From Candidatus Moranbacteria bacterium RIFOXYB1_FULL_43_19 (GTDB taxonomy: Bacteria; Patescibacteriota; Minisyncoccia; Moranbacterales; UBA11712): a stretch of DNA of 64,000 nt. This document shows, in pieces, positions 1-64,000 of the stretch (its first letter is position 1; every line of letters begins with the position of its first letter). The notes under the pieces are model-generated. The model made no database searches. It was given only the letters and a program-made list of their open reading frames with translations, and had not been told where the DNA came from. The translations under genes and the position numbers were made by a program. Location of the stretch: contig MFSH01000008.1 of assembly GCA_001784875.1 (NCBI GenBank), forward strand, positions 1,555 to 65,554. The letters are read 5' to 3'.

Positions 1-1339
1 AATATTTATACATTTTCGAATCATTTTCCAAAGCTAAGCTTTTTGGATTAAAGCTCGGCTTTTCCCTTCCAAGAGCTAAGCTCTTGGAATTTCTCAAAGC
101 CAAGCTTTCGCTTAGTTTTTTATCGACTAAAACCTCGACAACCCTACCGATGTATTTTTTATTATTTACGAGTGCGGTGCGCGCGAGGATATTTGTGAGT
201 ATTTTTTCGCGGCGAACCTTTTCTTTTTTCGAAATATTATTTTTCAGCTTCCAAGCGGCGGTCTCGGAGCGGGGGGAATATTGGGAAATGTAAGCCATAT
301 CGAATTTCATTTCACGAAATAATTTTACCGTGTTTTCAAATTGTTTTTTGGTTTCGCCGGGGAAGCCGACGATGATGTCGGTGGAAACGGCTGGCGCTGT
401 GTCCGAAAGCTCAACTTTCGGAAATTTCCGAAAGTTGAGCTTTCGGATTTGATAAGTTTGGCGGATTTTTTTGATGAGATTTTTATAATGGGCAACCGTA
501 TAACGCCGGTTCATTTTGCGCAAAATTTCATTGTCTCCCGATTGGGCGGGGAGAGAAATATACTCGCAAATATTTTTTGATTTGACAATTGTTTCAATCA
601 GCTCGTCGGACATATCTTTGGGATGGGAGGTGAGAAAAGATAACCAAAACTTTCCCCGTATAGCGTCTATTGACTCTAACAAATCGGCAAAGCTAATAGT
701 TTTCTTTTTTGTATCTGGTATTTTGTATCTGGTATTTTGTATCTTTGATCTATAGGAATTTACATTTTGTCCAAGTAAAATAATTTCTTTATATCCTTTT
801 TGAACTAAACCTTTGATTTCTTCTAAAATATCTTCCGCCGGCCGCGAATACTCCCGGCCGCGGGCGTAGGGGACGACGCAGTAGGAGCAGAAATTGTTGC
901 AGCCGGTCATGATGGGAACATAGGCGGTATAGTTGTTTGAATATTTCGGTGTTATTTGGAGATAATTATTGCATGGCAAGGTTTTTATATTTAGTATCTG
1001 GTATTTAGTATTTAGTATTTTTTCAATTTCTTTTGGAAAAACTTTAATAGTTACAAATAGATCAGCTTTTTCTTTAAGTCTTCTCTGGACGTCTTTGCGG
1101 TGGGCAAGGCAGCCGGTGAGAATGATAAATTTCTTCGGATATTTTTTTCGGATATTGTTAATTTGCCCGTAAACCCGGTCTTCAGCTGATTGGCGAACTC
1201 CGCAGGTGACAAATATGACAAAGTCCGCCTCTTCTAGCGAGGCGGATTTTTTCAGCTTATATTTTTTTAAGATGGTTTCAATCCTTTCGGCGTCGGAATA
1301 GTTCATTTGACAACCGAAGATTTTGATATAGTAGGTCAT
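1..1339 (-). CDS. MiaB-family radical-SAM methylthiotransferase (MiaB/RimO-like); C-terminus runs off the window start
   Basis: The reverse-strand ORF starts at the ATG at 1339-1337. Its translation reads MTYYIKIFGCQMNYSDAE, VTCGVRQSAE, PIMTGCNNFCSYCVVPYARGREYSRP (the CxxxCxxC radical-SAM site), ILLGQNVNSY, ISLPAQSGDNEILRKMNRRYT, IIVGFPGET and MAYISQYSPRSE. No stop occurs before position 1. It is missing from the ORF track because it is edge-truncated. Confidence 0.75.
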   Translation of the reverse strand, partial: MTYYIKIFGCQMNYSDAERIETILKKYKLKKSASLEEADFVIFVTCGVRQSAEDRVYGQINNIRKKYPKKFIILTGCLAHRKDVQRRLKEKADLFVTIKVFPKEIEKILNTKYQILNIKTLPCNNYLQITPKYSNNYTAYVPIMTGCNNFCSYCVVPYARGREYSRPAEDILEEIKGLVQKGYKEIILLGQNVNSYRSKIQNTRYKIPDTKKKTISFADLLESIDAIRGKFWLSFLTSHPKDMSDELIETIVKSKNICEYISLPAQSGDNEILRKMNRRYTVAHYKNLIKKIRQTYQIRKLNFRKFPKVELSDTAPAVSTDIIVGFPGETKKQFENTVKLFREMKFDMAYISQYSPRSETAAWKLKNNISKKEKVRREKILTNILARTALVNNKKYIGRVVEVLVDKKLSESLALRNSKSLALGREKPSFNPKSLALENDSKMYKY

Positions 1340-1413
1340 CGGTAACAATGGTTATTAGCGGCTGGAAGAGTCGTTAGTTCCTGGTTATCAGAAAAACCAA
1401 TAGGCAATAAAAC

Positions 1414-3159
1414 CTATGGCTTATCTGCGATTTCTTTGTTTATCTTGGCTAAAAATTTATCGAGCTTCATTGCGCCAAGGTCTCCTTTTTCGCGGTCGCG
1501 GACGGCAACGGTTTTGGATTTCACTTCTTTCTCTCCAACAATCAGCATATAATTGATTTTTTCATTTTGGGCGGTGCGAATCCTTTTTCCAAGAGATTCA
1601 GAGGACTCACGAATTAGGGAACGAATATTATGCGAATGTAAGAATGAATTTATGTCCTCGCCGTATTTTGCAAATTTATCAGAAACCGGGATAACTTCAA
1701 CTTGAACAGGAGAAAGCCAGAGCGGAAAAGAACCCGCGTAATTTTCTGTTAAAATTCCGATAAAGCGCTCAAATGAGCCAAAAACAGCGGCGTGAATCAT
1801 GACCGGGACAGCTGGTTTGCCTTTTTTGTCTATATATTCCAAACCAAATCTCTGCGGCATTTGGAAGTCAAGCTGGATAGTTGCCAGCTGCCAGCTTCGC
1901 CCCAGTGCGTCTTTGATTTCAATGTCGATTTTCGGGCCATAAAAAGCCCCGTCTTTTTCTTTGATTTCGTATTTAACTTTTTCTTTTTTAAGAGCGTTTG
2001 CGAGATTTTTTTCCGCCTTGTCCCATTCCGATTTTTTGCCCATAAAATCATCCGGGCGCGTAGAGAGATAAAAGTTAGGCTCAATTCCAAAAGCGGGATA
2101 ATATTCTTTCACCATTTTGATGAGGCTTGAAATTTCTTTTTCGACTTGGTTTGGAAGACAGAAGATATGGGAATCGTCCTGGGTGAGATAACGCACACGG
2201 AGAAGGCCGTTGAGCTCTCCCGATTTTTCATTTCGCATAATGCGTCCGATTTCAGAAAAGCGGATGGGAAGATCACGGTAAGACCTGGTTGTTTCTTTGT
2301 AGATTAAGATATTGAAAGGGCAGTCCATGGGTTTCAGGCAGTAGGTTTCATTTTCTGATTTAATGGAGAACATACTATCCTTGTAGTGGTCCCAATGGCC
2401 GGATTGTTTCCAGAGGATATTTTTGGCGATAAGCGGTGTCTGGATTTCCTGAAATCCATATTTTCTGCGCAGTTCCTTTCCATATTTTTCCATTTCGTTC
2501 CAAATCGCCATTCCTTTGGGGTGCCAAAAAGCGGAACCGGGAGATTCGGCGTGGAAAGAAAAGAGACCAAGGTCGCGCCCAATTTTTTTGTGGTCGCGCT
2601 TTTCCGCTTCGGCAAGCGCAGCAAGATAGTTTTTGAGTTCTTTTTCCGTTGCGAACGCCACGCCATAAATTCTCTGGAGCATTTTATTTTTTTCATCACC
2701 TTTCCAATAGGCGCCGGAAATTCTGGTGAGCTTGAAAGCTTTTGAATTTATTTCACCGGTGGAATCGAGGTGCGGACCCGAGCACAGATCGACAAAATCG
2801 CGTAACGCGTAACATGTAACCCGCAACATTTTTTTGCTTTTTACTTCTTTTTGTAAGTCTTTAATCAATTCAATTTTGTATAACTGCTTGCTTTTTTTGA
2901 ATCTTTCCGTTGCTTCTTTGGCCGGGATGGTGACCTTTTCGAAACTATGGTTTGCTTTGATTATTTTTCTCATCTTGTTCTCAAGTATCTCTAGATCCTC
3001 GGGAATCAATGTCCGGGGCAAATCAAAGTCATAATAAAAACCATTTTCGACTGCCGGTCCAATACCAAAGCGTGCATCAGGAAACATTTCATAAACCGCT
3101 GCAGCCAGGACATGAGCAAGAGAGTGGCGGGCAATTTCTATTTTTTTGATTTTTTCCAT
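1414..3159 (-). CDS. thrS: threonyl-tRNA synthetase; starts at the HSxAH editing-domain motif with no N-terminal TGS domain
   Basis: The product carries HSLAHVLAAAV, FVDLCSGPHL, class II aaRS motifs and a C-terminal anticodon-binding domain. Confidence 0.9.
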   Translation of the reverse strand: MEKIKKIEIARHSLAHVLAAAVYEMFPDARFGIGPAVENGFYYDFDLPRTLIPEDLEILENKMRKIIKANHSFEKVTIPAKEATERFKKSKQLYKIELIKDLQKEVKSKKMLRVTCYALRDFVDLCSGPHLDSTGEINSKAFKLTRISGAYWKGDEKNKMLQRIYGVAFATEKELKNYLAALAEAEKRDHKKIGRDLGLFSFHAESPGSAFWHPKGMAIWNEMEKYGKELRRKYGFQEIQTPLIAKNILWKQSGHWDHYKDSMFSIKSENETYCLKPMDCPFNILIYKETTRSYRDLPIRFSEIGRIMRNEKSGELNGLLRVRYLTQDDSHIFCLPNQVEKEISSLIKMVKEYYPAFGIEPNFYLSTRPDDFMGKKSEWDKAEKNLANALKKEKVKYEIKEKDGAFYGPKIDIEIKDALGRSWQLATIQLDFQMPQRFGLEYIDKKGKPAVPVMIHAAVFGSFERFIGILTENYAGSFPLWLSPVQVEVIPVSDKFAKYGEDINSFLHSHNIRSLIRESSESLGKRIRTAQNEKINYMLIVGEKEVKSKTVAVRDREKGDLGAMKLDKFLAKINKEIADKP

Positions 3160-3223
3160 ATTTTTAATAAATAGTTACGATTTTATAGTAATATCAAATC
3201 GGCTTACTTGCAAGGTTTCGTGA

Positions 3224-4081
3224 GTGAGATACAATAAGAATATGACTTCTTTACAGCGCTCGATAAAAAGAGCAATTATAATACTGGTTTATATAATAAT
3301 TTTCTCCGGAATCGGAACGGGCGCTTTTTTTCTTTTTCGCACGGAGCCGACTTGCGATGACGGCAAACTTAACCAGGGCGAAGAAAAAGCTGATTGCGGT
3401 GGCCCCTGCCAAAAATGCGAGGAAATTCCTAAAATAGAAAATGCCGAAATTTTGGAAAAAAGACTGGTCCCGTCAGGCGCAAACAGATATGATGCCTTGG
3501 TAAAAATCAAAAATCCAAATTCACTTTTTGGAATTGAAGATCTTGGGTATACTTTCAATTTCTTGGATGCCAGCGGAAAAGTTATTGGCCAAAAAGAGGG
3601 AGCGATCTTTCTTCTTCCGGTTGAAACGAAATACATTTTTGTTTTCAACATGGATCTTGCGGAAAAGCCGGATTCTGTCGACTTTCGTATAAAGTCGTAT
3701 AGGTGGCAAAAATTTTCGGATTATGAAGAGCCGAATATTGCTTCCTACCAGAAAGAATTCAGCTTCATCAGTGGCGGACCCGGGTTTGCTCAGTTGAAGC
3801 TGAAAATTCAAAACAAAAGCGGATATGACTTCAAAAAAATATCAACCAAAGCGGTTCTGCGAGACCGCCAGGGGAACCCGGTCGCTATAAACGAAACATA
3901 CAATAACGACGTACGTATAAATGAAGAAAGAGAGGTTATTTTCCAGTGGAGCGAGCCGTTTTCTCAGGATATTGATGTGCAAAATATCGAAGTTGATGAG
4001 GAGGCGAATGTTTTCAGCGACGATAATTTCATGAAGAAATATGGAACACCCGACCAATATGAAAGTTATGAATCGAATTAA
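3224..4081 (+). CDS. hypothetical membrane-anchored protein
   Basis: An N-terminal transmembrane segment (IIILVYIIIFSGIGTGAFFLF) is followed by a Cys-rich stretch and a soluble domain. No family was recognised. Confidence 0.4.
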   Translation: MRYNKNMTSLQRSIKRAIIILVYIIIFSGIGTGAFFLFRTEPTCDDGKLNQGEEKADCGGPCQKCEEIPKIENAEILEKRLVPSGANRYDALVKIKNPNSLFGIEDLGYTFNFLDASGKVIGQKEGAIFLLPVETKYIFVFNMDLAEKPDSVDFRIKSYRWQKFSDYEEPNIASYQKEFSFISGGPGFAQLKLKIQNKSGYDFKKISTKAVLRDRQGNPVAINETYNNDVRINEEREVIFQWSEPFSQDIDVQNIEVDEEANVFSDDNFMKKYGTPDQYESYESN

Positions 4082-4089
4082 AGTTTCAA

Positions 4090-5184
4090 ATGATTAGATC
4101 TTTATACAAATTTGATTGGGTTTTATTCTCAGCGCTTGTTCTCCTTCTGTTTCTTAGCCTGGCTGTGCTTTTTCCGATCAGCTATTCAGGAGAAAAAGAA
4201 ATTCCAGATGAAAGCCATTTTTTGAGACAGACAATTTTTGCGGTCATTGGGCTGACCGTTTTTTTTGTTTTTGCTTTTTTTGATTATCGGAGTCTTAAGA
4301 ATTATTCGACGGTTTTGTACGCTTTAGGTTTTTTGTTGCTGCTGCTCGTTCTTATATTCGGGAAGGTGGTTCGAGGGACGACCGGTTGGCTCGGGATCAG
4401 TGGGGTCCATCTTCAGCCGGTCGAACCATTCAAAATTGTTGCTGCGATACTGCTTGCAAAATATTTTTCACTTCATTCAAGGAGCATCGGAGACTACAAG
4501 CATATTCTTGTTTCTCTTGTTCCGGTGGCTGCATCAATTTTTTTGGTAATCAAGCAGCCTGATTTCGGATCGGCTTTTGTTATTTTTTTTCTCTGGATCT
4601 CGGTTCTCGTTATGAGTGGAATAAATAAAAAACATCTCTTTGTCCTCTTTTTGGTCATTTTGATCTTTGCTCTTTTAGGATGGAATTTTTTTCTCAAAGG
4701 ATATCAAAAAGAAAGAATAACAACACTTTTTAATCCCACTTCTGATCCGCTAGGCGCCGGATATAATGTTATCCAGTCCACAGTCGCGGTTGGGTCGGGA
4801 GGATTTTTGGGAAAAGGCCTTGGCCATGGTTCTCAAAGCCAACTCAATTTTTTGCCCGAAAAGCATACGGATTTCATATTCGCGGTTGTGGCTGAAGAAC
4901 TTGGCTTTGGCGGAGCGGCTTTTGTGATTGTCCTGCTTGCTGTTGTTATTTCGAGACTCATAAAAATTGCGCTGAGCAGCCGGGATAATTTTGGAAAACT
5001 TCTTGTCGGCGGAACAGCCAGTGTGATTTTTGTTCACTCGTTTATCAACATCGGAATGAATATCGGAGTTATGCCGGTGACAGGCATACCCCTTCCTTTT
5101 TTGAGTTATGGTGGAAGTTCTCTCATTACCCTGATGGCCGCTGCTGGTATGGCGGAAAGCGTCTGCCGGATAAATCGAAACTGA
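4090..5184 (+). CDS. SEDS-family peptidoglycan glycosyltransferase (FtsW/RodA)
   Basis: A polytopic membrane protein with the conserved PEKHTDFIFAVVAEELGFGGA block. Confidence 0.85.
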   Translation: MIRSLYKFDWVLFSALVLLLFLSLAVLFPISYSGEKEIPDESHFLRQTIFAVIGLTVFFVFAFFDYRSLKNYSTVLYALGFLLLLLVLIFGKVVRGTTGWLGISGVHLQPVEPFKIVAAILLAKYFSLHSRSIGDYKHILVSLVPVAASIFLVIKQPDFGSAFVIFFLWISVLVMSGINKKHLFVLFLVILIFALLGWNFFLKGYQKERITTLFNPTSDPLGAGYNVIQSTVAVGSGGFLGKGLGHGSQSQLNFLPEKHTDFIFAVVAEELGFGGAAFVIVLLAVVISRLIKIALSSRDNFGKLLVGGTASVIFVHSFINIGMNIGVMPVTGIPLPFLSYGGSSLITLMAAAGMAESVCRINRN

Positions 5185-5382
5185 ACATGGGGCTGGGCTT
5201 GCCCGGTAGTGAAAATTTAGCTGATAACAAATAGAGATAATTGGTAAGGAGCTTATTTACCCAGCTATCCAGCTCGAAATTTATCCCAGATTTTTTTAGG
5301 CCGAATTTCTACTACCGGGCTTGCCAAAGAATCATAATAATGTTATCTTCTTATAGTGGTTTTTTATTTTTGAAAAAAGGAA

Positions 5383-6090
5383 ATGACGTCGAGTTTGACA
5401 CTAAAAGCCGAGACAAGAAAGAAAGAAGGGAAAAAGAAGGACGCGCCGATAGGCGCCATTCCGGCTATTTTATATGGGCGAGGAATTGAAAACGTGATGC
5501 TTTGGGTGAATCGAAGGGAATTCAATCGCATTCGTGAGCAGGCAGGAGAGAGCACTGTTTTCAAAGTGAAACTTGAAAACGGCGAAGAAAGAAATGTCCT
5601 CATAAAAGAAATCCAAAGGGATATTTTGAATGGGAAGCCAACCCACATAGATTTTTATCAGGTTCGGATGGATGAGGAAATAGAAGCAAAAGTGGAACTG
5701 GAGTTTGTTGGAGAATCTCCGGCCGTGAAAGAGCTCGGTGGAATTTTGATAAAAAACATGGATGAGATTGAGGTAAAGTGTCTGCCGGGAGATCTACCGC
5801 CTAAGATAGAAGTTGACATCAGCCGAATAAAAAATTTCGAAGACTATATATATGTCAAAGACTTGCCTGTTTCAGACAAGGTTGAGCTTTTGGCTGATTC
5901 GGAAAATGTTGTGGCGATGGTGACAGAGCCTCGCTCCGAAGAAGAGCTGGCAGAACTCGAAACCGAAGTGAAAGAAGACGTGACGAAGGTCGAAGGAGTC
6001 GTGAAGGAGGAGAAGTCCTCCTCCGATGAATCTTCGGAGGATAAGTCGGCGGGCAAAATCGGAGAAAATAATGAAGAAAAGAAAAAATAA
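5383..6090 (+). CDS. rplY: ribosomal protein bL25 / general stress protein Ctc, with an acidic C-terminal tail
   Basis: The N-terminal LKAETRKKEGKK...IPAILYG motif and the L25 beta-barrel are recognisable. A long Glu/Ser-rich C-terminus follows. Confidence 0.8.
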   Translation: MTSSLTLKAETRKKEGKKKDAPIGAIPAILYGRGIENVMLWVNRREFNRIREQAGESTVFKVKLENGEERNVLIKEIQRDILNGKPTHIDFYQVRMDEEIEAKVELEFVGESPAVKELGGILIKNMDEIEVKCLPGDLPPKIEVDISRIKNFEDYIYVKDLPVSDKVELLADSENVVAMVTEPRSEEELAELETEVKEDVTKVEGVVKEEKSSSDESSEDKSAGKIGENNEEKKK

Positions 6091-6106
6091 TTTCTGAAAT
6101 ATGCAT

Positions 6107-6136
6107 CCGCCCCGAGTCCATCGGGGCGGTTTTTTT
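6107..6136 (+). terminator. intrinsic terminator after rplY
   Basis: The hairpin CCGCCCCGA-gtcca-TCGGGGCGG is followed by TTTTTTT. Confidence 0.6.
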
Positions 6137-6315
6137 AGAGCCCCGCACCATGCCTTTTGCGTTTTGCTTCACATGCTTTTAAAATTATATCCTGCTGGAA
6201 GCGAAAATCGCCGTGGCGTATTCTGCGGTACGGGGTAAATTATGATATAATCTAGGAAAACAAGGAAGCGCGTTCGCAAGAATGCTTCATCCAAAATGAT
6301 TTGCCAAGAACCAAA

Positions 6316-7623
6316 ATGAAAAAAATATTTTCTAAAGTAAAATTATTTCCCATATATTCAGCAAATATCGGAGTAGTATTTTTAGCTGTTCTTCTTTTTG
6401 GGAAAATGGGAACAGGGGCGGCGGTGCCGTCCCAGAAGGAAATTATCAAAACCAGAATCGATGACCTCCGCAAGCAAATAGAAATATATCAAAAAAATAT
6501 TGAGGAAAAAAACCACAAGGAAGAGTCGCTTTCAAATGATATTGAAATCCTTGAAGCCGACATAAAAAAGATTGAGCTTCAAATTCAGGAAACAAATCTT
6601 CAAATTGACGCCCTTGAGGGAGAAATAACTCAGAAAGAAATTGAAATTGAAAAAATGCAAAAGCAGCTTGAGGCAAAGAAAGAGATGCTGGCGAAATTTT
6701 TGCAGGAGCTTTATGAAAAGGGCGGGGGAGAAACATCTGAGATTGTATTCAGTGGGCAAAGCTTTTCGGATTATTTCTCCAAAATCGAGAGCCTTGAAAG
6801 TTTTGAAGACCAGATCAAAGAGACACACGACCAATTGGAAGCTTCGCGGAATGTGCTCAAAGGCGAGAAAGAAAATTTGGTGGACAAAAAAATAGACAAG
6901 GAAAATTTGAGAGGTATGCAGAATGACCAGGAAAGATCACTAGAGCGCGAAAAACAAATGGAGACACTATTGATTTCCCAAGTCAGAAATGAAAGGCAGG
7001 CTCTGGAAAAAAATGTAGGCAGGCTCCAAGCGGAACTAAGCGAGCTCCAGTCGCTTGGCGAGCCAATCAATTTGGAAGAAGCGGTAAAGGCGGCGAAATA
7101 CGCTGCGGATCTCACGGACGTGGCGCCTGAATTTTTGCTAGGGGTGCTTCGGGTTGAATCGGGACTGGGAACGAACGTCGGCGGCGGAAAATACAAATCG
7201 GACATGAATCCGTCTCAGTGGGATACTTTTAAAAAAATTTGCAAAGAGCTTGGGCTCGATCCGGACAAAACTCCCGTTTCCCGCCGGGCTTGCTACAACA
7301 GTGAGGCGAGTGACGGATGCGGTGGATGGGGAGGGGCGATGGGTCCAGCTCAATTTATGCCTTCGACCTGGATGGGATATAAGAGCCAAATCGAAAAAAC
7401 CACGGGCCGCTCTCCGGCCAACCCATGGGACGTCGAAGATTCTCTTGTGGCCATGGGTTTGAAACTCGGGTCAGTTGAAGGAGTGAAAGCGGGGGATAGG
7501 AAAGCTTGGGCAAAAGCGGCGGGAATGTATCTCGCGGGTTCTAACTGGGAAAAGTATTCCTGGTATTCAGACAGGGTTCTTTATTACGCGGACGGGTTCA
7601 AAAAAATAATGAAAAAATATTGA
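6316..7623 (+). CDS. coiled-coil protein with a C-terminal lytic-transglycosylase (SLT)-like domain
   Basis: A signal/TM segment is followed by about 250 aa of heptad-rich coiled coil. It ends in an SLT-like domain (LRVESGLGTN...GPAQFMPSTW). The ATG at 6316 is preferred over the TTG at 6301. Confidence 0.6.
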   Translation: MKKIFSKVKLFPIYSANIGVVFLAVLLFGKMGTGAAVPSQKEIIKTRIDDLRKQIEIYQKNIEEKNHKEESLSNDIEILEADIKKIELQIQETNLQIDALEGEITQKEIEIEKMQKQLEAKKEMLAKFLQELYEKGGGETSEIVFSGQSFSDYFSKIESLESFEDQIKETHDQLEASRNVLKGEKENLVDKKIDKENLRGMQNDQERSLEREKQMETLLISQVRNERQALEKNVGRLQAELSELQSLGEPINLEEAVKAAKYAADLTDVAPEFLLGVLRVESGLGTNVGGGKYKSDMNPSQWDTFKKICKELGLDPDKTPVSRRACYNSEASDGCGGWGGAMGPAQFMPSTWMGYKSQIEKTTGRSPANPWDVEDSLVAMGLKLGSVEGVKAGDRKAWAKAAGMYLAGSNWEKYSWYSDRVLYYADGFKKIMKKY

Positions 7624-7680
7624 TTGGAAAATGGGGACTATTTTTGTCAAGTTTTTTGTCAGAAATTTACGCAGGTTCGA

Positions 7681-7709
7681 TTGACGAATTGCAAAAATAG
7701 TTATATAAT
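7681..7709 (+). promoter_or_regulatory. sigma70-like promoter (TTGACG, 17 nt spacer, TATAAT)
   Basis: The -35 hexamer TTGACG lies at 7681-7686 and the -10 hexamer TATAAT at 7704-7709, with a 17 nt spacer. Confidence 0.3.
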
Positions 7710-7715
7710 AATAGC

Positions 7716-7820
7716 GTAGAATCCAATAACGGGGGATTTGCGCCCCGGCGAAAAAGCGCCGCTTCGCGGCAATTTCACGGGGCGAGAAGGGTGATTTACA
7801 TGGGTGTAAATCGCTTTTTT
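7716..7820 (+). ncRNA. candidate structured leader or small RNA ending in an intrinsic terminator, upstream of the CAP-domain gene
   Basis: GC-rich hairpins (CGGGGGATTTGCGCCCCG, GCGCCGCTTCGCGGC) are followed by the terminator GATTTACA-tggg-TGTAAATC plus TTTTTT at 7793-7820. The longest ORF in the element is 9 aa. Confidence 0.3.
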
Positions 7821-7854
7821 GATTACTAAAAAATAATAATAATTCATATAACTT

Positions 7855-9264
7855 TTGGAGTGGGGTGAGCTCAAACGCTTGATGGCAGAATTCCTTTATC
7901 GGGTGAAACGGGTGAGTCATGTGAATAGGGTGAGCTCAAAAAGAATACTGGCGGAAGATTCGGCCAATTTTGATGTTGGAAAAATTTCTCTTCCTCGGCT
8001 TTCTGACGGGCTGTTTCTTTTTGGCACGGTAGCCCTCTCGGCTGCTTTCTTCCTGTTTGTCATATTGATAAATACGGCTTGGGCATCTTCCATCACAAAA
8101 AATAAAGTTATTGAACTGGCGAACGCGGACAGAAGGGAAAAGGGAGTTGAGGAACTCAAAGAAAACGAGAAGCTTTCGCAAGCTGCCGCAAGCAAAGCCG
8201 AGGACATGATAGTCAACAATTATTTTTCCCATACTTCTCCTGAAGGATTGACACCCTGGCGCTGGATTGAAAAAACCGGTTATGAATACAGTTATGCCGG
8301 GGAAAATTTGGCAATGGATTTTACCTCGGCCGAAAAAATGAACGAGGCTTGGTTGGCGAGCCCAACCCATCGCGCCAACATTTTGAATGAAAAATACAAA
8401 GAAATTGGCGTAGCGGCAAAAGACGGATTTATAAACGGGCATGCGACAACCATTATTGTCCAGATGTTTGGCTCCGGGGACAAAAGCGCTCCCAAGGAAG
8501 AGGAGGCAGGCGAGCCATCAGAAAAAGAGACAGTCGCCGATCAGGGAAACCTTGTTCCTTTCTTGCCGGCCAGCGGCGAGAGAGCAGACAAATTATCACT
8601 TGCCAGTCCCTTGATTACTTCCCCGCGAAATGCCGAGACACTAAATAACAAAAATATAAATATTGTCGGACGGGCCAATCCTCACAGCGCGGTGACAGTT
8701 TTTGACAATGGGACGGCTGTAGGGGACATTATTTCCGATGCCCAAGGCTGGTTCAGGCTGGAGATCAAAGATGCCTCCGAAGGCAGCCACGATTTGATGG
8801 CTACGGCGGAAAGTGTTGCTGCAGGAAGAAAAGAAATCCGGATATCCGATAAAATATCGTTTCGGGTTGACCGCGAAAAGCCTTCGCTAAACTACCATTT
8901 GTATGCCGACAGCCAGGATGGCAAATATATCGTCCGTGTATTTTCAAATAAAAAGAATTGCTATTTCGAACTGGGAGGGAAAAAGTCGCCAAAGAGCTCC
9001 ACAGGCGTGGCAACTTTTTCCGTTGAGACCCGCCAGTCGTCAATTGTGGCCATAGTATCGGATCAGGCTGGAAACAAAACAAAAAAACAAATTGTCCTCG
9101 CGAATTATTTTGCCGGAAGCAAAAAAGGCATTTTTGACAATCTGGCACTTTCTTTCTCACCCCGAACCGCCCTTTCGGATGATTCAGGAAGAAAGATGCT
9201 TGCGCAAAATTTGGGCCTTGTCTCTCACCACTTTCCACAATTAGCAGATGATAATCAAAAATAA
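7855..9264 (+). CDS. secreted or membrane-anchored CAP/SCP-domain protein (YkwD-like) with C-terminal Ig-like region
   Basis: A TM anchor is followed by the CAP domain (NYFSHTSPEG...AGENLAMDF...WLASPTHRANIL). The start is uncertain because the 5' end carries GGGTGAGCTCAAA repeats. Confidence 0.6.
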   Translation: MEWGELKRLMAEFLYRVKRVSHVNRVSSKRILAEDSANFDVGKISLPRLSDGLFLFGTVALSAAFFLFVILINTAWASSITKNKVIELANADRREKGVEELKENEKLSQAAASKAEDMIVNNYFSHTSPEGLTPWRWIEKTGYEYSYAGENLAMDFTSAEKMNEAWLASPTHRANILNEKYKEIGVAAKDGFINGHATTIIVQMFGSGDKSAPKEEEAGEPSEKETVADQGNLVPFLPASGERADKLSLASPLITSPRNAETLNNKNINIVGRANPHSAVTVFDNGTAVGDIISDAQGWFRLEIKDASEGSHDLMATAESVAAGRKEIRISDKISFRVDREKPSLNYHLYADSQDGKYIVRVFSNKKNCYFELGGKKSPKSSTGVATFSVETRQSSIVAIVSDQAGNKTKKQIVLANYFAGSKKGIFDNLALSFSPRTALSDDSGRKMLAQNLGLVSHHFPQLADDNQK

Positions 9265-9435
9265 TGTAAGAATCATTTTCACGAATTTTTCCGAACTATC
9301 GAAAAAAGTGGTGAGGGACAAAGGAGGAAATAAATAATAATTAAAATATAATGATGTGACATAGAAAAAACAAAAAGAAAGTTCCTTAAAATAAAAATAA
9401 AAAAGCGTATATCAATTATGATATAAGTAGAGGTG

Positions 9436-9594
9436 AAAAACCCCCGCTCCAATTTTGCTGGTGAAAATATTCCAAATATTTCTTTTCATGCTCGATGAAT
9501 ATTGTTGTCGCGCGTCGCTGGATGAAAGAGGGTCGAGTTACTCGCTCGACGCGCCGCGCGTGATGTTCAGCGGCAAAATTGGAGCGGGGCAAGC
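9436..9594. repeat. family F hairpin element with a roughly 20 bp terminal stem (CCCCCGCTCCAATTTTGCTGG ... CAGCGGCAAAATTGGAGCGGGG-CAAGC)
   Basis: Long inverted arms enclose internal GC-rich hairpins. A homologous copy lies at 50086-50196 with a shared internal CTCGATGA(A)TATT. Confidence 0.5.
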
Positions 9595-9797
9595 AAAAAG
9601 GTAAGTGTCCTTACTTTTCGCCAATTGGCGTGAATGACAATATGCCCGTCTTCGCGAGGTCTTCGCAAAGGCGGGTTTTTGTTATATGCGATGCTAATCT
9701 ACAAATAAATGCAAATCAGCGAATTGCGAATATTTTTTTCAGATTTGATTATCTTTGAATTTTGAAATATAATAACAATGCTAAAAAACTTGGAGTT

Positions 9798-11054
9798 ATG
9801 TCATATTTTGAAATAATCGGGGGAAGAAAATTGAATGGAGAGATCGAAGTGAAAGGCGCCAAGAACGCGGCCTTGAAAGCCGTAGCGTCGGCTCTTTTGT
9901 CGCGTGAAAAATGGACAATTACCAATCTCCCGCAAATCGAGGATATAAGCCGGATTTTGGAAATGGTGGAAGATTTGGGCGCGGAAGCAAAAAGAAGCAA
10001 AAATAAAGTTGAAATTCAAGCCAAAAACATCAAAAAAAGCCGTTTAAGCGAGAGACTGGCCGGAAAACTACGGGCTTCGATAATCCTGGCCGGACCGGTT
10101 CTGGCGCGAACGGGAAAAGTTTCCATGCCTTATCCGGGAGGGTGCGTGATCGGCAAGCGCCCCATTGATTTGTTCCTCGCCGGATTCCAGAAAATGGGAG
10201 CCAAAGTGAAATGGCAGGATGACCATTTCAGTTTGTCCGCCAAAAAACTAAAAGGCGCGAAAATATTTTTTCCAAAAATAACCGTGACGGGAACAGAAGC
10301 CATGATGATCACGGCGGTTGTAGCGGAAGGAGAGACGATTCTTGAGAACGCTGCCATGGAACCGGAAATTCCGGCTCTGGCGGAATTTCTCAATCGCTCT
10401 GGCTCAAAAATATCAGGCGCCGGAACGCCGACCATCAGAATAAAAGGGGTGAAAAAAATCGGAGGCGGCCGGATGAAAATTATTCCGGACCGGATCGAAA
10501 CAGGGACATTTGTCATACTCGCGGCGCTTTGCGGAGGAAAAATAAAAATCAAGAACTGCAATCCGGACCATATCAGAGCATTCCTTGCGAATATTCAAAA
10601 AGCGGGTGTCCGGATCGAGGAAGAAAATAACGAGCTTGTCGTTTGGGGAGCGGAAAAAATAAATCCGGTCAACGTGTCAACCCACGAATATCCAGGATTT
10701 GCGACTGATCTTCAGCCGCCTTTCACGCTGCTCATGACGCGGGCCAGGGGGACAAGCCAAATTCACGATCCTATTTTTGAAGGGAGACTGCTTTTCACGG
10801 ATATTTTGAATTCGATGGGAGCGAATATTGTTCTCAATGATCCGCATCGGGCGACGGTTCAAGGGCCGACGAAACTGCGAGGGAGAAAAATTGCGAGCCC
10901 TGATCTTCGGGCGGGGATTACACTTCTTCTTTCCGGACTCATCGCGAAAGGGAAAACGACCGTTGAGAATATTTATCAGATTGACAGGGGATATGAAAGG
11001 ATTGAGGAGAGGCTGCAAAAGTTGGGAGCAGATATCAAGCGAATCGAGAAATAA
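9798..11054 (+). CDS. murA: UDP-N-acetylglucosamine 1-carboxyvinyltransferase
   Basis: The N-terminus reads MSYFEIIGGRKLNGEIEVKGAKNAALK. An active-site Cys lies in the PYPGGCVIGKRPID region (characteristic MurA/EPT fold). The ATG at 9798 is preferred over the upstream TTG. Confidence 0.9.
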   Translation: MSYFEIIGGRKLNGEIEVKGAKNAALKAVASALLSREKWTITNLPQIEDISRILEMVEDLGAEAKRSKNKVEIQAKNIKKSRLSERLAGKLRASIILAGPVLARTGKVSMPYPGGCVIGKRPIDLFLAGFQKMGAKVKWQDDHFSLSAKKLKGAKIFFPKITVTGTEAMMITAVVAEGETILENAAMEPEIPALAEFLNRSGSKISGAGTPTIRIKGVKKIGGGRMKIIPDRIETGTFVILAALCGGKIKIKNCNPDHIRAFLANIQKAGVRIEEENNELVVWGAEKINPVNVSTHEYPGFATDLQPPFTLLMTRARGTSQIHDPIFEGRLLFTDILNSMGANIVLNDPHRATVQGPTKLRGRKIASPDLRAGITLLLSGLIAKGKTTVENIYQIDRGYERIEERLQKLGADIKRIEK

Positions 11055-11058
11055 AAAT

Positions 11059-11190
11059 AAAATCCTAAATCCTAAATCCTAAACTCTAAACAATATCAAA
11101 ATTCAAATTATAAAAATTCAAAACCGTTTTGAAAATTTGTATTTTTGAATTTGAATTTGTTTAGGATTTAGTGCTTAGTGCTTAGGATTT
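11059..11190. repeat. long (~130 nt) near-perfect palindrome between murA and mreB, ending in a T-run; likely acts as a terminator
   Basis: The left arm AAATCCTAAATCCTAAATCCTAAACTCTAAACA mirrors the right arm TGTTTAGGATTTAGTGCTTAGTGCTTAGGATTT. The spacer is itself palindromic. TTTTTTATTTT follows. Confidence 0.5.
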
Positions 11191-11198
11191 TTTATTTT

Positions 11199-12206
11199 AT
11201 GTTTATCAAAAAAATCGGCATTGATTTGGGAACCGCCAACACCCTTGTCTTTCTTCCGGGCAAGGGGATTGTTGTCAATGAGCCGTCTGTTGTGGCTATT
11301 TCCCTCATTGACAATAAGATTCTGGCGGTCGGTAACGAAGCCAAGGAAATGATGGGGAGAACGCCCGAATCCATCACCGCCCAAAGACCCCTGAAAGACG
11401 GTGTAATTGCGGATTATCGGATTACAGAAGCTATGCTTCGCTACTTTATAAACAAAGTAAGCGGCGGTTTTCGGCTAGTGCGACCCGAGGTTATGATTTC
11501 GATTCCGGCCGGAGTCACGTCGACAGAGCGCCGGGCGGTTATTGACGCAGCGGTAAAAGCTGGCGCCAAAACGGCCTATGTCGTCAAAGAGCCGGTTCTG
11601 GCGGCGATTGGAGCGGGGATTCCCATCAACAGTGCGGCGGGAAATATGATTGTTGATATTGGAGGAGGAACGAGCGAAGTGGCAATCATATCTCTCGGAG
11701 GAATTGTGGCGGCTCACAGCGCGCGGGTGGGGGGAAACAAGATAGACCAGGCAATTGCCGATTTCATAAAAAAGAAGCATGGCCTCGCCGTCGGGGAACG
11801 GACAGCCGAGGAAATAAAAATCGCGATCGGGAGCGCCATGCCGCAGACAAAAGATGAATATGTCGAAGTGCGAGGACGCGATCTCATCGCGGGACTTCCG
11901 AAAACAATCCGTGTTTCAGCGAATGAAATGACGGAAGCCATCCAAGACGAGCTTCGGGAAATCATAAACGCGATCAAAAGGGTTCTTCAGGAAACGCCAC
12001 CTGAATTGGCAGCGGACGTAATTGACAAGGGAATGATTCTTTCGGGAGGCGGAGCGCTGCTCCGGAATCTCGATCAGCTTATCACAAAGACAACCGGTGT
12101 TCCGTGCTATGTCGCGGATGATCCGCTTCTTTGCGTCGCAAAAGGAACGGGAATTGCTCTCGAACATCTGGAGATGTATAAGAGAACTATAATGATGTCG
12201 AAATAA
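11199..12206 (+). CDS. mreB: rod-shape-determining protein MreB (paralog 1)
   Basis: The N-terminus reads MFIKKIGIDLGTANTLVF and the actin-fold motifs are present. The ATG at 11199 is used because the track's GTG at 11178 lies inside the palindrome. Confidence 0.9.
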   Translation: MFIKKIGIDLGTANTLVFLPGKGIVVNEPSVVAISLIDNKILAVGNEAKEMMGRTPESITAQRPLKDGVIADYRITEAMLRYFINKVSGGFRLVRPEVMISIPAGVTSTERRAVIDAAVKAGAKTAYVVKEPVLAAIGAGIPINSAAGNMIVDIGGGTSEVAIISLGGIVAAHSARVGGNKIDQAIADFIKKKHGLAVGERTAEEIKIAIGSAMPQTKDEYVEVRGRDLIAGLPKTIRVSANEMTEAIQDELREIINAIKRVLQETPPELAADVIDKGMILSGGGALLRNLDQLITKTTGVPCYVADDPLLCVAKGTGIALEHLEMYKRTIMMSK

Positions 12207-12297
12207 ATCACGAAACACGTAACACAAAAAGAAATGAATTAGGCGAGTTATTATTTAGTTCGGAGTATAGAGTTATGTGCTATGTGTTATGAGTTAT

Positions 12298-13404
12298 ATG
12301 ACTATTGGAATTGACGCCAGTCGCGCGTTTCAAAAAAACAAAACCGGGATTGAAGAGTATTCCTATCAGGTTATCAAGCTCCTGCGCGATTTTTTTAAGG
12401 GCGATCAAGTGATTTTATATTGCAATCCGGCGATAAATATAAAACCGGATTTTAGCTTTCCCGAAAATTGGCAGGTGAAAAATTTGCGCGCGCCGATTTT
12501 TTGGACGCAGGCAAGGCTGTCGCTTGAAATGCTGTTTCATCCCGTGGACGTGTTATTCGTGCCAGCGCATACGGTGCCGCTCATCCATCCCAAAAATACA
12601 ATTGTCACTGTCCACGGCCTTGAATTTGAATTTTGCCCGAAAGCCTATTCGCCTTGGCAAAGATTTTATATGCGCTTCGTGATCAAAAATTCCTGCCGTT
12701 GGGCGAAAAAAATAATCGCAGTGAGCGAGAATACGAAGTCTGACTTAATATCAAAATATAATGTTGATGAAAAAAAAATAAAAGTAATATACGAGGGCTA
12801 CAGCGAGTATAATTTTCAATTTCCAATTTCAAATTTTAAATCGAGTCCAAATAATAAAATTTCAAATTATAGAGGTTACATCTTATTCATAGGGCGCCTC
12901 GAGAATAGAAAGAACATCAATGGTATAGTTGAGGCCTTTGAAATTCTGAAAGAGAAATACAAAATTGCGCATAAATTGATCCTGGTTGGCAAGTTTGGCT
13001 ATGGAGGGGATAAAATAAAAGAAAAAATATATAAAAGCGAATACAAAAACGACATTATTTTGACAGGATACGTGAGCGAAGAGGATAAATATTATTTGCT
13101 GAAAAGCGCGGGTATGTTTTTGTTCCCGACATTTTATGAAGGGTTTGGACTGCCGATTCTCGAAGCGCAGAAGGTCGGCACGCCGGTCGTCACTTCGAAT
13201 GTTTCTTCAATGCCGGAAGTGGCAGGGGATGGGGCGGTTTTGGTTGACCCGAAAGATCCGGGCGCGATTGCGGAAGCGATTTATAAGCTCGTCTCGGACG
13301 AAAGCTATAAAAATGATATAATAGAAAAAGGCCTTGCGAACGTGAAAAGATTTTCGTGGGAAAAATGCAGCCGCGAAATCGCGGATGTAATTCGTAATTT
13401 GTGA
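12298..13404 (+). CDS. GT4-family glycosyltransferase
   Basis: The N-terminus reads MTIGIDASRAF and the retaining-GT EX7E motif (FPTFYEGFGLPILEAQKVGTPVV) is present. The start may be at 12277, 12289 or 12298. Confidence 0.8.
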   Translation: MTIGIDASRAFQKNKTGIEEYSYQVIKLLRDFFKGDQVILYCNPAINIKPDFSFPENWQVKNLRAPIFWTQARLSLEMLFHPVDVLFVPAHTVPLIHPKNTIVTVHGLEFEFCPKAYSPWQRFYMRFVIKNSCRWAKKIIAVSENTKSDLISKYNVDEKKIKVIYEGYSEYNFQFPISNFKSSPNNKISNYRGYILFIGRLENRKNINGIVEAFEILKEKYKIAHKLILVGKFGYGGDKIKEKIYKSEYKNDIILTGYVSEEDKYYLLKSAGMFLFPTFYEGFGLPILEAQKVGTPVVTSNVSSMPEVAGDGAVLVDPKDPGAIAEAIYKLVSDESYKNDIIEKGLANVKRFSWEKCSREIADVIRNL

Positions 13405-13487
13405 ATTTGTAATTTGGATATTTTGAATACTCTCATATATGCATATGTGCATATATGAGAGTGTGCGCACTACGATATATCGTAGTG
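13381..13487. repeat. family D 3'-end element (GATGTAATTCGTAATTTGTGAATTTGTAATTTGG plus two perfect hairpins)
   Basis: The element overlaps the last codons and stop of the GT4 gene. The hairpins CTCTCATATATGCA/TGCATATATGAGAG and CACTACGATATATCGTAGTG follow. A paralogous copy lies at the uvrA 3' end. Confidence 0.5.
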
Positions 13488-13603
13488 AAAAAGTTAAAAG
13501 TTATTTGAAAACGAGGGAAATATATTTGGATAAAAAAACCGGACCGGTTCACAGATGAAAATTGTGAGCGGGCCCGGGGGGATTTTTTCAATATTTTGGT
13601 TAG

Positions 13604-13882
13604 CTACAACATAACCTCAATAATTTCTGTTTCAGGGGGCAGGAATTGAAGCTTACCCGTAGCCAAATCCAGTACTGCGATATTATTGTCCATCAGCTCC
13701 CTGGTTCTTTCTTCGCCCAAGTATAGAGCGAATTCATCGATCCGTTGACAGATCCTAAGTTTATTGCCATCTGGGTGGAATTGGCGAGCGTTAGATAAAA
13801 TTTGATGAACTTCACTCGCGACAATGAACCTGGATTTAGCTGGACAAAATCGGAGTTTTGCAAGGTGCTCTCCTTTTTTCAT
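13604..13882 (-). CDS. hypothetical small protein (92 aa)
   Basis: GGAGG lies 4 nt upstream of the ATG on the minus strand. No family was recognised. Confidence 0.3.
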   Translation of the reverse strand: MKKGEHLAKLRFCPAKSRFIVASEVHQILSNARQFHPDGNKLRICQRIDEFALYLGEERTRELMDNNIAVLDLATGKLQFLPPETEIIEVML

Positions 13883-13914
13883 GGCTCCTCCTAGAGTTCT
13901 ATTATTTTAATCAA

Positions 13915-15093
13915 ATGATTTCGAATCACTCTATCACAACTAATAAACTTCGTCAAGGATTCAAAGTGGCTCTTGTCCACGATTTTCTGAACCAACACGG
14001 CGGGGCGGAGAGGGTGCTTTTGGCGTTGCACGAGATATTTACCGAAGCGCCGATTTATACTTTGCTTTATGACCCTCAAAAAATGCGGGGGAAATTCAAG
14101 GACGCCGACGTTCGGCCGTCGTTCCTTCAAAAATTTCCGAAGTTTTTGAAAAAGCGACATAAGTGGCTTTTGCCTCTTATGCCGACTGCGCCGGAGACTT
14201 TCAACCTTCGGGATTTTGATCTGGTGATTTCTTCTTCGAGCGCTTTCGCCAAGGGAATAATAGTCAAACCAAAAACAATTCACATCTGCTACTGCCACAG
14301 CCCCATGAGATACGCCTGGGATTGGAACGAAAAATATCTCGACGAGCAGGGGCTGGGCACGAAAAGACGGATCCTGGCGCGGCTTCTTCTCAATTATGTC
14401 CGGATGTGGGACAAAGTGGCGGCGGACCGGGTGGATTTTTTCATCGCCAATTCAAAATATACCAGGGAGAGAATAAAAAAATACTATGGCTGCGAAAGTG
14501 CGGTCGTTTATCCGCCAGTGGATATTTCTTCCAAGACTAAATCTGGGAGCGATTTCCAAGACTTAGTCTTGGAAAAACGGGGTTACTTTTTGATTGTTTC
14601 CCGGCTATCGCCATACAAGAAAGTTGAAATCGCCGTGGAAGCCATGAACAAATTGAATCTTCCGCTCTTGGTAATTGGAGAAGGTTCTCCGAAATACGTG
14701 AAATACCTGAAATCAATCGCGGGGCCGAAAACGAAATTTCTGGGATTCCTACCGGATGAAATGATAAAAAAATATTTTTTCGGATGCCGAGCCTTCATTT
14801 TTCCGGGAGAAGATGATTTTGGAATCGCACCGGTTGAAGCCATGTCTTTTGGAAAGCCGGTGATTGCTTTCCGGCGGGGAGGAGCCATGGAAACGGTTGT
14901 CGAAGGAGAAACGGGAGAATTTTTTAACGAGCCAACAATTGAAGTTCTGGCCGACGCGGTGCGCCGGTTCCAGGAAAATGAAAAAAATTATGACCCGGAA
15001 AAAATCCAGCATCAGGCGCAAAAGTTTTCAAAAGAAAAATTTCGGGAGCATTTTTTGGAGGAAATTGAAAAAATAATACAAATACGCGATTGA
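13915..15093 (+). CDS. GT4-family glycosyltransferase
   Basis: The N-terminus has KVALVHDFLNQHGGAERVL and the C-terminus has the EX7E motif (FPGEDDFGIAPVEAMSFGKPVIA). It carries an in-frame CCAAGACTTAGTCTTGG repeat at 14531-14572. The ATG at 13915 is preferred over the TTG at 13858. Confidence 0.8.
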   Translation: MISNHSITTNKLRQGFKVALVHDFLNQHGGAERVLLALHEIFTEAPIYTLLYDPQKMRGKFKDADVRPSFLQKFPKFLKKRHKWLLPLMPTAPETFNLRDFDLVISSSSAFAKGIIVKPKTIHICYCHSPMRYAWDWNEKYLDEQGLGTKRRILARLLLNYVRMWDKVAADRVDFFIANSKYTRERIKKYYGCESAVVYPPVDISSKTKSGSDFQDLVLEKRGYFLIVSRLSPYKKVEIAVEAMNKLNLPLLVIGEGSPKYVKYLKSIAGPKTKFLGFLPDEMIKKYFFGCRAFIFPGEDDFGIAPVEAMSFGKPVIAFRRGGAMETVVEGETGEFFNEPTIEVLADAVRRFQENEKNYDPEKIQHQAQKFSKEKFREHFLEEIEKIIQIRD

Positions 15094-15114
15094 AATGCAA
15101 AATGAAAAATATCT

Positions 15115-15567
15115 ATGAAAAAGAAGAAGTTTAAAATTGTTCCAGCAGCATACCTGGTTTTAGCCAAAAAGAAAAAAGTGCTAATGCTTCGAAGGTTCAA
15201 TACGGGATATGAGGATGGGAATTATAGTCTCGTTGCCGGTCATTTAGAGGGCAATGAGTCTTTTCGTAAATGCCTGGTTAGAGAAGCCAAAGAAGAAGCA
15301 AATATAATACTAAATGAAAATGATCTGGAAATTGTTCATGTCATGCATCGGAGAACTACGTTTCACGATGTTGGGTTGAGAGAAAGAATTGATATTTTTA
15401 TTGCTGCGAAAAAATGGAAAGGAGAGATAAAAAATGTGGAACCTCATAAATGTGACGACTTAAGCTGGTTTCCTCTAAAAAAAATTCCAAAAAATACGAT
15501 TCCATACATTAAACTTGTTCTAAAAAATATTTCGAAGGGTGTATTTTATAGTGAATTTGGATTTTAG
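15115..15567 (+). CDS. NUDIX hydrolase
   Basis: The Nudix box GHLEGNESFRKCLVREAKEEANI is present. Confidence 0.8.
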   Translation: MKKKKFKIVPAAYLVLAKKKKVLMLRRFNTGYEDGNYSLVAGHLEGNESFRKCLVREAKEEANIILNENDLEIVHVMHRRTTFHDVGLRERIDIFIAAKKWKGEIKNVEPHKCDDLSWFPLKKIPKNTIPYIKLVLKNISKGVFYSEFGF

Positions 15568-15570
15568 TTT

Positions 15571-16398
15571 ATGCAAAATGATTTTTCTCCAAAAATAAAA
15601 ACCTATCTCGACCGGCTGGCGGCCTCACCCAAGCGGCCGAATTCCTTTTTGTTTGCCGGGGCGCAGCGAACGGGGAAAGCGGAAGCGGCGGAATATTTTG
15701 TTTCGAAACTGGCCCAAAAAACGGGAGATGCGGAATTTTTACGAAGGTTCAGGGGAAAAGTCCATCCGGATGTGGTTGTGATCGAGCCAGAAACTGTCGA
15801 AGACAAAAAGGGCAGGATCCGGGAAAAAGAAATCACAGCTTCGCAAATCCGAGAGGCGTGCCAAAGGCTGAAATTTTTTCCTTATGAGCTTGAAAAAAAG
15901 TTCTGCCTTATCAAAAAATCCCAGCGAATGAATGCCGAAGCTTCGAACGCGCTTCTCAAAATTCTCGAGGAGCCGACAAAAAGCACTTTTTTTATCCTTC
16001 TGGCAGGCGACACCGATTCGGTTTTGCCGACAATTTCTTCGCGCTGCGCTGTCTTGAGGTTTCCCAGGACAGAGCTTCCCGTTTGGAACGAAGAAAACCG
16101 CGAGAAGTTCCGAAATATTTTCAAGGAAGAAATCTTTGAAAAATTCGATTATATTGAAAAAATTTCCCGCGACAAAAATGAATTTTCCGGGATTCTCAAA
16201 GATTGGGAAGCAGTGGCGGCGGAAGGGATGCGAAAACTTGCGACAGGAGACCAGGGAGGCGGGAACAATTTGGGGAAAATGAAAAAAGTTGCGGTCTTGC
16301 TTGAGAATATCAGGGAAGCTATCGATCAACTGGAGCGCACAAACGCGAGTGCGAGGGCAGTGGGGGAGAAATTGATGTTGGAAATGAGTAGTGGGTAA
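15571..16398 (+). CDS. holB: DNA polymerase III delta-prime subunit (AAA+ clamp-loader subunit)
   Basis: The product carries FAGAQRTGKAEAAEYF, the sensor motif NALLKILEEP and the SRC-like SRCAVLRF. Confidence 0.75.
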   Translation: MQNDFSPKIKTYLDRLAASPKRPNSFLFAGAQRTGKAEAAEYFVSKLAQKTGDAEFLRRFRGKVHPDVVVIEPETVEDKKGRIREKEITASQIREACQRLKFFPYELEKKFCLIKKSQRMNAEASNALLKILEEPTKSTFFILLAGDTDSVLPTISSRCAVLRFPRTELPVWNEENREKFRNIFKEEIFEKFDYIEKISRDKNEFSGILKDWEAVAAEGMRKLATGDQGGGNNLGKMKKVAVLLENIREAIDQLERTNASARAVGEKLMLEMSSG

Positions 16399-16493
16399 CG
16401 AGGCAGTGAGCAGTGGGATTGGCCGTGTGTCTTGAGTTGTGAGAAAAAAATCCTATAACTCACTGCTAATGACCTGGCTCACAGCCCACAGCC
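16390..16493. repeat. family E intergenic imperfect inverted repeat (GTGAGCAGTGGG ... CACTGC...CTCACAGCCCACAGCC)
   Basis: Related copies lie at 18297-18417, 25105-25222 and 31630-31735. Each sits immediately downstream of a gene. Confidence 0.5.
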
Positions 16494-16532
16494 ATGTTAC
16501 TAATGACTAAAATATATGCTATAATTCGCAAT

Positions 16533-17600
16533 ATGAAGCATACTTCAAAAATTTTATTATTATTACCGACAATGATATTCCTCTCTGCTTGTTCTCTAAC
16601 CGGCGGCGGGAATGATGGGGGCATTTTTCGTTCGGACGACGGCGGAAAGACATTCGCGTCCAAAGACAAGGCCGAAAACAATCGGACTATCAGCGGAGTC
16701 GACATTTTGAGTCTTGCGGTTAATCCTCAAAACGGAAACGAGATATACGCAGGCTCGAAAGCGAGCGGCATTTTCAAATCAACTGACGGAGGCGAGCTTT
16801 GGAAGCAACTGGGAGTTTCCCGGCTTACTCCGGCAAAAGTCTATTCTTTGGCGATTGACCCGATGAATCCCAACACCCTTTATGCCGTTGCAGCCATTGG
16901 CAAAAGAGGGAAAATCATGAAATCAACCGATACCGGAGAAACTTGGAAGGACACCTATTCGGAGCCGTCTGACGGGTCGCTTGTTCTTTCGGTTGCTTTG
17001 AATCCGCAAAAACCATCAGATATTTTTGCCGGGACGGACCAGGGACAGATAATTTTTTCCGAAGATTCGGGAGAAACATGGAGGAGCGCTTATTGGACGG
17101 AAGGAAAAGCAGCGGTCTCAAAAATTGTCTTTGACAATGCCAATCCGGATTCGGCCTATTTCGTCCTGTTTGAAAAAGGAATCATAAGAACAACTGACGA
17201 AGGGAAAAATTTCGAAGCGCTAAGCTGGAAAAAAGACGATCGAACTTTTTCTTTTGGAAGCGGGCTTGGTGGGGCGGTTTCATTTGAGACGGATCCAATG
17301 CGCGGAGGATGGGTATACGCAGGAACATCCGAAGGGCTCTTGAGGAGCAAGGACGGGGGCGATAACTGGGAAATCGTGAAAACTCTTAGCAATCCAAACG
17401 AACTCAATATCCGCTCGATCGCCGTCAATCCGCAAAATTCGGATGAAATAATTTGCACCGTGGCGCAGGCGCTGTATAAGTCCGTTGACGGGGGAGTGAA
17501 TTGGCTGCCGGTTCAGTTTGACACGAGCCGGACTCTCGAAGTGGCCGAATATAACCCCCAAAACCCGGGGCAGGTTTTTGTGGGACTGAATAAACGGTAA
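16533..17600 (+). CDS. BNR/Asp-box repeat beta-propeller lipoprotein (Ycf48/sialidase-like)
   Basis: A lipobox (LLLLPTMIFLSAC) is followed by seven SxDxGxTW repeats (SDDGGKTF, STDGGELW, STDTGETW, SEDSGETW, TTDEGKNF, SKDGGDNW, SVDGGVNW). Confidence 0.65.
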   Translation: MKHTSKILLLLPTMIFLSACSLTGGGNDGGIFRSDDGGKTFASKDKAENNRTISGVDILSLAVNPQNGNEIYAGSKASGIFKSTDGGELWKQLGVSRLTPAKVYSLAIDPMNPNTLYAVAAIGKRGKIMKSTDTGETWKDTYSEPSDGSLVLSVALNPQKPSDIFAGTDQGQIIFSEDSGETWRSAYWTEGKAAVSKIVFDNANPDSAYFVLFEKGIIRTTDEGKNFEALSWKKDDRTFSFGSGLGGAVSFETDPMRGGWVYAGTSEGLLRSKDGGDNWEIVKTLSNPNELNIRSIAVNPQNSDEIICTVAQALYKSVDGGVNWLPVQFDTSRTLEVAEYNPQNPGQVFVGLNKR

Positions 17601-17737
17601 AGTTCACTTCATGTTTTTAAGCGAAAAATTAAACTTTCTTAAATAGGCTAACCTTGTTTGCCTTGCAAGCATGGCAAACAAGAACGCGATATTTTCGAAA
17701 GATTAATTTTCCGCTTTTAATAATTATTCCTAACTTT

Positions 17738-18295
17738 ATGCTTGACCAAATCATCCAAAAATCAAAGCCGGAAATGGAGAAGGCGGTTGAGAGGTTCAGG
17801 GAGGAAATCGCGAAACTTCGCACAGGCCGGGCCAATCCGGCGATGGTGGAAAATCTGCCAGTTGACTATTACGGCGCCAAAAGCCCCCTAAAACAGGTGG
17901 CGAGCATCACTGTTCCCGAACCGCGGCTCGTTGTCATCACTCCCTGGAACAAGGACAATTTGGTTGACATCGAAAAAGCCGTGAGCGAATCGGGGCTGGG
18001 GCTGAACCCGACCAATGACGGACAAGTCGTCCGGATTGCCATTCCGCCTCTCAACGAGGAGCGCCGGACGGAGCTTGTGAAAGTTTTGGGAAAATATTCC
18101 GAGGAGGCGCGCGTATTAATTCGGCAGGCGCGTGAAGAGGCTTGGGATGAAATACAGGATATGGTGAAAAATGGAAAATTGGGCGAAGACGCGAAATTCA
18201 AAGGAAAGGAACAGCTCCAGAAATTGATTGATGAATATAACGGGAAAGTAGAAGAAGTGAGGGGGAAGAAAGAGAAGGAAATTATGGAAATATAG
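17738..18295 (+). CDS. frr: ribosome recycling factor
   Basis: The N-terminus reads MLDQIIQKSKPEMEKAVERFREEIAKLRTGRANPAMVENLPVDYYG. The ATG at 17738 is preferred over the track start. Confidence 0.9.
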   Translation: MLDQIIQKSKPEMEKAVERFREEIAKLRTGRANPAMVENLPVDYYGAKSPLKQVASITVPEPRLVVITPWNKDNLVDIEKAVSESGLGLNPTNDGQVVRIAIPPLNEERRTELVKVLGKYSEEARVLIRQAREEAWDEIQDMVKNGKLGEDAKFKGKEQLQKLIDEYNGKVEEVRGKKEKEIMEI

Positions 18296-18296
18296 T

Positions 18297-18417
18297 TTTA
18301 GTAACATAGCAGTGGGCGGTGAGACTGGTTGTGGGCAGTGGGTCATGATAAAATTTTTCCAGTGACTAACGACTCACGGCTATTCCCGCTACTCACAGTC
18401 TTGTTACCCACAGCTTT
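18297..18417. repeat. family E intergenic imperfect inverted repeat
   Basis: AGCAGTGGGCGGTGAG...GTGGGCAGTGGG pairs with CCCGCTACTCACAG...CCCACAGC. Confidence 0.5.
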
Positions 18418-18419
18418 TT

Positions 18420-19604
18420 ATGATTACAGTTTTAATTTTTATCTTCATCCTGGGTCTTCTGGTCTTTGTTCACGAACTGGGACATTTTTTGGTTGCGCGA
18501 AGGAACGGCGTTGAGGTTGAAGAATTCGGTTTTGGTTTTCCGCCGAGAATATTCGGGGTTTATTGGAACTGGGAGGGGAAAAGAAGAATAATCTGGGGAT
18601 CGAAAGAAATTGAAGAAGTTCGAGAAGCGAGAAAAATCGGCGAAGAAAAAACTGTTTATTCGTTCAATTGGATTCCGCTCGGGGGTTTTGTGAAAATCAC
18701 GGGCGAAGACGGCGAGAAGAAGGGAAATCCGAAAAGTTTTGCTTCGAAGCCGCCATTTACCCGGGTTAGAATCCTCGCGGCGGGCGTGGTCATGAATTTT
18801 CTTTTGGCGGCCGCACTGTTTTCTTTCGGTTTTTGGCTGGGAGTTCCGCAACCTGCGGAAGAAGTGAAAAATGGGAAAGTGGGAAATGAGAAGATTCAGA
18901 TTGTAGATGTCGGGAAAGGAACGCCGGCTGAGGCAATGGGTATCCGCGCCGGGGACGAAATTTTGGGGGCGATGAAGGAAAATAATCTGGTGAAATTTTC
19001 TTCAGTTGAGGAAGTGCAGAACTTTATAGGAGAAAATAAAGGCAGCCAAGTAATTCTGGAAATTCAAAGGGGGAAGGAAAAATTGGAAATTTTCGGCACA
19101 CCGAGAGCTGATTTTCCGGAAGGCGAAGGGCCGCTAGGGATTGGCCTTGCGAAAATAGTTGTCGCGAAATATCCGTGGTATCGGGCAATTGCCAAGGGAT
19201 TCCAGTATACTTTCGATCTGACAATCACTTTCATTTCATTTTTGGGGTTGCTCATTTGGCGGCTCATTGTCGGCCAGCCGGCGGGACTGGATGTTTCCGG
19301 GCCGGTGGGGATCGCGGTGCTGACCGGGCAAGTGGCGCAGCTGGGTTTCGACTATCTCATCCGTTTCACGGCGATGCTGTCTGTCAATCTCGCTATTATC
19401 AACATTCTCCCGATCCCCGCGCTTGACGGCGGTCGGATTCTCTTCATACTGATCGAAAGGCTTAAAGGCTCGCCGATTTCTCAAAAATTTGAGCAGCGCG
19501 CGCACAGCCTGGGATTTGCTCTTTTAATCTCCCTAATGGTTTTCGTCACCGTGAGGGATTTCATGAAATTTGATTTGGTGGAGAAGGCTATAAATTTATT
19601 TTAA
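18420..19604 (+). CDS. rseP: RseP-like site-2 zinc metalloprotease (M50) with a PDZ domain
   Basis: The HELGHFLVAR (HExxH) motif, a PDZ domain and the NLAIINILPIPALDGG motif are present. Confidence 0.85.
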   Translation: MITVLIFIFILGLLVFVHELGHFLVARRNGVEVEEFGFGFPPRIFGVYWNWEGKRRIIWGSKEIEEVREARKIGEEKTVYSFNWIPLGGFVKITGEDGEKKGNPKSFASKPPFTRVRILAAGVVMNFLLAAALFSFGFWLGVPQPAEEVKNGKVGNEKIQIVDVGKGTPAEAMGIRAGDEILGAMKENNLVKFSSVEEVQNFIGENKGSQVILEIQRGKEKLEIFGTPRADFPEGEGPLGIGLAKIVVAKYPWYRAIAKGFQYTFDLTITFISFLGLLIWRLIVGQPAGLDVSGPVGIAVLTGQVAQLGFDYLIRFTAMLSVNLAIINILPIPALDGGRILFILIERLKGSPISQKFEQRAHSLGFALLISLMVFVTVRDFMKFDLVEKAINLF

Positions 19605-19823
19605 TGGGAAAAATTGTTTGTTGGGTTGACTTAAGCTTTTTTTATTTTGTAAAAATCTTGGTCTTGGGCAACTTTGACACAATTCTTTGGCTGGGGTAAT
19701 ATTAGGTACTAGGAATAGAAAATAAATATAAAAATAGCCTGAAATTCACACATCGCTGAAATACTTTTTTATTTTTTTCTGATTCTCGTGTTTCGATTGA
19801 TAAAAAAAACATTACACGAATAA

Positions 19824-20876
19824 ATGCTTTCAAAAATATTCGGGAAATTTTCAAAAGATATCGGGATTGACCTTGGAACGGCCAACACTTTGGTTTATGT
19901 CCGTGACAAGGGAATCGTCATCAACGAGCCCTCGGTGGTGGCCGTCAACCAAAAAACGGGACAGATCCTGGCTATCGGCTCCGAGGCCAAAAAAATGGTC
20001 GGGAAAACTCCTTCGCATATTGTTGCCACGCGGCCTCTCGTTGATGGAGTTGTTTCTGATTTTGAAGTTACGGAACAGATGCTTCGCTATTTCATCGAAA
20101 AAGTCCATCAAGGAAGTTCGGCCTTTTTTTCCCGCCCCCAAGTGGTGATCGGAATTCCATCGGGAGTGACTGAAGTGGAAAAAAGAGCGGTGGTCGACGC
20201 GGCAGTCAGTGCCGGAGCGCGAAAAGCCTATCTTGTCGACGAGCCTATGGCGGCGGCTATCGGTGCCCGGCTTCCAGTCCAGGAGGCTTCAGGGAATATG
20301 ATAGTTGACATTGGAGGCGGCACGACGGAAATTGCGGTGATATCGCTTGGTGGAGTGGTTGTTTGCCGGAGTCTCCGTATTGCGGGGGACGAAATGAACG
20401 AAGACATTATCCGCTTCGCCCGGGACGAATTCAACCTTCTTCTTGGGGAAAAAACAGCTGAAGATATCAAAATTGCCATCGGGAGCGCCTATGAGCTCAA
20501 TGAAGTTCTGGAAATGCCGATGCGCGGAAGAGATCTCGTGACGGGCCTTCCTAAAGAAGTAATTGTGAACGATGCCCAAATCCGGGAAGCTATTTTCCGG
20601 TCGATAAAGATTATCGTCAACAATATCAAGTCAACTATTGAAGAAACTCCTCCGGAGCTTCTTTCTGATATAATGCAAAGGGGAATAATCCTGGCCGGCG
20701 GCGGGAGCCTCATTCGGGGGATCGAAAGGCTTATTTCCGAGCAAACTGATATGCCTGTCCGGGTAATGGATGATCCTCTGACGGCGGTTGTCCGGGGAAC
20801 GGGAATAATTCTTGAACACATTGACGAGTTGAAAGATATTTTGACGGAAACGCAGTACGATAAGGTATCTTTTTAG
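19824..20876 (+). CDS. mreB: rod-shape-determining protein MreB (paralog 2), followed by mreC, mreD and PBP2
   Basis: The N-terminus reads MLSKIFGKFSKDIGIDLGTANTLVYV. Confidence 0.9.
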   Translation: MLSKIFGKFSKDIGIDLGTANTLVYVRDKGIVINEPSVVAVNQKTGQILAIGSEAKKMVGKTPSHIVATRPLVDGVVSDFEVTEQMLRYFIEKVHQGSSAFFSRPQVVIGIPSGVTEVEKRAVVDAAVSAGARKAYLVDEPMAAAIGARLPVQEASGNMIVDIGGGTTEIAVISLGGVVVCRSLRIAGDEMNEDIIRFARDEFNLLLGEKTAEDIKIAIGSAYELNEVLEMPMRGRDLVTGLPKEVIVNDAQIREAIFRSIKIIVNNIKSTIEETPPELLSDIMQRGIILAGGGSLIRGIERLISEQTDMPVRVMDDPLTAVVRGTGIILEHIDELKDILTETQYDKVSF

Positions 20877-20970
20877 TAGCTGGTAGCTAGTATATGGTAT
20901 CTGGTATATTTTTTTTGATATCAATAAAATAAAATACTAAATACTAAATAACAGATACCAAATACAAGTC
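20874..20970. repeat. family B repeat (GGTATCTGGTAT / ATACTAAATACTAAATA...GATACCAAATAC)
   Basis: The same motifs occur in-frame in the MiaB-like gene at 711-750 and 983-1024. Confidence 0.45.
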
Positions 20971-21774
20971 ATGACATTTTTTTCCCGCAAAAACACAAAA
21001 TTCATATTCACGGTTGTTCTTCTGCTATTCATTGTTTTTCTTTCTTTCCGCGGGGCGGATAATCCGGTCAAGGGAACGACTCTCTGGCTGATCAGCCCGT
21101 TTATGAAGACTTTCCGCATTTTTTCCGGAGGCGTCCAGGGCTTTTTTCACTTTCTCGGATCAATTGGCGAGCTCAAAGAAGATAATGAAAAACTGCTGAA
21201 TGAGAATCAGAACCTTTCGGCGGAAATCGCAAGGCTCAAGGACACGGCGGAGGAGAACAAGGTTTTGAGATCAGAAATGAGCCTTATCCCAAAGGCAAAA
21301 TATGACCTTGAAGCAAGTTTTGTGATCGGGCAAGACGCACTGGGCTCGGGAAGTTCGATTTTCATAGATAAGGGAGAAAATAAGGGAATCAGAGAAGGTA
21401 TGGCGGTCATTGTTTCAAATGGTATTCTGGTCGGGAAAATAAATCAGGTTTTTCCGGATACATCAAAAGTGGTTCTTATTTCCGACCGGGAAAGCGCTAT
21501 AGCCGGTGAAGTTTTGGAATCGGGAGCGAAGGGTATAATCAGAGGAACATACGGGCTCGGGACCATGATGGATATGATTTCTCAGGCTGAAGTTGTCAAA
21601 GAAGGAGATACGGCCATCACATCAGGTTTGAGAGGAGGTATTCCGAGAGGATTGCTTATTGGAAAAATCGGGCAAGTCGAACAATCAGAAGACAAACTTT
21701 TCCAGCAAGCCACAATTTTTCCGTCAGCCAATTTTTCCTCCCTCAAAGTTGTTTTTATTGTGAAAAGTTTCTAA
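20971..21774 (+). CDS. mreC: rod-shape-determining protein MreC
   Basis: An N-terminal TM segment and a coiled coil are followed by the beta domain (GDTAITSGLRGGIPRGLLIGKI). Confidence 0.8.
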   Translation: MTFFSRKNTKFIFTVVLLLFIVFLSFRGADNPVKGTTLWLISPFMKTFRIFSGGVQGFFHFLGSIGELKEDNEKLLNENQNLSAEIARLKDTAEENKVLRSEMSLIPKAKYDLEASFVIGQDALGSGSSIFIDKGENKGIREGMAVIVSNGILVGKINQVFPDTSKVVLISDRESAIAGEVLESGAKGIIRGTYGLGTMMDMISQAEVVKEGDTAITSGLRGGIPRGLLIGKIGQVEQSEDKLFQQATIFPSANFSSLKVVFIVKSF

Positions 21775-21788
21775 GCCAAATTTCGAGT

Positions 21789-22322
21789 ATGAAGAACTTC
21801 AACCTTTTTTTGCTTATCTTGGTCCTTTTCATTTTCCAATTTTCCATTCTGGGGGTATTCTTCCAGAGCGGCCGTATTCCCAATTTGTTTGTGGCGCTGG
21901 TGGTGAGCCTGGCGATAATTTTCGGTTTTGAAAAATCTCTGCCATGGGTCGTTTTCGCCGGATTTCTTTCGGATGCCGGATCAACCTGGCTTTTTGGTTC
22001 GGGAATTTTGGCTCTGGTGATCATTCTTTGGCTGATTGACAAGGTAAAAGCCATTGCTGAATTTCGCTCGAAGCGATATTTGTTTGCTTTCCTTCTTTTT
22101 CTGACTACGGGTGTTTCGAGCGTTGCTTTCGATATTTCGATCGAGCTTATTCTCAAGGCTGAAAAACTTTTTTCTCTGGGAGTTTCTTCCGCATCTTTGA
22201 ATTTGTCTTTCGGGACAGACTATACTTTAAAGACGGCCTATACGGCTCTTTCGGTCATCGCTGTATATTTTTTTGTCCGTAAGATACCCAAGCGTTCTAA
22301 TATTATTTTGGCCAGAAAATGA
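21789..22322 (+). CDS. mreD: MreD-like membrane protein
   Basis: A small polytopic membrane protein sits between mreC and the PBP2 gene. The call rests on synteny only. Confidence 0.5.
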   Translation: MKNFNLFLLILVLFIFQFSILGVFFQSGRIPNLFVALVVSLAIIFGFEKSLPWVVFAGFLSDAGSTWLFGSGILALVIILWLIDKVKAIAEFRSKRYLFAFLLFLTTGVSSVAFDISIELILKAEKLFSLGVSSASLNLSFGTDYTLKTAYTALSVIAVYFFVRKIPKRSNIILARK

Positions 22323-22359
22323 AGTACATAATCCCAATCAAAGCTAATTGAAATAATAG

Positions 22360-24261
22360 ATGTTTTTCAAAAAATATTTCAAAAATAGGCGGCAGGGGAA
22401 AGGCATTGAAATTGAAGACGTGACCAGCTTCCGCGAGAATAGCCCTCAAAGAGAAATGCTGATCAGCGAACCGATTGACAGCCGGGGCTTTCAATTTTTC
22501 CGTTTTTTGGCGATTTCTATTTTTTTGATGCTTGCCTTCAGGGTTTTTTATCTTCAAGTTATGAGAGGAGATTATTATGGCGGACTGGCGAAGGAAAACA
22601 GAATGCGCTACGTGGATATCAAAGCCCCGAGAGGCCTGATTTATGACCGCAATGGGCGGGAATTGGTGAGAAACATACCCAGTTTTGATGTTATTTTTAT
22701 CCCGGCTGATTTTTCCAGAGATGCTTCTGAAAAAAACAGGGACATAAGGGGCATGGCCGAGCTTCTCAATATGAACGACCAAAACATGGCTGCTATCACA
22801 AATTCCCAAGATGCCGATTCGCTGAATCCGGTTCTCGTGAAAAGCAACATCAGCGAAGAAGAAGCTCTTGTCCTTTCAGAAAGAAAGAAAGATTTCGGAG
22901 GTTTCCAGCTGGACAAGACGGCGGTCAGGCAGTATGAAAACGGAGCCGTTTTTTCGGCAGTCATGGGATATACGGGAAAAATAAACCGTGAAGAGCTTAA
23001 GAAATATCCGGATTATCCGCTGACGGACTATATCGGAAAAATGGGCTTGGAAGAGAGCTATGAGAAATATTTGCGCGGAATAAATGGGAAGCAAAAAGTC
23101 GAGGTTGATTCAGCGGGAAACATCAAGAAAAATCTGGGGACGGAAAATCCGACCAACGGGAACGATTTGCATCTGGGACTTGACGCCGGCCTTCAAGAAA
23201 AAATCGAAGAAAGCCTTCAGAAAATGTTTGAGCAAACCGGGACAAAAACGGCCGCGGCGGTTGCTATCAACCCTCAAAACGGGGAAGTTTTGGCGCTGGT
23301 GAGTCTGCCCGGCTTTGACAATAATCTTTTTTCGCAGGGAATAACGTCCGAAGACTACGAAAAACTTCTCGGCGACGCAGAAAAGCCGATGTTCAACCGG
23401 GCGATTTCAGGGGAATATCCGCCAGGCTCGACACTGAAGCCACTGGTGGCTGCCGCGGCGCTTCAGGAAAAAACAATTTCTCCGGATACAACCATTGGTT
23501 GCAGCGGCGGCATCAGAATTGGCAGTTATAATTTTCCCGACTGGAAAACTCATGGAGAGACCGATGTTCGAAAAGCCATTGCCGAAAGTTGCGACGTTTT
23601 TTTCTATTCTGTCGGCGGTGGATGGCAAAATATTCCACCGCTCGGAATTGACCGGATAAAAAAATATGCCGACCTTTTCGGCCTCGGAAAAATTTTGGGG
23701 ATTGACATTCCCGGAGAAACTAGCGGACTCATGCCAACCCAATCCTGGAAGCAGGAAAAGATCGGGGAGCGATGGTTTTTGGGAGATGACTACCACTCAG
23801 CTATCGGACAGGGATTTGACACCGCGACTCCGCTCCAGCTCGCGAACTATATTGCGGCGGTTGCAAACGGGGGAACGGTCTATCGCCCTCATCTTCTGAG
23901 CTACGTCAAGAAAAATGACGGAACGGAAGAAAAAATAAAACCCGAAATTTTGAGCAAAAATTTTGTTTCGTCTTCTAATATGGAAGTGGTGAGAGAGGGC
24001 ATGCGCCAGACAGTTTTTTCCGGAACAGCGCAGTCGCTCAAAGACTTGCCGGTTGAAGTGGCCGGGAAAACCGGAACAGCTCAATTCGGGGGCGAGAACA
24101 AAACGCATGGCTGGTTTGTTTCTTTCGCGCCTTACGACAATCCGGAAATTGCCATGGCAGTTTTGGTTGAAGGCGGAGGAGAAGGGCACTCGACGGCGGT
24201 GCCGGTGACAAGAGAAACTCTCGATTGGTATTTTTCCCGGCGGGACAATGGAACAAAGTAA
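22360..24261 (+). CDS. mrdA: penicillin-binding protein 2 (transpeptidase)
   Basis: A TM anchor and dimerisation domain are followed by the transpeptidase motifs STLKP and KTGTA. Confidence 0.85.
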   Translation: MFFKKYFKNRRQGKGIEIEDVTSFRENSPQREMLISEPIDSRGFQFFRFLAISIFLMLAFRVFYLQVMRGDYYGGLAKENRMRYVDIKAPRGLIYDRNGRELVRNIPSFDVIFIPADFSRDASEKNRDIRGMAELLNMNDQNMAAITNSQDADSLNPVLVKSNISEEEALVLSERKKDFGGFQLDKTAVRQYENGAVFSAVMGYTGKINREELKKYPDYPLTDYIGKMGLEESYEKYLRGINGKQKVEVDSAGNIKKNLGTENPTNGNDLHLGLDAGLQEKIEESLQKMFEQTGTKTAAAVAINPQNGEVLALVSLPGFDNNLFSQGITSEDYEKLLGDAEKPMFNRAISGEYPPGSTLKPLVAAAALQEKTISPDTTIGCSGGIRIGSYNFPDWKTHGETDVRKAIAESCDVFFYSVGGGWQNIPPLGIDRIKKYADLFGLGKILGIDIPGETSGLMPTQSWKQEKIGERWFLGDDYHSAIGQGFDTATPLQLANYIAAVANGGTVYRPHLLSYVKKNDGTEEKIKPEILSKNFVSSSNMEVVREGMRQTVFSGTAQSLKDLPVEVAGKTGTAQFGGENKTHGWFVSFAPYDNPEIAMAVLVEGGGEGHSTAVPVTRETLDWYFSRRDNGTK

Positions 24262-24408
24262 ATGGAATTTATCTATTTGCTGGAACATATAGATTAATTT
24301 ATATCTTGCCTGTTTAATCGGAAGTGGGTTGACAGAATTTCTCTTTTTTATATAATTCATACTGTTCAATATAATAAGTTTCCAGTGCTCGCGAACGAGT
24401 GCTTTTAA

Positions 24409-24527
24409 ATTCACCCCGCACCAATCCTAACAACGCGCGTCAATTATTCACGACAGAGAGGCGAAGCCGCTTCACTCTCTAGCTCAGTCTAACTATGGAC
24501 CTTGGCTGGGATTGGTGCGGGGTGAAC
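24409..24527. repeat. family F-like hairpin element directly upstream of greA
   Basis: The arms TTCACCCCGCACCAATCC ... GGATTGGTGCGGGGTGAA are near-perfect and enclose about 80 nt. Confidence 0.45.
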
Positions 24528-24535
24528 CCAATACT

Positions 24536-24991
24536 ATGACAAAACTTCTTACTCCCGAGGGCTTCAAAAAGCTGGAAGAAGAGCTTGGCATGCGAAAAAC
24601 AGAAATGAGGCAGAAAATTGCCGCCATTATCAAGGAAGCCAAGGAACAGGGAGATCTTTCTGAAAACGCGGAATATACCGAAGCCAAGCGCCAGCAGGCT
24701 GACAACGAAAGGCGGATTATGGAGCTGGAAAGCCAGATCCGCACTTCGGAAGTGGCCAATTTTGTGAAGGGTTCTAACGTGGTCCAGATGGGCTCAAAAG
24801 TGAAAGTGAAATTCAACGGCGAAGAGCAGGTTTTTGAAATTGTCGGCTCGAACGAAGCTGATCCGATGGTCTGGAAAATTTCCAACGAATCGCCGATTGG
24901 CAAAGTTCTTCTCGGGAAAAAAGCCGGAGACAAAGTGAAAGCCGGCACGCCAAGCGGGGAGAAAGAGTATGAGATTATTGAGGTGAAATAA
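24536..24991 (+). CDS. greA: transcription elongation factor GreA
   Basis: The N-terminus reads MTKLLTPEGFKKLEEEL. A coiled coil and an FKBP-like C-terminal domain follow. Confidence 0.9.
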   Translation: MTKLLTPEGFKKLEEELGMRKTEMRQKIAAIIKEAKEQGDLSENAEYTEAKRQQADNERRIMELESQIRTSEVANFVKGSNVVQMGSKVKVKFNGEEQVFEIVGSNEADPMVWKISNESPIGKVLLGKKAGDKVKAGTPSGEKEYEIIEVK

Positions 24992-25104
24992 TATTTCTAT
25001 TGTTTTATCGGAGAGCTAATGGGTTAACGAGTTATATTACAACAAGCACTGGATGAAAGTCCGGGCTTGTTTTTTTGTGGGGGAAAAGATAATATATAGT
25101 CATT

Positions 25105-25222
25105 GGGAACAAGGTTGTGAGCAGTGAGTTAGGTCTTTGGTCATGGGTCTTTGGGGGCTCAATTCCCACAGCCAATGAATCATGACTAGTCCCACTGCCC
25201 ACTGCTTCGTTACTCACAGCCA
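25105..25222. repeat. family E intergenic imperfect inverted repeat
   Basis: GTGAGCAGTGAG ... CCCACTGCCCACTGC...CTCACAGCC. Confidence 0.5.
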
Positions 25223-25227
25223 AATTT

Positions 25228-26673
25228 ATGCTCGACGAAATCAAAGAAATAAAGCTCAAAAAACTCATAAACCTGCGTCAGTCCGGTATGGAAGCCTATC
25301 CGGAAAAAACGGAACGGTCGATGACCAACCAAAAAGCACTGGCCGGTTTTGAGGCGCTCCAGGAAAAAGAATTGAGCCTTGTCGGCAGAATCCGGTCGCT
25401 TCGTCCCATGGGCGGTTCGGCTTTTGCCAATATCGAAGACGAGTCGGGAAAAATCCAGATTTTTCTGAATAAAGATAATATTGGTGAAGAGAAATACAAA
25501 TTATTCACAGACAATGTCGAGCTTGGGGATTTCATCGAAGCCGGCGGGAAACTTTTCAAAACCCAGACTGGAGAAACAACTCTTCAAATTCGGGATTGGA
25601 AAATGCTCTCCAAGAGTCTAGCTCCCGTTCCGACTGAATATTTCGGGCTCAAAGACACGGAAGAACTTTTGCGCCGGAGATACTTGGATCTTATGATGAA
25701 CGCGGAAACGCGCGAAATTTTCCGCCAAAAAAATATCTTCTGGCAGACGGTGCGAAATTTCCTTGCTAAACACGGCTTTCTCGAAGTTCAGACTCCCGTT
25801 TTTGAAAATATTCCCGGCGGCGCCGACGCGGAGCCTTTTGTCACGCGCCACAACGCCCTCGGAAGGGACTATTTCATGAGAATATCCTTGGAGTTGCCGC
25901 TCAAAAAAATGCTGGTCGGCGGATACGAAAAGATTTTTGAAATCGGGCGGGTTTTCCGAAATGAAGGAATTGACCGCGAGCATCTTCAGGAATACGACAT
26001 GGTCGAGCTATATTCGGCTTATACAAACCTCAAAGAGGGGATGAAACTGACGAAAAAAATATTCCAGGAAATTGTGAAAAAATCCGGGAAAGCAGAAACT
26101 GAATACGAAGGGAATATGATAAACTGGCTCGGAAAATGGGAAACAAAAGACTATTTCAAATTATTCAAAGAGGAGACGGAGATCGACCTTGGAAAGGAAA
26201 TCTCCGTGGAAGATCTCAAGAAAAAAGCGGTCGAACTCCGGATTGAATACAGGCCGGAATATGGGAAGGGCCGAATGGTTGATCTTCTTTTCAAAAAAAA
26301 GATCCGGCCGAAATTGACGAATCCTTGTTTTTTAGTCGGCCATCCAATTGAAGTTTCACCGCTGGCGAAAAAAGACCCGAAAAATCCGAAAAAAGTTTTG
26401 CGAGTGCAAGTAATTGCCGGCGGAACGGAACTTGCCAACGGTTTTTCCGAGCTCAATGACCCGATTGACCAGCGAGCCCGTTTTGAAGCGCAAATGAAAC
26501 TTCGCGAGGCCGGAGACAAAGAGGCTCAAATGCTCGACGAGGATTTTGTGGAAGCGCTCGAATATGGAATGCCTCCCGCTTTCGGCCTTGGAATCAGCGA
26601 ACGACTCTTCGCGTTTCTCATGGGAAAGTCGGTGCGAGAAACGATCATTTTCCCGCCGATGAAGGAGAAGTAA
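25228..26673 (+). CDS. lysS: lysyl-tRNA synthetase (class II)
   Basis: An OB-fold N-domain and class II motifs (FRNEGIDREH, GGTELANGFSELNDP) are present. Confidence 0.9.
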   Translation: MLDEIKEIKLKKLINLRQSGMEAYPEKTERSMTNQKALAGFEALQEKELSLVGRIRSLRPMGGSAFANIEDESGKIQIFLNKDNIGEEKYKLFTDNVELGDFIEAGGKLFKTQTGETTLQIRDWKMLSKSLAPVPTEYFGLKDTEELLRRRYLDLMMNAETREIFRQKNIFWQTVRNFLAKHGFLEVQTPVFENIPGGADAEPFVTRHNALGRDYFMRISLELPLKKMLVGGYEKIFEIGRVFRNEGIDREHLQEYDMVELYSAYTNLKEGMKLTKKIFQEIVKKSGKAETEYEGNMINWLGKWETKDYFKLFKEETEIDLGKEISVEDLKKKAVELRIEYRPEYGKGRMVDLLFKKKIRPKLTNPCFLVGHPIEVSPLAKKDPKNPKKVLRVQVIAGGTELANGFSELNDPIDQRARFEAQMKLREAGDKEAQMLDEDFVEALEYGMPPAFGLGISERLFAFLMGKSVRETIIFPPMKEK

Positions 26674-26694
26674 AGTAATAATTAATAAAAAAAT

Positions 26695-27120
26695 ATGGGT
26701 ATCGAAGACGGACCAAAAATGCCGATAAAACAAGAAGAAAGTCCAGGCGTTGAAGGATCTCCAATTCAAGATCCCGCCCTTGAAGCCGAAAAAAGAAAAA
26801 GAGAAATTATGGGCTTGTTTGAAATTATTCAGGATATCATTCAAAGGGCTGGCACAACCGGGGGCGAACTCAAAAAGTTACTTGATGACTTGCAGGATTA
26901 TCAGCAACAGAAATACGGCGAGGTCTTGAAGCTGTTACAAGAAGATAATCAAGAAGATAATTCGGAAGAAGCTCTGGCTTTTCTGAAAGATTCAGACGAA
27001 AGAGCCAAGCGAGCTAGGATGACAGCAGCCCAGATCGAAAGCCTGATGGATGATGTAGTGAAAAAAACCGGCGAATTGAGCGGTATTATTCAACCAAAAG
27101 AACCGAAAAATATTTCTTAA
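26695..27120 (+). CDS. hypothetical acidic protein
   Basis: A clean ORF between lysS and serS. No family was recognised. Confidence 0.4.
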   Translation: MGIEDGPKMPIKQEESPGVEGSPIQDPALEAEKRKREIMGLFEIIQDIIQRAGTTGGELKKLLDDLQDYQQQKYGEVLKLLQEDNQEDNSEEALAFLKDSDERAKRARMTAAQIESLMDDVVKKTGELSGIIQPKEPKNIS

Positions 27121-27126
27121 TTTTCT

Positions 27127-28392
27127 ATGCTCGACCTAAAATTTATCCGGGAAAATAAAGAAAAAGTAAAAGAGAATTGCCGGCTGCGCAATTTTGAGGT
27201 AGATGTTGACCGGCTTTTGGAATTGGATGAAAAAAGGCGGGAAATGATCCAGAGGATGGAAAAGCTGAAAAATGAAAAAAACAAGCTGAACGAAGAAATT
27301 AAAAAATCTGCGGATAAAAAAGTTATTGTCGAAAAAGGAAAGATTATAAAGAAAAAACTTGAAGAAGCTGTTCCGGAATTCGAAGAAACGGAAAAAGAAT
27401 GGAAAAAACTGGTTATCAAAATTCCCAATATGACCCATCCGGACGCGCCGATTGGGAAAGACGACAGCGAGAATAAAGAAATTGAAAGATACGGCGAACC
27501 GCCAGAATTTGCATTTACGCCGAAAGGGCACGAGGAACTAATGAAAAATCTGGACCTTATTGATTTCGAAAGGGGGGCGAAAGTGGCCGGGGCGAAATTC
27601 TATTTTCTCAAAAACGAGGCCGTTTTTTTGGAGCAGGCTTTAGTGAACTACGCACTCGAAGTTTGCCGCCAGGAAGGATTTTCGCCGTTTGTGACTCCGG
27701 ATTTGGCCAAAGACGAGGTTTTGCTGGGAATCGGATATAATCCCCGAGGCGAAGAGACACAGGTTTATTCCATTGAAAAAACGGATCTCAATCTAGTCGG
27801 GACGGCGGAAATCACGATGGGCGGCTATCACAAAGACGAAGCAATAGACGAGAAGGATCTGCCGCTCAAATACGTGGCGCTTTCCCATTGCTTTCGCACC
27901 GAAGCCGGTTCCTATGGCCGACACAGCGCCGGCCTTTTCCGGGTGCACCAGTTCACGAAGGTGGAAATGTTTGCCTATACGCTTCCGGAAAACTCGGAGG
28001 AAATGCACACTTATTTCAAGGATATGGAAGTGAAAATTTTCAAAGGGCTGGGTGTGCCTTTTCGGGTGGTGGACATCTGCACGGGCGACCTTGGCGGACC
28101 GGCTTACCGGAAATACGATCTCGAGGCCTGGATGACGAGCCGCGACGGGTGGGGAGAAGTGACTTCCACTTCCGATACGACGGACTACCAAGCGAGACGG
28201 CTCAACGTGAAAGTGAAACGCGAGGGCGGCCAAAAAGAATTTCTGCATATGCTCAACGGCACTGCCATTGCCACATCCCGGGCTTTGATTGCAATAATCG
28301 AGAATTGTCAGCAGGCCGATGGTTCGGTTGTCATTCCGGAAGTGCTTCGCAAATGGATGCCGGGAGGGATGAAAACAATTAACAGAAAATAA
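27127..28392 (+). CDS. serS: seryl-tRNA synthetase
   Basis: An N-terminal coiled-coil arm and class II motifs (FRTEAGSYGR, GLFRVHQF) are present. Confidence 0.9.
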   Translation: MLDLKFIRENKEKVKENCRLRNFEVDVDRLLELDEKRREMIQRMEKLKNEKNKLNEEIKKSADKKVIVEKGKIIKKKLEEAVPEFEETEKEWKKLVIKIPNMTHPDAPIGKDDSENKEIERYGEPPEFAFTPKGHEELMKNLDLIDFERGAKVAGAKFYFLKNEAVFLEQALVNYALEVCRQEGFSPFVTPDLAKDEVLLGIGYNPRGEETQVYSIEKTDLNLVGTAEITMGGYHKDEAIDEKDLPLKYVALSHCFRTEAGSYGRHSAGLFRVHQFTKVEMFAYTLPENSEEMHTYFKDMEVKIFKGLGVPFRVVDICTGDLGGPAYRKYDLEAWMTSRDGWGEVTSTSDTTDYQARRLNVKVKREGGQKEFLHMLNGTAIATSRALIAIIENCQQADGSVVIPEVLRKWMPGGMKTINRK

Positions 28393-28393
28393 A

Positions 28394-28693
28394 ATGGAAG
28401 ACGAAAAAAAATATGGCCCGGATGGAATTGTGAAGCTTCAGCAAGCAGATAAAGACTCCAGGGAAAAGGGCATGACCTTGAAAGAATGGTATGATGGGCT
28501 TCAAGAATTGGAAAAAGAAATAATTCAAAAGCTAAATGATCTGGATATTTCATTTAAAAAAGGAGAGATTGACGAGGAGACTCACAATGCAAAAAGTGAA
28601 GAACTTTATCGCGCGATAGGGGAAATAGACGAATCATATAATCGGCTGAAGCAGGCCTATAATTCACATTTAAGAATAAGAACAACTAATTAG
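28394..28693 (+). CDS. hypothetical small acidic protein
   Basis: A clean 99 aa ORF abutting serS. Confidence 0.4.
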   Translation: MEDEKKYGPDGIVKLQQADKDSREKGMTLKEWYDGLQELEKEIIQKLNDLDISFKKGEIDEETHNAKSEELYRAIGEIDESYNRLKQAYNSHLRIRTTN

Positions 28694-28730
28694 CAAAATG
28701 GCCATGGTACAACAAGAAAATCTATGCTAA

Positions 28731-29921
28731 ATGTCTGAAAAAATAGACTTATCACCTATAAAAGAAATGGAACTCCGGGCGTCTCGCATTCCCGGAGTTG
28801 TTTCGCTGGCGCAGGGCGTGCCGTCTTTTGACACTCCGGAAACAGTGAAAAGCGCGGCCATTGAAGCGATTGAGAAGGGGAAGGTGGCCAAATATTCTCT
28901 GGCGCCGGGAACTCTTGAATTCCGGGAAGCAATTGCCCAGCATCTGGAAAAGGAAAACAAATTTTTTGACTTTGAGAAGGAAGTCATCGCCACTGCCGGA
29001 TCCATCGAGGCAATCACGGCGACACTTCTGGCGATTATCGAACCGGGTGACGAAGTTCTGATTCCGGATCCGACTTACACTTCATACCAGTCGGCTATCA
29101 AAGTTGCCCGGGGAGTTCCCGTTTTTGTTCCGCTCGATGAAAAAAATCATTGGGCACTCGACATTGAGAAATTCGAAAAACTCATCACACCGCGGACGAG
29201 AGCTTTTCTTTTTTGCAATCCCAACAATCCGACTGGAACCGTATTTGCTCGCAACCAGCTGCACGCGCTGGCGCAACTGGCCATCAAGCACAATTTATAC
29301 ATTTTGAGCGACGAAGTTTATAAGGATTTCGTCTTTGATTCCGGGGAAAAATTATATTCTCTTGCCGAACTTCGCGGCATCCGTGACCGACTCGTCTACA
29401 TATATTCCTTTTCCAAAGCCTATGCCATGACCGGCTGGCGGATAGCATATCTCGCCACGCATCAGGATCTATCCGCGCGCATTCTGGCGGTTCATGACGC
29501 GCTGGTCACCTGCGCGCCGGTCATTTCCCAATTCGCGGCCCAGGCGGCGCTTGAGATGGCCGATAAGGAGGTCATGCGTTTTAGAAATTATTTCCGGAAA
29601 AGACGGGACCTCATCTGCAAAAGACTGGACAAACTCAGCCACGTTTTTGAATATCAGAAACCGGACAGCGCCTATTTTGTGTTTCCCCGGATAAAAAAGG
29701 ATATTCTGCAAAAAATTGCCCCTGATGGCGGTTCCTGGCAGTTTGCGATAGAATTATTGGAGAAAGCCAAAGTGGCTACAGTCCCCGGTTCGGCTTTCGG
29801 TCCCAACGGCGAAAACCATATCCGGATGTGTTTTGGAAGGAGCGAAGAAGATATTAATTTGGCCTTTGACAGGATGGAAAAATATTTCAATGAACAAGGA
29901 ACAAAGATCAACGATCAATAA
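28731..29921 (+). CDS. class I/II PLP-dependent aminotransferase (AspC family)
   Basis: The PLP-lysine motif SFSKAYAMTGWRIAY is present. Confidence 0.8.
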   Translation: MSEKIDLSPIKEMELRASRIPGVVSLAQGVPSFDTPETVKSAAIEAIEKGKVAKYSLAPGTLEFREAIAQHLEKENKFFDFEKEVIATAGSIEAITATLLAIIEPGDEVLIPDPTYTSYQSAIKVARGVPVFVPLDEKNHWALDIEKFEKLITPRTRAFLFCNPNNPTGTVFARNQLHALAQLAIKHNLYILSDEVYKDFVFDSGEKLYSLAELRGIRDRLVYIYSFSKAYAMTGWRIAYLATHQDLSARILAVHDALVTCAPVISQFAAQAALEMADKEVMRFRNYFRKRRDLICKRLDKLSHVFEYQKPDSAYFVFPRIKKDILQKIAPDGGSWQFAIELLEKAKVATVPGSAFGPNGENHIRMCFGRSEEDINLAFDRMEKYFNEQGTKINDQ

Positions 29922-29967
29922 TTTTTTGTTCGTTGTTCTTTGATCATTGATCATTATCTAGGTAAGT

Positions 29968-30711
29968 ATGAAAAATTTATTTAAGAAAATAATTCAGCAT
30001 TATCTGAAATTATTTACCAAAATCATTCTTTGGCGGCACAAGCCGTTCATTGTAGCTGTGGCCGGAAGTACGAACAAGACCACGACCAAAGACTACATTC
30101 TCAAATTTCTGCGGGAAAAATACGGAGAAAAAGAGGTCCGGGGAAACCCGAAATCCTACAATACCGAAATCGGACTGCCTCTGGCGATCCTTTATCTTAA
30201 TTCCGGCGAATCCTCGGCGCTGCGCTGGCTGAAAATTCTTGTCCAGGCCAAAATACGGGCCCTGTTCGGACGAAAATTCCCTAAAAAACTGGTGCTTGAG
30301 TTTGGCGTGGAGGAAAAAGGGGATATGAAATATCTTCTTGAAATGGTTCGGCCGAACGTAGCTATCGTCACCAATATTGAAGGGAGCTATACCTACTCAA
30401 ATTCAGGCCTTGAAAAAATTTTTGAAGAAATGAAGATTATGGCGGAAAATATTCCCAAGGATGGATATATTCTTCTCAATGCTGATGACGAGCGGGTGAA
30501 TGGGCTTAAAAAACACACGAAAGCGAAAACGTTCACCTATGGATTTTCCGAGAATGCGGATGCCCGGGCGGAAAATTTGAAAACCGACGCCCAGGGCCAG
30601 ACATTCGGTTTTGTTTTTCAGGGCAAAAAAGAGTTTGTCCGGATAAAAAAATACGGCCGGACGAACATATATGCCTGGATGGCAGCAAAAGTGGTGAAAA
30701 ATATTTTGTGA
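29968..30711 (+). CDS. Mur-ligase-family protein with the central ATPase domain only; short and possibly truncated
   Basis: The P-loop reads VAVAGSTNKTTTKDYI, close to the Mur ligase GTNGKTT motif. At 247 aa it has no C-terminal domain. Confidence 0.5.
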   Translation: MKNLFKKIIQHYLKLFTKIILWRHKPFIVAVAGSTNKTTTKDYILKFLREKYGEKEVRGNPKSYNTEIGLPLAILYLNSGESSALRWLKILVQAKIRALFGRKFPKKLVLEFGVEEKGDMKYLLEMVRPNVAIVTNIEGSYTYSNSGLEKIFEEMKIMAENIPKDGYILLNADDERVNGLKKHTKAKTFTYGFSENADARAENLKTDAQGQTFGFVFQGKKEFVRIKKYGRTNIYAWMAAKVVKNIL

Positions 30712-30748
30712 AAGCGTAATTCCTAAGATCGGATCTTAGGAAAAAAAT

Positions 30749-31627
30749 ATGGCTTTTTTCCGCAAAAAAGAAAAAAACAAAAGTTGGAAGCGCAAGAAAA
30801 CAAAAATATATTCCGGTGTGCCGAAAAGGGAAAAACAAGAAAAAAAGGGCCGCTTCAGTCGATTCCTTTTTTGGATCTTGCTTTTGGGATTTTTGGGAGT
30901 ATGTGGATACCTTCTTTTTTTCTCGCCTTTTTTGGATGTGGACTCCATAGCTGTCGATGGAAACAAAGAAATACCGTCGGAGCAAATAGTCGAAAAAGCG
31001 AACGGCGCAATAGAAGGAAAATATTGGGGCTATCTTTCGAAACGTAATTTTCTCCTTGTCAGCAAGAATGCCATAAATAGTCAGCTGAAAAGCAGCTTCA
31101 ACCGGCTCGAAATTTCTTCAATCGAAAAAAAGTTTCCCCGGACAATTTTTATCAAAGTCAAGGAGCGCCAGCCGGAGCTTGTCTGGTGCAGCGGGGGAGT
31201 CTGCTATCTGGCTGACAAAAACGGCCTGATCTATTCCGGAGCCAACGCGACAGACGAACAGATAAACAAAGAACGTTTTCTGGTCGCGATTGATGACAAC
31301 GCCCGGCCGGTTGAAATAGGAAAAAATACTCTCGGCGAAAACTTCATCCAATATCTCAAAGAGATTGACGCGGTTCTTGTAAATGACCTCGGGTTTTCAA
31401 TTGACGGAAAATACCATACCCCCGCCCTTTCTTCGCAGGAAATCATTGTGAAAATCAAAGAGGGTGAAGGCTGGACGCTGAAGCTTTCCAGCTTGATTTC
31501 CCCCGGGGAGACAAAAAAAATTCTCGAAACGGTTTTCGAGAAGGATCTATCGGGGGACAAAAGGATCCGATTGGAATATTTGGATTTGAGGGTGAAGGGT
31601 AAGGTGTATTATAAACTTAGGTCATAA
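30749..31627 (+). CDS. FtsQ/DivIB-like cell division protein (POTRA domain)
   Basis: A basic N-terminus and a TM segment are followed by a POTRA-like region (SIAVDGNKEIPSEQIVEKA). Confidence 0.6.
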   Translation: MAFFRKKEKNKSWKRKKTKIYSGVPKREKQEKKGRFSRFLFWILLLGFLGVCGYLLFFSPFLDVDSIAVDGNKEIPSEQIVEKANGAIEGKYWGYLSKRNFLLVSKNAINSQLKSSFNRLEISSIEKKFPRTIFIKVKERQPELVWCSGGVCYLADKNGLIYSGANATDEQINKERFLVAIDDNARPVEIGKNTLGENFIQYLKEIDAVLVNDLGFSIDGKYHTPALSSQEIIVKIKEGEGWTLKLSSLISPGETKKILETVFEKDLSGDKRIRLEYLDLRVKGKVYYKLRS

Positions 31628-31629
31628 GA

Positions 31630-31735
31630 AACAAGCGGTGGGCGGTGGGTCTAGCCGTGGGCCATTAGTTATTAGTTTCCCATGACCCAAGACCGGTGAC
31701 CTGCCCCATTACCAATGACCTAGTTACCAATGACT
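31630..31735. repeat. family E intergenic imperfect inverted repeat
   Basis: AGCGGTGGGCGGTGGG ... CCCATGACCCAAGACCGGTGACC. Confidence 0.5.
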
Positions 31736-31769
31736 TATTATTGCTCCAAAGTTCAAGATAATATAGAAA

Positions 31770-33563
31770 TTATTCTATTTTGTATATTAAAATTGAGTAT
31801 CCAATCGTGGCATAAGGTTCCCGTTCCCGCAGCCACTCGTAGTCCGGTTTTCCTTCTGTGATTTTGTAGTAGAGTGAATTCTGGATGAAAGTCGCCGAAA
31901 TAGCATACCAGCCGGGTTCTTGTCCTGAATCGGCGTGCCAGATGACGGCTTTTGAACCGAGATAGTGGACAACATCTCCGCCGCCAAAATAGTCAACCCG
32001 GATTTTGTCGATGTTGTTTTCGTCCACGAAACTTTTGAGGCGCTTCAAATCCTGGCCCCAGTCAACATTGGAATCGGTTACGTATTTGTAGCCGTTTTTT
32101 GATCCGCCGATGGTTTCGTTGAAATAGGCGAGATAATAGGGATAGGCAAAGGCGGTTTCGGCGACTAGCCAGAGCAAAAGAACAGCCACAACCGCTGAAT
32201 AAATTTTCCTCGTTTTTCCCCGCAACCTCGCCCAAAGAAAAATAATTTCTTTGGAAATAAGAATATACATGAACGGCAGGATCGGAAAAAGGTGCCGAAA
32301 GCCAATATTGAGATTTCCGGTGATGCTCACATAGGCATAGAGGGCGACAAAAAGGAGCATGGCGGTTTCGGCGATGTGGCCATCCAGATAATTTTTGGCG
32401 TTTTTCCAAATATGCCGCGGAAAATCAGCCAAGTTGTTGCGCAGGATGAAATAGATAGAGATAGCGAGCGCGCTAAGAAGCAAGATAAGAATTGGCAAAG
32501 GCTCTTTGATGAGAAAGACAAGCGGAAAGTATTCGCGGAAACTCTGGTTTGTCACTTGGCCGAAGAAATAGGTCGTGTTCCCCCCGGCAACGCGCCCAAA
32601 GACCATGAAAAATCCGGTGAAGTATTGGGCCAGAGGCCTCAAGACGGGGCTGTCTGCCATTTTGTGAAGATAAGGCGCCGCGATGTTTTGCGTTCCGCCA
32701 TAAAGCTGCGTGTCAATAAGTTGGTGGACTTTTTCCGCCGGCATTTTATATATATTGGCTTCATACACAACCCAGATCATGGCAAAACAAACGATCACAA
32801 TGACTGCAAAGGTGGCGGCGTAGTGGCAAAATTTCTGGAGCCAGAACTTCTTGATCTTGCTGATGCCCCAAAAAGAATATTTCAGCTTGTCTTTTCGGAA
32901 AAATATGCAAATAAGAAGCGATAATCCAAAAATGGGGAAAAGAAGCACGGCCGAAAATTTGGCCAGCTGGGCGAGGCCCAAAAAAACTCCAGCCAGCGCT
33001 GTCATCTTCCAGCTTGGATCTTTGAGATATTTGACGAAAAAATAAAAGGCGAAAACAGAAAAAGCGGCAATTCCGAGATCGGTTGTCACATAGTGGTCGT
33101 GGCCCAAAATATTGGGGTCAAAGGCGTAAAGAACGAGTGCCAGAAGTCCCGCTTTGACGCCAAAAAGCTCCTTGGCCCATTTGAAAATGAAAAATCCTAA
33201 AAGAAGAGAAAGCAGGACAATCGGAAATCTCGACCAAAAAATTATTTTTTCCGTATCGTTTCCGGGCAGATACATAAAGCGCCAGCCAGCGTTCCATTGT
33301 CCGTTGGCGTCAGTTGCCCAGAACTGTTCATCGGTCGGAAAAGTGACGTTCAGGAATTGGAGCGGGATGCCGGCCAGGTCCTTGAGAATGGGGGGATGCT
33401 CCGGATTGAGGCGATAGTCGTGATATTTAATATATGAGTATCCCGACGGAATATGGGCTACTTCATCCATAATGGCCGCGTCGCCAAGCGCTGTGCCAAT
33501 AGAAATGGCAAGCATGATTGCCAAAATCGCAGCAACGATATACTTTTGGTATTTTTCGAGCAT
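31770..33563 (-). CDS. GT-C glycosyltransferase, PMT/GT39-like (dolichyl-phosphate-mannose-protein mannosyltransferase family)
   Basis: A polytopic membrane protein with the N-terminal-loop DE motif (AAIMDEVAHIPSGYSY). Confidence 0.7.
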   Translation of the reverse strand: MLEKYQKYIVAAILAIMLAISIGTALGDAAIMDEVAHIPSGYSYIKYHDYRLNPEHPPILKDLAGIPLQFLNVTFPTDEQFWATDANGQWNAGWRFMYLPGNDTEKIIFWSRFPIVLLSLLLGFFIFKWAKELFGVKAGLLALVLYAFDPNILGHDHYVTTDLGIAAFSVFAFYFFVKYLKDPSWKMTALAGVFLGLAQLAKFSAVLLFPIFGLSLLICIFFRKDKLKYSFWGISKIKKFWLQKFCHYAATFAVIVIVCFAMIWVVYEANIYKMPAEKVHQLIDTQLYGGTQNIAAPYLHKMADSPVLRPLAQYFTGFFMVFGRVAGGNTTYFFGQVTNQSFREYFPLVFLIKEPLPILILLLSALAISIYFILRNNLADFPRHIWKNAKNYLDGHIAETAMLLFVALYAYVSITGNLNIGFRHLFPILPFMYILISKEIIFLWARLRGKTRKIYSAVVAVLLLWLVAETAFAYPYYLAYFNETIGGSKNGYKYVTDSNVDWGQDLKRLKSFVDENNIDKIRVDYFGGGDVVHYLGSKAVIWHADSGQEPGWYAISATFIQNSLYYKITEGKPDYEWLREREPYATIGYSILIYKIE

Positions 33564-33656
33564 GATTTCGAATTTTTAATTTTATAATTTTTAAATAATG
33601 TCCAAATTTTTAATGTTTTAAAATTAGATCATTAAAAATGATTTAAAAATCAAAAA

Positions 33657-35495
33657 TTAATTTACGTTTATAACATAATAATCCGTCCCATTTCCGGGCT
33701 GGGGATCGAGCTTTTGGACATAGGCTCCCGGGAAAATTGATTTTGTTTTGGCGATGATTTCGCCGTCATAATACATAAGAACTATCTTGGCCGGCGCCTT
33801 GACGGTTTTCGGGTCGAAGTCGACGGGACGGAAATAGGCAATTTCCGGAGTCGGATAATGCGTTAGAACTTTTATCGCTTCGGCCGAGACAGGCAGGCCA
33901 TCGTCCATGATCTGGCCCCCGGCATTGGCAATGACGTATTTATTCACGTTGGGCGGAAGATTATTGAGATAAAGGGCCATATTTTTGAAATTTTGGGAAA
34001 AAGCGGCGTGAATGTCAGGGGCGCTGGCCCAGTCGATGAAATATGTTTTGATGGCGGCAAATCCAGACCAGGCAATGAGAATGATCAGCGCGGCGCGGCC
34101 GAGCTGGGCGGCAGGAAGCCGGAAATTTCTGGTTTTCATATGGTCGAGAAACCGGAAAATCATTTCCACGGCAAAAGCGGCAATGAGAATAGCAGCCGGG
34201 AGGGCTCCAATGGTCCGAAGAGCGTGGGGAAGGCCTTCGTAGGTGAGAAGTCCCGGCAGAAGCATGGCCACAAGCCAGGAAAGGAGAAGGACAGAGACCA
34301 CAAATTCCTGGCTTCTTTTCCTAAACCTGATTCTCTGATAAAGCCAATAGAAGAAATGGTAAATCAAAATGATTATCCCAATCAGGAAAAATATTCCCGT
34401 CCATGACTGAAGCTCTGGCTGGGAGGGAAAATTATGCCGCCAGTTCTGGTCACCTTTCACATTGAACATTCCAAAAGTCTTGCTGGTACTTTCCCAAAGA
34501 GCCGGCAGAAGATGGCCCTGGTTAACTTTTGGCGAAAGGACAGAAACAGATTCGGATCGGGTTTCAAAATATTCGGGATGCAGCCAAAAAGTGAGAAGCA
34601 TCGGAAGGGCGACAAAAAAAGCAGCTGAAAAGAAAGCCAGAATCGGCCTCCAGTGTTCGCGGAGGAACTTTTTCTTTGAAATGAGGAAAGCGATGAAAAG
34701 GGCAACGAGAATCGCCGGGGCGATCCGGAAGGCGATGTAACCGTGGATTCCAAGGCCGAAAAACACGCCGGCCAAAATATAATCATAGACCCCGCACCAA
34801 TTTTTTATATTAAAAAAAGATCCTAATTTTTCTCCCAAACTTTTTTGTCTTCGGGAAATTGATGCGGGGCAAGCTTTTTTCTCGCGCAGGCCCTTGAAAA
34901 GAAAATAAAAGGCAAAAACAAGGACGAACGGCAGCATGTTGGCGCGAAAAGAAATGCGGTTGAAATTGATGGCCCAAAAAGAAGTGGCGTATAGAAAACC
35001 GGCGACCAGTCCGGTCCGGTAGGTGCCGAAAAGCTCGCGGGCAAGAAGCATCATCCCGGCCACTGTCAATGCGCCGAAAAAGACCGACCACATTTTGAGA
35101 GTAATGATGCTGACGCCGAAGAATTTGAATCCCAAAGCAATGAGATTCATGAAAAGTCCCTCACGCCCATAGTTATTGGGATAGAACCACTGAAATTGGC
35201 CGGTTTCGAGAGCGTTGATGGCGTCGGTCCCATTGACAGCCTCATCCGGATAAACTCCGGGAGGCAACGTCGTGATATGATATGTCCTTGCCAGAATAGC
35301 AATCGCAAAAATCGAAGCCGCGACTGTCAAATAGAAAAATCGATGTTGGAGAAAAGAGTTATCTTTCCAAACAGCAGCTATTCTGTCCTTGAGGGCAGGT
35401 TTTTTTTGCTTTTTTGTTTTACTTTTCATTTCTGTTTTAGAAGTTATTCCGATGATCATATTATACATCAAAACCCCGAGGCTTGACAATATCAT
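33657..35495 (-). CDS. GT-C glycosyltransferase, ArnT/GT83-like
   Basis: A polytopic membrane protein with a DE motif (YPDEAVNGTDAINALETG). Confidence 0.7.
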   Translation of the reverse strand: MILSSLGVLMYNMIIGITSKTEMKSKTKKQKKPALKDRIAAVWKDNSFLQHRFFYLTVAASIFAIAILARTYHITTLPPGVYPDEAVNGTDAINALETGQFQWFYPNNYGREGLFMNLIALGFKFFGVSIITLKMWSVFFGALTVAGMMLLARELFGTYRTGLVAGFLYATSFWAINFNRISFRANMLPFVLVFAFYFLFKGLREKKACPASISRRQKSLGEKLGSFFNIKNWCGVYDYILAGVFFGLGIHGYIAFRIAPAILVALFIAFLISKKKFLREHWRPILAFFSAAFFVALPMLLTFWLHPEYFETRSESVSVLSPKVNQGHLLPALWESTSKTFGMFNVKGDQNWRHNFPSQPELQSWTGIFFLIGIIILIYHFFYWLYQRIRFRKRSQEFVVSVLLLSWLVAMLLPGLLTYEGLPHALRTIGALPAAILIAAFAVEMIFRFLDHMKTRNFRLPAAQLGRAALIILIAWSGFAAIKTYFIDWASAPDIHAAFSQNFKNMALYLNNLPPNVNKYVIANAGGQIMDDGLPVSAEAIKVLTHYPTPEIAYFRPVDFDPKTVKAPAKIVLMYYDGEIIAKTKSIFPGAYVQKLDPQPGNGTDYYVINVN

Positions 35496-35577
35496 TTTTT
35501 CGTAGTAAGCAGAAGGCAGATATACAAGGCGTTTTGCAATGTCAGGCGCTTAAATTTCAGGCGGGAGGGGAAAGGAA

Positions 35578-36435
35578 ATGGTAAAAAAATTGTGGATTTT
35601 TCGGATTTTTTTCTTTTTTTCTTTGATATTTAGCACGAATGCCTTTGCCGCTGACCGGCAGGGCGTGTGGGAAGCTCTGCACTTTGATCGTCTGTATCAG
35701 GAGTATGTGCTTTGGCACCAATGGGCTGACAGCGGAAAAGTCAAGTTTGAGATCTCAAAGTATTCACTCATCGGTGACCAAGAAAAAGAAGAAGTTTTCT
35801 GTTCCGGAGAAATTGAAGCCAACTCCATTCTTATCGCCAAAGATTTTTTCAATGGCGATGATGGCATCGTTTTTGCCCGGAGAGAGGGGAGTTCTGGAAA
35901 TTTGAGTTATTCTTTCTTCTGTTTCTATCCATATGCCAGAAAACTGGAAAAAGTTTTCCCGGAACGGTTTCTGGAATGCGGCTCCCTCACGGTCGAAGGT
36001 GGACGCCTGATCGAATGGTCAAGCTTGAGGTCCACGGTCATAGAGCTCGAAGATGGAAAAGTTATTTTCAAAGATGAAATTGTGGGTAAAAATCTTCTTC
36101 TCTATGCCGGCGGATATGTCATTTCCTTCAATATGAGTGACGGAAAAATATCTGCTCGGCTGGGGGAAATTATCCGCCGCAAAAAAAAGGTAATCACAAT
36201 GGATCGAGGTGCCCTTGCCAACGGCTCGACCATAAATATACCAGTTGGCCAGGGCATAATACTGATCCGGACCGACAGGATCACGACCTGTGAAAAAATC
36301 AGGATTGAGGGAGAAGCGCTTAAGATAATCACGCCCAATGTTTCCATCGGCGACAAAAAAGGAGAGAGCCGAATTTCGATCGAGTATAATCATAGCCAGC
36401 CCCATTCTTTTGAACTGAAAGTCAGGGCGAATTGA
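35578..36435 (+). CDS. secreted hypothetical protein
   Basis: A signal peptide (FSLIFSTNAFA|AD) is present. No family was recognised. Confidence 0.45.
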   Translation: MVKKLWIFRIFFFFSLIFSTNAFAADRQGVWEALHFDRLYQEYVLWHQWADSGKVKFEISKYSLIGDQEKEEVFCSGEIEANSILIAKDFFNGDDGIVFARREGSSGNLSYSFFCFYPYARKLEKVFPERFLECGSLTVEGGRLIEWSSLRSTVIELEDGKVIFKDEIVGKNLLLYAGGYVISFNMSDGKISARLGEIIRRKKKVITMDRGALANGSTINIPVGQGIILIRTDRITTCEKIRIEGEALKIITPNVSIGDKKGESRISIEYNHSQPHSFELKVRAN

Positions 36436-36661
36436 ATGGGTGTCCAAATTTTTAAGCTTCCGGTGCCAAACTGCGTGGATTCCACGCGGGGCAGCGCCGG
36501 GGCTTTTTTTATAGAAAAAACCTTGCCCCGTACCAATTCTGCGCAATATACACCAAACATCGCAGGCAAATTAAAATTATCTTCTAACAAGCTGCTGATA
36601 CGGCAGAAAAATTGGTGCGGGGTTATCCACACCGCCGGATGTTGTTCTCTCCAGAAAGTTT

Positions 36662-39187
36662 TTGTGGTATAATTCTGGAAAAGAAAAGAAAATTTTTTCC
36701 ATGGTAAACAAAAAACCATCACAAACGGGCGGGAGAATTGAAGTTGGTACAATATCGCCAACTGGACCAGCTAGGCAAGTTGAAAATCCAGAAAAAAAAG
36801 AGCTCAAGTTGACCAAAGAAGAGGAAAGAAAAATCGCCCAAGACATCCAAATTCTTTCCGGAAAATACGATTTTGCCAAACTTTTGCGGCAAAAGGGTTT
36901 CGATGTGACAGATACAGACGGAGAAGAATTCAGAATATTTGTTTTGAACAATATGGGTGATCTTCAGGGCGCCCTGCTGTCATATTTGGAAGAAGAATAT
37001 GGGACGCAAAAATTGAAGCAAGAAATTCTTGGAAACGGAAACCTTGCAAGCGAATTTTTTGAAGCTGAAATGGAAAAACAGACGGGAGAATATTATTGCA
37101 AATTTTTGAACAGCCAGAATGAATTGAGTGAAAAACAAGGCCGGAATTTTGACCGGATGAACCTTGAGAAACACTCAGATGTTGTTTTGAAATCAGCGGC
37201 AGAAGTCCTGTCAGAAGCCGTGGACCAAAAAGAGCTGAAAGAAAAAATAGAAGCAGCTGTCGAGGAAAAAATTCAAAAAATTATGCAAGCCATGGACGGG
37301 CTGGATCAAGACGGGTTGCGAAAAAGTGGAGTGGATCCGGACGCTCTCGAAGCAGAAAAGAAATCTTTCTTAGAAAAGGAGAAACAGAAAATTATCGAAC
37401 ATTGTCTGGAAAGATTCCAAAAAGGTTCTGAAGCGGGACCACTGCCTCAAGATCCCGAACAAATTGTTTTTTGGACGAACTATTTCACGAACTCCGCTTT
37501 CAGCCATAAGGGTGACGAAAATCTCCGGAAGGCCTTCGGAAAAGCGTTTCCAAAAACTGTGGGCGGGACAGAAAAATCCGAAATGGACAACAGGGCGGAT
37601 CCCAATGCCACTCCCGAGAGGTTGATTGCCGAACACGGGCTATATAGCGCCAAAACGCCGAATTTGGATGAAATGCTGGGAAAAAGTCCTTCTAAAGAAG
37701 AAGCTTTGCAACGGCTCAAAGAAAATATGCGCAAGTTTTTGGATGATTTCACGACGCACGGGATGCTCGGTCCCCCCGATCCGGAAACAGGAGAGCGCCA
37801 AATTTTGCCGCGGTCTGATCTGGACGGACAGGCTTGCGTGCTGCTTCTCAAAAAAGCGGGCTTCAATTTGGACAAATTGAAATACGTGAAACAGGGCGAG
37901 GAGCCGGAATCGGGCTGGGCATTTGACATAACCAAGGAGCACGGCTATGTCCTGAAAGACGGAGGCCGGGTTCTCATCACCAACGATTCAAACAAAGAAT
38001 CCGGAAAAGACAGTTCGGCCAAGTTTATCTTCGAGGGGCTCAAAAATTTTGGCCTGCTTGACCAGATTGGAAAAGAGGAAATGAAGGCTCTTGAAAAATT
38101 TGTCGAATTTGTGACAAAAGAAGACAACAAAGACTACACCGACCACGAAGCGAAGCAAATCATTGACCATTATCCCAAAAATCTGGCGGGACTGCGCAGA
38201 TTCTTGACGGACGAGGACTTGCTTCGGGTTTTTGAAGAACAGGTAAAGGAAAAAAAATATTTCAACCCATATATGGCTTTGCCGGGCATATATCTGGAAA
38301 ATCTTTCCTATCGCGATCCGGCAACGGGCGAACCGATGAAATTCGAGCAGGTTTCGAAAAAACTCCATAATTCCAAAAAATATTCTTTGGAATCGATCAG
38401 CGATTCGGAGAGCAAGGGATTCTTCATTGACACGGGCGACGGGCGTTTTGGAAAAGTTTTGATTGACTCCGGAAGGCTCGACGCGCAGGGAGTCCGGAGA
38501 AGAAAAATCGGCTTGGGTTATGATGCAGCGAGAAGCGAGGGATTTGGAGCCTATGTGGTTTTTGACGAAGAAGGCAAATATTTTTCCGTCCAAACCGTGA
38601 AAGACATGGACTTTGAATTTGGTCAGGGAATGGAAGTTAGCAAGCGGTATTGGCTTTTCACAGGAGACAGGAAATTGGAGGTGAATCTGGAGGAAATACT
38701 CAAAAAATTGAGTGGCAATCCGGATTATCAGATGGAAGCCGGTCTCAAAGAAGCTCTGGAAAAAGAGAAAAAAGAAATTGAAGAAACAGAAAAAAGAGTG
38801 AATCTTCTCTTTGATGGGTTGAAAATCGGGGCGATTGAAGCAGGAATGCCCGAAGATATTTCCGCCCTTTCAGGCGAAGAAAAAAAGAAAGCCGAGGCGA
38901 AATTCAGGCTTCTGGAAGAAACAAAAACGCTTGCGCGGAAGATTGCGGGCGCTGTATCAGTGAAGGATGTCGAATATTTTTTGGCGAGCGTCTTGGGAGA
39001 GAAAAACTTTGAACAATATGCCAGTTTGAGGGACAAGGAAACAGATCCGGGAAAAAGAGAAAGATTTGGCAATGTAGTCAAAAAAGCATCGCGTGATTTT
39101 TTGGAAAAAAGAGGCTATAATAAGGATGAAGCAAAACAAGTTGTCAACTTATTTTTCAAAATAACGGATCTAAGGTTTACCAAATAA
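36662..39187 (+). CDS. large hypothetical protein (841 aa, highly charged, no TM)
   Basis: A clean ORF, first of a same-strand block that ends in a T4CP-like ATPase. Confidence 0.5.
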   Translation: MWYNSGKEKKIFSMVNKKPSQTGGRIEVGTISPTGPARQVENPEKKELKLTKEEERKIAQDIQILSGKYDFAKLLRQKGFDVTDTDGEEFRIFVLNNMGDLQGALLSYLEEEYGTQKLKQEILGNGNLASEFFEAEMEKQTGEYYCKFLNSQNELSEKQGRNFDRMNLEKHSDVVLKSAAEVLSEAVDQKELKEKIEAAVEEKIQKIMQAMDGLDQDGLRKSGVDPDALEAEKKSFLEKEKQKIIEHCLERFQKGSEAGPLPQDPEQIVFWTNYFTNSAFSHKGDENLRKAFGKAFPKTVGGTEKSEMDNRADPNATPERLIAEHGLYSAKTPNLDEMLGKSPSKEEALQRLKENMRKFLDDFTTHGMLGPPDPETGERQILPRSDLDGQACVLLLKKAGFNLDKLKYVKQGEEPESGWAFDITKEHGYVLKDGGRVLITNDSNKESGKDSSAKFIFEGLKNFGLLDQIGKEEMKALEKFVEFVTKEDNKDYTDHEAKQIIDHYPKNLAGLRRFLTDEDLLRVFEEQVKEKKYFNPYMALPGIYLENLSYRDPATGEPMKFEQVSKKLHNSKKYSLESISDSESKGFFIDTGDGRFGKVLIDSGRLDAQGVRRRKIGLGYDAARSEGFGAYVVFDEEGKYFSVQTVKDMDFEFGQGMEVSKRYWLFTGDRKLEVNLEEILKKLSGNPDYQMEAGLKEALEKEKKEIEETEKRVNLLFDGLKIGAIEAGMPEDISALSGEEKKKAEAKFRLLEETKTLARKIAGAVSVKDVEYFLASVLGEKNFEQYASLRDKETDPGKRERFGNVVKKASRDFLEKRGYNKDEAKQVVNLFFKITDLRFTK

Positions 39188-39199
39188 AAAATAAATTTT

Positions 39200-41389
39200 A
39201 TGGGGCTCAAATACAAAGTTTTAGAAACAGGGAAAGTAGCACCTCCTCGGCAGTCTCAATCTCCCGATCCGGATCCAAAATCCCAGGATCAATCACGGGA
39301 TATAAATGCGGAGCAGAGCGCAGAAATACCCACGGTCAATCTCGAAGTGTCTTCCGGGGAACCGGCAGGTGAGCCAGCGACACCTGCCACTCCCGAAGCC
39401 GATTCCGTTGCAGCGTCTGCTGATGTTCCTGAAACTCCTTCCAAAAAACCGGCAGGCGAGCCGGTTGCTCCTCCAGCTCCGGAATCCGAAACCGAAAGAA
39501 AAAACCGCGAGGACCTTAATAGAATACAGAAAGAATTTGATGAGAATGAAAAGAAAATAGCCGAAGCGAGGGCGAAAAATTTCAAAAGATGGAGAACAAT
39601 TGGCGAAGCATTGGGCTTGATTAAGAGGCCGGTTGATGAAGGCGATGATGTCAAGGAATATCTTGAGAGAAGAGGAGCTCTTTATAAGGCTTTGAGGGTA
39701 TCCGGAGTAAACGCGTTTAGAGGCAAAAACGAAGATCTTCAGAATTTTTTGACTGAATATGACAAAAGTATGATTGCTGTCAGAACCAGGACCTGGGAGA
39801 TGGATACCAGAGCGGGAAATGCAAAATGGTATGACAAGGCCTTTGTCAAATTCGCGAACGTCAGCAAAAATTATAGGGAGTTCATAGGCAAACAATTTCT
39901 CAATGAGAAAGGGAAGTTGAGCGCCAAAGGAATTTTCAAGGGAACAGCGATTGCAGCTTCAGTGTCCATAGCTATCGCGACGGCTTTGGGCGCAGCCTTG
40001 CCGGCCTTGGGGATTGCCGCTGTCGGCGCTGCTGGGACGACCGCTTGGGGCATGCGGATTTTTGGAGGCGTCGGAGCTGGCTATGCCGCCAAAAAGCGAA
40101 TGGAAGCTGGATTTTTCGAAAAGACCAAAAAAGATGTTGAGAGAAGAGTTTTGGATGCGGTTGAATCGATGAAAAATAAAACTGATGAACAATGGAAGGG
40201 TTATATTGAAGGTTTGGAAATGACTAGTGAGAAAAAATTAAAAGGCATATTAGAGGGAGAAGAGCACAAATTCGCAGATGTGGACGCCAAGCACAAAAGA
40301 TATGCTTTGGCCATCGGTTCGGGGACTGTAGTTGCCGGAGCTCTTGCAAGCCATTATATTATGCCTCATGCCAGAGGAATATTCGGTCAAACTTGGGAAA
40401 AAATAACAAATTCATTTGGTGACGGGAAAACCGGTTTCTATGAATCGTCGCACAGTCCGGTTTCTGATGCGGTTGTTCCGGAAAAGACAGGAGGGCCGTT
40501 TTTGGGCGATTCGCACAGGATCAAATCCGGTGAAAATGTCTGGAAAGTGACGAGGGAGATGTATATAGAGCACGCGAAGGAATATGATCTTAAGCCGGAT
40601 GATCCGAAAATCAAAAATCTGTTCCATTCACTCAAAAAACAGGGTTTCTTGGGCCGGATGGGGATTAATGCCGAAAATTTCAATGATTTGTCAGACGCCG
40701 AAAAAATAAAAATCCTCGCGGAAAACAAAACCGCCAATGCGATGGAATGGTATAAGTCCCATCACGGAGGAAAATTGCCGTCAGCGGTCAGAGAAGGCTG
40801 TACGGTTACTCTGGACGACAAAGGAAAATTGTTTGTAGAGGACATTTCGCAGATCAAGGCCGGAGCCGTTCATCACGAGCCAACTCATAGCGCTGGAAAG
40901 GCGGCTACGGCAGCGGAACATCATGGACGGGGCGGCAGAGGAGCAGTTGATACGAGCGAATTCGATCGGAGAATAGAAGATGCTCGGGAACGTGGAGCAG
41001 CGGCGGAAGCTTTTGGCAGGAGTGAAGTTGCGCGGCTCGGAGCGGAGGCTCAAGCCTTGAATGAACAGGCTGTTGCGGGCCTTACCAGCGCCAACGCGCG
41101 GCTTTGGAACAGCTGGCTTGAAAATCTGGGAGGTTTCAAGCTCAACACGCCGGCTTCTCAAATTCAAGAAGCTATCGGCCGTTTTAGTCCGGGAATCACA
41201 AGTGACATGCCGCTTGCGCCAACTGCCGAGGAAATGACTCAAAGGGCAAGTGCGGTCAATTTCACACAGGAAACTTTTCAAAAATTTCCGCCTCTCAATG
41301 CTCGGGAAACGATGCAGCAATATCTAGAACGGATGTCGCGAACCAGTTTCAACCTTTTCAAGGCCTTGAGCATAAAAAACAGACTTTAA
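39200..41389 (+). CDS. hypothetical membrane protein with a Pro/Glu-rich N-terminus and an Ala/Gly-rich TM hairpin
   Basis: The TM region reads GTAIAASVSIAIATALGAALPALGIAAVGAAGTTAWGMRIFGGVGAGYAA. It starts 12 nt after the upstream ORF. Confidence 0.5.
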   Translation: MGLKYKVLETGKVAPPRQSQSPDPDPKSQDQSRDINAEQSAEIPTVNLEVSSGEPAGEPATPATPEADSVAASADVPETPSKKPAGEPVAPPAPESETERKNREDLNRIQKEFDENEKKIAEARAKNFKRWRTIGEALGLIKRPVDEGDDVKEYLERRGALYKALRVSGVNAFRGKNEDLQNFLTEYDKSMIAVRTRTWEMDTRAGNAKWYDKAFVKFANVSKNYREFIGKQFLNEKGKLSAKGIFKGTAIAASVSIAIATALGAALPALGIAAVGAAGTTAWGMRIFGGVGAGYAAKKRMEAGFFEKTKKDVERRVLDAVESMKNKTDEQWKGYIEGLEMTSEKKLKGILEGEEHKFADVDAKHKRYALAIGSGTVVAGALASHYIMPHARGIFGQTWEKITNSFGDGKTGFYESSHSPVSDAVVPEKTGGPFLGDSHRIKSGENVWKVTREMYIEHAKEYDLKPDDPKIKNLFHSLKKQGFLGRMGINAENFNDLSDAEKIKILAENKTANAMEWYKSHHGGKLPSAVREGCTVTLDDKGKLFVEDISQIKAGAVHHEPTHSAGKAATAAEHHGRGGRGAVDTSEFDRRIEDARERGAAAEAFGRSEVARLGAEAQALNEQAVAGLTSANARLWNSWLENLGGFKLNTPASQIQEAIGRFSPGITSDMPLAPTAEEMTQRASAVNFTQETFQKFPPLNARETMQQYLERMSRTSFNLFKALSIKNRL

Positions 41390-41407
41390 TATTTAGAAAA
41401 CAAAACA

Positions 41408-41746
41408 ATGACAACAAAAAACACAATCATGCAGGAAACAATCGTTGAAGAATTGGGACTCACGGATTTGCCTGAAGAGCAAAAATCCAAAGTTCTGGTG
41501 AATCTCCTGGAGTTGGTTTTGAAGCGCCTTTATATGGAGACAATGGACAAACTGTCGCCGGAAGACCAAAAGGAACTGATGAAAATAATTGATGAAAAAG
41601 GGGAACCGGACAGAATTGAAAAATTCCTTCGCGAGAAAATTAGCGATTATGACGAATTTGTGAAAAAAGTGGTGAGCGACCTGAAAGACGAGCTGAAAGA
41701 AGACATCGCCGGCTTTGGAAATGCGGAGGAAGCGACAAAGAGCTGA
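41408..41746 (+). CDS. hypothetical small acidic protein
   Basis: A clean ORF that starts 18 nt after the upstream ORF. Confidence 0.4.
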   Translation: MTTKNTIMQETIVEELGLTDLPEEQKSKVLVNLLELVLKRLYMETMDKLSPEDQKELMKIIDEKGEPDRIEKFLREKISDYDEFVKKVVSDLKDELKEDIAGFGNAEEATKS

Positions 41747-41949
41747 AAGTTGATATGGAAATAGCGACGCTTTTGGCGTAATTTCTAATTTCTGATACCC
41801 AATTTCCAATAAAATGTCCAATATTAAAAATTAAAATTTTTGTAATTGGGCATTTAGATTTTTATTAGAAATTAGATGTTAAATATTGGAATTTTGACGG
41901 GAAGTTTATTTACGGTGATATTGCATAAATAAATATTTACGGATCTTTT

Positions 41950-42474
41950 ATGGCACAACAATTATATCAGGAGCCTATCGAAAAGGAGGATTTGGATTTG
42001 GCGAAAAAGTTAAAAAGTGATATTCCAGCCGCGGGCGCAGGAAAAGTACCAGAAAATGTGGAAACGAAAAAAACGGAAATTACTGAAATTCCGGAAGTAC
42101 CGGTGCCGGAGGCTGAAAAAGCCACGGGAGTTGAATCTGAAATGGGAGGAGAAAAAAAGGCCGAGGAAGTTTCCGAAAAAATTGAAACCGTCCGGAAATC
42201 GATCCAAACCCAAAAACCGACGGCCGGGGCGAGCGTGGCTTCGGACGCGGGAACAGTTTCGCAAATCACAGAATATGAAAAAAAAGTGGAAAAACTGGTC
42301 GAAATGGCGCTCCAAAAAGGCCCGGAGCACGCGATCAAAGTCGCGCGGCACATGGACAAAGGAAAGTCTCCCAGCCAGGCGGATAACTATACCCTCGATG
42401 AAATCCACGACCGTCTTTTGGAAGAGAGTCTTCGAAAACAACTTATTCAGAAAGGACTATTAAAAGAATTATAA
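41950..42474 (+). CDS. hypothetical acidic protein
   Basis: A clean ORF flanked by AT-rich spacers. Confidence 0.4.
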   Translation: MAQQLYQEPIEKEDLDLAKKLKSDIPAAGAGKVPENVETKKTEITEIPEVPVPEAEKATGVESEMGGEKKAEEVSEKIETVRKSIQTQKPTAGASVASDAGTVSQITEYEKKVEKLVEMALQKGPEHAIKVARHMDKGKSPSQADNYTLDEIHDRLLEESLRKQLIQKGLLKEL

Positions 42475-42621
42475 ATTTTTAATTTAGAATTTCGAAATAA
42501 TTTCAAATGATATAATTTTGAAACATTAAAGCATTGGAACATTATTTCAAAATTAAAAATTGGAAATTCAAAATTGTATATCAGAATATTCTTCTTAAAA
42601 TAAAAACAAAAACATATTTAG

Positions 42622-45156
42622 ATGGATGTATATAATTTGAACTTGATAATGTATCCCCTTGCTTTTCTTTTGGCCGCGCTAAGCTTTGGTTCGGCGTTTT
42701 TGATGATTTTCAAAAGCTTTGTTTCTTTTCGCGCTGAAATCACCCGGTCGCTTAATATGGATATTGACATTGTCAAAGTTTCGCGGTCACTCAAAGCCCA
42801 GAATCCGCAGGCGCAGCAGCAGCAGCCGAAAAATGACAAAGAGCTTATTTCCGTAACGGAACATCTTTTCGCGAGCCTCGGGAATATCAAGGAAAAAACC
42901 GGAATTTTCCATCGGCTGATCTATGGCGATGCGGTTATATCCCTTGAAATCGCCAATCCGGCGAGCGGAGATGAGATTTGTTTTTTTGTCGGGGCGCCAA
43001 AAAAATTTATCAATATAGTCGAACGCCAGATTCATAGCTTTTATCCCAAAGCAGCCATCGAAAGGGTAAAAGATTACAATATTTTCAATCCGGGAAGCTT
43101 CACGGCGGCATCGTACCTCAAGCTCAGTCAAAAAAATCATTTTCCGATCCGCACCTATCTGTCTTTGGAGTCCGATCCGCTCAACAATATCACCAATGTC
43201 CTTGGAAAATTTGATGAAAAAAAAGAAGGAGCGGCGATCCAGCTTCTGATAAAACCAGCTCGTGGCGATTGGAGGACCAAAGGGCGGGAAGTAGCTCATA
43301 AAATGCAGCAGGGGAGGCAACTTTCGGACGTGAAAAAAGACAGTTTTTTTCGAGAACTGTTTCGAGGATTCTTCAAAATAGCCGTGAAAAAAGATGACAG
43401 TCAGAAAAAAGATATTCTGAAAAGTGATAAAGATCCGGTGCAGCTGACACCTGAAGAACAGGAAATCATAAAAAAAATCGAGGGAAAGTCGAACAAGCCC
43501 GGATTTTTGGTCAACATCCGCCTCGTGGCTTCGGCCCTCACCCAGGAACGTTCCGAGCAGGTGCTGGCCGAACTTGAAAACGCTTTCATTCAATACGAAA
43601 ATCCCGGGCTGAACCGATTTCGGGTGTTGAGGGAAGACAAAATACGCAAAAAAAACATCGCTTTCGATTTCATTTTCCGGAATTTCAAAGACGACCAGGG
43701 AATGATTCTTTCCTCCGAAGAAGTGGCCAGCATATTCCATTTCCCTCTTTCTTCGACAGAAACGCCGAAAATTTCCTGGCTCAAGTCCCGCACGGCCTCT
43801 CCGCCTTCGAATATTTCCAAGGAAGGAATCAAAATTGGCTACAATGACTATCGCGGAGTGGAAACGGTCATCCGGCACAACGCTGACGATCGTCGCCGCC
43901 ATTTCTATATCATTGGTCAAACCGGAACCGGAAAATCGACCATGATCCAGGAAATAGTGAAGCAGGACATCAAAAACGGTGAGGGGGTCTGCGTGATCGA
44001 TCCGCACGGCGATCTGGTTGACCACATCATTGAATCCATTCCCAAAGAGCGGGCGGAGGACGTCATTTATTTTGACCCGGCCGATATAGAGAGGCCATTC
44101 GGGCTCAATATGCTTGAATTCGACCATGCCAAACCGGAGCAAAAGACTTTTGTTATTAATGAGATGATCAACATTTTTGACAAGCTCTATGACCTCCGCC
44201 AGACAGGTGGGCCGATGTTCGAGCAGTATATGCGCAATGCCGCTCTTCTTGTCATGGAACACTCCGAATCCGGCGCAACACTAATGGAAATTCCGCGCGT
44301 TCTCGCCGACGAAGAATTCCGTCATATGAAACTTTCCCATTGCACAAACCCGGTCGTCAAGAATTTCTGGGAAAAAGAAGCTGAAAAAGCGGGGGGCGAA
44401 GCGGCGCTGGCCAACATGGTTCCCTATATCACTTCAAAACTCACCCAGTTCATTTCGAACGACATGATGCGCCCGATCATCGCCCAGGAAAAAAGCACCA
44501 TCAATTTTCGGCGGGCAATGGATGACCGGCGGATAGTTCTTGTCAATCTTTCCAAAGGAAAAATCGGAGAAATAAACGCCAACCTTTTGGGTATGATTAT
44601 TGTCGGAAAAATTTTGATCGCGGCTCTTTCACGGGTGGACACGCACGAAGAAGGGCGCAAAGATTTCTATCTCTATATCGACGAATTCCAAAATTTCACG
44701 ACCGATTCAATCGCCCAGATTCTTTCCGAAGCCCGCAAATACCGCTTATCACTTATCATAGCCCACCAGTTCATTGCCCAGCTCAAGGAGGAAATTTCGA
44801 AGGCTGTTTTCGGAAACGTTGGTTCAATCTGCTCATTTCGCATCGGGGCCGAAGATGCCGAGTTTGTCCAGAAGCAGTTCGAGCCGGTTTTTGACGCCAA
44901 CGACCTCATGAATGTTGATAACCGGAATTGCTTCATGAAACTTTTGATCGCGAGCCAGGTGGCGCCGCCGTTCAATATGAAAACTTATCCACCGACTGTC
45001 GGCAATCCGAAGATTGCCGAAGCCATCAAAGAGCTTTCCAAGTTGAAATATGGCAGGAACCGTGATATAGTGAATGAGGAGATCATGAAAAAGGCGGCAT
45101 TTGTCGCCGCTGCTCCGACGGCCGACGCGTTTGATATGGGAGAAAAGCCTTTGTGA
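42622..45156 (+). CDS. type IV secretion coupling protein-like ATPase (VirD4/TraG/TraD family) with an N-terminal TM segment and a ~390 aa unrecognised domain
   Basis: The Walker A motif reads RHFYIIGQTGTGKST. A T4CP-type VCVIDPHGD (DPKGE-like) motif follows. The Walker B motif is FYLYIDEFQNF and the C-terminal ARKYRLSLIIAHQFIAQL block is present. Confidence 0.7.
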   Translation: MDVYNLNLIMYPLAFLLAALSFGSAFLMIFKSFVSFRAEITRSLNMDIDIVKVSRSLKAQNPQAQQQQPKNDKELISVTEHLFASLGNIKEKTGIFHRLIYGDAVISLEIANPASGDEICFFVGAPKKFINIVERQIHSFYPKAAIERVKDYNIFNPGSFTAASYLKLSQKNHFPIRTYLSLESDPLNNITNVLGKFDEKKEGAAIQLLIKPARGDWRTKGREVAHKMQQGRQLSDVKKDSFFRELFRGFFKIAVKKDDSQKKDILKSDKDPVQLTPEEQEIIKKIEGKSNKPGFLVNIRLVASALTQERSEQVLAELENAFIQYENPGLNRFRVLREDKIRKKNIAFDFIFRNFKDDQGMILSSEEVASIFHFPLSSTETPKISWLKSRTASPPSNISKEGIKIGYNDYRGVETVIRHNADDRRRHFYIIGQTGTGKSTMIQEIVKQDIKNGEGVCVIDPHGDLVDHIIESIPKERAEDVIYFDPADIERPFGLNMLEFDHAKPEQKTFVINEMINIFDKLYDLRQTGGPMFEQYMRNAALLVMEHSESGATLMEIPRVLADEEFRHMKLSHCTNPVVKNFWEKEAEKAGGEAALANMVPYITSKLTQFISNDMMRPIIAQEKSTINFRRAMDDRRIVLVNLSKGKIGEINANLLGMIIVGKILIAALSRVDTHEEGRKDFYLYIDEFQNFTTDSIAQILSEARKYRLSLIIAHQFIAQLKEEISKAVFGNVGSICSFRIGAEDAEFVQKQFEPVFDANDLMNVDNRNCFMKLLIASQVAPPFNMKTYPPTVGNPKIAEAIKELSKLKYGRNRDIVNEEIMKKAAFVAAAPTADAFDMGEKPL

Positions 45157-45283
45157 ATAAAAAAGTAAAAATGAATAAGTAAAAGTTTCGGTACTCGCTT
45201 CGCTCGTTTTTTTTATAAATTAATATCGCGAAGCGAATCCTTAGCCTTTAGTTTTTCGCTTTTAATTTTTAATTTATATCGTT

Positions 45284-45421
45284 ATGACCGACGAAACTAC
45301 AACTCCGATGACGGATGCTCCGGCAACGGATGCTCCGGCTGCTCCGGAAGCTCCGATGGCTTCTCCAGTGGAACCGACTCCGGAAATGCCTCCAGCGGAA
45401 GAAGCTCCGAAAGCCGAGTAA
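45284..45421 (+). CDS. candidate 45 aa Pro/Ala/acidic peptide (MTDETTTPMTDAPATDAPAAPEAPMASPVEPTPEMPPAEEAPKAE)
   Basis: An ATG-to-TAA ORF that is too short for the ORF track. It lies just downstream of the T4CP-like gene and just upstream of a terminator, and it has no obvious SD. Confidence 0.25.
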   Translation: MTDETTTPMTDAPATDAPAAPEAPMASPVEPTPEMPPAEEAPKAE

Positions 45422-45450
45422 TTATTTTTCAAAAATTACTCATCAAAAAA

Positions 45451-45476
45451 GCCAGTCGAGAACGACAGGCTTTTTT
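45451..45476 (+). terminator. intrinsic terminator closing the T4CP-like block
   Basis: The hairpin GCCAGTCG-agaa-CGACAGGC has one mismatch and is followed by TTTTTT. Confidence 0.45.
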
Positions 45477-45537
45477 GTTTGGAAAAGAAAACCGCTTGGC
45501 GAATGCCCAAGCGGTCGGTTCTGCAGTTATTTTGCCC

Positions 45538-46167
45538 TTAGAAAAGGTCTCTTTGCCGGGCCGGATCCGACAAGCTTCTCAAATTTGGATCGTTGGTTGG
45601 AATCATATAATCGACACAGAGGTAGTATTTCAATACGTTGGCAGCGGCTTCTCTCATTTTTATGCCCGAAAATTTATAATCTTTCAGGACTGAATATACA
45701 GCGTCCCGAATTATGGCCGCGTCAACTTTTGCCTTTTTTCTTCCTTTACCCCTTTTTTCAAGGACGATACTTCTTGCCTTGTCCAACTGTTCTCGGGTCC
45801 TTTCGTTTTCCGGCTGTCCGAAAGAATCTTTCAGCTCTTTTGCCCGCTTCCGACGGAAGTGCTCTTCCGGCGGGATGGATATTGTATTTTCAATACGTCT
45901 GGCCAAACTTCCCCAGAAACGGTCCTGTTCCTCCTTGGAGCTTATTCCCGTGATTCCAAAAACAATTCCGATAACTTCTTTCTTGCGTTCTTGAAATTCG
46001 GGGTGTTCGACACCGACCTCCTTGTTTCTCAGGATGCGCACGGCTATTTTCACCATTTCGTTGAGAAGTGAAACCTCCTCGTCGGTGAAAATCCTCTCTT
46101 TTTTCTTTCCCATTTGCGGGTCTCCTCCTTTTTTCCGGAACGGGTTTTCAATATCTCCCTTGCTCAT
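45538..46167 (-). CDS. hypothetical protein, in an operon with the DUF763 gene (ATGA overlap)
   Basis: A clean ORF whose start overlaps the stop of the upstream minus-strand gene by 4 nt. Confidence 0.45.
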   Translation of the reverse strand: MSKGDIENPFRKKGGDPQMGKKKERIFTDEEVSLLNEMVKIAVRILRNKEVGVEHPEFQERKKEVIGIVFGITGISSKEEQDRFWGSLARRIENTISIPPEEHFRRKRAKELKDSFGQPENERTREQLDKARSIVLEKRGKGRKKAKVDAAIIRDAVYSVLKDYKFSGIKMREAAANVLKYYLCVDYMIPTNDPNLRSLSDPARQRDLF

Positions 46168-47393
46168 ATTATGCGATTCATTATCTTATTTCTTTCAGAA
46201 TATCCGATTTTCATTTTCTCGACAAGTTTTTGCATGGTTTGGATTGTTTGGTCATAAGTCGGCCGGTCGACGGGGTAGGGGATGAAATCCTTTCCTCCAT
46301 GGGCGAAAGAATAGCGGGCCGGGTCTTCATACGAGGCTTTCGCGCCATAAATCACTTCGGCTGTGAGAGCCAACGCTCGAATGGTCTTTGGGCCGACGCC
46401 TTTCAAGGATAAAAGCTGTTCGTAACTTTTTGGTTTTATTTCGGAAACTTCATATAAAATCTTTTCGAGATATTTACTTTTTGAAAAATCTTCAAATATC
46501 ACAGGGTGGGTTTTGAAATCGAGATTGGTTAAATTAACTTTCGTCAGCACCTGGTGTTTGTTGCCAACAGACATTACTTCACTTTGGGGCGTGGAATATT
46601 TTCGCAGCAGTTTGAGATCTTTCATCAAAGTATTATAACTCCCTTGCACGAGTTCTGTGCTGATTTTTTGCGCATTCTCGCTTTCTTTGGCGGTCATATT
46701 TAGTCCGGTATTTTTTCCATCCGAAATTATACCAGCATGTGGTTCAATAACCATGTTATTAGTAGAGTCCGAAAACCAGTGATATCTCCGCGCTGTGACC
46801 TCTCTTTCGTTCATGCCTTGCTGGACGACTGCCCAGGCGCCGTTCTCGCCCCCACACCAATCTCCGGAATTATTGGATTTATTTTTTTCGTTTTTTATCT
46901 TTTTCTTCCATGAGGATTGGTATGGGGGTACCGAAAAGAAAAAACAGTGATGATAGATTTGAAATCCGTCTTGAATGAGTGAGGAATCAACTTTGGCGGC
47001 CATGCGGGAATTATACTCGAGCGAATTTATTTTCTCTTGCGAGAGTTCGGCTCGCGCGCCAAAAAGAGAAATTTGTTCCGGAGTCTTGAGGGAAGTTTTT
47101 CCTTTCCCGCCGCAAATATATATTCCCAAGTCCTTTTCTTCGCCCCGAATGGCTTCTTTGAGAGCAGCGGTCAAAATCGTCGTCAGTCCCGACGCGTTCC
47201 AGTCAAAAGCGAGAACCGTTCCGAGCGCTTGAAACCAGACCGGATCGGAAATCCTTTTCACAAATTCATCCGGTCCGTATTCGGCGACAATGACCCGCGC
47301 CATCTCTCGTCCCAGCTTCACCATCCGCTCAAAGAGCCATTTCGGACACTTGCCGTAATCAAGGGTAAATGTAGCAATTCCACGCTTAAACAT
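46164..47393 (-). CDS. DUF763-family protein (helix-hairpin-helix containing)
   Basis: The HhH block reads LSLKGVGPKTIRALALTAEVIYGAKASYEDPARYSFAHGGKDFIPYPVDRPTYD. A low-complexity insert is also present. Confidence 0.6.
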   Translation of the reverse strand: MFKRGIATFTLDYGKCPKWLFERMVKLGREMARVIVAEYGPDEFVKRISDPVWFQALGTVLAFDWNASGLTTILTAALKEAIRGEEKDLGIYICGGKGKTSLKTPEQISLFGARAELSQEKINSLEYNSRMAAKVDSSLIQDGFQIYHHCFFFSVPPYQSSWKKKIKNEKNKSNNSGDWCGGENGAWAVVQQGMNEREVTARRYHWFSDSTNNMVIEPHAGIISDGKNTGLNMTAKESENAQKISTELVQGSYNTLMKDLKLLRKYSTPQSEVMSVGNKHQVLTKVNLTNLDFKTHPVIFEDFSKSKYLEKILYEVSEIKPKSYEQLLSLKGVGPKTIRALALTAEVIYGAKASYEDPARYSFAHGGKDFIPYPVDRPTYDQTIQTMQKLVEKMKIGYSERNKIMNRII

Positions 47394-47539
47394 GATATCA
47401 CTATATCACTATATTATAATTTGTGGTAGTATCTATATGGACGTATCTATTTTTTACCTATATAATAATTGAACATGAAATTCCGCGGTTGAATATTTGC
47501 TGCGCAAATTCAACTGGGCAGGCAAAATTTAATCTAAGT

Positions 47540-49522
47540 ATGTCGAAGTTCAAGATAAATTCAAAATTTCACCCCGACGGTGACCAACCGAAAGCAATTA
47601 AGCAGCTGACGGCTGGTCTTAAGGATGGCATGAAATTCCAAACCCTTCTTGGTGTGACGGGGTCAGGGAAGACTTTCACGATGGCGAATGTCATCGAAAA
47701 TGAGCAAAAACCAACTCTCGTGATCGCGCCGAACAAAACGCTTGCAGCCCAGCTCGCCCAGGAATTCCGGACTTTTTTTCCAAAAAACGCGGTGGAATAT
47801 TTCGTTTCCTACTATGACTACTACCAGCCGGAAGCATATATTGCGTCCTCGGATACCTACATTGAAAAAGAATCCCAGATAAACGACGAAATTGACCGAC
47901 TGCGGCACGCGGCGACGGTAGCGGTTATGTCGCGGCATGATGTGGTCATTGTCGCGTCAGTGTCGTGTATCTATGGTCTCGGATCACCCGAATTCTATGA
48001 AGAGATTTCTCTTAGCTTCAAAGTGGGGGAGGCAATTGATCGGGAAAAACTGATTCAGGATCTCACGGAAATGCACTTCCTTCGCAGTGAATATCTGTCT
48101 CGCGGGAGGTTTCGCTCTCATGGAGATACGATTGAAGTGATGGCTCCGTCGCGGGAAATTGTCACCAGAATAGAATTGAGAGATGGGAGAGTGAGAACTA
48201 TAAGCGAATATGATTTTCTCACCGGCGAGGCGCTGGGAAAATTGGAAAAAGTTTTAGTCTATCCTGCCAAGCATTTTGTCGTTCCGGAGCCGGTGATGGA
48301 AGAAGCGCTTCATGAGATAGAAAAAGAATTGAGAGACAGGGTGAATTATTTCAAGAAGAATAATAAATTATTGGAAGCGGAAAGGATATACCGGCGGACC
48401 AAGCAGGATCTGGAAATGATGCGGGAAATCGGATATTGCAACGGAATTGAAAATTATTCCCGTTATCTCACCGGCCGCGCTCCGGGAGAAGCGCCGTATA
48501 CGCTGGTGGACTATTTCGGCAAAAATTTTCTCATGGTGATAGACGAATCGCATGTGACCGTGCCCCAGCTCAACGGAATGTATAACGGCGACCACGCCCG
48601 CAAGAAATCTTTGATCGACAACGGTTTCCGTCTCCCGAGCGCCTATGACAACCGGCCGCTTAAATTCAGCGAGTTTGAGAAAAAAATAAATCAAGTGATT
48701 TTCACTTCGGCAACTCCGGGAGGATACGAAACACGTAACTCGCAACACGTAGCACATAACACAAGTGGAATTGTGGAACAGATTATCAGGCCTACTGGGT
48801 TAGTGGATCCTGAATTAGTAATTAAGCCAGCCAAAGGACAAGTGAAGGATATAATTGAAGAAATAAAGAATGTGGTGGCGAAGAAAGAGCGGGTGCTCGT
48901 GACGACGCTCACCAAAAAAATGGCCGAAGACCTCGCGGAATTTTTGAAAGAAAACGAAATAAAATCCGAATATTTGCATTCGGGAGTGGATACGATGGAG
49001 CGAGTGAGAATTCTCGAAAATTTGAGAAGGGGAAAATTTGACGTGCTTGTGGGAGTTAATCTTTTGCGAGAAGGTTTGGATCTCCCTGAAGTTTCGCTCG
49101 TCGCAATACTCGACGCGGACAAAGAAGGCTTTTTGCGCTCCGAAACTTCGCTCGTGCAAACAATCGGACGCGCGGCGAGGAACATTTCCGGGAGAGTTAT
49201 ACTTTATGCCGACAAAGTCACCGGCTCGATGAAGCGGGCGATCAATGAAACGAACCGTCGGCGCGCCACGCAGACAAAATACAACAAAAAACATCGTATC
49301 ACGCCGACAACCATCAAGAAAAAAATCGAATCTATCGTCGATCACGAGCTGAAGCCGGAAATTCCGCGGGAATTCGTGAAACTCGAATCGCTCGAGGATA
49401 TTGCCGGATATGTGAAACAAAAAGAAGCCGAAATGAAATCCGCCGCCCGAAATATGGAATTCGAAAAAGCGGCGGTGATTCGGGACGAAATCATCCAGCT
49501 CAGGAAATTGCAGATGGGGTAA
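47540..49522 (+). CDS. uvrB: excinuclease ABC subunit B
   Basis: The N-terminus reads MSKFKINSKFHPDGDQPKAIKQL. The product carries the Walker A motif GVTGSGKT, helicase motifs and a C-terminal UVR domain. The ATG at 47540 is preferred over the track start. An in-frame ACACGTAAC-type repeat lies at 48726-48766. Confidence 0.9.
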   Translation: MSKFKINSKFHPDGDQPKAIKQLTAGLKDGMKFQTLLGVTGSGKTFTMANVIENEQKPTLVIAPNKTLAAQLAQEFRTFFPKNAVEYFVSYYDYYQPEAYIASSDTYIEKESQINDEIDRLRHAATVAVMSRHDVVIVASVSCIYGLGSPEFYEEISLSFKVGEAIDREKLIQDLTEMHFLRSEYLSRGRFRSHGDTIEVMAPSREIVTRIELRDGRVRTISEYDFLTGEALGKLEKVLVYPAKHFVVPEPVMEEALHEIEKELRDRVNYFKKNNKLLEAERIYRRTKQDLEMMREIGYCNGIENYSRYLTGRAPGEAPYTLVDYFGKNFLMVIDESHVTVPQLNGMYNGDHARKKSLIDNGFRLPSAYDNRPLKFSEFEKKINQVIFTSATPGGYETRNSQHVAHNTSGIVEQIIRPTGLVDPELVIKPAKGQVKDIIEEIKNVVAKKERVLVTTLTKKMAEDLAEFLKENEIKSEYLHSGVDTMERVRILENLRRGKFDVLVGVNLLREGLDLPEVSLVAILDADKEGFLRSETSLVQTIGRAARNISGRVILYADKVTGSMKRAINETNRRRATQTKYNKKHRITPTTIKKKIESIVDHELKPEIPREFVKLESLEDIAGYVKQKEAEMKSAARNMEFEKAAVIRDEIIQLRKLQMG

Positions 49523-49604
49523 AAAGCTATACGGCGTATTGACATATTGTTTGCTTATGCTAGCTTTAGGCAAAACAAATATCAGGGAAAAGGAGGGAAT
49601 TGGC

Positions 49605-49988
49605 ATGCCTGCAGAAGTGATAGAGTTCTTTGCATGTAAACGTGGAAAGGCGGCTGTCGGGGAATTCGAACAAAAATTAAAGGCTCTTCGCGGCAAACTC
49701 GTATTGGTCTTTTTTTATGCCATGTGGTGTGGGCCGTGCCGGAGAATGCTTCAGGAAGCAAAATACCTTCCTTATGTAATAGAAGAGGTCGACAGTCGGG
49801 TAGTTATTTGCAAAGTCGACGTCGACAAGGATAAGCTAAAAAACGCCGGGAATATTGCCATAGCCGGAGAATACAGTGTCCTTGCTATACCTACCACTGT
49901 GTTTATTAAGGACATGAGACATGTTCACGACATCACTGGTGCGGCAGAAGGCGGTGTCATTTTACACAATATCAAAAAATACCTGTAA
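49605..49988 (+). CDS. trxA: thioredoxin
   Basis: The WCGPC active site is present. GGAGGG lies 7 nt upstream of the ATG at 49605. Confidence 0.8.
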   Translation: MPAEVIEFFACKRGKAAVGEFEQKLKALRGKLVLVFFYAMWCGPCRRMLQEAKYLPYVIEEVDSRVVICKVDVDKDKLKNAGNIAIAGEYSVLAIPTTVFIKDMRHVHDITGAAEGGVILHNIKKYL

Positions 49989-50013
49989 TACAGGTGGAAA
50001 TTAAACCCTTTAC

Positions 50014-50041
50014 TCCCGCGGCTTGCTGCGGGACTTTTTTT
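50014..50041 (+). terminator. intrinsic terminator after trx
   Basis: The hairpin TCCCGCGG-cttgct-GCGGGA is followed by CTTTTTTT. Confidence 0.5.
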
Positions 50042-50085
50042 ATGCAATTTGAAATTGATTTATTAACTTAATAGTATTATATTAG

Positions 50086-50196
50086 TGAAACCCCCGCACC
50101 AAATTTTTGCTGGTTTGTATATATGCCAATTTGGGGTAAGTTTTTGTATTTGCGAAATCAGAAACTTATTCTCGATGATATTTGGTACGGGGCAAG
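50086..50196. repeat. family F hairpin element (CCCCCGCACCAAATTTTTGCTGG ... TTTGGTACGGGGCAAGC)
   Basis: A paralog of the element at 9436-9594. Confidence 0.45.
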
Positions 50197-50295
50197 CCTT
50201 AAATGGGGGATTTTTGTGTTAGGGATATGAATTTAGCGCGGAGAATCCTAAAGCTAAACTTTAGGAGCGCCTAAAGTTTAGCTTTAGGGGAAAAT

Positions 50296-50377
50296 ATGGA
50301 TAAAATAATCATTCGCGGAGCTCGCGAGCACCCCGAAGTATAACGCTTCGCGTTAACTACGGGGCAAGCAATTTGAT
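50296..50377 (+). promoter_or_regulatory. uvrA leader: a 15-codon uORF (MDKIIIRGAREHPEV) mimicking the UvrA N-terminus, overlapping a conserved hairpin element (50331-50370)
   Basis: The uORF ATG at 50296 has a GGGGA SD and its stop lies at 50341-50343. Its first 12 codons are synonymous or conservative variants of the uvrA start at 50378. The hairpin CCCCGAAGTATAACGCTTCGCGTTAACTACGGGGCAAGC has a paralog at 55392-55436. Confidence 0.35.
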
Positions 50378-53254
50378 ATGAATAAGATCATTATAAAAGG
50401 TGCTAGAGAACATAATCTCAAAAACATCGACCTTGAACTTCCGCGGGGGAAGTTTATCGTGTTCACGGGAATCAGCGGGTCGGGAAAAAGTACACTCGCA
50501 TTCGACACCATTTTTGCCGAAGGGCAAAGGCGGTATCTTGAAAGTTTGTCGAGTTATGCCCGGCAGTTTTTGGGACAAATGGAAAAACCGGATGTGGATT
50601 CAATCGAAGGTTTGAGCCCTGCGATTTCGATTGACCAGAAAGCCTCATCGCACAATCCGCGCTCGACAGTCGGGACAGTGACGGAAATCCAAGACTATCT
50701 GCGGCTTCTCTATGCCAAAATCGGACGGCCGCACTGCCCGGTATGTGGAAAAGAAATTTCGAAACTTTCAATTGATGAAATTGTGGATCGGATACTAACA
50801 TTCAATGCTCCGGGAACATTGAATGTTTTAGAAATTCTTTCACCGGTAGTCCGCGAGCGGAAAGGTGATTATGCCACGCTTCTTGCGGAGATGTGGAAAA
50901 GGGGATTCGCGGAGGCCTACGTGGATGGAAAAAAAGTGGTCCTCGAAGATGAAGCGAAAAAAGGAAAAATACTCGCCAGATACAAAAAACACAGCATTGA
51001 TATTTTGATTGATACGGTTGAAATCAGCGATAAAAATATTAGCCGGATATTTGAAAGTGTTGAGTCGGCGCTCAAGTTGTCTAAGGGATTGGTGAAAGTT
51101 ATTCCCGAAACGCATAACACGAAACACGACACGCGAGGGGAAGGGATTATTTTCAACCAAAATATGGCTTGTCCGGATCATGAGGACGTGGTTTTCCCAG
51201 AACTCGAGCCGAGGCTGTTCTCTTTCAATAGTCCGCAGGGGGCTTGTCCTGACTGCGAAGGATTGGGAACGAAAAAAGAAATTGATCCGAGCCTCATCAT
51301 TCCCGACAAAACCCGAACGATTGCCGAAGGGGCGATCATGCCCTGGAGCTACAAGCCGAACAACTACCAAGGCTCGATTTTGCGGGCGGTGACGAACTAT
51401 TATCATATTCCCGACAACGTCCGTTTCCGGGATTTGAGCGAAAAACAGCAAAATATTTTATTGTATGGGGATGAGGAACCAGAGGATATTGAAGTGCGGC
51501 TGAAGACAAAAACCGGAGCAGTTTGGCGCTTTGACGTCACCTGGAACGGAATTTTGGGCTTTATGCGCGACCGCTATTTCAAGACCGAATCGGAAGCGGT
51601 GCGGCAGGACATTGAAAAATATATGTCCCAAAGTCCGTGCAGCGCCTGCAAAGGTTCACGATACAAGCCGGAAGCGCTGTTAATAACAGTTGGAAGTCGT
51701 AATATTGCCCAAGTTTCAAAAATAAGCGTAAATGAAACGCTGAAATTTTTTGAGAGTTTGAAACTGAACGAGCGGGAAAAAATAATCGCGGGAAAAATCT
51801 TGAACGAAGTGAAAAGCCGCCTGAAATTTTTGGATGATGTCGGGTTGGGCTATTTGACCCTGGCCCGTTCAGCCAATACTCTGGCAGGCGGAGAAACACA
51901 GCGAATTCGTCTTGCTTCTCAAATCGGTTCGCAACTGGTCGGAGTCCTATACATTCTCGACGAACCGTCTGTTGGTCTTCATGCACGTGACAATGCGAAG
52001 CTTCTTGATACGCTGCTTAAGTTGAGAGACATTGGCAACACAGTGATTATTATCGAACATGACGAGGAAACTATCCGGAGTGCCGATCATCTGGTTGACA
52101 TCGGGCCGGGTGCGGGAAGGCTTGGCGGGGAGATTGTGGCTGAAGGAAAAATTAAAGATATCGAAACTGCTAAGAATTCTGTCACTGGCAAATACTTACG
52201 GGGAGAACTTGAAATTTCAATCCCAAAGGGTCGCCGGCCAGTGCGAAACAAAAAATGGCTGACCGTGAAAGGAGCGACAGAGCATAATCTCAAAAACGTG
52301 ACGGTTGAATTTCCTTTGAAAACTTTGACGTGCGTGACGGGCGTTTCGGGGTCGGGAAAATCAACACTCGTCGAAGACATTCTTGGAAAAGGACTTTCAG
52401 CAAAAATCATGCGTTCGCTGGAGCGGCCAGGCCGGCACAAGGAAATTCTCGGTACGCAGTATGTGGACAAAGTGATCCATATCAACCAGTCGCCGATCGG
52501 GAGGACGCCGCGATCGAACCCGGCGACATATGTGGGATTTTTCACACTGATTCGAGAACTTTTTGCGATGACAAAAGATGCGAAGCGGCATGGTTATGGT
52601 CCGGGAAGGTTTTCTTTCAACGTGAATGGGGGGCGTTGCGACAATTGCCGCGGGGAAGGATTTTTGAAAGTTGAAATGCAGTTTATGCCGGATGTATTTT
52701 TGCCGTGTGATGTCTGTCGCGGAAAAAGATACAACCGGGAAACGCTCGAAGTGAAATATAAAGGAAAAAATATCGCCGATATTCTCGCGATGACGGTTTC
52801 GGAAGGAAAAGTTTTTTTTGAAAATTATCCACGGATATATGCGCCGCTCAAAGTCCTCGAGGAGGTCGGGCTGGGATACATCAATCTTGGCCAGGCGGCG
52901 ACAACGCTCTCGGGCGGGGAAGCGCAGAGAATCAAACTGGCCTCGGAACTTTCGCGGCGGATGACCGGAAATACATTATACATTCTTGATGAGCCGACAA
53001 CAGGACTGCATTTCGACGACGTGAAAAAATTATTGAACGTTCTCCATCGCTTGGTGGAGGCGGGAAATACTGTTATTGTGGTTGAGCACAATATGGATGT
53101 TATCAAAACGGCCGATTGGATCATTGACCTTGGACCGGAAGGCGGGGACAATGGCGGACGCGTGGTGGTCACCGGCCCGCCGGAAGAAGTGGTGAAGTAT
53201 CATCAAGAAAGTTATACCGCAAAATTTCTTCGCGACGTAATTCGTAAATCGTAA
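50378..53254 (+). CDS. uvrA: excinuclease ABC subunit A
   Basis: Two ABC ATPase modules (GISGSGKSTL, GVSGSGKSTL), zinc fingers and LSGGE signatures are present. An in-frame ACACG repeat lies at 51107-51137. The last codons lie inside a family D repeat. Confidence 0.92.
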   Translation: MNKIIIKGAREHNLKNIDLELPRGKFIVFTGISGSGKSTLAFDTIFAEGQRRYLESLSSYARQFLGQMEKPDVDSIEGLSPAISIDQKASSHNPRSTVGTVTEIQDYLRLLYAKIGRPHCPVCGKEISKLSIDEIVDRILTFNAPGTLNVLEILSPVVRERKGDYATLLAEMWKRGFAEAYVDGKKVVLEDEAKKGKILARYKKHSIDILIDTVEISDKNISRIFESVESALKLSKGLVKVIPETHNTKHDTRGEGIIFNQNMACPDHEDVVFPELEPRLFSFNSPQGACPDCEGLGTKKEIDPSLIIPDKTRTIAEGAIMPWSYKPNNYQGSILRAVTNYYHIPDNVRFRDLSEKQQNILLYGDEEPEDIEVRLKTKTGAVWRFDVTWNGILGFMRDRYFKTESEAVRQDIEKYMSQSPCSACKGSRYKPEALLITVGSRNIAQVSKISVNETLKFFESLKLNEREKIIAGKILNEVKSRLKFLDDVGLGYLTLARSANTLAGGETQRIRLASQIGSQLVGVLYILDEPSVGLHARDNAKLLDTLLKLRDIGNTVIIIEHDEETIRSADHLVDIGPGAGRLGGEIVAEGKIKDIETAKNSVTGKYLRGELEISIPKGRRPVRNKKWLTVKGATEHNLKNVTVEFPLKTLTCVTGVSGSGKSTLVEDILGKGLSAKIMRSLERPGRHKEILGTQYVDKVIHINQSPIGRTPRSNPATYVGFFTLIRELFAMTKDAKRHGYGPGRFSFNVNGGRCDNCRGEGFLKVEMQFMPDVFLPCDVCRGKRYNRETLEVKYKGKNIADILAMTVSEGKVFFENYPRIYAPLKVLEEVGLGYINLGQAATTLSGGEAQRIKLASELSRRMTGNTLYILDEPTTGLHFDDVKKLLNVLHRLVEAGNTVIVVEHNMDVIKTADWIIDLGPEGGDNGGRVVVTGPPEEVVKYHQESYTAKFLRDVIRKS

Positions 53255-53325
53255 TTTGTAATTGGGATAATTTTCACTACAACTAGTTGTAGTGAGTTTT
53301 ACTACTATATATAGTAGTAAAATAA
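53231..53325. repeat. family D 3'-end element (GACGTAATTCGTAAATCGTAATTTGTAATTGGG plus two perfect hairpins)
   Basis: It supplies ...DVIRKS-stop to uvrA. The hairpins CACTACAACTAGTTGTAGTG and TTTACTACTATATATAGTAGTAAA follow. Confidence 0.5.
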
Positions 53326-53401
53326 TTTTACAAAAGAAAAAGGACCAGTTTTCTAGGCTGGCCCTCAGCACCTCAGATTATTAATATCAGGAGAATTTAA
53401 G

Positions 53402-53644
53402 TTAAGATCTCGTGATAACACGGACTCGCTGGTCCATGGTGTTCTGCATGTCCGTACTGGTTCCCACAGAAATGATTTTTTCCGCGCAGGCCTGATTCTC
53501 AAGGTAATTCAAGAACTCAGACAAGACGAGATCATCCGTGGCGCCAGTGAAAGCTCGATCCAGTGCGCGCCTTCCATCTTGAGTAACCAGGGCTTCGTAC
53601 TCGCTGCCTTTGAATTTAATCCGTACCTCGTAAACCATTATCAT
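53402..53644 (-). CDS. hypothetical small protein (80 aa)
   Basis: A strong SD (AAGGAGG) precedes the ATG at 53644. Confidence 0.45.
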   Translation of the reverse strand: MIMVYEVRIKFKGSEYEALVTQDGRRALDRAFTGATDDLVLSEFLNYLENQACAEKIISVGTSTDMQNTMDQRVRVITRS

Positions 53645-53655
53645 GGCCGGCCTCC

Positions 53656-53976
53656 TTAGCTGATTGGCTCGATCGGGGTCACTGGCGTCGATTGGTGAAG
53701 TTCGTAATAATTGTCGCCAGGTCCTAAGATTGGGATGATATCCCGCCCCGGATTTTCCATCGGTCGCACGACGACAAATTTTACGCCGCCGTTATTTGGC
53801 CAGCCCAGTTCGAAGAGTCGCCAGGGTTCCATTTCGCCGAGAGGGATTAAGGGTAATTTTTTATACATCTCTCCCAGAGGAGGGGGAACGTCCAGACGCT
53901 TGCCTATAAGATACAAACCTGACAACACCAGTGCAACGAAGCACAAAGCGATTCCAATGATATCCACTTTTTCCAT
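53656..53976 (-). CDS. hypothetical small membrane-anchored protein
   Basis: An N-terminal TM segment (IIGIALCFVALVLSGLYLI) and an AAGGAGG SD just upstream of the start region. Confidence 0.45.
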   Translation of the reverse strand: MEKVDIIGIALCFVALVLSGLYLIGKRLDVPPPLGEMYKKLPLIPLGEMEPWRLFELGWPNNGGVKFVVVRPMENPGRDIIPILGPGDNYYELHQSTPVTPIEPIS

Positions 53977-54043
53977 TCCTCCTTGGAGTTAAAGATCTTG
54001 TTGCTTTTTGGTTTTCGTATAAACATATAGCATTAAGATTTGT

Positions 54044-55342
54044 ATGTCAATGCAAACCATAAAATCTAAAATCTCCAATCTCCCCAAATCTCCCGGTGTA
54101 TACGAATTTCGCGATAAGCAAGGGAAAATTCTTTATATTGGGAAAGCAACGAGTCTTAAGAGCAGGGTGGGGAGCTATTTCGGAAATTTTTCCAAGACTA
54201 AGTCTTGGAAAACCACAAAACTTAGTCTTGAGAGAGGGCCACGGATTGTTGAAATGGTCTCGCGAGCTACAGAAGTAAAAATCCATGAAACCGATTCGGT
54301 TCTCGAAGCCTTGATTTTGGAATCGAATCTCATCAAAAAGTACCAGCCGAAATATAATGTGATGGCGAAAGATGACAAGAGTTTTGGCTATTTTGTGATC
54401 ACCAAAGAAAAATTTCCGCGAGTGGTGATTTTCTGGAAAACGGAGCTGGGGAAAGTGCCGGCAAAAAAAATATACGGGCCGTATCTATCAAAATATCAAA
54501 TGAATATTGCTCTGAAACTGATTCGCCGAATTTTTCCGTTTCATTCCAACAAGCAGCAAACCGAAAAAGGGTGCCTTGATTTCCAAATCGGCCGGTGTCC
54601 CGGACCGTACGTGGGAGCTATTACGAAAAAAGATTATCTCAAAAATATCCGCAATATCGAGATGATACTCCGAGGCGAAAAAAAGCGGCTCGTCAGCTCG
54701 CTTAAAAAAGAAATGAAAAATTGCGCGAAGAACCACGAATTCGAAAAGGCCGCCGAAGCCCGCAACCGAATTTTCGCGCTCGAACATATCAGGGATGTTG
54801 CATTGATAAACCAAGACTTAGTCTTGGAAAATTCCAAGACTAAGTCTTGGGGAAGGATCGAGGCCTATGATATTTCCAATATCGGCGGTGATTATGCGGT
54901 TGGTTCGATGGTCGTTTTCACGAACAGCAAAGCGGATAAAAACGAATATCGTAAATTCAAAATCAAAACAGTCATTGGTGTTGACGATGTTGGTATGATG
55001 AAAGAAGTTTTAGCTCGGCGTTTTAGGAATAATTGGCCGAAACCGGACCTGATTCTCCTCGACGGGGGGAAGGGCCATCTCAATATGGCCCAGAAAATAA
55101 TGGAGGAATTGAAACTCGAAATCCCGATCATTGCTGCTGCCAAAGGGCCGACACGAAAAAAAATCGATATCTACCAGTCAAAATACCTCTTGACATATCT
55201 TGGTCGAAATGAGGAAATAAGGGAGAGGTATAACAGTATATTGAGTGATGCGAAGCTAATCGAGAGAATTCGCAACGAAGCCCATCGCTTTGCGATCAGT
55301 TATCACAAGAAATTACGACAGAAAAATTGGAAAAGTAGATAA
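54044..55342 (+). CDS. uvrC: excinuclease ABC subunit C, short form lacking the C-terminal (HhH)2 domain
   Basis: The GIY-YIG module (GVYEF...ILYIGKA), a UVR domain (EFEKAAEARNRIFALEHI) and an RNase-H-like endonuclease domain are present. Two in-frame CCAAGACTAAGTCTTGG insertions lie at 54192-54232 and 54811-54851. Confidence 0.8.
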   Translation: MSMQTIKSKISNLPKSPGVYEFRDKQGKILYIGKATSLKSRVGSYFGNFSKTKSWKTTKLSLERGPRIVEMVSRATEVKIHETDSVLEALILESNLIKKYQPKYNVMAKDDKSFGYFVITKEKFPRVVIFWKTELGKVPAKKIYGPYLSKYQMNIALKLIRRIFPFHSNKQQTEKGCLDFQIGRCPGPYVGAITKKDYLKNIRNIEMILRGEKKRLVSSLKKEMKNCAKNHEFEKAAEARNRIFALEHIRDVALINQDLVLENSKTKSWGRIEAYDISNIGGDYAVGSMVVFTNSKADKNEYRKFKIKTVIGVDDVGMMKEVLARRFRNNWPKPDLILLDGGKGHLNMAQKIMEELKLEIPIIAAAKGPTRKKIDIYQSKYLLTYLGRNEEIRERYNSILSDAKLIERIRNEAHRFAISYHKKLRQKNWKSR

Positions 55343-55391
55343 GCATATCTAGTACAGTAATACAGTATACTATACCGAATGTCCTTGTCGT

Positions 55392-55436
55392 CCCCCGAAG
55401 TATAAATGCTTCGCATTTAACTACGGGGCAGGCAAT
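55392..55436 (+). repeat. conserved hairpin element (paralog of 50331-50370) immediately upstream of the tRNA locus
   Basis: CCCCGAAGTATAAATGCTTCGCATTTAACTACGGGGCAGGC differs from the uvrA copy by compensatory AACGC/GCGTT to AATGC/GCATT changes. It is flanked by a duplicated TGTCCTTGT. Confidence 0.4.
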
Positions 55437-55442
55437 GGATAT

Positions 55443-55464
55443 GTCCTTGTAGCTCAACTGGATA
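55443..55464 (+). other. tRNA-like 5' fragment (acceptor strand plus D-arm start: GTCCTTG-TA-GCTC-AACTGGATA)
   Basis: It matches a canonical tRNA 5' end up to the D-loop. The cloverleaf then breaks off into a GC-rich hairpin. Confidence 0.3.
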
Positions 55465-55534
55465 CCTGCCCGCTTCGAGTCGCGAAGCGAGTCGGGCGGG
55501 GAGTGTTGGTTTCCGGCCGCCTGCTTGCGCTTTT

Positions 55535-55606
55535 GCCCTTGTCGTTCAATGGATAGGACGCAAGTTTCCGGAACTTGAAATATAGGTTCGATTCCTATCA
55601 AGGGCG
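55535..55606 (+). tRNA. tRNA-Arg (anticodon CCG)
   Basis: A clean cloverleaf. The acceptor stem GCCCTTG pairs with CAAGGGC. The D-arm reads TCGTTCAATGGATAGGACG. The anticodon stem-loop reads CAAGT-TTCCGGA-ACTTG. The T-arm carries GGTTCGATTCC. There is a discriminator G and no encoded CCA. Confidence 0.85.
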
Positions 55607-55636
55607 CAAAAAAAAACGGGCAGGGAACCAAAGATC

Positions 55637-55661
55637 GCAGGTTCGAGTCCTGCCAAGGACG
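55637..55661 (+). other. tRNA-like 3' fragment (T-arm GCAGG-TTCGAGT-CCTGC plus acceptor strand CAAGGAC and discriminator G)
   Basis: A perfect T-arm consensus. Its acceptor strand is the exact complement of the 5' fragment at 55443-55449. Confidence 0.3.
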
Positions 55662-55726
55662 CAATTTTTAGGTTCGATTTTTACCCGCCAAAGTGAGAGT
55701 GTCGGCGTGCCTGTCGAGGGCACAGA

Positions 55727-56476
55727 TTATAAATTCTTTATCCCAATCACCGCTATCATTGCTTCGACTTCTTTGGGTTTATCCCTTCTTGCCGAGAAAT
55801 ATTTTCCAAGTAGCTCAAAAGTGCATTCGGAGCTGATTTCTATATTTTTGCTATATATACCCAAAGATAGAAGCTGCAATTCGGCGACTTTTTTTATGTC
55901 CAAAAAAATTTTATTGCCTTTTCTTTTTATCGCCTCCGGATATTTTGCGAATTTTTTCGCCACTTCCAGACCGATTTCATAGTGTTTTTGGCAAATCGCC
56001 GGGCCGATGCCAACTAAAATATTTTGTGACTTACCTCCCGATTCTTTTATTTTCCCGACTGCGTTTTCTAAAACATTTCTTTCTAAGCTTCGCCAGCCGG
56101 CATGAACCATCCCGACTATCTCTTTTTTCGGATCAAACAAGAAAATCGGCAGACAATCGGCGGCTGTAACTGATAAAAAAATGTTTTTTTGATCGGTGAC
56201 TAAGCCGTCTGTACCTGTGAATCTTTCTCCTTTATTTTTTGCGGATACATATTCAACTCGATTTCCGTGGCATAATTCTCCGCTGGAAACATCTTTGGGA
56301 AAGATGCCAAAAATATTCAAAAATTTCTTCCTGTTCCTCAGATTTTTTTTCATCAAAACAGAATTATTATTCTGGAATTTCATTGACCCGTCTGTTTTTT
56401 GCGAGAACAAAACCAGAAGGCCTCGATATCTTTTGAATAAAGCAAAATTACATTGCATCTTTTCCCTGGAGTTCAT
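55727..56476 (-). CDS. YfiH/PgeF-family (DUF152) laccase-domain protein / purine nucleoside phosphorylase
   Basis: The product carries VTAADCLPIF, GMVHAGWRSL and CTFELLGKYFSARRD. Confidence 0.75.
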   Translation of the reverse strand: MNSREKMQCNFALFKRYRGLLVLFSQKTDGSMKFQNNNSVLMKKNLRNRKKFLNIFGIFPKDVSSGELCHGNRVEYVSAKNKGERFTGTDGLVTDQKNIFLSVTAADCLPIFLFDPKKEIVGMVHAGWRSLERNVLENAVGKIKESGGKSQNILVGIGPAICQKHYEIGLEVAKKFAKYPEAIKRKGNKIFLDIKKVAELQLLSLGIYSKNIEISSECTFELLGKYFSARRDKPKEVEAMIAVIGIKNL

Positions 56477-56602
56477 GCCGGATTATCGTATCGAAATCCT
56501 TGAAATAAAAATTTCCTTTGGAATTTCTTCCTCTGGTTTTTTCATAGAAACAAAACCAACGCTTTAGTTGTTGACAAAGCTCGCGAAAAAAATGTTTTTT
56601 GC

Positions 56603-56821
56603 CTAACCGGCTTTTTCTTCCCCCATCATCGTGAATTTCTTCACCACCATAAAGAGGGCGGACAGACCGACCAAGTCGTAGATAATCCGGGAAAGCGCAG
56701 TCATGTCTCCAAAAATAGCGGCTACAAGGTCAAAATTAAAAAATCCAACCAATCCCCAATTCAAGCCTCCGACGATAAGAAGGATGAAAGCGATCATGCC
56801 CAAGAGCCCTTTTGTCTTCAT
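56603..56821 (-). CDS. DUF378-family small membrane protein
   Basis: The family signature reads GGLNWGLVGFFNFDLVAAIFG. A strong SD (AGGAGGTGA) precedes the ATG at 56821. Confidence 0.65.
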   Translation of the reverse strand: MKTKGLLGMIAFILLIVGGLNWGLVGFFNFDLVAAIFGDMTALSRIIYDLVGLSALFMVVKKFTMMGEEKAG

Positions 56822-57108
56822 TTTTGTATCACCTCCTTTCGAAATACTAAAATAATCCGCGAATCTCATGCTAATCAATGAATTGCGAATGTATTTTTAC
56901 GTTTATTTTATACTATCAAATTAAACTGATTTAGGCGAATATGAAAAAACCAGCCACTTTGGCTGATTTTTACATTAAATCACGGCAACAACTAGCCGCA
57001 GTGATGGCCGCAATGCGAGCAGTCGCATCCTTCGTCACCTTTGGGCTCGTCTTTTTCTTCATCATGCGGCTTTCCGCAATTTGATACCTTTCTCATTGTA
57101 TGAAAAAA

Positions 57109-57717
57109 TTATTGATTATTTTCTAACAATTTTTTTGGGATCTTCCCGGATCCCTCTCTCATTATACTCACGCGGCCGCTTTTTATTTCAACCAGAGAGG
57201 AAGGGAGCGATTTCATTTTACCACCGCCCGTGTAAAAATCAACTTTGTTGCCAAAGTATTTTTTTGCTTCGGCAATTGTTTCAGCCGATTTAATGCTTTC
57301 CGGGTTGGCGCTCGAAGAGATAAGCGGACCGGTTTTTTTGATTAAATTTATCAGGCTTTTCTTTTTCGGAACTCTAAAAGCTAATGTTTTTGTCCCACGG
57401 TGGAGATACTCAAATTTCTTGGTCTTAATCGGCAAAATAACACTCACTTTTCCAGGCCAGATTTTTTTGAGAATATTTTTTGCAGTGCTATCTATTTTTA
57501 TACTAAACAAAGTCAAATCCCTTGTTGAAGAAATAAGGATGATAAAAGGCTTCTTCGGATTGCGCTTCATGATTTTGTATGCCCGTTCGACCGTTTTTTT
57601 TGACCATGCCGAAGCCGCAACGCCATAGATGGTGTCAGTTGGGATCACACCGATTCTATTTCGCTTAAACAAACTGATAGTTTTTGATGCTGATGGGTCG
57701 GAAGAGTTTTTTTTCAT
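57109..57717 (-). CDS. tsaC: L-threonylcarbamoyladenylate synthase (TsaC/YrdC/Sua5 family)
   Basis: The YrdC fold motif VIPTDTIYGVAASAWS is present. It overlaps the upstream gene by 4 nt. Confidence 0.75.
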   Translation of the reverse strand: MKKNSSDPSASKTISLFKRNRIGVIPTDTIYGVAASAWSKKTVERAYKIMKRNPKKPFIILISSTRDLTLFSIKIDSTAKNILKKIWPGKVSVILPIKTKKFEYLHRGTKTLAFRVPKKKSLINLIKKTGPLISSSANPESIKSAETIAEAKKYFGNKVDFYTGGGKMKSLPSSLVEIKSGRVSIMREGSGKIPKKLLENNQ

Positions 57718-58001
57718 AAAGAAAGCTTTTCTCCTTGGGACTTATTCCGGAAAATAAAATAAATAAAGACAACCGACAAGCTTGTGAACAATTTGATTGC
57801 GTTTCCAATAATCAAGGGGATATTTTTTATTGAAATTCCATAAAATAGCCAAAGGGCACCGATAGTCAAAATAGATAAGAAAGTGAACAGTGAAACGTCT
57901 TTAGCACTCTTTCTTTTTATGCTTTTAACAGCTTGAAAGAGAGGATTAAATTCCAAGAGAGTAGAGGCGATAAGAATAAACTCGAGAGGCGTAAGATGCA
58001 T
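57714..58001 (-). CDS. SemiSWEET-type (PQ-loop) sugar transporter
   Basis: A ~95 aa 3-TM protein with EFNPLFQAVKSIKRKSAKDVSLFTF and LWLFYGI, closely resembling bacterial SemiSWEETs. Confidence 0.6.
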   Translation of the reverse strand: MHLTPLEFILIASTLLEFNPLFQAVKSIKRKSAKDVSLFTFLSILTIGALWLFYGISIKNIPLIIGNAIKLFTSLSVVFIYFIFRNKSQGEKLSL

Positions 58002-58152
58002 AATATATTATCTAAATGATTACGATAAAATTCTAGCATTTTGTTTTTTTTGACACAAATTTTAAAAAACACTATAGTTATAAAAAGGAACAAGTTCTCT
58101 TTTTGGGGACTTTATTTTTTACCCCGTTAAATAATACTTAAGCTAATATTTT

Positions 58153-59616
58153 ATGCCAGCAAAAGACGATATTAAAAAAGGCCTTACTTTCGATGATGTT
58201 CTTCTCGTCCCGCAAAAATCGGGGGTTTCGGCGAGGAACACGGATGTGAGCACCTATATAACCAAAGATATCAAGCTGAATATTCCCATTCTCTCCGCGG
58301 CGATGGATACGGTGACTGAATCGCGGCTCGCCATTGCTCTCGCGCAGGAAGGAGGAATTGGAATTATTCACCGCAACCTATCTCCCAAGCAGCAGGCGGC
58401 CGAGGTGGAAAAAGTGAAAAAATCGGAAAGCGGAATGATTGTTGATCCGGTGACGGTGCGGCCGAGCGCGACTATCGGGGAGGTAAAAAAGCTGATGGAA
58501 CACTACCGTATTTCCGGAATTCCGGTGACGGACAAAAAAAACAAGCTGATCGGAATCATCACCAATCGCGATATGCGGTTTGAAACCGATATGAAAAGGC
58601 TGGTGAGAAACGTGATGACGAAAAACAAGCTAGTGACGGCGGCGGAAAAGACAACTCTTGAGCAGGCCAAAAAGCTGCTCCATAAATATAAAATCGAAAA
58701 ACTTCCCATTGTTGACAAACAGTATATTCTCAAAGGGCTGATTACTATCAAAGACATTGAAAAAAAGAGAAAATATCCGAGCGCCGCTAAGGATAGCCTT
58801 GGTAGGTTGCGAGTCGGGGGAGCCATCGGAACAAGCGCTGATATTTTGGAACGGGTGGAACTTCTTGTGAAAGCGGGCGCGGATTTGGTTTCCATCGACC
58901 GGGCGCATGGGCATTCGGAAGCGGTGCTCCGAACTTTGCGCGAAGTCAAGAAAAATTTTGACATTCCGGTGACGGCGGGAAATATTGTGACGGCCGAAGG
59001 AGCGGAGGATCTCATCAAAGCCGGCGCGGACGCTCTAAAAGTCGGAGTCGGTCCTGGATCAATTTGCACGACTCGGATAGTTTCCGGAGCAGGCATGCCC
59101 CAGCTTACAGCTGTTTTCGATGTTGTGAAAATAGCAGCGAAACACAAAATTCCGGTGATTGCCGACGGAGGTATCAAATTTTCGGGCGATATCGCTAAAG
59201 CTCTCGCAGCCGGGGCGAATGCGGTCATGATCGGCAGTCTTTTCGCCGGAACGGATGAAGCGCCGGGCGAAACTATTTTATTCCAGGGGAGAAACTATAA
59301 GCTCTATCGTGGAATGGGGTCGCTCGGAGCGATGCTTGACGGGTCGGCCGACCGGTACGGACAGGGGAAAGTCGAAGCCTCGAAATTGATACCAGAGGGG
59401 ATTGAAGGGCGCGTTCCTGCCAAAGGGCCGCTCGCGAACAGTCTTCATCAGCTGGTCGGGGGCATTCGTTCGGGAATGGGATACTGCGGCGCAGAAAATA
59501 TCAAAGAACTTCGGGAGAAAGCGAAATTTGTGGAAATTTCCAATGCGGGGCTCAAAGAAAGTCATGTCCATGACGTGACTATCACCAAAGAATCGCCGAA
59601 TTATCAAGTGAGTTAA
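58153..59616 (+). CDS. guaB: inosine-5'-monophosphate dehydrogenase
   Basis: A TIM barrel with a CBS pair, the catalytic loop GVGPGSICTTR and GIGIIHRNL. Confidence 0.92.
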   Translation: MPAKDDIKKGLTFDDVLLVPQKSGVSARNTDVSTYITKDIKLNIPILSAAMDTVTESRLAIALAQEGGIGIIHRNLSPKQQAAEVEKVKKSESGMIVDPVTVRPSATIGEVKKLMEHYRISGIPVTDKKNKLIGIITNRDMRFETDMKRLVRNVMTKNKLVTAAEKTTLEQAKKLLHKYKIEKLPIVDKQYILKGLITIKDIEKKRKYPSAAKDSLGRLRVGGAIGTSADILERVELLVKAGADLVSIDRAHGHSEAVLRTLREVKKNFDIPVTAGNIVTAEGAEDLIKAGADALKVGVGPGSICTTRIVSGAGMPQLTAVFDVVKIAAKHKIPVIADGGIKFSGDIAKALAAGANAVMIGSLFAGTDEAPGETILFQGRNYKLYRGMGSLGAMLDGSADRYGQGKVEASKLIPEGIEGRVPAKGPLANSLHQLVGGIRSGMGYCGAENIKELREKAKFVEISNAGLKESHVHDVTITKESPNYQVS

Positions 59617-59643
59617 AGTATGGCATATAGAGTATTTTTTATT

Positions 59644-59871
59644 CTATAATCCCGTGATGCTTGTCAGTGTTTTCAGGAAATAAGGGATAACGAAGGCGAG
59701 AGCAATAAGAGGAAGAATGAACAACACGGCCGTGGCAATCGCTGTCCAGAGGATTATCTTATAAGTCCGGTTTGTGATCCTGTTGATTTCATCTATTTTT
59801 TGGCTCATTTCTTCAAGCTCCGCCTTAGGCGGATCAGTCTTGGGCTGGTTTTCCAACAAGTCTTGGTCCAT
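59644..59871 (-). CDS. hypothetical small membrane protein
   Basis: A single TM segment. No family was recognised. Confidence 0.35.
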   Translation of the reverse strand: MDQDLLENQPKTDPPKAELEEMSQKIDEINRITNRTYKIILWTAIATAVLFILPLIALAFVIPYFLKTLTSITGL

Positions 59872-59949
59872 AAATTTTGGTGACTATAAAATGTTGCTCT
59901 GGCAATAGTTTATAGAATTAATAAATTATTTTATTTCTTCAGGAAACAC

Positions 59950-61542
59950 TTATTTAAGCTTGTAAATAACCAAAAGATCCGACTCGTATCTTGATATTTT
60001 GTAAAATGGCTCTTTTTGTTCATATTTGAAAATTTCCTCCATATTTTCAGGTGTATAAGCCCAGCGGGTAATGGACATGAGATAATTCGCGTTTTCAGTG
60101 CAGTCGAAAGAGAGATCAGCCCGGACAGGATAGCAGCCCACCAGATGGCCAGCTATAGGAACGCAAAAACTGGAATCGGGGTCAGCGTATTGGTTCAGCC
60201 AATCCATACCCTGGCGGTAGCTGGGACCCCAATACTCAAAGTCAAAGCGCTTTTCAATTTGCGATCCAAGCATCAGCCTCGCAGTTTCATTATAATACGA
60301 CCCTCCGAAAGGGTAAATCCAGAAAAACTCGACGAGGAGCCAAAGAAAAGCAAGGCCAATCGCAGTGCTCAGCAGCTTGATCCGGCCTTCGTTGGCGAGA
60401 TTAAACTTTTTATCAAGATATTTTAAGAAGATATCAAATCCAATTCCGGCGAGAATCAAGATGGGCGGAATCACGAGCATGAAATGCCGGACACCGTCGT
60501 ATTTTACTGATTTTGGGAAAAGGCCAAAAGCGAGCCGCAAGAATATCCAGAGGGAAATAAGCGAAAAAAAGAATATTTTTTTGCCGGAGAGCATGTTTCT
60601 GGCAGCAGAAATAAAACCCCAAAAAGCAAAAAGCAGGACCAGCGCGGAAGTAGTGGCCAAGACATGAAAAATGGCGTAATGCCAAGGAAGGGCGCTGCCA
60701 GAGTATAGGTCCCCGAAATAAAGAACATGGCCGGGAAAGCTATGGTGAAAAAAATATCCGATGGCTGAAAATAAGAAAGCGGGATTTCTCCAGAGAGCCG
60801 GCCAAGCCAGGTAAAAAAACGACGCAAATATGCCAACAAAGAGAAGGGAATACAAGAAATCTTTTTTTATTCTCGCGACAAACTCTTCTTGTGAAGAGGT
60901 TTTGTGCTCAAAGATTATATAAATGGCGTATGCGGGGAAAAAAATCGGCAGCAGAAACATCACGTCAATTCTTGTAGCGAGACAAAGGCCGAAAATTGCA
61001 CCGGATACAATAACAAACTTGCATTTTCTATCAAAAAAACCACGTAAAAGAAAATAAAGGGTGGTGATAAATCCAGCGATAACTGGAATGTCTTTGGAAT
61101 TATACTGGCTGTGAGCGGATAAAATCGGATGGAGAATCCAAAAGGAAGAGGCGAGGAGAGCGGCACGTTCGTTGAAAAGCAGGGAAGCCAGCTTGAAGAA
61201 GAAGTAGAGGCCGGTCGCGGCTGTGATAATCAGCAACAGGTGGAAGGCAATTACCGGATCCATCCGAAAGACTTCGATCATTGCCGAGCTGAAGCTGTAG
61301 TTCACCATTTCGAAAAAAGGGCCGTAATATTGGAGATCGTTGCCAGCGGGGAAGTCAATGCGGTCGATTTTCCCACGCAAAAGGTCGGAATAAGCCTGGC
61401 CGATAAAATGCTGTGATGGCTCGTCCCAGGTGATGCCAAAATTCCTCATCGCCGAAAAGTTGAAAATGAGATAAATGGCAAGAATCAGCAGAAAAACAAT
61501 TTGATAGCTGTTTAATTTGCGATTTGTTTGTGCAGCTTCCAT
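59950..61542 (-). CDS. GT-C glycosyltransferase, PMT/ArnT-like (third in the window)
   Basis: A polytopic membrane protein with a DE motif (FGITWDEPSQHFIG). Confidence 0.65.
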   Translation of the reverse strand: MEAAQTNRKLNSYQIVFLLILAIYLIFNFSAMRNFGITWDEPSQHFIGQAYSDLLRGKIDRIDFPAGNDLQYYGPFFEMVNYSFSSAMIEVFRMDPVIAFHLLLIITAATGLYFFFKLASLLFNERAALLASSFWILHPILSAHSQYNSKDIPVIAGFITTLYFLLRGFFDRKCKFVIVSGAIFGLCLATRIDVMFLLPIFFPAYAIYIIFEHKTSSQEEFVARIKKDFLYSLLFVGIFASFFYLAWPALWRNPAFLFSAIGYFFHHSFPGHVLYFGDLYSGSALPWHYAIFHVLATTSALVLLFAFWGFISAARNMLSGKKIFFFSLISLWIFLRLAFGLFPKSVKYDGVRHFMLVIPPILILAGIGFDIFLKYLDKKFNLANEGRIKLLSTAIGLAFLWLLVEFFWIYPFGGSYYNETARLMLGSQIEKRFDFEYWGPSYRQGMDWLNQYADPDSSFCVPIAGHLVGCYPVRADLSFDCTENANYLMSITRWAYTPENMEEIFKYEQKEPFYKISRYESDLLVIYKLK

Positions 61543-61921
61543 CAGTTGGCAATTTATTTCCTATATTATAGCATTTTTTTTGAAGGTCTTGACAATTGCT
61601 GTTTTGTGGTATAAATTTATCTATTCCAAAAAAAGGAGGTGAGGAGAAATTGTTTGGACCAGATATCGAAGCCTATAAAAAACTTCTTCAAAGGCGCATG
61701 GAATGGAGGGAACTCACTGAAGAAGGAAAGGCCGCGGAAATGTTGCAGCTTCACCTTCCCTCATTTTGGCAAATTGTTCCGTACCTCGTTGTCGAGGCTC
61801 GCAGGATAGCGCAAACTTGCGCGATGTCTTACAGGAAATTTGTGTGGGATGCGCTCTTTATGCCTTCAATTCAAAACCCCATTACATAGAAGATTTTTAT
61901 AAAATCTTCAGGGGATCAAAC

Positions 61922-62227
61922 ATGAAACCGCTGGCGCACGGTCCTAATATGTGTGCCGAAGCTGTTGCGGCGCAGGCGGCCAGGCATGCCGGTTACGAAT
62001 TGATTGTCGGAATTGTAATTGCCGGTGAGCCTCAAGAAGATCATAAGAGCGGTCTCATTACACTGACTCTCGAACCCTGCGGAAATTGCCGGACATTTCT
62101 CTCCGCAATGTTGGAGATGAGAGAAGATACTGAAATCATCACTGTGCATCTCGAAAATGACATACATGAAGTCCACACTTTCGGGCAAATTCTGACTAAA
62201 CATAATCACAATTCTTGCGAAAAGTGA
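61922..62227 (+). CDS. CDA-fold zinc deaminase-like small protein
   Basis: The zinc-ligand motifs CAEAVA and EPCGNCR are present. The N-terminus and frame upstream of 61922 are ambiguous. An overlapping frame (61650-61889) has a strong SD. Confidence 0.4.
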   Translation: MKPLAHGPNMCAEAVAAQAARHAGYELIVGIVIAGEPQEDHKSGLITLTLEPCGNCRTFLSAMLEMREDTEIITVHLENDIHEVHTFGQILTKHNHNSCEK

Positions 62228-62339
62228 TCGCCCGGAGGCAAAATATCGCCCCGGGCTTTTTTATTTTTCGAAATATTTATAAAAAAGAACCCCACCGGCG
62301 AACCGATGGGGGAGAAGAGCCATGAGACTCTTGATATTT

Positions 62340-62501
62340 TCAGTTGACGCGGATTTCGGCAACCTTGCCCTCGCGCCGCTTGGGAACGATTGAAGCGATA
62401 GGTGTTGCCCCGGCCTGCTCATACTCCTCGATGGCGGCCGCAACTGCCTTTTCGAACTTTTCCTTCGCCTTCCTTAGTCTCGCGTAGTTTTTTTCTGCCA
62501 C
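62340..62501 (-). CDS. hypothetical small basic protein (53 aa, GTG start)
   Basis: AAGGAGG lies 8 nt upstream of the GTG at 62501. A terminator-like hairpin plus T-run lies downstream (62290-62330). Confidence 0.4.
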   Translation of the reverse strand: MAEKNYARLRKAKEKFEKAVAAAIEEYEQAGATPIASIVPKRREGKVAEIRVN

Positions 62502-62626
62502 GTTTTTTTCCTCCTTAAATAAAAACTCAACCAAAATGGTTGGCTTTGTATAGTATAAGCTGGAAAATTTTTTGTCAATTATTGCTGGGGCTATGGGACG
62601 AACTTCGAATTTATTTAATATCAAGT

Positions 62627-63154
62627 TTATCCACTCGCTAATAACTTAAGCATTTTATTTGGCCATTCAATATTTCCCCTTTTTACTTCCGACTTGAAAA
62701 AGGCGATCATTAATTTTTTTGGTTTTTCGGAAATTGGCGCGTGAATTATCTCGGGCCAAACTTCGCGGTAGTGTAGACCGATTTTATCATGCTTCATATC
62801 GCAGGCTCCGCCGTTCGGATCCTTTTGGATGTATATAATTTTGCTCACATTATTTGTCACACAGGATCCCAAGCATTGAATACAAGGTTCGAGAGTTGTA
62901 TATAAGGTCGAAGATTTGCCAGCATCAAAAGCTTTGAATAATTTTTTTCCGTTTCTAATAATCAAAGTATTCTCCGCATGCATAACCCGCGATTTATGCC
63001 CAAACATATTGCTTCCGGTTGCATCAACAATTTTGCCGTCAATAGACAAAACGGCTCCGACAGGATAATTGGTACCTTTCTTGAATACTTCAGACGCAAA
63101 ATCGATAGCTTTTTGTAGACACTCTTTATCAAATTTTGATATTTTTGATTTCAT
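62627..63154 (-). CDS. CMP/dCMP-deaminase-family zinc-binding protein (TadA-like)
   Basis: The zinc-ligand motifs HAEN and LEPCIQC are present. Confidence 0.7.
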   Translation of the reverse strand: MKSKISKFDKECLQKAIDFASEVFKKGTNYPVGAVLSIDGKIVDATGSNMFGHKSRVMHAENTLIIRNGKKLFKAFDAGKSSTLYTTLEPCIQCLGSCVTNNVSKIIYIQKDPNGGACDMKHDKIGLHYREVWPEIIHAPISEKPKKLMIAFFKSEVKRGNIEWPNKMLKLLASG

Positions 63155-63166
63155 AAAATGTTGCAG

Positions 63167-63239
63167 CTGGGGCGGTAGGATTCGAACCTACGCAATGGTG
63201 GCTTCAAAGGCCACTGCCTTACCGCTTGGCTACGCCCCA
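63167..63239 (-). tRNA. tRNA-Gln (anticodon TTG)
   Basis: The reverse complement reads TGGGGCG-TA-GCC-AAGCGGTAA-GGC-A-GTGGC-CTTTGAA-GCCAC-CATTGC-GTAGG-TTCGAAT-CCTAC-CGCCCCA-G. This is Gln-like architecture with a 3 bp D-stem. Confidence 0.85.
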
Positions 63240-63243
63240 GTGT

Positions 63244-64000
63244 TTACTCCTTCACAATCTTGCCACCGAAAATGTCGACGGCTTCCTGCAGAAGGCTTTT
63301 TTTCTCTTTGAAATCGGGATATTGGGCGGAAAAATCTTTTTCAGTGACGGCTTTCAACCGCAAATTAACGCCCGTTATCTTATCAATCGCTTTCTCTATT
63401 GTCAACCGGTTCTGGGTGTCGGAAATTTTGTCGTTATAAAAAGAGTATTTCGTTTTGAGAATGAGATATTTTCCGTCAATCAGAGCCGGCTGGGACATTT
63501 TGAGGACTGAGGAAAGGGAATGGTTGTAGCTTTTGAGAGACTCGATAATTTCCGTCCATTGGGAAACAATGAGATTGAAATCCTCGCTTGAATTTCCAGG
63601 ACTTTTATTTTCAGATTTCGCAGCCGTTTCTTTCACCTCTTGCTTTCCTGAAATATCCGTTTTTTTCTTTGCCGAAGGTTCAACCTTCGGAAGCGCGGTT
63701 TGCGCAATTTCTCTTTTAGGGGTCGGATCTCTAAATTCAGCAGGTTTGCTGCGGATTGTTTTGGCGAGGCTTACTTCCAAAAATAATTGGGGAATGGGGC
63801 TGTTGCGAAATTTTTCGATATTTTCCTGAAGAATATTGATCAGATCCAAAATCTCGGCAAGTTCTATGTTATTGATTTGATCATTTATTTGTTCGAGCCT
63901 TTCTTTTGTGAGTTCATATGACAATTTTTTCCCAAGTTCCGGGTTTATTTTGAGAACGAGCATTTGGCGAAGATAATTGAGCAAAGATTTTCCAAAATTT
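63244..64000 (-). CDS. dnaX: DNA polymerase III subunit gamma/tau, C-terminal portion; N-terminus lies beyond the window
   Basis: The frame stays open to the window edge. The C-terminus (...LQEAVDIFGGKIVKE) resembles the DnaX C-terminal domain and the middle section is coiled and charged. No AAA+ region is visible in the window. Confidence 0.55.
   Translation of the reverse strand, partial: NFGKSLLNYLRQMLVLKINPELGKKLSYELTKERLEQINDQINNIELAEILDLINILQENIEKFRNSPIPQLFLEVSLAKTIRSKPAEFRDPTPKREIAQTALPKVEPSAKKKTDISGKQEVKETAAKSENKSPGNSSEDFNLIVSQWTEIIESLKSYNHSLSSVLKMSQPALIDGKYLILKTKYSFYNDKISDTQNRLTIEKAIDKITGVNLRLKAVTEKDFSAQYPDFKEKKSLLQEAVDIFGGKIVKE

Follow-up and report, generated by a model that had tools for sequence, protein, structure and literature searches.

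What is a complete tRNA gene doing inside another tRNA gene? The locus that raises this question lies downstream of uvrC in Candidatus Moranbacteria (a CPR bacterium with a tiny genome), where a tRNA-Arg(CCG) nest of three layers occupies a single chromosomal locus: an intact inner gene, a layer O that encloses it, and a layer X that encloses layer O. The structure of bacterial tRNA genes is considered uniform, self-splicing introns being the only interruption known in them (PMC4033280), and our literature search found no published precedent for a tRNA gene inside a tRNA gene. Here a complete gene sits within another at position 37/38, which also hosts introns in every domain of life. Whichever reading of the nest holds, standard annotation reports only the inner gene. 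In what follows the window is the whole stretch of DNA that was analysed, 64 kb in length, and all coordinates refer to it.

A sequence-only reading had bounded the feature at 55443-55661 and described it as a complete tRNA between the halves of a disrupted one. Its landmarks are where it put them—the tRNA-like 5' end GTCCTTG-TA-GCTC-AACTGGATA (55443-55464), the T-arm and acceptor 3' strand GCAGG-TTCGAGT-CCTGC-CAAGGAC-G (55637-55661), the A9 run (55608-55616), and the GC-rich hairpin, whose full extent proved to be 36 nt (55465-55500). The intact tRNA-Arg(CCG) at 55535-55606 is called by ARAGORN and by Rfam RF00005, the latter at 62 bits, where the gathering score is 29 (E = 4.9e-11). The stated bounds were too narrow, and a third layer (55381-55442 and 55657-55722) had been overlooked. 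The features of the full locus are collected in Table 1.

Table 1. Features of the nested tRNA-Arg(CCG) locus, in window coordinates.
Feature	Positions	Strand	Remarks
Promoter-like motif TAGTACAGTAATACAGTATACT	55350..55371	+	TATACT, a possible -10 box, 9 nt ahead of the first tRNA-like 5' end
Layer X acceptor 5' strand, positions 8-9, D-stem 5' strand (GTCCTTG TC GTCC)	55381..55393	+	Direct-repeat family D2
Hairpin hpA, inserted in layer X	55394..55428	+	RNA fold
CAGGC, then layer X D-loop (AATGGATA), then T	55429..55442	+	Repeat family D8
Layer O piece 1: acceptor 5' strand, U8 A9, D-stem 5' strand, D-loop	55443..55464	+	
Insertion 1: hairpin hpB, 36 nt, at layer O position 21/22 (D-loop)	55465..55500	+	
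Layer O piece 2: D-stem 3' strand GAGT, G26, anticodon-stem 5' strand TTGGT, loop TTCCGG (anticodon CCG)	55501..55516	+	
Insertion 2 left flank (CCGCCTGCTTGCGCTTTT), 18 nt	55517..55534	+	
Inner intact tRNA-Arg(CCG), no encoded CCA	55535..55606	+	ARAGORN, Rfam RF00005
Insertion 2 right flank (C A9 CGGGCAGGG), 19 nt	55607..55625	+	
Layer O piece 3: A38, anticodon-stem 3' strand ACCAA, variable loop AGATC, T-arm, acceptor 3' strand, discriminator G	55626..55661	+	
Layer X positions 22-33 (GGAC G CAATT TT), putative	55657..55668	+	Family D3
Layer X T-stem 5' strand and T-loop (TAGG TTCGATT)	55669..55679	+	Family D5
Hairpin hpC, between layer X T-loop and T-stem 3' strand	55680..55709	+	
Layer X T-stem 3' strand, acceptor 3' strand, discriminator (CCTGT CGAGGGC A)	55710..55722	+	

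Is layer O a pair of fragments or an interrupted gene? Both elements of the outer tRNA that the sequence-only reading took to be missing, the D-stem 3' strand and the anticodon arm, are present: GAGT-G-TTGGT-TTCCGG at 55501-55516 and A-ACCAA-AGATC at 55626-55636. When 55443-55464, 55501-55516, and 55626-55661 are joined, the result is a 74-nt cloverleaf that ARAGORN calls as tRNA-Arg(CCG), with 21 of 21 stem pairs formed (20 Watson-Crick and one G-U) and with U33, the CCG anticodon, purine 37, A38, G18 G19, T54 T55 C56, and A20 all retained. The pieces are colinear and complete, and the interruptions fall at 21/22 (36 nt) and 37/38 (109 nt); the latter site is ambiguous by a 2-nt GG, 35/36 or 36/37 being equivalent. 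Within the 109-nt insert, 72 nt are the inner tRNA and just 37 nt lie outside it. An intron-permissive search, ARAGORN -io, which allows overlapping intron-containing genes, finds the outer gene as i(37,110) in the unedited homologous locus of a second species (L018), and as i(37,109) in the window once hpB is taken out. Such calls enclosing another tRNA offer a simple screen for the frequency of nests in Patescibacteria.

The joined cloverleaf is more than chance: joined shuffles of the three layer O pieces gave no tRNA call of any kind (0/500). Random placement of the two deletions was discarded as a specificity control, since ARAGORN, which tolerates odd D-arms and variable arms, still called some tRNA in 177 of 500 trials. 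With insertion 2 alone removed from the window, ARAGORN proposed an alternative tRNA-Arg(tcg) that used hpB as its anticodon arm, which we regard as a forced solution. Additionally, 14 other genomes have ordinary uninterrupted tRNA-Arg genes that begin with exactly the 22 nt of piece 1, and an exact genome scan with this 22-mer matched only genes of that ordinary kind. These data demonstrate the anatomy of the nest and its homology to real tRNAs.

Is the interruption an intron? The sequence-only reading had offered an intron or an insertion, and insertion is the part that stands: the outer gene is complete and colinear, with the same 37/38 boundaries in a second species. A spliced intron is not supported: the host is bacterial, there is no bulge-helix-bulge motif and no group I or other Rfam family, and the outer copy has disabling lesions that differ between lineages. 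The housekeeping context is bacterial (murA, mrdA, bacterial thrS and lysS, uvrABC), so archaeal-type splicing is not expected, and we know of no tRNA splicing endonucleases in bacteria. A search for a bulge-helix-bulge (3-nt bulge, 4-bp helix, 3-nt bulge, flanking helices) gave no full motif in any register of the two insertions, whether in the window or in L018; an archaeal host with introns of this type was rejected on both counts. An Rfam search of the locus returned nothing besides the inner tRNA at gathering score or E <= 10, and no group I core, which disposes of a group I intron or a known RNA family in the inserts. We also considered whether the separated 5' and 3' ends could be those of a tmRNA and rejected this, the ARAGORN tmRNA search and Rfam both being negative; the third acceptor pair is C3-G70, not G3-U70.

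Known interrupted tRNA genes provide instructive comparisons. Intron-containing and multiply disrupted tRNA genes occur in Archaea and some algae, where bulge-helix-bulge introns are also found at non-canonical positions (PMC4033280, PMC4090602). Layer O resembles these in being broken at the canonical 37/38 and at a non-canonical D-loop site, with colinear pieces that make up a perfect cloverleaf; in contrast, the nest belongs to a bacterium, has no bulge-helix-bulge, and carries as its "intron" a complete tRNA gene with the same anticodon, and any joining of its pieces is hypothetical. Group I introns have been described in tRNA anticodon loops of Patescibacteria (PMC13011429). The likeness here is one of phylum, gene kind, and anticodon-loop site, and in both cases the interrupted gene is missed by standard annotation; the nest differs in that its insert lacks a group I core and spends 72 of its 109 nt on a tRNA. 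A group I core alone needs roughly 100 nt or more.

Layer O might nonetheless mature to a second functional tRNA-Arg(CCG), if excision of the inner tRNA by RNase P and RNase Z took the place of an endonuclease, the ends were then trimmed and joined by an RtcB- or Rnl-type ligase, and the D-loop hairpin was removed or tolerated. The perfect cloverleaf with its conserved tRNA residues would suit such a pathway, as would an insertion exactly at the canonical 37/38 and the fact that layer O positions variable between the window and L018 are mostly those variable in real tRNAs. We consider it quite improbable, however: the product would be redundant with the inner gene, whose anticodon it shares; there is neither a bulge-helix-bulge motif nor a self-splicing core; two separate removals would be needed; and the layer O copy is weakened in L018 and has lost two of its three pieces in L103. 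To our knowledge no such tRNA maturation pathway exists in bacteria, and one of the two removal sites is without known bacterial precedent. A matryoshka precursor, in which the inner tRNA would act as the intron of the outer one and a single transcript would yield two tRNA-Arg(CCG) by protein-only splicing, is in our judgement improbable; this estimate includes a weaker form, in which the outer halves would persist as the two pieces of a stable tRNA-like RNA that has a function in its own right.

Layer X extends the nesting by one level. Its acceptor 3' strand pairs 7/7 (two G-U) with 55381-55387 and is conserved in L017 and L103, relatives in which pieces homologous to its T-stem and T-loop (55669..55679) also occur. 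The latter piece is an exact 11-nt repeat of the inner tRNA T-arm, and CAATGGATA of layer X exactly repeats the inner tRNA D-loop. The stretch at 55657..55668 matches AGGACGCAAGTTT, a part of the inner tRNA, at 12/13 positions, and L018 has the same arrangement. It overlaps the last 5 nt of layer O (GGACG); we infer that it belongs to layer X and that the overlap is a microhomology at the junction where layer O entered layer X. Besides hairpin insertions, layer X carries a deletion of about 15 nt, and by hand count 50 of its 56 retained positions are identical to the inner copy; for layer O the identity with the inner copy is 72%. Judged by these identities, layer X is of the same sequence lineage as the inner gene and layer O is of a different one. 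As direct repeats, the three tRNA 5' ends (55381, 55443, 55535; family D2) and the three T-arm/3' ends (55584, 55639, 55669) stand in nested order, with piece 3 of layer O sharing family D1 with the 3' end of the inner tRNA.

The nest might be only apparent—a tandem tRNA-Arg(CCG) array whose first copy lost its 3' part and whose last copy lost its 5' part. Copies of 5' ends upstream and of 3' ends downstream agree with such a deletion-fusion, as do the deletions that clearly occur at the locus (L103, L022, L017), but the two sides of layer O complement each other exactly at 37/38; there is neither a gap nor an overlap, and nothing is missing or duplicated beyond the 2-nt GG. Both belong to one sequence lineage, unlike the gene they enclose. 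The same complementarity recurs one level up at 21/22, and two independent deletions would rarely land so twice; moreover, relatives so far show only single genes or nests. A deletion-fusion, which the sequence-only reading had listed among its options, is disfavoured on these grounds, and we hold it to be decidedly improbable.

Attachment-site remnants of tRNA-targeting integrative elements had been proposed as well. Partial T-arm and acceptor copies downstream of an intact tRNA gene are indeed what att sites look like, and those of the window, L017, L018, and L020 could pass for displaced attB halves; tyrosine integrases typically cross over in anticodon loops and T-loops. Set against this, 5' fragments are duplicated upstream too, the order is two-sided and nested rather than tandem, and the inserts are tiny, the 109-nt unit holding a whole tRNA. 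No integrase, element gene, or cargo lies between or near the repeats, the genes around the nest being only uvrA, uvrC, Cu-oxidase_4, DUF378, Sua5, and IMPDH, and across 7 distinct loci no integrase-bearing element was found between the fragments. Nor are the hairpins dispersed repeats: copies of hpA, hpB, or hpC were found neither beyond the locus in 698 kb of compared sequence nor in viral contigs. We regard att remnants as very improbable. The same scan led us to reject the hairpins as palindromic (MITE/REP-like), mobile, or phage-borne repeats, no copy at an unrelated locus having turned up in that 698 kb or in the viral contigs.

How widely is the nest distributed? The comparison with related genomes that the sequence-only reading had recommended places the nest in a second species and finds partial shells or a single plain gene in others. 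GCA_001784975.1 has the identical sequence, and so does GCA_001784775.1 as far as a scaffold gap; the homologous nest of the second species is present in two independent assemblies (L018 from JGI, L019 from NCBI), which demonstrates its occurrence beyond the window genome. A metagenome assembly artefact is accordingly extremely improbable. The source is a metagenome-assembled genome, and the L016 assembly breaks with an N run inside the inner tRNA, but a second assembly is identical up to the gap, the other species has its own independently assembled nest, and the repeats common to the layers are imperfect and at most 26 nt long, and therefore too short to mislead a k-mer assembler. The apparent 86-bp deletion in L016 was discarded as a natural variant, since it is a scaffold gap of N.

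Relatives differ in what they keep. The L018 nest lacks the D-loop hairpin hpB but has the same 37/38 boundaries as the window; L103 has lost layer O pieces 1 and 3 and has a third tRNA type; the shell is reduced to a 5' fragment in L022 and to a 3' fragment in L017, and is absent from L025. Segments are shared among lineages in a mosaic pattern. There is no tRNA after uvrC in L024, L102, or L105, and shell motifs are absent from about 80 more distant uvrC loci. Between the window and L018, identity is 12/13 at 55381..55393 and 12/14 at 55429..55442 in layer X, 14/16 in piece 2 and 27/36 in piece 3 of layer O, and 14/18 in the left flank of insertion 2.

Which of the copies behaves like a working tRNA? 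The inner tRNA keeps 21/21 stem pairs across the window, L018, and L020, with 100% of cells paired and 6 pairs changed on both sides. Layer O, compared between two sequences only (window and L018), shows 0 compensatory changes, 5 one-sided changes to G-U, and 1 broken pair; all six are transitions, and five keep pairing. Its lesions differ by lineage: hpB in the window, and in L018 a weakened 3' half, with a broken T-stem pair and a variable loop cut to 3 nt. Compensatory evolution of the inner copy, as against one-sided or damaging changes in the outer copies, is demonstrated by this comparison, and probably only the innermost copy works as a tRNA.

With moderate confidence, we favour serial gene-in-gene insertion at a recombination-prone tRNA locus, in which only the inner copy would be functional and the shells would be transcribed leader and trailer. 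The inner gene, with its 18- and 19-nt flanks, would have been inserted in the anticodon loop (37/38) of an older layer O tRNA-Arg(CCG), which in the window genome has also acquired the 36-nt hairpin at D-loop position 21/22; layer O itself would have been placed at position 21/22 of the older, more decayed layer X. The layers may have arisen by serial DNA-level insertion of a replacement gene and a few flanking bases into the loops of the resident gene, the inserted gene apparently always followed by CAA and never CCA, and segments may have been exchanged between lineages at the locus. If the shells are such relics, the layers record the in-place replacement of an essential single-copy tRNA gene, with tRNA loops as preferred landing sites.

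The whole nest would be transcribed from one promoter ahead of layer X. The TAGTACAGTAATACAGTATACT motif, a putative promoter by sequence, occurs once in the 64-kb window and is kept upstream of the locus in L022 and L103/L104, not in L018; a generic sigma-70 scan of the + strand made no call at the motif. In L020 and L103, terminators lie after the outer 3' fragment, which places the shells inside the transcription unit. RNase P and RNase Z would then cut out the inner tRNA, and the shells, which would not become decoding tRNAs, would be left as a leader and trailer paired with each other in the acceptor stems of the outer copies and in an anticodon stem extended to 9 bp.

Shell conservation is high. 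The shells of the window and L018 are 84% identical (146/174), whereas uvrC is 55% identical at third codon positions (42% in the last 40 codons) and 47% at four-fold sites, and no recombination tract reaches into uvrC. The shells are far better conserved than expected for neutral DNA, an observation in tension with a relic view. Conservation above near-saturated synonymous sites suggests either RNA-level constraint or a recent exchange confined to a segment of ~320 bp.

Alternatively, the shells may be under selection as a tRNA-like processing or stability scaffold: excision would give a protected 219-nt unit whose ends are tRNA-like, and the inner tRNA would be freed from the end of a long stalk. 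RNase P, RNase Z, and the CCA-adding enzyme need no more of a substrate than a minihelix of acceptor stem and T-arm, and layer O has exactly such a minihelix intact. In addition to the conservation just given, all insertions in the window are at loop positions and every layer O stem is intact, a pattern as in structured RNAs under selection; the stem changes are mostly transitions that preserve pairing; the window and L018 have a stalk in common; and locus-specific hairpins are conserved and stably folded in three species. However, the close relatives L025, L017, L022, and L103 have no shell or half of one, no pair in layer O changed on both sides between the two sequences, and the L018 copy is damaged in its T-stem and variable loop. 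Competing pairings also appear in the MFE folds, although that of the 342-nt unit recovers the inner cloverleaf, the layer O acceptor stem, and the stalk. On balance we think a selected scaffold unlikely; if it is correct, the shells are a new kind of structured pre-tRNA. An engineered counterpart is the "tRNA scaffold," in which an RNA of interest replaces the tRNA anticodon loop for RNA expression. The nest is similar in carrying a foreign structured RNA on an anticodon stem, with an intact acceptor and T-arm that could direct end-processing, but it is natural, its passenger is a tRNA, and its function is putative.

Several smaller features of the folds deserve mention. The stalk combines the 9-bp extended anticodon stem with GCCTG/CGGGC, through which, together with a T-run and A-run, the left flank of insertion 2 can pair with the right. 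The right flank contains CGGGCAGG, which reads as the first 8 nt of hpB in reverse complement, and the two form inverted repeat I1; the CGGGCAGG/CCTGCCCG 8-mer was rejected as an over-represented signal, its two copies in the window, counting that of hpB, not exceeding the window-wide chance count. The hpB hairpin has a single copy in the window and folds at -20.7 kcal/mol (z = -2.4); it is 92% identical (33/36) in L103/L104, has a shorter version at the same D-loop position in L022, and folds as a hairpin in all three. With its preceding C, hpA folds at -16.8 kcal/mol (z = -5.4); it has homologous hairpins in L018 (93% identical, z = -5.6) and L022 (z = -4.5), and is found at 13/14 in the window and near 30/31 in L022. 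Finally, the TTTACCCGCC... start of hpC is common to L017 and L103, and L018 and L020 carry other hairpins inside the T-loop instead.

An intact tRNA-Arg(CCG) between two halves of a disrupted tRNA-like gene had been described at 55443-55661 from sequence alone—every string quoted for it is in place, and the intact (inner) gene at 55535-55606 is called by ARAGORN and scores 62 bits against Rfam RF00005 (gathering score 29). The finding is real and extends beyond that description; however, one descriptive claim is wrong, as the outer gene's D-stem 3' strand and anticodon arm, reported missing, are both present (see the table). This outer gene, layer O, is complete, with two interruptions and an anticodon identical to that of the inner gene. 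Joining 55443-55464, 55501-55516 and 55626-55661 yields a 74-nt cloverleaf with 21/21 stem pairs, U33, anticodon CCG, a purine at 37, G18 and G19, and T54, T55 and C56, which ARAGORN calls as tRNA-Arg(CCG). O is not a chance structure, because shuffled pieces gave a tRNA call in 0 of 500 cases, 14 ordinary tRNA-Arg genes from other genomes begin with exactly its first piece, and ARAGORN, with overlapping intron-containing genes allowed, reports O as i(37,109) after removal of the hairpin alone. In a second species (L018), ARAGORN -io gives O as i(37,110) from the unedited sequence, with the inner gene enclosed. At the 37/38 insertion a GG repeat makes cut sites 35/36 and 36/37 equivalent. On an edited construct, ARAGORN can mistake the D-loop hairpin for an anticodon arm.

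A repeat finder located three tRNA 5' ends, at 55381, 55443 and 55535, nested with three T-arm/3' ends at 55584, 55639 and 55669; the outermost layer is X. About 15 nt are absent from X (anticodon, anticodon-stem 3' strand and variable loop), and O is inserted in it at 21/22, the same position as the 36-nt hairpin in O. By hand count X is identical to the inner gene at 50 of the 56 positions it retains, and O is lower at 72%; X is thus close to the inner gene and O less so, giving a lineage order from outside to inside of I-type, O-type, I-type. A tandem array collapsed by deletion-fusion is an improbable source of the nest.

Features of the nested tRNA-Arg(CCG) locus in the window and of uvrC-tRNA loci in relatives
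Layer or locus	Feature	Coordinates	Remark
O	D-stem 3' strand/anticodon 5' part, GAGT-G-TTGGT-TTCCGG	55501-55516	directly after GC-rich hairpin
O	A-ACCAA-AGATC	55626-55636	immediately 5' of T-arm
O	insertion 1, 36-nt hairpin (hpB)	55465-55500	position 21/22
O	insertion 2, 109 nt (18 nt, inner tRNA, 19 nt)	55517-55625	position 37/38
X	GTCCTTG-TC-GTCC	55381-55393	
X	hairpin hpA	55394-55428	
X	CAGGC and D-loop AATGGATA	55429-55442	whole of layer O comes next
X	GGAC-G-CAATT-TT	55657-55668	first five bases double as last five of O
X	TAGG-TTCGATT	55669-55679	
X	hairpin hpC	55680-55709	
X	CCTGT-CGAGGGC-A	55710-55722	
L018/L019	X, O and I-type inner gene as in window		D-loop hairpin absent; O 3' half weakened
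L103/L104	X 5' part, D-loop hairpin (33/36 identical), then O-like GAGCGTCGGT		intact gene of third lineage (N type); O pieces 1 and 3 lost
L022	I-type 5' fragment with short D-loop hairpin at same position; downstream, N-type gene, then terminator		hpA-like hairpin elsewhere
L017	N-type gene right after uvrC, then X 3' fragment with hpC		
L020/L021/L023	one I-type gene		degenerate 5' fragment before; 3' fragment with T-loop hairpin after, then terminator
L025	plain N-type gene		

The order uvrB-uvrA-uvrC-tRNA-Arg(CCG)-Cu-oxidase_4/Sua5-IMPDH is kept in Moranbacteria whose UvrC is 75-80% identical (BLASTP), and about 80 more distant uvrC loci held nothing like the nest. Such an arrangement is unexpected in a bacterium, and at least two species have kept it. 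Sharing is mosaic: the window's promoter motif and hpB recur in L022 and L103, its X and O shells in L018, and its hpC in L017 and L103. An assembly artefact is scarcely credible, since a second assembly carries the window sequence as far as a scaffold gap, a homologous nest was assembled twice independently for another species, and the inter-layer repeats are short and imperfect. That gap (L016:7300-7597; GCA_001784775.1, the window's organism) is a stretch of N that falls exactly within the inner tRNA, at ...GTTTCC, where nested repeats evidently hampered scaffolding; an apparent 86-bp "deletion" in L016 is this run of N. In L020 (6325-6345 and 6419-6434), and also in L021 and L023, an imperfect direct repeat, CTAGCAATTATAAAAAA before and CTAGCTATAAAAATA after the single tRNA-Arg(CCG), has the look of a target-site duplication, which may be relevant to tRNA-unit insertion.

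Across the inner lineage (window, L018, L020), 21/21 pairs are kept and six are altered on both sides, the signature of a working tRNA. Between the O copies of the window and L018 no pair has changed on both sides, five have changed on one side, in each case to G-U, and one T-stem pair is broken; the variable loop of L018 O has just 3 nt. The lesion in O varies by lineage—hairpin insertion, weakened 3' half or lost pieces—the pattern expected if selection on O as a decoder is relaxed. O also duplicates the anticodon of the inner gene, which makes it redundant. A matured second tRNA from O seems improbable to us.

From X through the end of O, window and L018 are identical at 209/246 positions (85%), or 146/174 (84%) without the inner gene. 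The corresponding uvrC values are 55% at third positions (42% in the last 40 codons) and 47% at four-fold sites, against a random expectation of 26%, and on this comparison the shells, X and O, are much more conserved than neutral DNA. The shell may be under RNA-level constraint: every insertion in the window is at a loop position with all O stems intact, the O acceptor and T-arm form an intact minihelix, and the anticodon stem is lengthened to 9 bp plus a 5-bp helix with the inner tRNA at its tip. An acceptor/T-arm minihelix is the minimal substrate of RNase P, RNase Z and the CCA-adding enzyme. However, the shell is partly or wholly absent in several close relatives, which argues against strong constraint, and shells as a selected scaffold are a possible but doubtful reading. 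Alternatively, a segment of about 320 bp may have been swapped between lineages after uvrC diverged, a recent exchange that the mosaic sharing makes plausible. Both constraint and exchange fit the conservation seen in two O-bearing species.

The nested anatomy and its homologies are shown directly, and the account of their origin is inferred. We lean, by a little, towards serial gene-in-gene insertion with the inner copy alone functional. Replacement genes would have been inserted one after another, at the DNA level, into loops of the resident gene. CAA follows every copy and CCA none; the inserted units would therefore have been gene or precursor copies, not mature-tRNA retrocopies. Bases shared at the junctions (GGACG for O in X, GG for the inner gene in O) hint at microhomology-mediated joining. 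The transcription start is probably just ahead of 55381, which a conserved TATACT precedes by 9 nt, and L020 and L103 carry terminators downstream of the outer 3' fragment. The inner tRNA would then be freed by RNase P and RNase Z, the shells being leader and trailer. A relic of evolution is most probable, more so than a new mechanism.

Reviews portray bacterial tRNA genes as uniform, group I and II introns being the sole known interruption (PMC4033280). Group I introns are frequent in the tRNA anticodon loops of Patescibacteria (PMC13011429), and for this reason it matters that Rfam, run on the nest region alone at E <= 10, returned no group I intron and no other family; the nest shares phylum and insertion loop with those introns but is without their core. 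Archaeal multiply-interrupted tRNA genes are alike in their canonical and non-canonical insertion sites and colinear pieces; however, their defining bulge-helix-bulge was absent in every register of either insertion, in the window and the second species, and the window's host is bacterial. Integrase attachment sites have duplicated 3' fragments in common with the locus, whereas the locus is nested, two-sided and without element genes (no integrase or transposase was found near it), and attachment-site remnants are very improbable. A tmRNA was rejected on negative searches. No case of one tRNA gene lying inside another emerged from full-text literature searches, and we rate the nest as a new variant of disrupted tRNA genes.

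The hairpins have no copies beyond this locus in the window, 698 kb of CPR sequence or viral contigs, and dispersed palindromic repeats were rejected as their identity on this single-locus occurrence. hpA and hpB share 92-93% identity with their counterparts and have stable folds in all species. The hairpins at 55394-55428 and L022:2052-2081 are homologous (common core AAATGCTTCGCATT, CCCCG...CGGGG clamp) but differ in site, following the D-stem 5' strand in the window and lying within the anticodon stem-loop junction in L022; the hairpin has moved, or else the locus has undergone rearrangement. The D-loop hairpin holds, at 55469-55481, the TTCGAGT of the O T-loop bracketed by CCCGC...GCGGG, has the 7-nt direct repeat CGAGTCG twice, and may derive from a T-arm. 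CGGGCAGG has two copies in 64 kb, a count not above chance, both within the locus on opposite strands: 55465-55472 (-) opens the D-loop hairpin and 55617-55624 (+) closes the anticodon-loop insert. The pair could form a long-range helix joining both insertions. A near copy, CGGGGCAGG, closes hpA at 55424-55432.

The window is bacterial chromosome, with archaeon, phage and plasmid all excluded; it encodes MurA, PBP2, bacterial-type ThrRS and LysRS, UvrA, UvrB, UvrC, IMPDH and Sua5, and its UvrC matches a protein of Candidatus Moranbacteria bacterium RIFOXYA1_FULL_44_7 at 100% identity. Its other tRNA (Gln) has no comparable surroundings. UvrC (54044-55342, +) is just 432 aa, with GIY-YIG, UVR and RNase H-like endonuclease domains; the last ends at residue 418, too late for the usual helix-hairpin-helix domain to fit at the C-terminus. 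It has 400-470 aa in all close relatives, the short form being typical of the clade. Mechanical ORFs with TTG starts cross the nest at 55296-55664 (-; 122 aa) and 55575-55982 (+; 135 aa); they are almost certainly not genes and risk mis-annotation as hypothetical proteins. Between uvrA and uvrC, small ORFs of 80 and 106 aa lie on the opposite strand (53402-53976, -), the 106-aa one lacking a Pfam match; the gene calls of L016 include both, and L018 and L020 have similar-sized ORFs at the equivalent position.
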